In this document: positions 1 to 28,036 of the stretch, in pieces
Position numbering within the stretch: the first letter of the stretch is position 1
Layout of the letters: every line of letters begins with the position of its first letter
Assembly: GCA_025455125.1 (NCBI GenBank)
Contig: JALONE010000002.1
Location: 1-28,036, forward strand
Direction of reading: 5' to 3'
DNA from: Bacteroidota bacterium
GTDB lineage: Bacteria; Bacteroidota; Ignavibacteria; UBA10030
DNA: 28,036 bases
Program-made: the position numbers and the translations under genes
The notes under the pieces: generated by a model
What the model was told of the DNA's origin: nothing
What the model saw: the letters and a program-made list of their open reading frames with translations, nothing else
Database searches by the model: none

Positions 1-6
1 GATCGG

Positions 7-114
7 AAGTCAAAACTCTTAAGTCAAAAGGGTTGGCCGAAGCGCAAGACCACCACGAGATCTCACTGATTTACCGAGACGGAACCTCTGTGATAATCTG
101 TGAAATCAGTGGTG
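7..114. repeat. Composite intergenic repeat: 31-nt GTCAAAA-heptamer arm (7-37) plus imperfect hairpin (51-114)
   Basis: 7-37 aagtcaaaactcttaagtcaaaagggttggc matches the reverse complement of 26623-26653 at 27/31. tcactgattt (63-72) pairs with aaatcagtgg (103-112). Confidence 0.7.
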
Positions 115-190
115 AATCAGTTGCCCGTCTCAATTCTTCAAAAACAGGCCCGACCATTATCCCAGGCCCGATTCCAGAGATTTGCCGCCT

Positions 191-2344
191 ATGACCTCCC
201 CCTATCGCCTCCCAGCACTCACCCTCGGCCTGGCGTCCATCGTCACCCAGACCATCCTGCTGCGAGAATTCCTGACCGTCTTCCAAGGCAACGAATTGGT
301 GCTCGGGATCCTGCTGGGTAATTGGCTGCTGTTGACCGGCATGGGAGCCGCGCTCGGCCGATTTGCGGTTCGTGGCCGGAACACGTCCATCGCCGGATCG
401 CTTTCCCTGCTTGCCTTGGCCCTCCTTCCTCTTCTCACGATCGTCTCGCTTCCACTTCTGCGTGCGTGGATCTTCTCTCCGGGCAGCATCATGGGCATCA
501 TGGAATGCTTGCTCGGCTCGTTTCTCCTTCTGCTTCCGTTCTGTCTCGTCGCCGGCGCATCCTTCGTTATCTGGACGAACGCCGCTTCGTACCACAACAC
601 AGAGAATCCGGTTACCGATGTCTACGCGCTCGAATCCCTCGGCAGTGTCGTCGGCGGGATCGGCTTCTCTCTCCCGCTGATCTTCTTCCTGACGGCGGTG
701 CAAGCCGCTCTTCTGCTGGGATCACTGATTCTTCTGACCGTGATCATCCATGGTCGTGTGACCTCGCAACGTCAATTCATCGTGCTCGGCGGTGTCGGCT
801 TGTTTCTGTTCGCCGCCCTGTTCTTCTGTGTGAATCTCGACCTGGCGCTCCGACAACTCCTCTTTCCCGGCCAGTCGATCGTCGCGTATCGCGACACGCC
901 GTACGGAAAGCTGACCGTCACGCGGCAGGAGGAACAGCTCAACGTGTTTGAGAACGACATCCTGCTCTGCTCGACCGGCGATCCCGTTGCACGTGAAGAG
1001 ATGGTGCACTTTGCGATGGTCCAACATCCCGAGCCTCATCGCGTCCTTCTCATTGGCGGGGGATTGTCGGGAGCGCCGATGGAGATCCTCAAATACGCTG
1101 TCCAGCGTGTCGACTACACCGAGATCGACCCGGAGGTCATCGCCGTCGGTCGCTCGATGACCCATGCGCTGTTCGATCCACGGATTTTCCCGATCGTCGC
1201 CGATGGACGGACCGTGGTTCGTAATGCGGGCGGAACATATGACGTCGTGCTCGTCAATGTTCCCGATCCTTCCACGGCGCAGCTGCATCGGTACTATTCG
1301 CGCGAGTTCGCTCAAGAGGTCCGTCGTGCGCTTCGGCCCGGAGGGGTCGTCGCTTTTTCCCTGAGTTCTTCCGGAGAGTATCATGGCACGGCGGCACGAC
1401 AGGTGTCATCGGTTCTGTATCGGACCTTGGGCAGTGTCTTCGCCCGCGTGCTGGTCGTTCCGGGGACGAGAAACTACTTCCTCGCATCGGACGGCATCCT
1501 GGGGTACGCGGTGACGCAAAGCATCGAGGAGCGGCAGATCCCGACGACATATGTCAACCGGGACTATGTCAATGACGACCAGCTTGCGCGGCGGGGAATG
1601 CAGATCGTTGCATCGCTTGACACGACGGCGATGTTCACCACTGATTTCAATCCCGTTGCGTATGCCCGTCAACTGGACCTGTGGGCAAGCATGGTCGGTT
1701 TTGATCCGCTTCTTATCATCGTTGTCGTGCTCGCGGGAACCGCTTTTCTGTTGAGCCGGCTGGATGCCGCACGGATCGGGATGTTCGCTGGCGGCTGTTC
1801 CGCGGCGGCTCTGCAATTCCTCATCCTGCTTTCATTTCAAATCATCTATGGCTACGTCTACCATGTGCTCGGTCTCTTGATCGCTGTGTTCATGGCAGGA
1901 TTGGCGCTCGGCGCTTGGTGGGGGCGCCGCTGGGCAACCGCACGAGGACGATTGAACTTTGCGGTCGTTCAGGCGGCGATCGCCGGTGCTGTGGTGCTTC
2001 TCGTTCCGCTGACGACAATGCTGGGTTCGTTTGACATTCCGATCATCCCCGGTGCATCGCTGCTTTCCCTTGAAACCGCGGTCATGGGACTTCTCGTCGG
2101 CATGCTGTTCTCGCTGGCATCGAGTCTTATCCACAACACATCGACTGCTGTCGCCGCGAGCCTCTATTCCGTCGACCTCATCGGGTCTGCGGTAGGCGCT
2201 CTCCTCGTCTCCGCGTTTCTCGTCCCCGCATTCGGCGTTCATCCGGTCGTGTATGGAATCGCGGGACTGATGGCCGCGAGCGCGATTCTGACGTTCATCG
2301 CGCTGCGACAGCCGGCGCATGCCGCCAGGGAGCGTGCAAGATGA
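191..2344 (+). CDS. Multi-pass membrane protein with central spermidine-synthase-like (class I SAM-binding) domain (fused MFS/spermidine synthase type)
   Basis: Hydrophobic N- and C-terminal helices (YALESLGSVVGG, LYSVDLIGSAVG) flank a soluble domain with VLLIGGGLSG, YTEIDPEV, DGR and YDVVLVNVPDP. The ORF track starts at TTG 182; ATG 191 is preferred. Confidence 0.85.
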   Translation: MTSPYRLPALTLGLASIVTQTILLREFLTVFQGNELVLGILLGNWLLLTGMGAALGRFAVRGRNTSIAGSLSLLALALLPLLTIVSLPLLRAWIFSPGSIMGIMECLLGSFLLLLPFCLVAGASFVIWTNAASYHNTENPVTDVYALESLGSVVGGIGFSLPLIFFLTAVQAALLLGSLILLTVIIHGRVTSQRQFIVLGGVGLFLFAALFFCVNLDLALRQLLFPGQSIVAYRDTPYGKLTVTRQEEQLNVFENDILLCSTGDPVAREEMVHFAMVQHPEPHRVLLIGGGLSGAPMEILKYAVQRVDYTEIDPEVIAVGRSMTHALFDPRIFPIVADGRTVVRNAGGTYDVVLVNVPDPSTAQLHRYYSREFAQEVRRALRPGGVVAFSLSSSGEYHGTAARQVSSVLYRTLGSVFARVLVVPGTRNYFLASDGILGYAVTQSIEERQIPTTYVNRDYVNDDQLARRGMQIVASLDTTAMFTTDFNPVAYARQLDLWASMVGFDPLLIIVVVLAGTAFLLSRLDAARIGMFAGGCSAAALQFLILLSFQIIYGYVYHVLGLLIAVFMAGLALGAWWGRRWATARGRLNFAVVQAAIAGAVVLLVPLTTMLGSFDIPIIPGASLLSLETAVMGLLVGMLFSLASSLIHNTSTAVAASLYSVDLIGSAVGALLVSAFLVPAFGVHPVVYGIAGLMAASAILTFIALRQPAHAARERAR

Positions 2345-3465
2345 AACAGCTTCAAGCATCCATTTCGTATTCACGCCGTACATTCGCGCGGAACTGCCTT
2401 CTCTGTGCCGGTGGGTTGGCGATGGGGTTTTCCACCCGACAGCGAACTGACCGACATATCAAGGAGGCGCTCTTCTATGAAAAGACCGCACACGGTCTGC
2501 AGTGCCGCAAGTGTCCGCATGAATGCGTGTTGGAAGAGGGTGAAACAGGGATCTGCCGGAACCGCGTCAATCGCGGCGGCGTCATGTACTCGACCGCGTA
2601 TGGCAATCCATGCGCCGTACATGTCGATCCAATCGAGAAGAAGCCGTTCTTCCATTTTCTGCCGGGCACGCGGGCGTATTCGATCGCCGCGGCTGGATGC
2701 AATCTCCGTTGCTTGAATTGTCAGAACTGGCAGATCTCTCAGGTGACTCCGGCGGAGACACTCAACGACGATCTGATGCCGAATGCGGTCGTCACGGAAT
2801 GCATCGCCGAGCGCTGTGAATCGATCGCGTACACGTATTCAGAACCAACGATGTTCTACGAGTATACGCTCGACACATCCGCGATCGCGCGCGAGCGGAA
2901 GATCAAGAACCTGCTGAAGTCCAGCGGGTACATCAACGATGCGCCGTTGCGGAAACTGTCCCGGACACTCGATGCGGCGAACATCGACCTGAAAGCGTAC
3001 GACGACGACATTTATCAGCGCCTGAGCGGCGCGCGACTTGCTCCGGTTCTGCACACCTTGAAGGTATTGAAGGAAGAAGGAGTGTGGCTGGAGATCACCA
3101 ACCTCGTGATCCCCCGCTGGACGGACGACATGGATCTCATCAAGCGGATGTGTGATTGGCTCGCATCCAACGGATTCACTGAGACGCCGCTTCACTTCTC
3201 GCGATTCATTCCTCTGTACAAGCTGACGCAGCTCCCACTGACCCCGGTCGCAGTGCTTGAACGCGCGCATGAGATCGCGCGGAAGGCGGGACTGCAGTAC
3301 GTCTACATTGGTAATGTCCCCGATCACGCGGCCGAGAGCACGTTCTGCCCTTCGTGCACGAAGGTCGTCATTGAGCGACGAGGATTCAGCATCCGATCCC
3401 GGCACATCACCGACGGACGGTGTGACCATTGCAAGCAGACAATCGCCGGCGTCTGGGGGACCTGA
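2341..3465 (+). CDS. amrS: AmmeMemoRadiSam system radical SAM enzyme
   Basis: CxxCPHxC N-terminus, HVDPIEKKPFFHFLPG, CxxxCxxC (GCNLRCLNCQNW), YTYSEPT, NIDLKA, LEITNLVIP, HFSRF, YVYIGNVP and C-terminal CPxC/CxxC. An ATGA overlap with the upstream gene suggests translational coupling. Confidence 0.92.
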   Translation: MKQLQASISYSRRTFARNCLLCAGGLAMGFSTRQRTDRHIKEALFYEKTAHGLQCRKCPHECVLEEGETGICRNRVNRGGVMYSTAYGNPCAVHVDPIEKKPFFHFLPGTRAYSIAAAGCNLRCLNCQNWQISQVTPAETLNDDLMPNAVVTECIAERCESIAYTYSEPTMFYEYTLDTSAIARERKIKNLLKSSGYINDAPLRKLSRTLDAANIDLKAYDDDIYQRLSGARLAPVLHTLKVLKEEGVWLEITNLVIPRWTDDMDLIKRMCDWLASNGFTETPLHFSRFIPLYKLTQLPLTPVAVLERAHEIARKAGLQYVYIGNVPDHAAESTFCPSCTKVVIERRGFSIRSRHITDGRCDHCKQTIAGVWGT

Positions 3466-3541
3466 GGGTCGATTGACTTTTCCCGGTCGATTCGTTATCT
3501 AAGAAAGAATCCCGACACGTGTTGCCGCACCGAGCCTCCTC

Positions 3542-4036
3542 ATGCCGTCATCGTCCTCATCAACGATCATGCATCACATTCTTCATGCAATACGCGACGC
3601 GCTGGATGGATTCCTCTTCCGCTTGCAGCAGCATGTCGCGCTGCGAGTCGCGATCGGCATCTTCGTGATCATCCTGATGTCGAATCTCGTTGCCCTCGTG
3701 GATCTTTTCCTTCGTCCGGAGATCCCGTACTTTGACACGCAGCATATCGTCGTCGGGTTGGTGACCGGTTCGGTGACCACGGTGTTGTTCGGGATGCTGT
3801 CGATCTATGTCGCAAGCATGAAGCGGGCGATGCGGGAGATCAAGACGTTGGAGGGATTGCTGCCAATCTGCAGCCGGTGCAACAAGATCCGGACGCCGGA
3901 CAATCGGTGGGATGTTCTGGAGAAGTTCATTCAGGAGCGCACGGAGGCGACCTTCACACACAGCCTTTGCCCTGAGTGCGCACGCGCGCTCTATCCGGAG
4001 ATGTATGCGGGGGATAAGCCGGGAGAACGGGGCTAG
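3542..4036 (+). CDS. Small membrane protein (2 TM) with C-terminal Cx2C-x26-Hx2Cx2C putative Zn-binding domain
   Basis: Two hydrophobic stretches, a short helix, then LEGLLPICSRCNKIR...W...FTHSLCPEC. The start could be 3542 or the later ATG (MHHIL). Confidence 0.8.
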   Translation: MPSSSSSTIMHHILHAIRDALDGFLFRLQQHVALRVAIGIFVIILMSNLVALVDLFLRPEIPYFDTQHIVVGLVTGSVTTVLFGMLSIYVASMKRAMREIKTLEGLLPICSRCNKIRTPDNRWDVLEKFIQERTEATFTHSLCPECARALYPEMYAGDKPGERG

Positions 4037-4122
4037 AAGATCGGCACGCAAAGAACGCCAAGGTACGAAGATCGCTGGAGTGGCGGCTACGCGATCTGCT
4101 TGTAACGCAGTCTTCCCTCGGA

Positions 4123-6090
4123 TTACCGTAGCGCCCGTTTGACCGTTTCCGCAAGATGTGCGCTCCGGAAGGGCTTCTGGAGAATTTCCCGCACTCCTGA
4201 TTGCTCCAGCATCTCCCGATCGTCATGAAGCTGGTATCCCGTGATCAACACGACGGGACAGTCCGGTGAGATCCCCGTCACGTGCTTGGCGATCTCCAGG
4301 CCGCTCATCCCCGGCATGGTCAGGTCCGTGATCACCGCATCAAATTCGTACGGCGCTGCCCTGAACTCCCTGAGGGCTTCGTGCGGGTCGGAATGCATCC
4401 GCACTTCATACCCATGATCGATCAGCAGATCATGCGTCACCTGAAGCGCTTCCTGCTGGTCATCCACAAGAAGGATTCTCTTCGGCGTGCTCAGCGCTGG
4501 CTGCGCCTCATCCGATATCGCCGGCTCGGATACCTGATCGTCTTCTGCGAGCGGCAGAAAGACCGATACCGTGGTGCCCACCTCTGGCTTGCTGTCGACA
4601 CGGATCATCCCGCCATGGCTCGTCACGATCCCGTGCACCACGGCCAATCCCAATCCCGTTCCTTTTCCCGGCGTCTTCGTCGTGAAGAACGGTTCGAAAA
4701 TGCGCGGGAGGATCTCCGGCGGGATGCCGTGACCGCTATCCTCAACGCGGAGAACGACATACTTCCCGGACGCCAAGTCGGTCTCCCCATGCTTCACCGT
4801 ACCTACATCCTCCTTGACGCGAATGACACCGCCATCCGGCTCCATCGCCTGCGCGGCGTTCAGGCAGAGGTTCACGATGACCTGATGGATTTGCGCGTGG
4901 TCGACATAGATGGGAAGCGGGGCCGGATGGAACTCCGTCTCGATCCGGATGTGCGTGGGGATAAGCGACTGAACGATCCCGATCGCTTCCTGAGCGATCT
5001 GCTGCATCGGCGACGCCTGCCGCTCGGTCACCTGTCGCCGGCTGAACGTCAGCATTTGTTGTACCAGCAGGCGTGCCCGTTCCGCGCTGGCAAGGATCCG
5101 GTCGAAGTACTTCGCCAGCGGATTCTCCTCCCCGCCCTTGCGGAGACCGACCTCGGCATTCCCCATCACCGCGACGAGGATGTTGTTGAAGTCATGCGCG
5201 ATGCCGCCGGCCATCACGCCGAGGCTTTCCATCTTCTGAGACTGGAGCAATCGCCGTTCCAGATTCAGCCGTTCTTCTTCAGAGCGCTTTCGGTCGGCGA
5301 TCTCCTGCGCGAGGTTCTCGTTGATGTGCTGGAGATCCGCGGTCCGTTCCCGCACGCGGGCTTCAAGCTCCGCATTCGTGTTCCGCACCCGGTCCCGTTC
5401 GCGCGCAAGGTGGTGCGTGAGATAGAAATCACGACGACCGTTCTTTTCGCTCACGTAGGAGCTCATCATCCCGATGATATTCGCCGCGACGAGGAAGAAG
5501 GTGTTGCTCACCAGGACGTCGACAGGGATGCGCGTGAACAACGGAGTGGTGAGTTGATAGAGCAGAACGACGATCCAGCCGGCAACGCTCGCCAGAATGA
5601 AGCGCTGACGCGCGAGCGAATACCCGTACATAAAGACAAGGATCAATCCCGCGTAGTAGAGGAACGAGGTCGGCGGCGGCGTGAGCGCAGTCATAACGAT
5701 GAAGCCGCTGCCGGTCACAACAACCATTCCCATCATGAGCCAATGGATGTACCGCCATGCGCCACGAAGATGGGAAGCCAGCAGGACGAGGAGCGCACCC
5801 GGGCAAAGGATGGCGAATCGAATGAGCCACAGCACGTACTTGTGGGTCGATAGTAGATAGGCGTCGAGGATGCCGAACAGGCCGATCAGGATCGTGCCAG
5901 AGATGAGCACCAAGCGGATTGGAGGGATGGAACTCCGCTTGTACCATTCCAGGAATGGCTGTTCGAGCGACGCGTCCTTCCCCGTGAATGCGAGGGTGAA
6001 CGCGTGAACGGACATATGGGGTATGTCTGTCGGGTACGGCGTATCAACCTCCGGGCGTGGTGCAGCCCGATCTATGATTTTCGATTCCAT
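4123..6090 (-). CDS. Hybrid sensor histidine kinase/response regulator with ~6-TM N-terminal domain
   Basis: H-box GGIAHDFNN, N-box QVIVNLCLNA, G1 DSGHGI, F-box FEPFFTTK, G2 GTGLGL, and a C-terminal receiver (LLVDD, ITDLTMPGMSG, KP). Confidence 0.95.
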   Translation of the reverse strand: MESKIIDRAAPRPEVDTPYPTDIPHMSVHAFTLAFTGKDASLEQPFLEWYKRSSIPPIRLVLISGTILIGLFGILDAYLLSTHKYVLWLIRFAILCPGALLVLLASHLRGAWRYIHWLMMGMVVVTGSGFIVMTALTPPPTSFLYYAGLILVFMYGYSLARQRFILASVAGWIVVLLYQLTTPLFTRIPVDVLVSNTFFLVAANIIGMMSSYVSEKNGRRDFYLTHHLARERDRVRNTNAELEARVRERTADLQHINENLAQEIADRKRSEEERLNLERRLLQSQKMESLGVMAGGIAHDFNNILVAVMGNAEVGLRKGGEENPLAKYFDRILASAERARLLVQQMLTFSRRQVTERQASPMQQIAQEAIGIVQSLIPTHIRIETEFHPAPLPIYVDHAQIHQVIVNLCLNAAQAMEPDGGVIRVKEDVGTVKHGETDLASGKYVVLRVEDSGHGIPPEILPRIFEPFFTTKTPGKGTGLGLAVVHGIVTSHGGMIRVDSKPEVGTTVSVFLPLAEDDQVSEPAISDEAQPALSTPKRILLVDDQQEALQVTHDLLIDHGYEVRMHSDPHEALREFRAAPYEFDAVITDLTMPGMSGLEIAKHVTGISPDCPVVLITGYQLHDDREMLEQSGVREILQKPFRSAHLAETVKRALR

Positions 6091-6211
6091 CTGGAGGCGG
6101 TCAGTTGGAGTATGGGTGCTTGTTGAAGCGATTCAAGATACGGATTTGGAGAGAGAACGTGAAGGATTTCTTTCCTTTTGTAAGAGCATTCTAACGTGGT
6201 ATCGACTCGGA

Positions 6212-6227
6212 TGTGAGATTCATCACC
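6212..6227. promoter_or_regulatory. CRP/FNR-family-like box TGTGA-N6-TCACC
   Basis: tgtga-gattca-tcacc in the divergent spacer between the kinase and the hemerythrin gene; one mismatch to TGTGA-N6-TCACA. Confidence 0.4.
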
Positions 6228-6251
6228 GATGAACCATCTTAATAAGAATTC

Positions 6252-6260
6252 TGTTATACT
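6252..6260 (+). promoter_or_regulatory. Extended -10 promoter (TGnTATACT) for the hemerythrin-luxR genes
   Basis: tg-t-tatact about 40 bp upstream of GTG 6302; SD-like gaaaggaa precedes the start. Confidence 0.55.
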
Positions 6261-6301
6261 TCAGGAAGAGGAATCCCTCTGGCAGCGAAAGGAACATTGA
6301 C

Positions 6302-7033
6302 GTGAAACTCCTGACGGCCGATATGAAGTTGGCCGAGATCGTGCACTCAAACTATCTGCTTATTCCCGTCCTGAACCGGTTCGGCATCCGTCTCGGCTTC
6401 GGCGAGAAGACCGTCCGCACCGTCTGTAGTGAACGCCGCATCAACCTGGAGTTCTTCCTCGCCATCGTGAACGCGTTCAGCAACGAAGACTTCTTTCCGG
6501 AAGCTCGTCTCCGTACGGTGAACGTTTTGACGATCGTCGACTACCTTCGCACCACGCATGCCTACTACATCCACGCGCAGATCCCCCGCATCGAGCGGCT
6601 TCTCCGATCCCTCGCACGGAGCAAGACCCGCCGGACAAAGGGGGTGGTGCTCGCACAGCGTTTTTTCCAGGAGTACAAGCGGGAGCTGTTGGCGCACTTG
6701 AAGCGGGAGGAGGAGGTGACATTCCCTTACGTCGAGCAGGTGTACCGGCTGCACCGATCACGGCGGTCCCGCGGGAACAAGGATCTCCTCGCGCGGTACT
6801 CCATGCGGGCATACGAGGAGGAGCATGACAACGTCGACGAGAAACTCGACGACCTGAAGAACATCCTGATCAAGTATGTTTCGAGTGGACCGGACGATGA
6901 TACGCTGAACACCGTCATCTTCGAGCTCTTCCGCCTGGAACGGGATATCATCGACCACACACGGATCGAGGACACGATCCTTCGCCCGATCGTCGCCGAG
7001 ATGGAACAGGCCATCCAGCGCACCGCACGGTGA
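6302..7033 (+). CDS. Hemerythrin (HHE) domain protein with ScdA_N-like N-terminus (RIC/YtfE-related)
   Basis: N-terminal LIPVLNRFGIRLGFGEKTV. Candidate di-iron ligands in THAYY, HLKREEE, EEHD and HTRIED. GTG start with SD. Confidence 0.85.
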   Translation: MKLLTADMKLAEIVHSNYLLIPVLNRFGIRLGFGEKTVRTVCSERRINLEFFLAIVNAFSNEDFFPEARLRTVNVLTIVDYLRTTHAYYIHAQIPRIERLLRSLARSKTRRTKGVVLAQRFFQEYKRELLAHLKREEEVTFPYVEQVYRLHRSRRSRGNKDLLARYSMRAYEEEHDNVDEKLDDLKNILIKYVSSGPDDDTLNTVIFELFRLERDIIDHTRIEDTILRPIVAEMEQAIQRTAR

Positions 7034-7037
7034 TCGC

Positions 7038-7607
7038 ATGTCCGCCAGCTCACGCATTCTTCTCGTCACGCCGAACCGGCTCGTCGGCATTGGATTGAAG
7101 AAGCTCCTGTTGGAGTACTTCTCACCGCTGGACGTGTCGATCGTTGCCGATCTCGGCGATGTTCCCGAACTTCGATCCTTCGATGTGGCATTTCTTTCTT
7201 CCGACTCCTACGTACTCTATCGCGATCGGTTCGCCGCCATTTCGACGACGCCCGTCATTCTTACGGAAGGAGCCGGCGTTTCAGAATCGCGCGAGGTCCC
7301 GTTGACGGTGAACGTGACGGGGACGGAATCCGAGATTGTGGAACAGGTGCAGCGGGGATTATCGGCCCACCGACCGGGCCGCGGTCACAGCAAGGCGGAA
7401 CATCTTTCAGCGCGCGAGGTTGGGGTGTTGCGACTCGTCGCCCGCGGTTACCTCAACAAGCAGATCGCCGACAAGCTCTCGATAAGTCTTCACACGGTCA
7501 TCTCCCACCGGAAGAACATCACCCGAAAACTCGGCATCAAGACGGTCTCGGGTCTCACCATCTACGCGTTGTTGAACGGCTTGGTCAGTTCGAAGGATGT
7601 GGGGTGA
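7038..7607 (+). CDS. LuxR-family HTH regulator with degenerate receiver-like N-terminus
   Basis: C-terminal LSAREVGVLRLVARGYLNKQIADKLSISLHTVISHRKNITRKLG; starts 4 bp after the hemerythrin stop. Confidence 0.9.
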   Translation: MSASSRILLVTPNRLVGIGLKKLLLEYFSPLDVSIVADLGDVPELRSFDVAFLSSDSYVLYRDRFAAISTTPVILTEGAGVSESREVPLTVNVTGTESEIVEQVQRGLSAHRPGRGHSKAEHLSAREVGVLRLVARGYLNKQIADKLSISLHTVISHRKNITRKLGIKTVSGLTIYALLNGLVSSKDVG

Positions 7608-7619
7608 GAGAAACGGGTG

Positions 7620-7771
7620 CCAAGATCGCAAGAGACAAGAGCCAAACAAGAACCAATGGCCAACCCGCCAAGAGCCAATGGCGGTGTTATGAGCAGAGCA
7701 CACAAGGATACAAACTCAAATATCCATCCGTGCTTATCCGCTTTTCATCCGTGGCTATCCGTGTTCGTCTT
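7620..7771 (+). repeat. 152-bp direct repeat, copy 1
   Basis: ccaagatcgcaagagacaagagcc...atccgtggctatccgtgttcgtctt; ungapped match to 8829-8980 with 7 mismatches. Confidence 0.95.
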
Positions 7772-7803
7772 AGAACGAAACAGAATACATTGAGCCTGGC
7801 TTA

Positions 7804-7823
7804 TGTGTGACCGATGTCACACA
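7804..7823. promoter_or_regulatory. Perfect palindrome containing a consensus CRP-type box (TGTGA-N6-TCACA)
   Basis: tgtgtgac-cgat-gtcacaca, ending 71 bp upstream of the lipoprotein start. Confidence 0.6.
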
Positions 7824-7894
7824 CAAAATTTCTCTCTGGGTGTTCTAGTTAGTGGCTGTCCAGAACATCCATCAACAACCAATTTGGAGTTTTC

Positions 7895-8683
7895 ATGAAC
7901 CGCCTCGCTTCATCGTTCATCGCCGCTTTCTCCGTGTTCATCCTGGTCGGTTGCAGTCCGAACAGCGATCCCGCTTCTTCAACATCCGGCACGCCGGTTC
8001 GGATCAGTTTATCCCTCGGCTCTATGGATGCCGGGATGCTCAAGAACTCCTTCACCGATGCGGCCGATTCGCTTCAGATCGACAGCGCGGTGGTCGTATT
8101 TTCGCGCATCAAATTCACATCGCGCATTGACAGTGTAATCGTCGATTCTACTGGCGAAGACATTGGGGAGATCGAGCGTGAACTGGAAGTGACCTTCCGC
8201 GGACCCTTTGTCGTGCACGTTGAACCGCAGTCGGTTGTCTCCTTTGCGAATCAGCGTCTTCCGGCCGGCAACTACAACGGGATCACGCTGAAGGTGCACC
8301 GCCTCATTCCGGGTGAGCGATACGACGACAGTCATGAGTTCAACGGACGAGGCCGAGGTGCACTCGACACGCTTGCCTATGGTGCAAGCCTGCTCGTTTG
8401 GGGAAAAGTGCTGAAGAATGGCGAATGGGTTCCCTTCAAGTTTGCCTTCGACGGCGAGCTCCAATACAAGCTGCGCGGCAACTTTGTGGTCGGCGATGGC
8501 GGAACGATCGACATTGCGTTGCGATTCGACCCGGCGCTCTGGTTCCGCGATGTTCGGAGCGGTGCCCTCCTTGACCCAACGGACACATCGCTCAGGGGTG
8601 AGATCCGAAAAGCCATTCAACGCTCGTTCATGAACATGCGCGCCGGCCGAGACGGCAACCGGGACGGACATCCGGACAACTGA
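7895..8683 (+). CDS. Lipoprotein, DUF4382-like beta-sandwich
   Basis: Signal peptide with lipobox ILVG-C. LPAGNYNGITLKVH, IALRFDPALWF and an acidic C-terminus (DGNRDGHPD). SD ggag. Confidence 0.7.
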   Translation: MNRLASSFIAAFSVFILVGCSPNSDPASSTSGTPVRISLSLGSMDAGMLKNSFTDAADSLQIDSAVVVFSRIKFTSRIDSVIVDSTGEDIGEIERELEVTFRGPFVVHVEPQSVVSFANQRLPAGNYNGITLKVHRLIPGERYDDSHEFNGRGRGALDTLAYGASLLVWGKVLKNGEWVPFKFAFDGELQYKLRGNFVVGDGGTIDIALRFDPALWFRDVRSGALLDPTDTSLRGEIRKAIQRSFMNMRAGRDGNRDGHPDN

Positions 8684-8712
8684 CGCGGCGTTCGACGACA
8701 CAAGATGACGAG

Positions 8713-8736
8713 AGGGCTCTTCGGAGCCCTTTTTTT
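8713..8736 (+). terminator. Rho-independent terminator
   Basis: agggctc-ttcg-gagccct followed by a T tract, 30 bp after the stop. Confidence 0.9.
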
Positions 8737-8828
8737 CATATGGGAAAGTTGGGACAATCGTTTGGCTCGACTCCCGGCTTCTTAAGCTGCCGGGAGAGCA
8801 CTTCTGGGAAAGCGCTTCGGCTGACGTT

Positions 8829-8980
8829 CCAAGATCGCAAGAGACAAGAGCCAAACAAGTGCCAATAACCAACCCGCCAAGAGCCAATGGCGGTGTTATG
8901 AGCAGAGCGCACAAGGATACAAATTCAAATATCCATCCGTGCTTATCCGCATTTCATCCGTGGCTATCCGTGTTCGTCTT
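8829..8980 (+). repeat. 152-bp direct repeat, copy 2
   Basis: Same orientation as 7620-7771, 1209 bp downstream. Confidence 0.95.
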
Positions 8981-9038
8981 TGAACTTGGGTTGGCCGGGG
9001 GTGTTAGACTCCCGGAGCGCGGTCATCTTCGCATCCCA

Positions 9039-9836
9039 TCATTTCAGCAACGTCATCTTCCTCACTCGCACCTCGTTCCCCGCCTGTAACCGATACACAT
9101 ACACGCCGCTCGGCATATCCGATGCGTCCCACGCCACCGTGTGACTCCCCGGCCCCTTCTCCTCGTTCACTAGCACCGCAACCTCGCGTCCACTAATGTC
9201 ATGGACAGAGACTCGAACAAATCCGAAATCCGCAATCCGAAATCCGAGTTGAGTTGTTGGATTGAACGGATTGGGATAGTTCTGCTCCAGCTGCATTGTG
9301 GTCGGCACCGCTTCGTCAGCAACGCTCGTCGCGGATGAGACCGTGATCGACTTGTTGGGGGCGTGATTCCAGGCGTCGCCTCCGCTTCCGCTGAGGAGGT
9401 TGACGCTGTTGCCCGTCGCATAGAGCGTTGCCGACCCCGGCGTGGAAGGAGCTGTGTAGGCGAAATTGAAGGTCGTTGTTCCAGACACAGGCGCTCGCGG
9501 GGTTTGGTGCGTCAGCTCACCGCTGATCAATTGCAGGCCGCCGCCAACGCTGGCTTCCAGCGTCCCATTGCTCGCGGCAAGATTCACTCCCGCCGCCGCA
9601 AGCGGACCGCCGGCGATGGTCACCAGGTAATTCCCTTTTTCGCCTGGTGTGAGCGTGCTCGGACCGACGATCTCGACGGTGACACCGTTGTTACTCGGAC
9701 CGTGACACGTGCAGCCAGCGCCGTTCTTCTGTGTCATCGATGTGATCCCACCCGAGTATCCAAGCACGAGCAATGACGAGAGGGCGATTCCCGCAATCGC
9801 CAAGACATGTGCGGAGCGTGTGGTAAGTTTCGGCAT
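9039..9836 (-). CDS. Secreted Reeler-like (choice-of-anchor V type) protein with T9SS type A C-terminal sorting domain
   Basis: Signal peptide, YSGG...GCTCHG, Reeler-like strands (AGVNLA, ELTH, FAYTAP, LYATGN) and CTD LEQNYPNPFNPTT...GREVAVLVNE...SGVYVYRLQAG...KMTLLK. Confidence 0.82.
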   Translation of the reverse strand: MPKLTTRSAHVLAIAGIALSSLLVLGYSGGITSMTQKNGAGCTCHGPSNNGVTVEIVGPSTLTPGEKGNYLVTIAGGPLAAAGVNLAASNGTLEASVGGGLQLISGELTHQTPRAPVSGTTTFNFAYTAPSTPGSATLYATGNSVNLLSGSGGDAWNHAPNKSITVSSATSVADEAVPTTMQLEQNYPNPFNPTTQLGFRIADFGFVRVSVHDISGREVAVLVNEEKGPGSHTVAWDASDMPSGVYVYRLQAGNEVRVRKMTLLK

Positions 9837-9875
9837 TCGGAACCTCGCATGTGTTGTGGTGGGGACTTGTCTTCA

Positions 9876-9903
9876 TAAACGATTTCCATCTGCTTGCGGT
9901 TCC
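9876..9903 (-). promoter_or_regulatory. Candidate ECF-sigma promoter GGAACC-N16-CGTTTA
   Basis: The minus strand reads ggaacc gcaagcagatggaaat cgttta, about 40 bp upstream of ATG 9836. Confidence 0.45.
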
Positions 9904-9959
9904 AGATCTCTTCTCGTATGAGGTAACTCGTCCCTTTGCTGGTGCTGGCGTCAGAATTC

Positions 9960-9988
9960 TTGCTCAGTCCCGCACTTTGTCTTACATT
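9960..9988 (+). promoter_or_regulatory. Candidate sigma70 promoter TTGCTC-N17-TACATT
   Basis: Canonical spacing, 34 bp upstream of ATG 10023. Confidence 0.5.
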
Positions 9989-10022
9989 GATGCAATTCCT
10001 CTCACCGATATCGGAGACCCTC

Positions 10023-11465
10023 ATGCGTCGTTCGTTCCTGCTGCTCGTTGTCTTCCTGCTCTCTCTCTCGAGTTTGTCTGCACAGACCCTTGCCGTCGAC
10101 GATCCCGTTCTGAAGAACATCTGGTTCGATGCCATGGACTCAACTCAGTTGCCGCGGCTGGCGCACGAACTTCTCGAGGTCATCGGTCCCCGTGTCGTCG
10201 GAACGCCACAAATGATGCAGGCGAACGACTGGGTCGTCTCGACCTACAAGGCATGGAACGTCGAGGCCCGCAACGAGCAATACGGACAGTGGCGCGGTTG
10301 GGAACGGGGTGTCACGCACATCGACCTCCTCGAGCCTCGCGTGCGCACGTTGGAAGGAACGATGCTCGCCTGGAGCCCCGGAACAAAGAAGAACGGTGTG
10401 AAAGCTGAGTGCATTATTCTTCCCGATGTGACCTTCGACAGCCTCAAGGCGAAGCGCGAGCGAGAGACAAAGGCCTGGGGCGAACGCATTCGAAAGACAG
10501 GATTCCGTTCGGATACATTGGCCAATGTTCTCGAGCAAGCGGGCGCCGTTGGCGTGATCAGTTCAATGTGGTCCCAAGGCTGGGGAGCGCGGAGAATCTT
10601 CGGAACGAAGGCACAGACGGCTCCGGTCGTCGACCTGAGTCTTGAAGATTACGGGATGGTCTATCGCCTCATCGAATCCGGAAACAAGCCGGTCGTTCGG
10701 ATCTTCGCAGAGTCGAAGTTCCTCGCACCGCAGCCGGCTTTCAATACGATCGGCATGATCCGCGGCACGGAAAAGCCGGAAGAGTATGTCATCTTCTCCG
10801 CACACCTGGACTCATGGGACGGCGCAACCGGCGCGACCGACAACGGTACCGGAACTATCATCATGATGGAAGCGATGCGCATCCTGAAGAAGTACTATCC
10901 AAATCCCAAGCGGACGATTCTCGCCGGGCACTGGGGAAGCGAGGAGCAGGGATTGAATGGATCGCGCGCTTTTGTGGCCGACCATCCGGAGATCGTTGCA
11001 AAGGCGCAAGCCGTGTTCAACCAGGACAACGGCACCGGACGTGTGGTCAACATGAGCGCGCAGGGATTTGTCAACGCGGGAGAATTTCTTGCCCGGTGGC
11101 TTACGCGTGTTCCGTCTGAGGTCACACGCCACATTCAATTGGGTCTTCCCGGAATGCCCGGCGGCGGTGGATCGGACAACGCGTCATTTACTACCGTTGG
11201 CGCACCCGGATTCGGCCTTGGGTCGAATTCGTGGGACTATTTCGCGTACACGTGGCACACGAACCGCGACACGTACGACAAGCTCGTCTTTGATGAGATC
11301 AAGAACAACGTCGTCCTCGCCGCCTCGCTTGCCTATCTCGCCTCCGAGGATCCGCAGTTCGTCCCCCGCGAGAAGCGCGTGATGCCCATTGATCCAAAGA
11401 CCGGCCAACCGCGTCCTTGGCCGCAGATGCGGGGAGAACCGGATCGGGTGGGAGGGGGGAGGTAA
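10023..11465 (+). CDS. Secreted M28-family metallopeptidase (carboxypeptidase Q-like)
   Basis: SAHLDSWD, ATDNGTG, SEEQGLNGS, NQDNG, GGGSD and WHTNRDTYD. Signal peptide from MRRSFLLL (ATG 10023, SD ggag). Confidence 0.92.
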   Translation: MRRSFLLLVVFLLSLSSLSAQTLAVDDPVLKNIWFDAMDSTQLPRLAHELLEVIGPRVVGTPQMMQANDWVVSTYKAWNVEARNEQYGQWRGWERGVTHIDLLEPRVRTLEGTMLAWSPGTKKNGVKAECIILPDVTFDSLKAKRERETKAWGERIRKTGFRSDTLANVLEQAGAVGVISSMWSQGWGARRIFGTKAQTAPVVDLSLEDYGMVYRLIESGNKPVVRIFAESKFLAPQPAFNTIGMIRGTEKPEEYVIFSAHLDSWDGATGATDNGTGTIIMMEAMRILKKYYPNPKRTILAGHWGSEEQGLNGSRAFVADHPEIVAKAQAVFNQDNGTGRVVNMSAQGFVNAGEFLARWLTRVPSEVTRHIQLGLPGMPGGGGSDNASFTTVGAPGFGLGSNSWDYFAYTWHTNRDTYDKLVFDEIKNNVVLAASLAYLASEDPQFVPREKRVMPIDPKTGQPRPWPQMRGEPDRVGGGR

Positions 11466-11584
11466 TTGTGGATTGGGGATTGTGGATTGGGGATTGGGGG
11501 GATATGAAAGCAATTGGGTGATGAGGAGATTGAGTGATGGGGGAACTGGACAATTGGTGATTTGTGATTTGTGATTGTTGATTG
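11465..11584. repeat. Short tandem heptamer arrays (ATTGKGG x5 at 11465-11499; GTGATTK-like x4 at 11557-11584)
   Basis: Visible 7-bp period. The minus-strand unit CCCCAAT equals the cyanobacterial STRR1 heptamer. Confidence 0.85.
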
Positions 11585-11617
11585 AGGGAGTCTGGAGTGC
11601 ATATTCTGGGAACCGGG

Positions 11618-13018
11618 ATGCTGTGGTTCTTTATCTTGCTGTGTGTGCCTTCGTTCGCACAGCAGCTTCCTCGCTACGACGTGGTCATCGTCGGGGGGCG
11701 GGTGATGGACCCGGAGCGGCGGTTTGATCAGATCGCCAATGTCGGCATCGTCGGCGGATCGATCCGGGAGATCTCATCGCAGCCACTTGTCGGGAAAAGA
11801 ACGATCTCCGCGAAAGGGCTTGTCGTCGCGCCGGGATTCATCGACGTTCTCTCATACGATCCGGTGGAACCCGGCGTTTGGAACAAGCTTGCTGACGGGG
11901 TGACGACCGCTCTCGCGATGCATGGCGGCGCGTCCGATCCGGAACGATGGTATCCAACGATGGAGCGTCGTCGTCCGCCAATCCACTACGGCGCTTCGTT
12001 CTTCTATTCCGAAGCCCGTCGACGATACCAGGACGACATCTACAAGCCGGTCGCCGCCGAGGATATTCCGCGCCTTGCGGCAATGGCGGAACGCGCGCTG
12101 AAGCACGGCGCACTCGGTGTTTCCTTCAGCCTGGAATATGTCCCCGGCATCACGCGAGATGAAATTCTGCCATTGATGCGTCTCGCCAAACGCTACGATG
12201 TTCCTGCGTTCTTCCATGTACGCTATTCAGATATGGAAGAACCGGGAACGAACATCGACGCATTACGCGAGGTGCTGGAGTACGCACAAGAGACGGGTGC
12301 GGCAGTCCACATCGATCACATCGCGAGCACGGGGGGAACGTTCTCGATGACGCAATCGCTCGCGATGATCGATGACGCGCGAGCGAAGGGAGCGGATGTT
12401 ACGGCATGCATCTATCCCTACACCTTTTGGGGAACGTATCTGAACTCCGCGCGATTCAACAGCGGGTGGCAGCAGCGTTTTCGCATCTCGTATGGGGATC
12501 TTCAATTGGCGGGTTCCACCGAACGATTGACGCAGGAATCGTTCCAGCGATATCGCCGGCAGGGAAAGCTTGCTGTTGCGTATGCGATTCCCGAAGAGGA
12601 TGTCCGAGCCGCACTCCGTGCTCCCTACGTGATGATCGGAAGCGATGCGATTCTCGAACCGGGCTTCAACAATCACCCCCGTGCGTCAGGGACATTCTCG
12701 CGCACGATCGCAACGTATGTTCGCGAACAGCGCGTCCTGACATTGATGGATGCACTCGCGAAGATGACCCTCCTCCCAGCGCAACGGCTGGAGCAGGCAA
12801 TTCCAGCGATGAAGAAGAAAGGTCGGCTGCACGTTGGTGCCGATGCGGACATCGCCATCTTCGACCCGGACCAGATCCGTGACCGCGCCACGGTGGAGCA
12901 CCCAGAACTGCGCTCGACCGGCATTCCTTATGTCCTTGTCTCCGGGCGTGTCGTCATTGAGGAAGGCAAGCTTCAGCATCAAGTTCGTGCTGGCGAAGCC
13001 ATTCGAGGCGGGGCGTAA
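11618..13018 (+). CDS. Secreted amidohydrolase (N-acyl-D-amino-acid deacylase/dihydroorotase-like)
   Basis: GGRVMDP, VVAPGFID, DGVTT, FFHVR, HIDHI, IGSDA, HPRASGTF and KGRLHVGADADIAIFD. Signal peptide from ATG 11618. Confidence 0.88.
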   Translation: MLWFFILLCVPSFAQQLPRYDVVIVGGRVMDPERRFDQIANVGIVGGSIREISSQPLVGKRTISAKGLVVAPGFIDVLSYDPVEPGVWNKLADGVTTALAMHGGASDPERWYPTMERRRPPIHYGASFFYSEARRRYQDDIYKPVAAEDIPRLAAMAERALKHGALGVSFSLEYVPGITRDEILPLMRLAKRYDVPAFFHVRYSDMEEPGTNIDALREVLEYAQETGAAVHIDHIASTGGTFSMTQSLAMIDDARAKGADVTACIYPYTFWGTYLNSARFNSGWQQRFRISYGDLQLAGSTERLTQESFQRYRRQGKLAVAYAIPEEDVRAALRAPYVMIGSDAILEPGFNNHPRASGTFSRTIATYVREQRVLTLMDALAKMTLLPAQRLEQAIPAMKKKGRLHVGADADIAIFDPDQIRDRATVEHPELRSTGIPYVLVSGRVVIEEGKLQHQVRAGEAIRGGA

Positions 13019-13023
13019 TAAGC

Positions 13024-13047
13024 GTGTGACATCGGTCATTATGACCG
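13024..13047. promoter_or_regulatory. Second copy (inverted) of the 7808-7822 motif plus an overlapping palindrome
   Basis: gtgtgacatcggtca is the exact reverse complement of 7808-7822; cggtcat-t-atgaccg (13033-13047) is palindromic. Confidence 0.5.
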
Positions 13048-13188
13048 CTCGGACGTAGAAATTTCCTTTCGCCTGTGTGCTCAATCACTCAATTTCAGCT
13101 GGAAACTCCCTTAATTACTGGGTACAGGGCTTGTAATTATGTGCATATAGACGCGGGGCTTGTGAATGAAGGATCTTTGGAGGCAATA

Positions 13189-14406
13189 ATGAAGAGGCTG
13201 ATAGTAATTGGAGCGATGAGTTTTCTCTTTCTCGCGGGATGCGAGAAGGCGGTGGAGCCTGCCGTGCAAGGGGTTCCAGATCAGACTGACGGCCGAATCA
13301 CCGTCATCAACGACGAAGCAAAATTGGCTGGCCGCGTGACGGTTCGCGATGAAGATATGACGATCTCTTCCGGATTGCCGAAAGCAGCGGCGCCGCTCGC
13401 GTTTTCGCTGAAGTTGAATTCCGAGATCACACCGCCGACCGTTGGTGGACAGAAACTTCAGGCGACGTCCGTTGTGTTGAACGCCAACTTTGCATACGTC
13501 AGCTACAACATGCAGGGATTGAGCGCCATTGGTGCCATTGACGTTGTTCAAGTGAAGGGTGTGAAGAACGCCGTTATTCGCGCATCCGTCCAGTTCGCGG
13601 ATACGGACATCAATAACGTGTTCTTCGACAACAACAAGGTCTATCTGGCAGAAGCATCCGGGAATCCGGCGTACGATTCCCCATCGTTCGTCGAAGCACT
13701 GGTTTCTAACGGCGGCAAACTCCAACTGAACGGGAATGCGAAGCGCATGTTGAGCAGTTATGCCGCAACGTCGGTCGTCGCAAGCAATGGAAAGGTCTAT
13801 GCAACGACTGGAAATACCGGTGGATTGTATGTTCTCACACAGAACAGCACGTTGGATGTCGAGTCTTTCACATCGCTGGAGGATGCGCGATGGGTCGACC
13901 TTGATGCGAATTACGTTGTTGTCGCACAGGGAACGCCAGGACGTCTCTCTGTGTTCAATCGTTCTACGATGGCGTTGTTGAATACATACTCCGTTCCCGG
14001 TGCAACGATCGCGGAATCGAAATCCACCGTTCGCGTCATCGGTGGCAAGGGGCTCTTCGCCGCTGGTGATGCCGGAGTGCAACTGGTGAATCTCGCCACT
14101 GGCACAATCGTTGGTTCGCTCCCGCGCGTCACAGTCAGCGGTCTAGACCCATCCGTGACCGTTACAAACGCCGTCGATGCGGCAGGGGCGTATGTCTATA
14201 TATCGAATGGCGAGGCTGGCATCTACGTTGCACAAGCTTCTCAAGCGCTGGAGAACCTGAGTGGGAACACAACGGTGACCTTGACAACGCTCGGTAAGCT
14301 TCAATTCGCAAGCCTGCAATCCGCAAATCATGTGGCGTTCGATGGAAAGCAGATCGCCGTCGCGGCGGGACTTGGCGGCGTGAAGCTGGTGGATATGACA
14401 GAGTAG
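13189..14406 (+). CDS. Lipoprotein with LVIVD-like beta-propeller repeats
   Basis: MKRLIVIGAMSFLFLAG-C lipobox with SD ggagg. Repeats NFAYVSY, KVYLAEA, AGDAGVQLVNL, YVYISNGEAGIYV and AAGLGGVKLVD. Confidence 0.78.
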   Translation: MKRLIVIGAMSFLFLAGCEKAVEPAVQGVPDQTDGRITVINDEAKLAGRVTVRDEDMTISSGLPKAAAPLAFSLKLNSEITPPTVGGQKLQATSVVLNANFAYVSYNMQGLSAIGAIDVVQVKGVKNAVIRASVQFADTDINNVFFDNNKVYLAEASGNPAYDSPSFVEALVSNGGKLQLNGNAKRMLSSYAATSVVASNGKVYATTGNTGGLYVLTQNSTLDVESFTSLEDARWVDLDANYVVVAQGTPGRLSVFNRSTMALLNTYSVPGATIAESKSTVRVIGGKGLFAAGDAGVQLVNLATGTIVGSLPRVTVSGLDPSVTVTNAVDAAGAYVYISNGEAGIYVAQASQALENLSGNTTVTLTTLGKLQFASLQSANHVAFDGKQIAVAAGLGGVKLVDMTE

Positions 14407-14435
14407 TAAGTAGGGAGTATTGAGTATTAAGTAGT
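14401..14435 (+). repeat. RAGTAKK heptamer tandem array (5 units)
   Basis: gagtagt aagtagg gagtatt gagtatt aagtagt; the first unit contains the stop codon. Confidence 0.75.
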
Positions 14436-14449
14436 AGAGGAGAATCCTT

Positions 14450-14488
14450 GGCGGGTTGTGGCGGTTAGTGCTACGACCCGCCTTTCTT
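14450..14488 (+). terminator. Rho-independent terminator
   Basis: ggcgggttgtggc / gctacgacccgcc 13-bp stem (two G-U pairs), then tttctt. Confidence 0.75.
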
Positions 14489-14590
14489 GTGTACGCGAGC
14501 GTTCCTTTTGTCCCATTCCGCTTTCTTCTCTCCTCGTTTTGTCGTACGTTCTCACCTGCTCATCTCACACAATTCGAGGATATCTCCATC

Positions 14591-16807
14591 ATGAATCGCC
14601 TTTCTGTTCGTCTTGCCTTTCTCCTGTTGTGCGTGCTGACGATCTCGCTGTTTGCGCAAGAACAGCCGACTCTCACGCTCGACAACATGAACGATCCGGC
14701 ATTTGCCCGTTCATTTCAAATGCCGCGGACATTCTGGCTCAGCGATAACACCGCCTTGATCTACGATCCGCGTATCCCCGATTCCATCCGAACGCTGGAA
14801 CGTCTTGATCCCAAGTCCGGAAAGCGGACGCAGTATCTGGACCGCGAAAAAGCCGCCGCGAGCTTCAACACCCTCTTTCCCGAAGGAAAGGCTCCGCGCT
14901 TCAGCCCAATGCCTGCATCCATCACCGCAGATGGCCGTTATGGGTTGTATGTTGTCAGCGGAGACATCTTCGTGCTCGACATTCCCAAGGCCGCCGTTCA
15001 CCGCATCACCGAGACCGCGGACGAAGAAAAGAATGTTCAGTTCTCGCCGGACGGCATGAAGCTCGCCTTCAACCGCGGGACAAACCTGTTCGCGTACGAC
15101 ATCAGCCAGAAGAAGGAACATCAACTCACCTTCGACGGAACGAAGACGCTTCTCAACGGAACATTGTCGTGGGTGTATTGGGAAGAGATCTTCGGACGCC
15201 GCGATATCGGCTACTGGTGGTCGCACGACTCCAAAGCCATCGCCTATCTGCAAACGGATGAATCCGAAGTCAGCCTGCAGAGCATCGTCGATATCGCCCC
15301 GTGGACGCCGACGGTCTCCACGCAACGATATCCGAAGATCGGCGAGAAGAATCCCGCTGTCCGTGTCGGCGTGACCGAGGTGGGAAGCGGCTCAACCGTG
15401 TGGGCCGCGATCGATCCGAAGTCGTTCGAGTACGTCATCCGCGTCGACTGGATCCCCGACAACAAGCAGGTCTGCGTCCGCACCATGAACCGTCTTCAGA
15501 CGGAGCTTGACTTCCACTTCGTCGACCGGAAGACCGGAACGGCGACGTTCATCACCAAGGATACCGATCCGGGCTGGATCAACATGTCCGACGACTTATA
15601 CTTCCTGAAGGATGGAAAGCATTTCCTACTTTCGTCCGAGCGGGATGGATACGCACACCTGTACCGGTTCACCATGGACGGGAAGCTGGTCAATCAAGTC
15701 ACGAAAGGCGACTGGGCGCTCACGACCTCCGGTGGACTTCCCTTCTGGGTCCAGAAGGCCGTCGTCGGCATTGACGAAGATGCCGGATGGATCTACTTCA
15801 CATCGCTCGAGAAGTCGTCGATCGAGAAGCATTTCTATCGTATCCGGTTCGACGGGAAAAAGATGGAGCGGCTTTCCGGAGGGGATGGAACGCATGGCAT
15901 CAACATGAGTCCGGACGCCAAGTATTACTTCGATCAATTCTCGAATATCTCCACACCCCCTTCGCTCACCTTGCGCGACACGCGCGGCAAAGTCGCTCAC
16001 GTGCTTGCCACTCCTGATGATTCCGCATTCAAAAAGTATGGCGTCCAATACGCCGAATTGTTGAAGGTCCCGGCCCGCGACGGTTTCCTGCTCCCTGCCA
16101 CCATCACGAAGCCGCGCGATTTTGATCCGAACAAAAAGTATCCGGTTGTCGTGAAGGTGTACGGCGGGCCGTCCGCGCCGACCGTCGCCAACGCATTCGA
16201 CTACGGCGCCGTGCTGGACAATGTTCTCGGAAACAACGGATACATCGTCGTGAAGATCGACAACCGCTCTTCGACGGCCATCAGCAAGAAGCTGGAGAAC
16301 CTCATCCTGAACCGGGTGATGGGCGAGATCGAGTTGAACGACCTCGTCGACGCGGTGCAATGGTTCAAGAAACTCCCCTACATCGATCCGAACCGGTTCG
16401 GCATCACCGGTTGGAGCGGCGGCGGTTCCTACACGATCCTTGCGTTGAGCCGTTCGAAGGAATTCAAAGCAGGAATCGCGGGAGCAGGCGTAACCGATTT
16501 CCGCTTCTACGACACGAAATGGGGCGAGGCGGCAATGAAGACGGAGAAGGAGAACCTAAAGGGGATGGAGGATAACTCGCTTCTGAAGTATGCGAAGGAC
16601 CTCACCGGACGGTTGATGCTCGTGCACGGAACGCATGATGACAACGTCCACATCCAGAACACCTGGCGGTATGTGAACGAACTCATCAAAGCCAACAAGA
16701 TCTTCGAGTTGATGGTCTATCCTCTCCGGGGACACGGGGTGGGAGACCCGGCGGGAAGAAAGCATCTGAATGCGACGATGTTGGATTTCTGGAAAAGGAA
16801 CCTGTAA
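14591..16807 (+). CDS. Secreted S9B dipeptidyl-peptidase IV family serine peptidase
   Basis: DPP IV N-terminal propeller (WVYWEEI, YPKIGEKNP), VYGGP, nucleophile GWSGGG, HGTHDDNVH and catalytic His GHG. Signal peptide from ATG 14591. Confidence 0.95.
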   Translation: MNRLSVRLAFLLLCVLTISLFAQEQPTLTLDNMNDPAFARSFQMPRTFWLSDNTALIYDPRIPDSIRTLERLDPKSGKRTQYLDREKAAASFNTLFPEGKAPRFSPMPASITADGRYGLYVVSGDIFVLDIPKAAVHRITETADEEKNVQFSPDGMKLAFNRGTNLFAYDISQKKEHQLTFDGTKTLLNGTLSWVYWEEIFGRRDIGYWWSHDSKAIAYLQTDESEVSLQSIVDIAPWTPTVSTQRYPKIGEKNPAVRVGVTEVGSGSTVWAAIDPKSFEYVIRVDWIPDNKQVCVRTMNRLQTELDFHFVDRKTGTATFITKDTDPGWINMSDDLYFLKDGKHFLLSSERDGYAHLYRFTMDGKLVNQVTKGDWALTTSGGLPFWVQKAVVGIDEDAGWIYFTSLEKSSIEKHFYRIRFDGKKMERLSGGDGTHGINMSPDAKYYFDQFSNISTPPSLTLRDTRGKVAHVLATPDDSAFKKYGVQYAELLKVPARDGFLLPATITKPRDFDPNKKYPVVVKVYGGPSAPTVANAFDYGAVLDNVLGNNGYIVVKIDNRSSTAISKKLENLILNRVMGEIELNDLVDAVQWFKKLPYIDPNRFGITGWSGGGSYTILALSRSKEFKAGIAGAGVTDFRFYDTKWGEAAMKTEKENLKGMEDNSLLKYAKDLTGRLMLVHGTHDDNVHIQNTWRYVNELIKANKIFELMVYPLRGHGVGDPAGRKHLNATMLDFWKRNL

Positions 16808-16866
16808 TGAATGCCTGCGCCCAAAGACTTTCACGCAGAGGGCGCAAAGGAAAAGGAGAGAACACC

Positions 16867-16900
16867 AAGGGTCCCGGAAACTAATCCCGGGGCCTTTTTT
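16867..16900 (+). terminator. Rho-independent terminator-like hairpin
   Basis: ggtcccgg...ccggggcc 8-bp stem followed by T6. Confidence 0.75.
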
Positions 16901-16911
16901 GTTGTACAGAC

Positions 16912-17712
16912 ATGAAGATATTCTGCGGTGTACTGGTTGTATCGGTGATGTTTGCGACCCGATCCGTATTTGCCCAGTCGAATGCGACGGTCGGTCCTGT
17001 TACCGCGTCCATCCATTTCGGACCCAGGATGGCGGACGGTGCGCGCGAGATCGCTCTCCATTTCGTCCTGAAGCCGGAGTGGCATTTGTACTGGACGAAC
17101 CCGGGAGACGCCGGCTTGCCGTTGGAGATCTCCTGGACGCTCCCACCCGGATACCGCATCGACACGGTCCGGTATCCCGTCCCCAAGCGGTACGTCTCCG
17201 AAACGAGTATTGACTTCGGTTATCCGGACAGCGTGACAGTGCTCGCAACCTTGCGGTCTCCCGAACGCACTTCCTCTGACACTGCGGGAATCGTGGTCGG
17301 ATTGGATTGGCTCGTGTGCAAGGAGAGTTGTATTCAGGGCTCGACGACGCTTCGTGCGCGACTCAACGATCCCTCGACGCGCTGGACATTCTCTCGAGTG
17401 GCTCGCGCAGAGCGGATGATGCCCGCACCGTGGCGCGACACCGGCGATCTCCGATTCGGCACCTTGAGCATCATGCGCGGCGAGCATCGCACTGAACTTC
17501 GAATCCCCTTCTCCGGACCGAACGCCTCGCGCGTGAAAGATTTCTACCCTGAGCTTATTCCCGACTGTACGATCATTCACTCGGAGATTGAGGTCAAGAA
17601 CAACGAGATCATCGTGCCGGTCACACCCAACACCGATACGATCGCCCCCGAACGGTTGTCCGGTCTCATTCGCCTCACCGATGGGACGTTCACATTGTCA
17701 CGAACACGCTAA
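16912..17712 (+). CDS. Exported DsbD N-terminal (DsbD-alpha-like) domain protein
   Basis: Signal peptide, WHLYWTNPGDAGLP, and redox Cys pair WLVCKESCIQG. No transmembrane DsbD-beta domain. Confidence 0.85.
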   Translation: MKIFCGVLVVSVMFATRSVFAQSNATVGPVTASIHFGPRMADGAREIALHFVLKPEWHLYWTNPGDAGLPLEISWTLPPGYRIDTVRYPVPKRYVSETSIDFGYPDSVTVLATLRSPERTSSDTAGIVVGLDWLVCKESCIQGSTTLRARLNDPSTRWTFSRVARAERMMPAPWRDTGDLRFGTLSIMRGEHRTELRIPFSGPNASRVKDFYPELIPDCTIIHSEIEVKNNEIIVPVTPNTDTIAPERLSGLIRLTDGTFTLSRTR

Positions 17713-17742
17713 TCAGCTCACATTCATCAAGGAGTTCCACTC

Positions 17743-18339
17743 ATGATCCGACAACTCGCATCTGTGTATCTATCGATCGCCGTTCTCTCTTTCGCCGCAT
17801 TCGCCGGCAGTCCGGAGATCGGCAAACCCGCTCCGGAATTCAAGGCGGTCGACGTCGCAGGAAAGACGGTGACCCTCTCCGAGTATAAGGGAAAGATCGT
17901 CGTTCTTGAGTGGACGAATCCCGGTTGTCCGTTCGTTCAGCGTCATTACAAGGCCGGATCACTGCAAGCCTTGCAGCAGATGGCGGCGGACCAGGGGGCG
18001 GTCTGGCTCACCATCAATTCAACGAACACGGAACACCGCGATCATCAGACGAGCGAGGTTTTCGGGAAGACGTACGCCGACTGGAAGTCGAAGCATGCCC
18101 GTCTGGTCATGGACGCCGAGGGCGTCGTTGGAAAGGCCTATGACGCAAAGACCACGCCGCATCTGTTCGTGATCGACAAGAACGGCGTGCTGGTGTACAA
18201 CGGAGCCGTCGACAGCGATCCCCGCGGCAACAGCGAGAAGCGCGTTCACTATGTCGAGGATGCATTGAAGGCCCTCGCCGCCGGCAAGGAGATCGGCACA
18301 CACTCGACCACGCCGTATGGATGCTCGGTGAAGTACTAG
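17743..18339 (+). CDS. Exported redoxin (AhpC/TSA thioredoxin-fold) protein
   Basis: Signal peptide, GKPAPEF, VVLEWTNPGCPFV, AKTTPHLFVID and C-terminal PYGCSVKY. SD aaggag. Confidence 0.9.
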   Translation: MIRQLASVYLSIAVLSFAAFAGSPEIGKPAPEFKAVDVAGKTVTLSEYKGKIVVLEWTNPGCPFVQRHYKAGSLQALQQMAADQGAVWLTINSTNTEHRDHQTSEVFGKTYADWKSKHARLVMDAEGVVGKAYDAKTTPHLFVIDKNGVLVYNGAVDSDPRGNSEKRVHYVEDALKALAAGKEIGTHSTTPYGCSVKY

Positions 18340-18358
18340 CAGGCTGGTGAGAAAACAT

Positions 18359-18459
18359 CACCACGAAGACACGAAGAAAGACAATGCCTGAAGTCCAGTC
18401 CTTGATCTGCTTTGAACACAATTGCCTGTCGTTCTTGGTGTCCTCGTGTCTTGGTGGTG
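18359..18459. repeat. Nonamer-period imperfect inverted repeat (empty GxxExxY-flank type)
   Basis: caccacgaagacacgaag (18359-18376) matches the reverse complement of 18442-18459 at 16/18. Confidence 0.8.
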
Positions 18460-18466
18460 GTATACT
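18458..18466 (+). promoter_or_regulatory. Extended -10 promoter (TGnTATACT) for msrB
   Basis: tg-g-tatact 24 bp upstream of ATG 18491; same TGnTATACTTCA 12-mer as at 6252. Confidence 0.55.
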
Positions 18467-18490
18467 TCAACGGCACGACAGAGAAAGCAC

Positions 18491-19069
18491 ATGAGAACGA
18501 TGCCATTCAATCTCGGGATTCTGCTGCTGCTGATGTTCATTTTCGCTTCCTGCGGGAGCAGTGAGAATCCCCAATCCCGGAAGATGCCGGAGAAGGAATC
18601 AACGATGACGTGGAGTGATGTCGAGCGTTATGCGCGTGAGGGGAGTCCCAAGCCCGACCGTCGTGTCGAGAAGACACCTGAGCAATGGCGCGCGCAGTTG
18701 ACGAAGGAGCAGTATGCGGTCACGCGAATGAAGGGAACGGAACGGCCGTACACGGGCGAGTACTGCGAATCTCACGAGCCGGGAATCTACGCCTGCGTGT
18801 GTTGCCGGACGGAGCTGTTCGATTCGCGCGTGAAGTTCGAATCGGGGACGGGGTGGCCGAGTTTCACAGAGCCGATAAAGGTGAACGTCATTTCGTACCA
18901 CGAGGACGAATCGTACGGGATGTCCCGGATCGAGGTCTTGTGCAACGTCTGCGACGCGCACTTGGGCCACGTGTTTCCCGACGGACCGGGGAAGGGGGGC
19001 TTGCGGTTCTGCATCAACTCAGCGTCGCTGGTGCAAGTGGACAGTGTGGGAAATGCTATAACGCACTGA
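18491..19069 (+). CDS. msrB: Peptide-methionine (R)-S-oxide reductase with lipoprotein signal
   Basis: GTERPY, Zn-binding CVCC and CNVC, KFESGTGWPSF, HLGHVFPDGP and RFCINSASL. N-terminal lipobox FAS-C. Confidence 0.95.
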   Translation: MRTMPFNLGILLLLMFIFASCGSSENPQSRKMPEKESTMTWSDVERYAREGSPKPDRRVEKTPEQWRAQLTKEQYAVTRMKGTERPYTGEYCESHEPGIYACVCCRTELFDSRVKFESGTGWPSFTEPIKVNVISYHEDESYGMSRIEVLCNVCDAHLGHVFPDGPGKGGLRFCINSASLVQVDSVGNAITH

Positions 19070-19508
19070 GCGTGTTAGCCACGCCGTCGTGGATCCAAGT
19101 CCAAGAGGCCATGCATGCCTCGCTCGACCTTGAGGGGACCAATCGTTGAAACGATGCGATGATCGTTTGGAGTTCCTGGGGCGAGCGAATGCGGCTATTC
19201 TGGTAGGGTCCGGCGAAGAGGCGGCCTGAGCGTCGATAGCGCCTATTACAGCGACGCGCCACGCTGGTTTGAACGCGGTGCATCATGCGGGAAATGCTCC
19301 CGCCGACATTCTGCTCGAGAATCAGTTGGAATTCTTCCGATGCAAGAGAGCGCGCGAGTATCCGCACGTTTTCCTGTTTGGAGGTCGTTGCGAGGACTTT
19401 GAGCATGTGGTGATAATCCGCATCGTCCCGGAATATGGGCGTGAACGCCGTTCCACGATTCGAGATGAGATAGGGGATGAGATCGATGATGGGGTCGGTG
19501 CGGTTCAT
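19056..19508 (-). mobile_element. RAYT/TnpA(Y1) HUH-transposase-like ORF, intact frame but catalytic residues replaced
   Basis: YLISNRG, IFRDDADY, ILARSLASEEFQLILEQ, SISRMM and NRRYRRSGRLFAGPY align with the RAYT scaffold. No HuH motif or catalytic Tyr. SD AAGGAG at 19527-19522. Confidence 0.75.
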
Positions 19509-19536
19509 GGTGGACAGATCTCTCCTTAAGTCTCCC

Positions 19537-19582
19537 GAAGGTTCCCTTCAGCTTAAATACGACATACATGAAGGGAACCTTC
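19537..19582. repeat. Perfect 14-bp inverted repeat with 18-nt loop (REP-like candidate)
   Basis: gaaggttcccttca (19537-19550) / tgaagggaaccttc (19569-19582). Confidence 0.85.
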
Positions 19583-19687
19583 AAGTTCAATCTGCCCACC
19601 AGCTTCTCTTGCAAGATCGTCCTCTTTCCCCCTCCACGCAACAAAATTCGTCCTGCATTTCCGGGAAAAATGTCTCTATCTTTGTCC

Positions 19688-20581
19688 ATGCTTCCCTTCC
19701 CCGGCGAACTTGCCGCCCTCGCGACCGCCTGCATGTGGACCGCCAGCTCGCTGGTCTTCGCTGCCGCGACGATCCGCATCGGCTCCATCTACGTCAATGT
19801 CACCCGCATCATCGCCGCCGCCGTGATGCTCTTCATCCTCCTGCTTCTCTTCGGATTGCACGTCGAGATCTCCGCTTCTCAAACGGGATTTCTCTTTGTG
19901 AGCGGTCTCGTCGGACTCGTCTTCGGCGATACCTTCCTTTTCAAATCGTACGAATACAACAGCGCCCGCATCAGCTCGCTCGTGATGTCCACCGCACCGG
20001 CACTTTCCGCCGTGTTCGGCTATCTTCTGCTCGATGAAACACTCTCCCCCATCGGCATCGTCGGTATGGCGATCACCCTCGCCGGCATCGCCATGGTGGT
20101 CCTCGATCGCCCCGATTCCTCGAGTTCCGCGATGCATCCTTCCACGATCGGCATCTTCTACGCGTTCCTCGGCTCCGTCGGTCAGGCCGGCGGTTTGATC
20201 CTCGCCAAGGCCGCGTTCGTGCAAGGACCGATCAACGGCTTCGTCGCAACCTTCGTCCGGATGTGCGCCGCCTTCGTCGTCATCCTGCCGCTCAATTGGC
20301 TCGCCGGGCGCTATCGCGAACCGCGGCGGGTCTTCACGCAGGATCGAAGAGCATTTTGGTTGACAATGCTCGGAGCAGTCCTTGGACCCGTCCTTGGCGT
20401 CACACTCAGCTTGGTCGCTGTATCCTACACGACGGTCGCGATCGCAGCGACGCTCATGGCAACGGTTCCGATCCTGATGCTGCCGACGGTGTGGTTCCTG
20501 CAGAAAGAACGCCTCACGTTCCGGGCGATCGTCGGGGCATTCGTGGCGGTAGGCGGCGTTGCGTTGTTGTTCTTGCGGTGA
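19688..20581 (+). CDS. DMT/EamA family transporter
   Basis: About 10 TM in two EamA halves (SGLVGLVFGDTFLF, LLDETLSP, QAGGLILAK, LQKERLT). ATG 19688 is preferred over 19568. Confidence 0.92.
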   Translation: MLPFPGELAALATACMWTASSLVFAAATIRIGSIYVNVTRIIAAAVMLFILLLLFGLHVEISASQTGFLFVSGLVGLVFGDTFLFKSYEYNSARISSLVMSTAPALSAVFGYLLLDETLSPIGIVGMAITLAGIAMVVLDRPDSSSSAMHPSTIGIFYAFLGSVGQAGGLILAKAAFVQGPINGFVATFVRMCAAFVVILPLNWLAGRYREPRRVFTQDRRAFWLTMLGAVLGPVLGVTLSLVAVSYTTVAIAATLMATVPILMLPTVWFLQKERLTFRAIVGAFVAVGGVALLFLR

Positions 20582-20588
20582 GGGTTTG

Positions 20589-23213
20589 CTACAACTTCTT
20601 CTTTGTATCCGCGTTCCCCATGGGATCCTTTTTTAGGAAGGACCCGTACAGTTTTTCCATGCACTCGGGACAGAGACTGTGGCTGAACTTTGCCTCGGAG
20701 TGCTCATGGATGTACCGCTCAAGATTGTTCCAGTATCCCTTGTCGTCCCGGATCTTCTTGCAGTTCGCACAGATCGGGATCAATCCCCCCAGGACTTTGA
20801 TGTTGACAAGAGCCTCGTCAACGCGCCGTTGCAGCTCCTCCTCGTGTTCGAGCAACTGGCGCACACGATAACGATAGATGCCGTAACCCGAGAGGAGGAG
20901 GATCGCGCCGCTCAGGATGAAGAACCACCAAGACTGATACCACATCGGCTTCAGGGTGATCGAGACCGTAGCCCCCTTCTCGTTCCACACACCGTCCCGA
21001 TTCGCGGCTTGAACACGGAACACATAGGTTCCGGGAAATAGCCCGGTATAGAACGCTTCCCGCCTGCTCCCCGCATCGATCCAGTCGTTGTCATATCCAT
21101 CCAGGCGATAGCGGAACCGGAGGTGTTCCGGAGCAATGAAGCTGAGCCCCGCATAGGTGAATTCCAGATCGCGCACACCCGGACCGAGTTCCATCACCGG
21201 TTGTTGACGCACCGGACTTCGCTCGGCACGGACCTGTTGGATGTCAACGGGGGGCGCCACGAGGTTCGTGCGGATGGTGCTCGGGTTGACGACCGCGACT
21301 CCGCGCACGGTCGGATACCAGAGCGATCCGGATCGCGTGCGCAATGAAGCCGGCTGAATGCCCCCGCAACATTCGCGACTCGGCATACCATCAAGATTGT
21401 CGATGAGCATGCCGTGCACGCGCGTGATTCTTCCGCTGGCACACGCGATGAGCTCGCTCTCCGAAACACGGTACAACCCCAGGTTTCCGGAGAGCCAGAC
21501 CATCCCATATTCATCTCGTTCAATGGAGAAGATGATGTCCTCTGCCAGTCCGTTGGCCGTTGTGACGCTCGTCCACCGGCCATCGGCAAATCGATTGAGA
21601 CCTCCACCGTACGTCCCCGCCCACATGCGTCCCGTTGAATCCTGATAGAAGCAGTTGATCGATTCATTCGAGAGTCCATGCTCATTCGTGTGGAGCACGG
21701 TTTTCCCGTTGACGTACGCCGCAATCCCGCTCCCGTCGCTGCCGATCCACATCGTGCCGTCTGAATCTTGCCAAAGACATGTGCCGAAATTCCTGGGGAG
21801 TCCGTCCGCGGCGGTCAGGTATGACCATTCCCCGCGTGAATAGCGTCCGATGACCGTGCCGATAACGCCAACCCAGACCGCTCCACTCCGGTCAACGAAG
21901 AGTGACTGAGCTCCCTCCAGTATGTGCGGTCCTCCTGGACGGATGCTCTCGATCCTTCCCGCATGATATCGTGCAAGTTCCTTCTCCGTCGCCATCCAGA
22001 CGGACCCTTCGCGATCGGCGATGATCGCATACACGGTGTTATGGGGAAGTCCTTCGCGCGTTGTGAACGTCGTGCGGGATTCTCGCGTCAGCCGATCCAC
22101 GCCGCTTCCATCCGTGCCAACCCAGATCGCTCCATCCACATCTTCACAGAGTGACCAGATCGATCCGCTTGAGAGCCGCGTCGGAGCGGTCAAGCCGACC
22201 GCACGCGACTGTCTCAATCGAAAGAGCCCGAATCCGTTTGTGCCGATCCAGAGACTCCCTTCCGGATCCTGATAGAGCGATGACACCGAGGGTTTGTCCC
22301 CCTTTATCAGGGAGATCGCTTCAAGGACAGAACCGTTCCACGCGTAAAGCCCGCCGGCGTAGGTTCCCACCCATGCGGTTCCCGATTGCGCCGACTGCAG
22401 GGAGAGGATTCGCTGTCGAGGATCAAGTTGTTGAACGGTACGAATGCTTCCGTTCTTCAGGACGGCCAGTCCGCTCCGCGTGCCGATCATGAGAGCCCCG
22501 CTCGCATCCTGGCCGATCGACTCTACGATGTCGTCGGGAAGCCCGTCTCGTCGCGTAAACACTCGCCACTGTGATCCTGTCTGCATGGCGATGCCGCGCG
22601 CGGTCCCCACCCACACCGTCCCTGTGCGATCAGTGAACAATGTTCGTATGTCGTCGCTTGGCAGTCCGTCTCTCGTTCGGATGCGGTTCACGCGCTCCTT
22701 GTCGAAGACAACGATCCCCGCCGTGCGCGTTCCGGCCCAGATCCTCCCGCTGCTGTCCTCGGTCAACGCAACGACGCCAACCCTTCCCAGATCGACCGTA
22801 TCTAATTGGTGTGTGAAGACCTGACCGTTGTAAGACATGAGACCATGATCATACGCGCCGATCCAGATGGTACCATCGCGCGTGATCGTGAGCGCGTTGA
22901 TCCAATCCTGTTGCAGCTCCGGCGTGTTCGCCTGGTGATACGTAACAAAGGTGCGTCCGTCAAAACGGATCAATCCGCCCTGCGTGCCGAGCCAGAGATA
23001 GCCGTCCGGAGTTTGACCGATCGCCTGGATGGAGTTCTGCGGAAGACCGTCATCGCTTGTCCAGACATCGACAGTGAATGCCCGGGGCAAGACGGGTGCT
23101 TGATTCGAGCGCGGCTGGCCGAAGAGGAGGGAACCGCTGAACATCAACCAGCCGAGGGTGAATAACAAACAGTGTGTCGGCTCGATCGCCCCCAATGGAG
23201 ATTTCCTCAACAT
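20589..23213 (-). CDS. Periplasmic ligand-binding sensor: two-component-regulator propeller repeats + Y_Y_Y + TM + Cx2C-x26-Hx2Cx2C output domain
   Basis: Repeated DGLP...DxxGxxWxGT blades, FRYRLDGYDNDW...PGTYVFRVQAAN, TM WWFFILSG, then GGLIPICANCKKIRDDKGYW...SHSLCPEC. Start ATG 23213 is inferred. Confidence 0.9.
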   Translation of the reverse strand: MLRKSPLGAIEPTHCLLFTLGWLMFSGSLLFGQPRSNQAPVLPRAFTVDVWTSDDGLPQNSIQAIGQTPDGYLWLGTQGGLIRFDGRTFVTYHQANTPELQQDWINALTITRDGTIWIGAYDHGLMSYNGQVFTHQLDTVDLGRVGVVALTEDSSGRIWAGTRTAGIVVFDKERVNRIRTRDGLPSDDIRTLFTDRTGTVWVGTARGIAMQTGSQWRVFTRRDGLPDDIVESIGQDASGALMIGTRSGLAVLKNGSIRTVQQLDPRQRILSLQSAQSGTAWVGTYAGGLYAWNGSVLEAISLIKGDKPSVSSLYQDPEGSLWIGTNGFGLFRLRQSRAVGLTAPTRLSSGSIWSLCEDVDGAIWVGTDGSGVDRLTRESRTTFTTREGLPHNTVYAIIADREGSVWMATEKELARYHAGRIESIRPGGPHILEGAQSLFVDRSGAVWVGVIGTVIGRYSRGEWSYLTAADGLPRNFGTCLWQDSDGTMWIGSDGSGIAAYVNGKTVLHTNEHGLSNESINCFYQDSTGRMWAGTYGGGLNRFADGRWTSVTTANGLAEDIIFSIERDEYGMVWLSGNLGLYRVSESELIACASGRITRVHGMLIDNLDGMPSRECCGGIQPASLRTRSGSLWYPTVRGVAVVNPSTIRTNLVAPPVDIQQVRAERSPVRQQPVMELGPGVRDLEFTYAGLSFIAPEHLRFRYRLDGYDNDWIDAGSRREAFYTGLFPGTYVFRVQAANRDGVWNEKGATVSITLKPMWYQSWWFFILSGAILLLSGYGIYRYRVRQLLEHEEELQRRVDEALVNIKVLGGLIPICANCKKIRDDKGYWNNLERYIHEHSEAKFSHSLCPECMEKLYGSFLKKDPMGNADTKKKL

Positions 23214-23265
23214 GGACGAAAGATAGCGAATCGCTGCTGAAATGCCAAGCGAGTGCTTGTCAGCC

Positions 23266-24789
23266 TCAATGGGGGAGAAGGAATTCCGGCTCATCCGGAC
23301 GGACCGCATCGTGCATGTTCCGCAATGCTTGAAACGCCGCCTCGCTTCCCCTGCGCATGGAGCGATGATACATCCGGTAGGCTTCCCCTTTGTCGATCGA
23401 CCTGCCGAGACCGCGTTCCGCCGCGTACGCAAGGGCGACATCGGCAATGAGCGAGCCGTTGGCCGAGGCGGAATCGAGATGTGCGAGTGCCGGACGAAGA
23501 GTCTCTGTCGTCGTGTCTCCAAGCACGGTGACCACTGCGAGACGAATGTTCGCCTCGCGATCGCCACGGCGCGCTGCTTCTTCCCACCAAGATCGCGCCC
23601 GATCCCGCGACGCCGGCATCCATCGGCCCGTCATCGCACACCATCCCAGTTCGATCATCGCCGGCACAAACCCTTGCGCGGCTGCACGTTCCAGGAGCCG
23701 CAATGCCTGTTCCGTGCTCAGCACCTCCGTGAACTTGAGCGCCGTCAATCCAGACCACACATACAACGCTTCGCTGGAGTTGCGATCCGTGCCGGCCTTC
23801 AACAACCGGACGAATTCATCCTCGCGCGAGATCTTCCACAGCAAGCCCGGCGCACGATAGGAGTCGAGCCGCACAGCGCGCAGGTAGTGGACGGCCGCCT
23901 GCAATGCGTTCGGCGCAACGTAGATCCCTTCTTCGTACATCCGCCCCACGACGCAATGCGCCTCGGGATTGCCGTTTGCCGCCGCATCGATCATCTGCCG
24001 ATAGATGCTTGTGTCCGGGAACATCGGCATTCGTTCGCTGCCTTCATCGCGGTCTGCGAGACTCCGCATCGCTTCACGCAGCAATGTCGAGTCCGGGACG
24101 CTTGTCACCGTATCCGTGTTGAAATCGACAAAGAGGAAACTGATCGTCGTGTCGGACGAGACGCGCGCTGATTCCTGGGATGGTCGCTCTCGCCCCGGTG
24201 ATACAATGTCCGTGGTTGCAACACGATCCAGTCCGCGTCGTTCAAGTTCCTTCGCGGCTTCACGCGCGCCGTCATGTCCCTGGTCTGCCGCCCGTCGAAA
24301 GTACGTGTATGCTTCCGGCCAGTTCCGCGGAACGACGAAGTTCTCCGTATAGCAGAGCCCCGTGATGAACAGACCCTCCGGGACATTCGCTTCGGCCGCC
24401 CGACGGAAATTCCTGAACGCCTCGAACGGATCCCATTCCGTTCCGTACCCGTTCGATTGAAGGATGCCGAGATTGAACTGCGCAAGCCCCATCCCCTGCA
24501 CCGCTGCGCGGGAGATCCAGAAGACCGCCTTCGATGTGTCTGCGGGAAATCCCTTCCCGAACAAGTACCGGAGCCCGAGTTCATGCTGCGCGGCAGGAAC
24601 GCCGGTGTTGGCTTCCTGGATGAGGACGAACGCCTCCAGCATCCGGCGATCGGCGTCCGAGGGAACTATGAGTTGATGCACCTCGCGCGGACGATCGCGT
24701 TTGAACGCCTGCGACTGCGCAACAAGCATCTGCGTGGAGAGAAGGACGAGGAACGGCAGCAGTGTTCGCATATGCATGAGGGGAACCAT
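23266..24789 (-). CDS. Exported Sel1-like repeat protein
   Basis: Repeats AQHELGLRYLFGKG, AQFNLGILQSNGYG, GLCYTENFVVPRN, GRMYEEGIYV and AMIELG...G. Signal peptide; the start may be 24789, 24777 or 24771. Confidence 0.88.
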   Translation of the reverse strand: MVPLMHMRTLLPFLVLLSTQMLVAQSQAFKRDRPREVHQLIVPSDADRRMLEAFVLIQEANTGVPAAQHELGLRYLFGKGFPADTSKAVFWISRAAVQGMGLAQFNLGILQSNGYGTEWDPFEAFRNFRRAAEANVPEGLFITGLCYTENFVVPRNWPEAYTYFRRAADQGHDGAREAAKELERRGLDRVATTDIVSPGRERPSQESARVSSDTTISFLFVDFNTDTVTSVPDSTLLREAMRSLADRDEGSERMPMFPDTSIYRQMIDAAANGNPEAHCVVGRMYEEGIYVAPNALQAAVHYLRAVRLDSYRAPGLLWKISREDEFVRLLKAGTDRNSSEALYVWSGLTALKFTEVLSTEQALRLLERAAAQGFVPAMIELGWCAMTGRWMPASRDRARSWWEEAARRGDREANIRLAVVTVLGDTTTETLRPALAHLDSASANGSLIADVALAYAAERGLGRSIDKGEAYRMYHRSMRRGSEAAFQALRNMHDAVRPDEPEFLLPH

Positions 24790-24816
24790 GGAAGACAATT
24801 TCGTATATTGAGATTG

Positions 24817-24865
24817 GAGTAACAAGTAGAGAGTATCGAATCGGGAGTAGAAAGACGGGAGAACA
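24817..24865 (+). repeat. Degenerate RAGTAnn heptamer array overlapping the ettA ribosome-binding region
   Basis: gagtaac aagtaga gagtatc gaatcgg gagtaga aagacgg gagaaca; same class as 14401-14435. Confidence 0.5.
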
Positions 24866-24868
24866 TCG

Positions 24869-26539
24869 GTGGCGGATCAGAAGATCATTTTTTCGATGAT
24901 TGGTGTTGGCAAGGTGGTGAAGCCGAATCGGCAGATCCTCAAGGATATTTATCTGTCATTCTTCTACGGTGCGAAGATCGGTGTGCTGGGACTCAACGGC
25001 GCCGGAAAAAGCACGCTCTTGCGTATCATCGCGGGTGAGGATAAGGACTATCTCGGCCAGATCACCGCGCAGAAGGGGATCACATTCGGCTATCTGCCGC
25101 AGGAGCCTCAGTTCGAACCCGGCAAAACCGTCCGCGAGATCGTTCAGGAAGGCGTGCAGGAAACCGTGGACCTTCTCGCCGAGTATGAGAAGATCAATCA
25201 GGCACTCGCCGAACCCGACGCCGATTACGACACCTTGCTCGAGAAACAGAGCAAACTCCAGGAACAGATCGACCACAAGAACGCCTGGGACCTCGACAGC
25301 AAGCTCGAGCAGGCGATGGATGCCCTTCGCTGTCCCCCGGCGGATGCCGCTGTCGATGTCCTTTCCGGCGGAGAGCGGCGCCGTGTCGCTCTGTGCCGTC
25401 TTCTGCTCAAAGAACCCGACGTCCTTTTGTTAGACGAACCAACGAACCATTTGGACGCAGAATCGGTCGCATGGCTGGAACATCATTTGAGCCGGTATGC
25501 GGGAACGGTCATCGCGGTGACACACGACCGCTACTTCCTCGATAATGTGGCTGGATGGATCCTCGAACTGGACCGGGGTGAAGGGATCCCATTCGAGGGA
25601 AACTACTCGTCCTGGTTGGAACAGAAGAAGAAACGCCTGGAAGTGGAGGAAAAGCAGGAATCAAAGCGCCAACGAGTTCTCCAACGCGAACTTGATTGGG
25701 TCCGTCTCAATCCTCGTGGACGTCACGCGAAGGCAAAGGCGCGCATTGCGGCGTATGAGAAGATGCTGCAGGATCAGCCGGAGAAGCGGGATGAGGAGAT
25801 CGAGATCTACGTCCCTCCTGGACCTCGATTGGGAGATGTGGTCATCGAAGCTTCGGGCCTCAGCAAATCATACGGCGACAATCTCCTGTTTGAGAACCTC
25901 GAGTTCGCGCTCCCCCCAGGCGGAATCATCGGTGTCATCGGGCCGAACGGCGCGGGCAAGACCACGCTCTTCCGATTGATCACGGGCCAAGAGAAGCCCG
26001 ACAACGGAGAGATCAAGATCGGCGAAACGGTCAAGCTTGCTTATGTCGATCAAGCACGGCCACTCGATCCGGAGAAGACCATCTGGCAGGAGATCTCCGG
26101 AGGCGAGGATCTGATCCGTCTTGGTTCACGGGAGGTGAACTCTCGCGGGTACGTGGCGCGATTCAATTTCAGCGGGACGGACCAGCAGAAACCCGTCGGC
26201 ATTCTTTCCGGCGGCGAACGGAATCGCGTACACCTCGCAAAGATCCTCCGTGAGGGAGCGAATGTTCTTCTTCTCGACGAGCCGACCAACGATCTCGACG
26301 TCAACACGCTCCGCGCCCTGGAAGAAGCGCTGACGAACTTCGCAGGATGCGCGGTCATTATCTCGCACGACCGCTGGTTCCTCGACCGCCTCGCGACACA
26401 CATCCTCGCGTTCGAAGGAGACAGCACGGTCCAATGGTTCGACGGGAACTACTCAGAATACGAGGAACACCGGAAGAAGGTACTCGGCATCGACGCCGAC
26501 CAACCGCACAGGATCAAGTATAAGAGGCTGACGAGGTGA
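24869..26539 (+). CDS. ettA: Energy-dependent translational throttle protein EttA (ABC-F)
   Basis: ILKDIYLSFFYGAKIGVLGLNGAGKSTLL, LSGGERRRVAL, DEPTNHLD, inter-domain linker, second NBD GPNGAGKTT/LSGGERNR, and PHRIKYKRL terminus. GTG start. Confidence 0.97.
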   Translation: MADQKIIFSMIGVGKVVKPNRQILKDIYLSFFYGAKIGVLGLNGAGKSTLLRIIAGEDKDYLGQITAQKGITFGYLPQEPQFEPGKTVREIVQEGVQETVDLLAEYEKINQALAEPDADYDTLLEKQSKLQEQIDHKNAWDLDSKLEQAMDALRCPPADAAVDVLSGGERRRVALCRLLLKEPDVLLLDEPTNHLDAESVAWLEHHLSRYAGTVIAVTHDRYFLDNVAGWILELDRGEGIPFEGNYSSWLEQKKKRLEVEEKQESKRQRVLQRELDWVRLNPRGRHAKAKARIAAYEKMLQDQPEKRDEEIEIYVPPGPRLGDVVIEASGLSKSYGDNLLFENLEFALPPGGIIGVIGPNGAGKTTLFRLITGQEKPDNGEIKIGETVKLAYVDQARPLDPEKTIWQEISGGEDLIRLGSREVNSRGYVARFNFSGTDQQKPVGILSGGERNRVHLAKILREGANVLLLDEPTNDLDVNTLRALEEALTNFAGCAVIISHDRWFLDRLATHILAFEGDSTVQWFDGNYSEYEEHRKKVLGIDADQPHRIKYKRLTR

Positions 26540-26573
26540 GGAGGAGAAGAAGAGAGCATGGAGCATACAGCGA

Positions 26574-26653
26574 AAGTCAAAAGTCAGAAGGCAAAAGGCT
26601 TGGCCAATGAAGGTACGCTGATGCCAACTCTTTTGACTTTTGCGTTTTGACTT
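26574..26653. repeat. 31-bp imperfect inverted repeat of GTCAAAA heptamers between convergent genes (possible bidirectional terminator)
   Basis: 26574-26604 matches the reverse complement of 26623-26653 at 25/31. Confidence 0.85.
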
Positions 26654-26685
26654 GTTCTATGCGCTCCGGGGTCTCTGCTCCAGGC

Positions 26686-27075
26686 TCACCGGCTCATTTC
26701 CAGCTTCCCCAACAGGTCTTCGAGGAAGCTCTTCATCTCCAGCATTTCGGAGCGGATCTCGTCGTCCTGCAATTTCTTCTTCTGCGGAACGGCGATGAGT
26801 TCTAGTTGTTCGGTGGAATCGGGCTCGGGGATGTATTCTTTCAACACTTGCTTCGCGCCTTCGATCGTGTACTTCTCGTCGCGAAGAAGGTTCTTGATCT
26901 TGAGGATGAGTTTGATGTCCTTGTTCGTGTAGATGCGGTTGCCCGCGCGGTTCTTCGCTGGCTTGAGTTCGGGAAATTCCGTCTCCCAATACCGCAAGAC
27001 GTACTGCTCAAGTCCCGTGATCTTGCTGACTTCGCTGATCGAGTAGTAGAGTTTCTTGATGCCGGCGTGTTTCAT
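26686..27075 (-). CDS. MerR-family HTH transcriptional regulator
   Basis: KLYYSISEVSKITGLEQYVLRYWETEFPELKPAKNRAGNRIY...LLRDEKYTIEGAK. Confidence 0.93.
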   Translation of the reverse strand: MKHAGIKKLYYSISEVSKITGLEQYVLRYWETEFPELKPAKNRAGNRIYTNKDIKLILKIKNLLRDEKYTIEGAKQVLKEYIPEPDSTEQLELIAVPQKKKLQDDEIRSEMLEMKSFLEDLLGKLEMSR

Positions 27076-27198
27076 GCGTGCCTCGTGCCCAATGGTGCAT
27101 CAATGTACATAAAGCCGTAAGGAGTTGCAAACTCAGCAGTTGCGGGCTTTTTATGACACGTTTTCGAGCAATGACGACCGTTTTTTCTTCTTCCGCGA

Positions 27199-28032
27199 AT
27201 GCGCTCCCCTTCCCACCTTCTCGTTGACCTGCCTGAAGCGCCAGGCGTGTATCTCCTCTTCGGCGCGCAGGACGAGCTCCTCTACATCGGAAAGAGCAAG
27301 TCCGTCCGCTCTCGCGTGCGCGCTCATTTCAATGACCGGTCGGAACGCCGCATGATGCGCCGCGTGGCACGCGTGGAAACCCGATTGACCGCGGGAGAAC
27401 TCGGCGCGCTTCTGCTTGAATCACGTCTCATCAAAGAACTCCGTCCGCTGTATAACGTCATGTCGCGGCAGCGCCGTCGCGTCATTGTCGCCCGGCGTCG
27501 CTTGAATGCGGGGGGATATGTTGTTGTCTCCCTGGAGCCGACCGACTATCTCGCCATTCGTCCAGACGAGCCCATTCTTGGATTGTTCAAGCACACGACT
27601 CAAGCAAAGGAATTTCTCGCACGCATCGCGCGGGAGCGCCGGCTCTGTCACAAACTGCTTCACCTGGAGCAGGCACGGAGCTATTGCTTCGGCTATCATC
27701 TCGGTCACTGCGACGGGGCCTGTATGGGGGAAGAACCCGCCGACATCTATAACGCGCGTCTCGAATCGGCGTTCGAAGAGCGACGCATCAAGGCGTGGCC
27801 GTACGAGGGCGCGCTCGTTGTGGAAGAACACGCCGTCAATGGAGATCGCACAGAACGGTTCATCATCGACAACTGGTGTCTGCTGGGAAGTCTGTGTTCG
27901 GATGGAACGACCTGGACCGCGGCGACGCATCGGTTCGACTACGACAGTTACAAGATCCTGCACGCATATGTGACGGACGAGCGAAACCGAGGAATGATCA
28001 GCATCGTGGCAAGGGACTCCGTGACAACCTGA
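27199..28032 (+). CDS. GIY-YIG nuclease (UvrC N-terminal/Cho-like)
   Basis: LPEAPGVYL...LLYIGKSKSVRSRVRAHF, GELGALLLESRLIK, PLYN and Cys cluster CFGYHLGHCDGAC. Confidence 0.9.
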   Translation: MRSPSHLLVDLPEAPGVYLLFGAQDELLYIGKSKSVRSRVRAHFNDRSERRMMRRVARVETRLTAGELGALLLESRLIKELRPLYNVMSRQRRRVIVARRRLNAGGYVVVSLEPTDYLAIRPDEPILGLFKHTTQAKEFLARIARERRLCHKLLHLEQARSYCFGYHLGHCDGACMGEEPADIYNARLESAFEERRIKAWPYEGALVVEEHAVNGDRTERFIIDNWCLLGSLCSDGTTWTAATHRFDYDSYKILHAYVTDERNRGMISIVARDSVTT

Positions 28033-28036
28033 GGTA

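Follow-up and report, generated by a model that had tools for sequence, protein, structure and literature searches.

An intact RAYT-like protein without catalytic residues beside a cognate REP hairpin in Ignavibacteria: a probable case of transposase domestication

The host role of REP-associated tyrosine transposases (RAYTs) and of REPs is a long-standing question. Published surveys have retained only the homologues with HuH and Tyr, and the rest were set aside as pseudogenes (PMC6006769). The locus described here resembles RAYT/TnpA-REP (4er8; NF047646; PF01797) in its fold, its scaffold motifs and the arrangement of a single chromosomal gene beside a cognate dispersed palindrome. With the IS200/IS605 TnpA enzymes (IS608, ISDra2) it shares the Y1 HUH fold and a subterminal hairpin upstream of the gene. 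The active RAYTs of Ignavibacteria (for example P0019, P0005, which is the closest active protein, and loci L015-L019) are 31-41% identical to the protein, stand nearest to it in the tree and have the same hairpin of 13-bp stem and 20-nt loop upstream of the start codon.

The window, a stretch of 28,036 nucleotides from a Bacteroidota bacterium of the Ignavibacteria (contig JALONE010000002.1), contains a RAYT-like ORF (Table 1) for which we propose, with a probability of roughly 0.6, that it is a domesticated, catalysis-dead descendant of the Ignavibacteria RAYT subfamily. ORF calling and translation bore out the uninterrupted frame of 150 codons that had been described before, free of stops and frameshifts. 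The span of 19056-19582 given in the preliminary description is correct for the ORF part, and its end at 19582 takes in the hairpin too. The 14-bp overlap with msrB also stood, as a tail-to-tail contact of the two 3' ends. The divergent EamA gene is likely to start at 19670 rather than at the longer-ORF start at 19568. The AAGGAG sequence claimed as a Shine-Dalgarno site is present (19527 to 19522, minus strand), and its reading as such is doubtful since it is also part of the TTAAGG box that recurs in ORF-less repeat copies; moreover, a spacing of 13 nt is long for a Shine-Dalgarno site. AAGGAG is probably to be read as a component of the repeat, not as a good ribosome binding site.

Table 1. 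Features of the locus, in coordinates of the window
Feature	Coordinates	Strand	Remarks
Catalytically inactivated RAYT-like ORF (Y1/HUH fold)	19056..19508	-	150 aa; ORF call and translation
msrB (SelR) gene	18422..19069	+	convergent with the ORF; 3' ends overlap by 14 bp
EamA-family transporter gene	19670..20581	+	divergent; next to the dead RAYT in 3/3 lineages
TTAAGG(AG) box	19522..19530	-	13 nt from ATG; kept in ORF-less repeat copies (module alignment)
REP-type hairpin	19537..19582		14-nt perfect arms; 18-20-nt loop; 28 nt upstream of ORF start
Palindromic box GATCTTGCAAGA	19607..19618		part of repeated module; left edge of diverged island
EamA-proximal spacer part	19619..19669		93-97% identical to sister genome
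Diverged island (box, hairpin and ORF)	19050..19629		53-72% nucleotide identity to sister genome

The Y1/HUH homology of the protein is secure in spite of a Pfam score below the cut-off, as three kinds of search agree. A phmmer search of 1.8 billion representatives gave 1744 matches at E<1e-3, and the family profile matched PDB 4er8 at E 1.5e-8. The AF2 model (pLDDT 90.7, pTM 0.85) was compared to the PDB using Foldseek, where the top 30 matches were all Y1 transposases, including IS608/ISDra2 TnpA and the E. coli TnpA-REP 4er8 (TMq 0.68, rmsd 2.0 A over 123 columns). The Y1_Tnp relationship proposed earlier was thereby confirmed, and the predicted structure allows the Y1/HUH transposase fold to be assigned with confidence. 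Against PF01797 (cut-off 23 bits) the protein scored 19.2 bits and its orthologue P0003 13.3 bits, the third sequence, P0004, found no match and the active relatives scored 41-44 bits. Against the RAYT equivalog NF047646 (cut-off 80 bits) the protein reached 21.3 bits; the active Ignavibacteria relatives, with 66-68 bits, also fell under this cut-off. PADLOC defence models found no match in the three dead proteins.

Alignment with the active relatives upheld the earlier claim that the catalytic positions are all changed while the scaffold is kept. At the HUH position the protein reads SEEFQ (residues 57-61) where active relatives read PNHYH, and at the Tyr helix ASFQR (residues 118-122, onward ASFQRLV) where they read RYIHLNP; YHVYNRG of the relatives is replaced by PYLISNRG. 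The retained scaffold motifs are NRG, IF.D..DY, GS(I/L), R..GRLF.GPY and W.W. The same columns, intact in most relatives, are substituted in 3/3 dead sequences, which have SEEFQ, PTEFR and PTEFH at the HUH position and ASFQRL, ESFRR and AKMFQM in a helix that is free of Tyr in all of them. Across this dead clade 47 residues are invariant, among them Glu59, Phe60, Glu65 and Gln66. Compared with active RAYTs, the protein is shortened in its C-terminal third and its locus has lost the 3' hairpin, which counts against domestication. Among the nearest RAYT-like cluster representatives, about 21% are also without HUH, including a family of ~180 aa and long membrane or SH3 fusions; HUH-less RAYT-like proteins are suggested to be widespread in metagenomes, where they carry no annotation.

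Syntenic orthologues were found in two further lineages, with 56% and 41% amino acid identity to the source protein, and all three ORFs are intact and have the catalytic losses, the divergent EamA gene and the upstream hairpin in common. The order is EamA, a spacer of 160-180 nt with the hairpin and then the ORF, followed by a downstream gene that differs per lineage (PAD_porph, Peptidase_S9 or, in the source genome only, msrB). EamA as a general neighbour of RAYTs was ruled out, as 18 active relatives had neither EamA nor msrB closer than 1.5 kb. The searches for the dead clade comprised a word-index search, which returned 2 of its proteins, the phmmer search, which added one cluster (P0004), a GTDB genome scan, which gave the sister genome only, and a metagenome scan with the hairpin, in which 9 loci came up, none of them with a new dead RAYT. 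In the tree the three sequences group as a single clade, with support of 100/99 and a stem branch 1.82 changes per site long, showing a single loss of the metal-coordinating His pair and the nucleophilic Tyr ahead of the three-lineage split.

Since that split the substitutions have been coding-like. Codon-position identity between the lineages is 0.62/0.76/0.39 for first, second and third positions, and dN is 0.395. The dN/dS is about 0.1-0.4, a crude value as only three lineages are known and dS is saturated. Close pairs within the lineages differ by 4+3+0 synonymous and 1+2+0 non-synonymous codon changes (7:3 in total), and only 0.9% of simulated random copies at 41% divergence kept an open frame. 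Neither a disrupted frame nor a neutral substitution pattern was seen in any copy. These substitution patterns show a protein under purifying selection, which evolves fast (~3x faster than EamA) and is nevertheless constrained. Four metatranscriptome assemblies have contigs with at least 99% identity over 19173-19596, that is, the ORF and its leader; as these contigs are unstranded, may come from DNA carry-over and belong to runs picked using the source stretch, they are weak evidence of expression. Where the preliminary description had named missing orthologues, neutral dN/dS, missing expression or missing homology as grounds for giving up domestication, we found orthologues, constrained substitution, RNA-library contigs and Y1 homology.

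The arms of the hairpin (19537-19550 and 19569-19582) are 14 nt each, 100% complementary and 18 nt apart, as the perfect 14-bp inverted repeat of the preliminary description required, and the distance to the ATG is 28 nt. The family core consists of 13-nt arms, GAAGGTTCCCTTC / GAAGGGAACCTTC, and the hairpin as ssDNA has a predicted energy of -13.9 kcal/mol (z = -5.8). Hairpin repeats numbered 7+7 against 0 for a reversed-pattern control. Stem position 8 is C-G in the dead clade and T-A or A-T in active relatives. A genome search found 4 copies of the C-G variant in the 55%-complete source genome and 6 in the sister genome, compared with 0 in a complete genome of the same genus without the dead gene and 0-1 in 58 others; this restriction of multiple copies to the two genomes with the dead gene supports a tie between protein and hairpin. 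Genomes with active relatives carry 1-7 hairpin copies, and neither a T/A-type REP nor a close active paralogue was found in the source or sister genome. The high copy number and doublet organisation of REPs and REPINs were not observed: there are 4-6 copies per genome, placed between genes or at gene ends, and each is a single long-loop hairpin whose two arms might also be read as a doublet.

In 22 hairpins compared, six stem positions vary with compensation and without any G-T wobble (0), and the only four non-Watson-Crick pairs are outermost ones in two degenerate copies. Between the lineages the stem is 13/13 identical where loop and spacer are randomised. Hairpins of 13 bp and 20-nt loop also flank the active relatives L015, L016, L018 and L019, and all their differences are at compensated pairs. 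One of these hairpins precedes the RAYT start, at a distance of 16-17 nt in L015 and L016, where it was measured. Comparative analysis thus shows a stem held fully Watson-Crick by compensated changes and an EamA neighbour that is retained. The guess that the hairpin is REP-like was confirmed, since its type flanks the closest active RAYTs and its variant is repeated in the genome; on this comparison the locus hairpin is the cognate REP of the Ignavibacteria RAYT subfamily.

A longer module of several boxes, which is itself repeated and adjoins gene starts, includes the hairpin. Further boxes, of the GGAATTTTG.TTGCG and GATTT.CCAG types (minus strand), lie in the EamA-proximal spacer part, and at the pdxJ site GATCTTGCAAGA also coincides with one of the indel boundaries. 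A fixed mobile unit of 190 nt was ruled out, as 'empty' sites retain differing left parts of the module. One box, ACGATTTCCCAG-like, proved to be enriched across the genome in general, with 181 occurrences against 48 for the control. An Rfam search of the spacer gave chance-level matches only, and inspection by eye of the dead-clade copies showed no consistent GTAG-type tag beside the hairpin.

In three lineages the dead RAYT occurs as one copy in synteny with EamA, and box, hairpin and ORF form an island that is diverged from the sister genome between flanks of 93-98% identity. The divergence of this cassette greatly exceeds that of the flanking DNA, which implies that it probably arrived by recombinational import and makes purely vertical inheritance doubtful. 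Hypermutation was ruled out as the cause, since pairs within populations have no consistent excess in the ORF: 5 changes per 450 nt of ORF compared with 20 per 728 nt of flank for one pair (G000-type) and 0 per 450 nt for another (G001-type). In one JGI pair, 5/6 differences fall inside the ORF. The dispersed hairpin copies are polymorphic for presence and absence between the source and sister genomes, in both directions and within flanks of 90-96% identity. Three sites lack the hairpin part in one genome and have it in the other, nearly identical one, with variable boundaries and microhomology, so that dispersed copies look like they are undergoing deletion, and selection may not act on every one of them. 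An apparent hairpin replacement at the G001_C403 site on a metagenome contig was uninformative, the entire contig being only 87% identical.

Such deletions would also be expected of a slow relic, in which RAYT function is lost, the gene drifts toward a pseudogene and the REP population decays. The lost catalytic residues, the long stem branch with fast evolution and the few hairpin copies per genome agree with this, as do a published model of REPIN decay after RAYT loss (bioRxiv 10.1101/2021.07.10.451892) and the handling of homologues lacking HuH and Y as pseudogenes (PMC6006769). We nevertheless consider a relic unlikely, because three lineages at saturated synonymous divergence keep a full-length ORF with no indel breaking the frame, because the codon-position pattern, the recent changes and the <1% of random copies that stay open speak for a protein, and because the gene-adjacent stem has been preserved where its surroundings were randomised.

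The presence and absence of hairpin segments in both directions could alternatively mean that the protein is still an enzyme that moves or removes hairpins from a non-canonical site, with Glu59 and Glu65-Gln66 binding metal and another nucleophile or hydrolysis in place of Tyr. The invariance of these residues and of Phe60, and the lack of a close active paralogue or T/A-type REP in either genome, would suit such an activity. However, no Tyr or Ser is conserved at or near the nucleophile position across the three sequences, the nested left module parts and varying boundaries at 'empty' sites fit deletion better than site-specific transposition, copies within one genome are only 70-85% alike, so that no recent burst has taken place, and the source genome has other intact RAYT and IS200 enzymes. 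Continued catalysis therefore appears distinctly unlikely.

Being intact and under selection beside its own hairpin in three lineages despite the loss of the cutting residues, the dead RAYT probably no longer acts as an enzyme and now works by binding hairpins. On the domestication reading, a RAYT-derived protein that retains the HUH fold and is encoded directly downstream of the cognate REP hairpin of its subfamily, like its active relatives, would no longer cut DNA and would still recognise the hairpin, most likely as ssDNA and possibly as RNA in the 5' leader of its own transcript. By occupying its own leader and the small number of dispersed hairpins, the protein would regulate its own gene, EamA and other hairpin-tagged genes; alternatively, the protein may shield hairpins from processing. 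The locus hairpin could also be conserved for EamA regulation by another factor.

In a wider form of that last idea, the hairpin would be an operator or leader of EamA or the ORF, read by an unrelated factor or acting as RNA structure alone, and the protein would have a function independent of it. Its place within a multi-box module beside gene starts is compatible with this, but the hairpin type also flanks active RAYTs with no EamA nearby and multiple copies of the C-G variant occur only in genomes with the dead gene. Stem compensation is moreover strictly Watson-Crick, and an absence of G-U pairs is unusual for a purely RNA element. A predicted basal helix, formed between the segment that precedes the hairpin and the bases immediately 5' of the AUG, recalls the structured IS200 tnpA leader (PMC4513863). 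We regard this explanation as very doubtful.

Least credible is an antagonist in a dominant-negative or immunity-like role, which would limit REP processing either by competition for hairpins or by forming heterodimers with active RAYTs: the fold is retained, the source genome has two intact RAYT-type genes (C246 and the partial C9) and two IS200-type TnpA genes, and the cassette has the deep allelic divergence between near-identical flanks that is a common trait of conflict loci, but the resident active RAYTs are only ~24% identical and have other flanking repeats, with no T/A-type or C-type hairpins adjoining them, and E. coli TnpA-REP reportedly acts as a monomer.

The domestication reading separates binding from cutting, as it concerns a protein without catalysis that is selected beside a conserved cognate hairpin. 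Because it is intact, catalysis-less and under selection in this position, the dead RAYT offers a natural test of whether hairpin recognition alone serves the host in regulation, protection or genome architecture, and the system is small (a protein of 150 aa and a hairpin of 46 nt). More tentatively, it may be a structure-specific hairpin-binding regulator with a small regulon (EamA, pdxJ and others) and one member of a wider class, so far unrecognised, of non-catalytic RAYT-like proteins; if so, HUH transposases would have been repeatedly converted into nucleic-acid-binding host factors in bacteria.

In comparison to RAYT/TnpA-REP, the dead RAYT is without the HUH His and the catalytic Tyr, scores below both curated cut-offs, has a shorter C-terminus and only the 5' hairpin, and its locus has a repeat with a long loop (~20 nt) and very low copy number. 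The active Ignavibacteria RAYTs keep YH.YNRG, PNHYH and RYIHLNP, have 185-215 aa with hairpins on both sides and do not lie beside EamA. The predicted leader helix would occlude the start region in a manner like the structured IS200 tnpA leader; in contrast to IS200/IS605 TnpA, the dead RAYT lies outside a mobile IS, occurs once and in synteny, and has neither a right end nor catalytic residues. The frameshifted RAYT of Neisseria gonorrhoeae (bioRxiv 10.1101/2021.07.10.451892) is similar in that RAYT function is eliminated and few, eroding repeats are left, whereas the dead RAYT has an intact ORF, purifying selection in three deep lineages and a hairpin stem that is strictly conserved.

The window protein is a RAYT-type (REP-associated tyrosine transposase) Y1/HUH protein without the catalytic residues. 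Its Y1/HUH homology is secure despite scores below the curated thresholds (19.2 bits for Pfam Y1_Tnp, where the cut-off is 23, and 21.3 for NCBIfam REP_Tyr_transpos, where it is 80). An exhaustive phmmer search against 1.8 billion cluster representatives gave 1744 matches at E<1e-3, the top ones being RAYT-like proteins of 180-215 aa, and a 74-sequence family profile matched E. coli TnpA-REP (4er8) at E 1.5e-8. The AlphaFold2 model obtained from the same 74-sequence alignment (pLDDT 90.7, pTM 0.85) was compared with the PDB by Foldseek, where 30 of the 30 best matches were Y1 transposases, including ISDra2, IS608 and IS200; TnpA-REP was matched with a TMq of 0.68 and an rmsd of 2.0 A over 123 columns. 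The RAYT-like scaffold claimed in the preliminary description is confirmed by these searches, and so are the changed catalytic positions. In the aligned columns, the N-terminal His motif of active relatives (Y-H-V-Y-N-R-G) reads Y-L-I-S-N-R-G in the window, the HUH motif (P-N-H-Y-H) reads S-E-E-F-Q and the Tyr helix (R-Y-I-H-L-N-P) reads A-S-F-Q-R-L-V.

Features of the dead RAYT locus and of the dispersed hairpin sites (G000, the window's own genome; G001, its sister genome)
Feature	Position	Strand	Remarks
Dead RAYT-like ORF	19056..19508	-	uninterrupted 150 codons
msrB/SelR ORF	18422..19069	+	convergent; 14-bp overlap with 3' end of dead-RAYT ORF
EamA-family transporter gene	likely start 19670	+	divergent, on 5' side of dead-RAYT ORF
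Inverted repeat (hairpin)	arms 19537-19550 and 19569-19582		14 nt perfect, 18 nt between; measured 28 nt upstream of ATG
pdxJ upstream site	C191:17495-17611; L046 1458-1574		G000 117 nt; G001 10 nt
Peptidase_S9 3'-side site	L049 965-1101		G000 1 nt; G001 137 nt
Third site (G000 C305 / G001 C364)	L051 1285-1361		G000 0 nt; G001 77 nt; 6-nt microhomology

The open frame free of stops and frameshifts, its overlap with msrB and the perfect inverted repeat were all recovered as first described. The AAGGAG proposed as a Shine-Dalgarno sequence is present, but it lies 13 nt from the ATG and is part of a TTAAGG box; module comparison found this box also in repeat copies that no ORF follows, and for this reason it was not counted as good evidence of a ribosome-binding site. 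Gene callers place the EamA start at ATG 19568, within a hairpin arm (337-aa ORF), whereas conservation and the 297-aa calls in orthologues point to 19670 as the probable true start. Contigs of four metatranscriptome assemblies cover 19173-19596, most of the dead-RAYT ORF plus leader and hairpin, at >=99% identity; being unstranded, possibly derived from DNA carry-over and taken from runs selected with this stretch, they give a weak indication of expression.

Two orthologous lineages with intact ORFs and the same catalytic losses were found, P0003 (150 aa, 56% identical to the window protein; G001 and 8 related MAG or metagenome contigs) and P0004 (164 aa, 41% identical; a JGI metagenome). Their HUH columns read PTEFR and PTEFH, respectively, and the helix Tyr is missing in both. 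A maximum-likelihood tree built with 29 active relatives unites the three proteins in one clade (support 100/99). The clade's stem is long, 1.82 changes per site where the median terminal branch has 0.68; the monophyly and long stem fit a single inactivation. Every copy seen is intact, and an open frame survives in just 0.9% of simulated copies carrying 41% random substitutions. Purifying selection, as judged from codon changes, was shown at two depths. Between the window and G001, codon-position identity is 0.62/0.76/0.39 and dN is 0.395 with dS saturated, giving a dN/dS of ~0.12-0.24 by two methods; the value is 0.37-0.38 between G001 and the JGI lineage. Three within-lineage pairs hold 7 synonymous and 3 non-synonymous changes, and the binomial probability of <=3/10 non-synonymous is ~0.004 under our own approximation that about three quarters of random changes are non-synonymous. 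We assign a probability of about 0.85 to the reading that the protein is a non-catalytic RAYT derivative, conserved and under selection. The alternative of a slow relic whose REPs are decaying would be in keeping with the decay of REPINs after a RAYT frameshift (bioRxiv 10.1101/2021.07.10.451892); set beside the intact frames and the codon changes it is unlikely, being still the best of the alternatives. As a separate observation, 5 of the 6 differences over 1586 aligned bases of the JGI-lineage pair L041/L076 sit in the 492-nt ORF (3 synonymous, 2 non-synonymous), small numbers with a trend opposite to the other two lineages.

The unit conserved in all three lineages is EamA-hairpin-ORF only, and this EamA adjacency was not found at the active relatives. 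The gene downstream of the dead RAYT is msrB in the window, PAD_porph in G001 and Peptidase_S9 in the JGI contig; in G001, PAD_porph is located between the ORF and msrB and is translationally coupled to the latter. Between G000 and G001 the flanks are 93-98% identical (EamA dS 0.20 and dN 0.015; msrB dS 0.20; Redoxin dS 0.15), whereas 19629-19050, comprising box, hairpin and ORF, is merely 53-72% identical to the G001 locus, and the cassette dN exceeds the neighbours' dS of 0.15-0.20. We read the cassette as a deeply diverged allele probably imported by recombination, PAD_porph having been gained or lost simultaneously. Import is preferred and hypermutation rejected because within-population pairs show no consistent ORF-specific excess of changes.

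The dead RAYT's subfamily has this hairpin as its cognate REP. The single-stranded DNA form has a folding energy of -13.9 kcal/mol (z = -5.8 relative to shuffled sequences), and hairpins of like design (13-bp GAAGGTT(T/A)CCTTC-type arms, 18-22-nt loop) flank the nearest active RAYTs at L015, L016, L018 and L019; at L015 and L016, the only loci measured, the upstream hairpin lies 16-17 nt from the start codon. At L016-L019 and L022 the annotated C-termini of the active RAYTs are likely extended artificially, since the open frames continue into flanking REP arms, translated E-G-F-L or S-E-G-L. Across 22 hairpins drawn from dead-clade and active loci, variation is seen at stem positions 1, 3, 6, 8, 10 and 13; these stems contain no G-T wobble, and the only 4 non-Watson-Crick pairs are all outermost, in 2 degenerate copies. 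Such Watson-Crick-only compensation argues for a constraint probably acting at the DNA level. At the dead-RAYT locus the window and the JGI lineage agree at 13/13 arm positions, with an unrelated loop, and the G001 hairpin carries 2 compensated pair changes. Stem position 8 is C-G in all dead-clade copies and T-A or A-T around active genes. The T/A-type REP is found in 11/61 related genomes at 1-7 copies. The genome search proposed earlier found 4 C-type copies in G000 (a MAG, 55% complete, 396 contigs), 6 in G001, 0-1 in each of 58 other relatives and none in G002, a 100% complete genome of the same genus which also lacks the dead gene. This co-occurrence of C-type hairpin and dead gene is suggestive; the genomes are kin, so it is no statistical proof.

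The hairpin is central to a longer module of several boxes, which run in the order TTAAGG...TCCGCC box, hairpin, GCTGGTGAGCA, GATCTTGCAAGA and GGAATTT.CTTGCG. At three dispersed sites, whose flanks are 90-96% identical, only one of the two genomes G000 and G001 has the hairpin. Loss of the hairpin part by deletion is favoured as likelier than insertion or gene conversion because the 'empty' alleles retain nested, differing left module parts with variable boundaries. A 12-mer ACGATTTCCCAG-type box (for example 19655-19666, minus strand) adjoins gene starts in module copies and occurs 181 times in G000 against 48 in the reversed-genome control (<=2 mismatches); a general role as promoter or leader motif in the organism is possible.

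The TnpA proteins of IS608 and ISDra2 and TnpA-REP recognise hairpins in single-stranded DNA, and their cleavage requires an HUH-bound metal and the Tyr. The dead RAYT would have retained recognition and lost cutting, occupying its own leader and the few dispersed hairpin copies. There it could act on its own expression and that of adjacent genes by repression or tuning (EamA here, pdxJ and others at further sites), shield hairpins from processing or compete with other nucleases. This full reading, hairpin binding included, is rated moderately likely. A non-canonical enzyme is improbable; the hairpin being read by another factor would explain its conserved arms, less so its co-occurrence with the dead gene, and is very improbable. 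An antagonist of active RAYTs is the least credible. G000 also carries 2 intact IS200-type and 2 intact RAYT-type genes of other subfamilies.

RAYTs are described as domesticated yet catalytically intact transposases (bioRxiv 10.1101/2021.07.10.451892), and a phylogenomic survey retained only sequences with HuH and Y, taking others as pseudogenes (PMC6006769). No description of a conserved RAYT lacking both HUH and Tyr was found in the full-text literature searched, of which coverage was incomplete. In our alignment, ~31 of the 150 best cluster representatives (21%), a ranking biased by the query itself being dead, are without at least one of the two HUH histidines, and the Tyr is often missing too (P0013, P0021, P0037, P0038, P0041, P0044, P0075, P0121 and P0151; also P0015, P0020, P0056, P0120 and P0029). 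Among them are a ~180-aa family that begins MPYRY and forms of 300-520 aa, of which P0029 bears an SH3 domain (SH3_3); no curated family scores above threshold for any of those listed. It appears that non-catalytic RAYT-like proteins recur and go unannotated, and these representatives may form a wider class of such derivatives.

The dead-RAYT leader RNA folds with z = -4.7. In a predicted basal helix (19495-19625, minus strand), GCTGGTGGGCAGAT upstream of the hairpin pairs with ATCTGTCCACCAT, which ends in AUG; this pairing is only partly conserved across the three dead-RAYT sequences, and an RNA-level contribution of the leader is possible. The predicted helix resembles the start-site occlusion of the IS200 tnpA leader. 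In comparison to a RAYT, the window protein has the same fold and genomic habit and differs in the loss of HUH and Tyr; since both hallmarks and both curated thresholds failed, its proper name is RAYT derivative, not RAYT.

Follow-up and report, generated by a model that had tools for sequence, protein, structure and literature searches.

In this study, we concluded that the minus-strand gene at 20589..23213 of the window (the whole stretch of DNA that was analysed, 28,036 nucleotides) encodes a functional periplasmic ligand sensor, assigned by homology to the hybrid two-component (HTCS) type. In the reading that we prefer, with a probability of about 0.45, the sole cytoplasmic part of this sensor is a dimeric coiled coil followed by an output module of ~46 residues, a Zn(Cys)4 alpha/beta domain (hereafter the tail), whose trans-acting partner is encoded elsewhere. 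Bacterial sensor proteins are interpreted by their output domain, and the output domain of this gene and of about 20,000 further protein families is without name, structure or function. The features of the sensor, with residues numbered as in its 874-aa version, and of two other genes of the window are as follows.

20589..23213, minus strand: whole sensor gene, 874 codons and a stop, from the ATG at 23213
23118..23171, minus strand: hydrophobic helix at the N-terminus, residues 15-32, by its sequence either a signal peptide or the first transmembrane (TM) helix
21141..23102, minus strand: periplasmic Reg_prop beta-propeller region, about residues 38-691 (Pfam), related to 4A2L and 3V9F
20955..21140, minus strand: Y_Y_Y domain, residues 692-753 (Pfam PF07495, E 2.1e-18)
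20874..20930, minus strand: TM helix, residues 762-780, a hydrophobic 19-mer at the same position in orthologues
20784..20873, minus strand: cytoplasmic heptad-patterned helix, residues 781-810, helical in the model and an ungapped conserved linker in orthologues
20646..20783, minus strand: tail domain, residues 811-856, CxxC-x26-HxxCxxC, with C815, C818, H845, C848, C851 and an invariant Trp
20592..20645, minus strand: Lys-rich C-terminal extension, residues 857-874, variable and not conserved among orthologues
23266..24825, minus strand: Sel1-repeat gene, directly upstream of the sensor on the same strand, a context kept in one related locus
3542..4036, plus strand: paralogue "copy 1", a small membrane protein with the same tail at its end

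The periplasmic part of the sensor matched Pfam Reg_prop (E 2.8e-52, with 7 repeats above threshold) and two hybrid two-component sensors of known structure, 4A2L/4A2M (E 2.8e-50) and 3V9F (E 9e-48). The earlier note on this DNA had read a propeller and Y_Y_Y periplasmic sensor with one TM helix before the coil, and these matches and the TM helix position shared with orthologues agreed with it; the "double propeller" is probable by homology. From the TM helix to the C-terminus of the sensor there are 94 residues, and the last ~120 residues of the protein had no match in Pfam and none in NCBIfam. The heptad-patterned helix runs into the tail with no break between them. At about 30 residues it is longer than the coiled coil of about 20 aa first proposed, and the Cx2C-x26-Hx2Cx2C motif was present as described, but 18 residues follow the tail before the stop that had been placed immediately after it. 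In the HTCS proteins (BT4663, PDB 4A2L/4A2M; 3V9F), the same periplasmic Reg_prop and Y_Y_Y modules are also followed by a single TM helix, whereas the chain then continues into HisKA-HATPase-REC-AraC, of which the sensor here has none (Pfam, NCBIfam); unlike in that comparison, the sensor lies outside a SusC/SusD polysaccharide-utilisation locus. The locus is a clean case: only one TM helix and a short coiled coil lie between a well-understood sensor type of solved structure and the tail.

The same tail ends 59 of the 119 closest relatives (847-921 aa), and the remaining ones have HisKA/HATPase, HisKA_3, GGDEF, AraC or Pkinase (Ser/Thr kinase) at the tail position. The His kinase, GGDEF and AraC outputs that had been expected for such sensors were recovered, but PP2C was found in none of the 120 closest relatives. 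In GGDEF cyclases and HisKA/DHp proteins, coiled-coil (signalling-helix) coupling follows the same sensor modules, as it does before the tail; the tail differs from these outputs in its size of ~46 residues, its predicted metal site and the absence of a catalytic domain. Because it is the last domain, stands at the transmitter or effector position and also occurs after phospho-receiver domains, the tail behaves as an output module. The proposal of a true output held as far as this effector position, although the likeness to Fur and PerR described below leaves a passive dimer clamp as an alternative.

The tail family was defined in this analysis by profile A2/A4. Its motif, CxxC-x26-HxxCxxC with four Cys and a His in ~46 residues, had identical spacing in 336 of 336 collected tails, though the search pattern permitted 15-40, and the profile search gave 24,684 cluster representatives at E <= 1e-3 (20,211 at E <= 1e-10). 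Since the spacing is constant and the matches are so many, the motif is not due to chance, and the tail is shown to be a very large uncurated family. Among the best 149 of the 24,684 matches examined, the tail closed the protein with a single exception, and more than 50 residues followed the last tail in 1/149. Two tail matches per protein were found in 43 of the same 149, one second match being partial, and several of the two-tail proteins, when checked, proved to be MASE6-tail-MASE6-tail; on their sequence, these would be covalent pseudo-dimers, consistent with a module that works in pairs. The four Cys and the His of HxxCxxC were invariant among the aligned tails, and the non-ligand residues P, K, R, D, G, W, E and Y were conserved at 94-100% in 418 distinct tails, a conservation that, judged from these alignments, is far above the needs of a zinc knuckle. 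The sensor tail scored 134 bits in the profile search of its own genome and has the family features, namely the motif, the conserved P, K, R, DD, G, W and E, and a terminal position after a helix or coiled coil.

The earlier note had allowed for a domain that was already assigned. When the tail alone and the whole protein were searched against Pfam and NCBIfam, there was no family for the tail; the tail profile had no match among PDB sequences (best E 0.07), ESM Atlas gave only unnamed short clusters, and the literature, searched by motif strings and keywords (output domain, zinc ribbon/finger, response regulator), gave no description of the tail. No functional assignment, database family, solved structure or paper was found in these sources. 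The nearest find in the literature was an archaeal census with HalOD2, a different domain. HalOD2 (PF18547) serves haloarchaeal response regulators as an output domain; it is small, stands after REC, has two CxxC motifs and is a predicted Zn finger of unknown function (PMC5847659). The tail is likewise small, post-REC and furnished with two CxxC motifs, and the HalOD2 Pfam model was unlisted against it even at E <= 10.

The domain-only tail model was folded as beta-beta-beta-alpha-beta-alpha; the tail models were of moderate confidence (pLDDT 83 and 76) and were monomers without metal, and the fold search with the coil included in the model matched nothing. With the domain-only model, the first PDB match in Foldseek was Fur, a weak one (E 0.65, TM 0.47), and the first of 48,161 chains in VIA-align was PerR, residues 89-144 (Z 2.3, 2.1 A over 34 residues, 32% identity), and hhalign with 15 Fur relatives brought the two CxxC pairs into line with those of the Fur dimerisation domain (P 0.004, at a probability of only 8%). 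In these models, the tail most resembles, if weakly, the zinc-locked Fur/PerR dimerisation domain. That domain (B. subtilis PerR 2FE3 ~89-144; Fur 9A4A; Zur 7NE9), which carries the structural Zn(Cys)4 site of these metalloregulators, has two CxxC pairs as the tail does, and the two share a conserved His or aromatic strand before the second pair, the secondary-structure order beta-beta-alpha-beta-alpha and the local motif I-C-x-N-C-x-K-I-x-D. In contrast, the Cys-pair spacing is 29 residues in the tail and about 36-37 in Fur relatives, the non-ligand residues RDD, GYW, E and FSH differ from those of Fur, and the tail lacks Fur's winged helix and is placed at the C-terminus of sensor proteins, behind a coiled coil. 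Pfam FUR (PF01475) had no match in the tail, and the N-terminal winged-helix DNA-binding domain of the Fur family was absent from the sensor protein (Pfam). Four invariant Cys, the likeness to Fur/PerR and the occurrence of two tails in one chain together suggest a tail that binds zinc as Zn(Cys)4 and dimerises; the sensor protein and its coiled coil are likewise presumed to be dimeric. Several tail-bearing AlphaFold DB entries that matched the tail model are auto-named "histidine kinase".

A sigma/anti-sigma link had also been suggested, and it was not borne out: zf-HC2 had no match in the tail, and the ZAS (zf-HC2) motif is H-x3-C-x2-C, whereas that of the tail is H-x2-C-x2-C. Fin, the anti-sigma-F factor of B. 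subtilis (PDB 5MSL), a small Zn protein, ranked third in the wide search by structure, with a Z of 2.2 and an rmsd of 4.4 A over 45 aligned residues; it has no sequence relation to the tail and its score is at noise level, which makes it a lead only.

Eight tail genes were found in this genome (55% complete), in which the tails are preceded by Reg_prop/Y_Y_Y, a small membrane anchor, HisKA_7TM-PAS (two in tandem), MASE1, TPR or REC. Copy 1 aligned with the sensor without gaps (32/66 identity, E 4e-22), as expected from the claim that both carry the same tail, and the REC, PAS, MASE1, 7TM and TPR modules supported the further claim that the tail accompanies very different inputs. The REC-tail architecture implies that the tail module lies downstream of phosphorylation. 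There are also small tail proteins of about 100-165 aa, with only a membrane anchor or coiled coil and the tail. Short stand-alone tail matches, considered as a way to a partner, were mostly contig fragments; P0210 belongs to a 7TM-PAS gene as its frameshifted end, P0140 had uninformative neighbours, and P0195 is flanked by a kinase and a receiver. The carriers come mostly from anoxic or micro-oxic habitats (wetland, sediment, sludge) and belong to phyla that include Desulfobacterota, Ignavibacteria/Bacteroidota, Acidobacteriota, Spirochaetota, Planctomycetota and Nitrospirota, with 6-12 tails per genome in one genus.

Considering these results, we have proposed a plausible course of signalling for the sensor. 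Binding of an external ligand would shift the TM helix together with the coiled-coil register, and this shift would alter the packing of the two tail protomers, as in a zinc-locked dimerisation domain of the Fur/PerR type. The new packing would expose or hide the strongly conserved R, DD, W, E, H surface, and the trans-acting partner, the product of a gene elsewhere in the genome, would bind there. The tail is tiny and of fixed length and offers mutational handles (the four Cys, His, Trp and RDD), and is therefore directly testable. If it is a genuine output, current annotation misses some of the signalling capacity of the carrier phyla.

A survey of 80 loci from many phyla, with 83 tail genes, gave 47 close neighbours on the same strand, which had no common family beyond 3 PAS/kinase genes. 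Around this genome's own tail genes, the neighbours were unrelated (HypD, YkuD, radical SAM, an outer-membrane protein and one single receiver), and in the orthologue neighbourhoods (P0011, P0016, P0020) only the Sel1/EamA/ABC-F context recurred, in one related locus. The census that had been advised thus confirmed the terminal position of the domain but yielded no co-occurring neighbour, and the proposed common partner downstream and new transmembrane route found no support in the same 80 loci. As the partner was not found, a new signalling route is only a candidate. We hold only tentatively that the tail marks an undescribed and very widespread route, in which dozens of sensors and response regulators per genome would converge via the tail, as a nearly invariant zinc-locked dimer, on one common trans-acting target never encoded alongside; if true, its scope would be comparable to that of histidine-kinase, GGDEF or chemoreceptor outputs.

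The tail might instead be a mere zinc-locked dimerisation or stability clamp with no output of its own, which we consider unlikely. The proteins would then be ligand sinks, or would form mixed assemblies with kinase or cyclase paralogues of the same input domain, the contact being made by the sensor, TM or coiled-coil parts. This would agree with the best fold and profile matches, which are to a pure dimerisation domain (Fur/PerR), with the existence of two-tail pseudo-dimers, with the abundance of homologous sensors that have kinase or GGDEF outputs, with a Reg_prop/Y_Y_Y kinase adjoining the tail gene in one locus (L109), and with the lack of a partner gene conserved nearby. However, a clamp does not account for the charged and aromatic non-ligand positions that stay 94-100% conserved in different phyla and architectures, for REC-tail regulators in which the tail is the only non-receiver part, or for the small proteins made of an anchor or coiled coil and the tail only.

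PerR, RsrA and Hsp33 have Cys sites that lose zinc or form disulfides. It is rather improbable that the tail is such a redox or metal switch, in which the Cys4(+His) site would respond in these ways as a second input, gating or integrating the signal of the N-terminal sensor. The four invariant Cys and the invariant His of HxxCxxC would suit it, as would the mostly anoxic or micro-oxic habitats of the carriers and the top structural match, PerR-Zn, whose PDB entry title calls its Zn(Cys)4 site a structural redox switch. An input-only tail would nevertheless leave REC-tail and sensor-tail proteins without an output, and the tail genes had no link to redox genes in the neighbour census.

Zn-ribbon and treble-clef modules are frequent nucleic-acid binders, and the site before flgB is a common place of flagellar transcription regulators. 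With this precedent, and with a REC-tail gene that receives its input from an Hpt-bearing hybrid kinase and stands directly before flgB-flgC-fliE-fliF-fliG in one lineage (family f2), the tail might bind DNA or RNA, and its carriers might be (membrane-tethered) transcription or translation regulators. We give this little chance, with the tails not basic (mean net charge -0.5, sd 1.6, n=418), no match to a helix-turn-helix or known nucleic-acid-binding family, the sensor tail only about 30 helical residues from the membrane, and the flagellar context limited to that one family.

It is very improbable that the tail feeds a known system, either the flagellar motor and its genes, as the context in family f2 would allow, or cyclic-di-GMP signalling, given that GGDEF was present in 44/45 tail-positive genomes versus 150/300 overall in the phylum sample. 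Flagella were rejected as a general target, for FliG had no match in 31 of the 45 tail-positive genomes, including the genus with 6-12 tails per genome, and 68 FliG-positive genomes of the phylum sample were without a tail. Against an obligatory cyclic-di-GMP link there is one clean counter-example, a 99% complete genome (G111) with a tail gene and no GGDEF even at E 0.01, and the overlap of GGDEF and tail follows lineages and may only mark signalling-rich clades. The complete GGDEF protein of this genome is an ordinary GAF-GAF-GGDEF, and a second GGDEF gene is interrupted by the end of its contig.

The start codon of the sensor gene, which lies within an open ORF spanning 20589..23567 on the minus strand, is uncertain (23213 versus 23309): the public gene call P0003 starts at 23309, 32 codons further up, giving 906 aa and an overlap with the end of the Sel1 gene, and the mature protein is the same either way. 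That this copy is a truncated kinase gene, as the earlier note had feared, or an assembly artefact can be dismissed, since its only support is the absence of a known output domain, 59 full-length relatives end identically, and the same gene occurs with no indels in independent metagenome assemblies (other samples, other studies), its strain variants being mostly synonymous (20 of the 30 listed). All 5 variants within the coil, tail and C-terminal extension are synonymous. The sensor gene is covered by metatranscriptome contigs and is under purifying selection.

The minus-strand gene at 20589-23213 encodes a real, conserved sensor of the HTCS type (the hybrid two-component sensors of Bacteroides), and its sole cytoplasmic domain, here called the tail, belongs to a huge unnamed Cys4 family and occupies the output position. 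The frame 20589-23567 is open throughout and gives 874 residues from the ATG at 23213; the public call (P0003, 906 aa) begins at 23309, inside the end of the upstream Sel1 gene, which leaves the exact start uncertain, and the mature protein is the same whichever start is used. Pfam recognized Reg_prop repeats (E 2.8e-52) and Y_Y_Y (E 2.1e-18), the periplasmic part is homologous to the solved hybrid two-component sensors 4A2L/4A2M from Bacteroides (E 2.8e-50) and 3V9F, the last ~120 residues had no Pfam match, and NCBIfam gave nothing further. The layout is as follows.

Layout of the sensor protein
Residues 15-32: hydrophobic helix
Up to residue 753: propellers and Y_Y_Y (692-753)
Residues 762-780: TM helix
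Residues 781-810: heptad-patterned helix
Residues 811-856: tail (C815, C818, H845, C848, C851)
After the tail: Lys-rich end of 18 residues

The earlier note had described this protein correctly save for small details: the coiled coil measures ~30 rather than ~20 residues, the Lys-rich extension intervenes between the Cys/His domain and the stop, and PP2C, listed there as a usual output, was not seen among close relatives. Truncation of a kinase, which that note wished checked, was rejected: among the 119 nearest full-length relatives, 59 proteins of 847-921 aa finish with this tail, and the remainder have HisKA/HATPase, HisKA_3, GGDEF, AraC or Ser/Thr-kinase domains in its place. Metagenomes assembled independently from soil and freshwater sediment contain the gene with no indels. 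Of the 30 strain variants listed, 20 are synonymous, among them all five that fall in the coil, the tail or the C-terminal extension; the other 10 replace a residue, almost always conservatively, in the N-terminal leader or the periplasmic part. Contigs from two wetland metatranscriptomes span the sensor, tail included, yet omit 19000-19433, which DNA runs cover evenly; since RNA libraries can contain DNA, transcription of the sensor is likely rather than proven. These contigs lie over 19650-23300 (EamA and sensor genes), leaving the RAYT-like region uncovered and the Sel1 gene partly covered, and DNA runs are even over all four genes.

No model for the tail was found in Pfam or NCBIfam, even when the tail alone was queried at E <= 10, and none of the PDB sequences matched it (best E 0.07). 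The ESM Atlas held only unnamed clusters, AlphaFold DB matches were further members of the family bearing the automatic names 'histidine kinase' or 'PAS domain S-box protein', and full-text literature searches, motif strings included, found no description; archaeal HalOD2 (PMC5847659) is a different, larger module. No functional assignment of the domain was found in these sources. A 67-column profile with invariant L, P, C, C, R, W, H, C and C matched 24,684 representatives of 50%-identity clusters at E <= 1e-3 (20,211 at <= 1e-10). The CxxC-x26-HxxCxxC spacing was constant in 336/336 tails under a pattern permitting 15-40 residues, and non-ligand P, K, R, D, G, W, E and Y were 94-100% conserved among 418 distinct tails. 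With one genome scanned for each species, 599 of the 600 candidate stretches listed were confirmed as tails, and 80 loci were retained from Ignavibacteria/Bacteroidota, Desulfobacterota, Acidobacteriota, Verrucomicrobiota, Planctomycetota, Nitrospirota, Spirochaetota, Chloroflexota, Calditrichota and others. Seemingly stand-alone tails proved mostly to be fragments.

The window's genome (G000), a 2-Mb, 55%-complete metagenome assembly, carries eight tail genes.

Tail genes in the window's genome
Window 20589-23213, minus strand: HTCS-type sensor
Window 3542-4036: small membrane protein
Contig C239, L136:1592-4166: two tandem paralogous HisKA_7TM-PAS-tail genes, directly 3' of the hydrogenase maturation gene hypD
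Contig C232, L139:3357-4413, minus strand: receiver domain followed by tail (REC-tail)
Elsewhere: MASE1 protein
Elsewhere: TPR protein
Elsewhere: gene cut by a contig end

HTCS-type, 7TM-PAS, MASE1, TPR and REC proteins in one genome bear out the claim that the domain is coupled to very different inputs, and the REC-tail architecture places the tail downstream of phosphorylation, at the position of an effector domain. A single-domain receiver gene immediately precedes the REC-tail gene, and single receivers also adjoin tail genes in loci L016 and L099. We infer, at a probability of about 0.45, that the tail is a zinc-locked dimeric module which would be driven by the coiled coil and whose conserved surface would bind a trans-acting partner encoded elsewhere.

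A new transmembrane route with a shared partner, as the earlier note proposed, is rather less likely than not. The proposed census found varied architectures and no shared partner gene nearby: genes were called and clustered in the 80 loci, and of the 47 close neighbours lying on the same strand as the 83 tail genes, three carried PAS/kinase domains and the remainder were singletons. Orthologue neighbourhoods differ, and the following context recurs in only one related locus (L010).

Window 23266-26539 and 19568-20581: ABC-F ATPase (divergent), Sel1-repeat protein, sensor, EamA transporter (convergent)

In L010 this order surrounds a 36%-identical sensor (P0020), with an additional 837-aa gene, lacking a Pfam match, between Sel1 and sensor. 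In single-tail genomes the tail gene lies inside two-component clusters, which is suggestive, if anecdotal, of cross-talk with phosphorelays; at L101:1185-6835, dCache-PAS-PAS-tail, a REC-PAS-HisKA-HATPase-REC kinase and an NtrC-type sigma-54 activator follow one another with gaps of 27 bp and 4 bp and may form a three-part sensing operon.

Two tail matches occur in 43 of the 149 best representatives; about 40 (P0243-P0284, e.g., P0250, P0255, P0277; ~500-556 aa) have two tails, and several checked were internally duplicated membrane sensors, MASE6-tail-MASE6-tail, which look like natural covalent pseudo-dimers. More than 50 residues follow the last tail in only one of the 149 best of 24,684 matches, P0388, a REC-tail-GGDEF-like protein with a degenerate GGDEF signature and the only one with a real post-tail domain.

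The coil-plus-tail model was extended (pLDDT 83) and had no structural match; the domain-only model (pLDDT 76) is beta-beta-beta-alpha-beta-alpha. Its top Foldseek PDB match was Fur (9A4A_B, E 0.65, TM 0.47); Zur ranked 11th. From 48,161 chains VIA-align gave just three matches at Z >= 2, led by PerR-Zn residues 89-144 (Z 2.3, 2.1 A over 34 residues, 32% identity), with the anti-sigma factor Fin third. In hhalign against 15 Fur-family proteins from related genomes, both CxxC pairs were in register with the Fur dimerisation domain (P 0.004, probability 8%). The predicted resemblance agrees across three methods, each score being weak, and may mean that the tail works like Fur/PerR rather than belonging to that family. 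Fur itself (PF01475) had no match in any of three genomes searched from the window's genus (G000, G244, G301), one of them 100% complete; most relatives in the same family and order do have one.

Among other readings, a passive dimer clamp is unlikely and a redox or metal switch less probable still. Nucleic-acid binding is improbable because the tails are neutral (mean net charge -0.5, 418 tails), and a dedicated flagellar or c-di-GMP link is even less credible. In a sample of 300 near-complete genomes of the window's phylum, the tail occurred in 45, patchily by family, at 1-17 copies each. The flagellum was rejected as a general target because distributions disagree: FliG was present in 14 of the 45 carriers, and 68 FliG-positive genomes lacked the tail. 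GGDEF was found in 44 of the 45 but in 150 of 300 overall, and one 99%-complete carrier had none even at E 0.01. Flagellar context was absent outside one family of the same order, where HDOD, a GAF-HisKA-HATPase-REC-Hpt kinase, REC-tail (~190-250 aa) and flgB-flgC-fliE-fliF-fliG ... fliI keep the same order (L110:4524-14612; also L102, L104, L111), which suggests that in this family REC-tail acts as the last regulator in a phosphorelay, at the head of the flagellar cluster.
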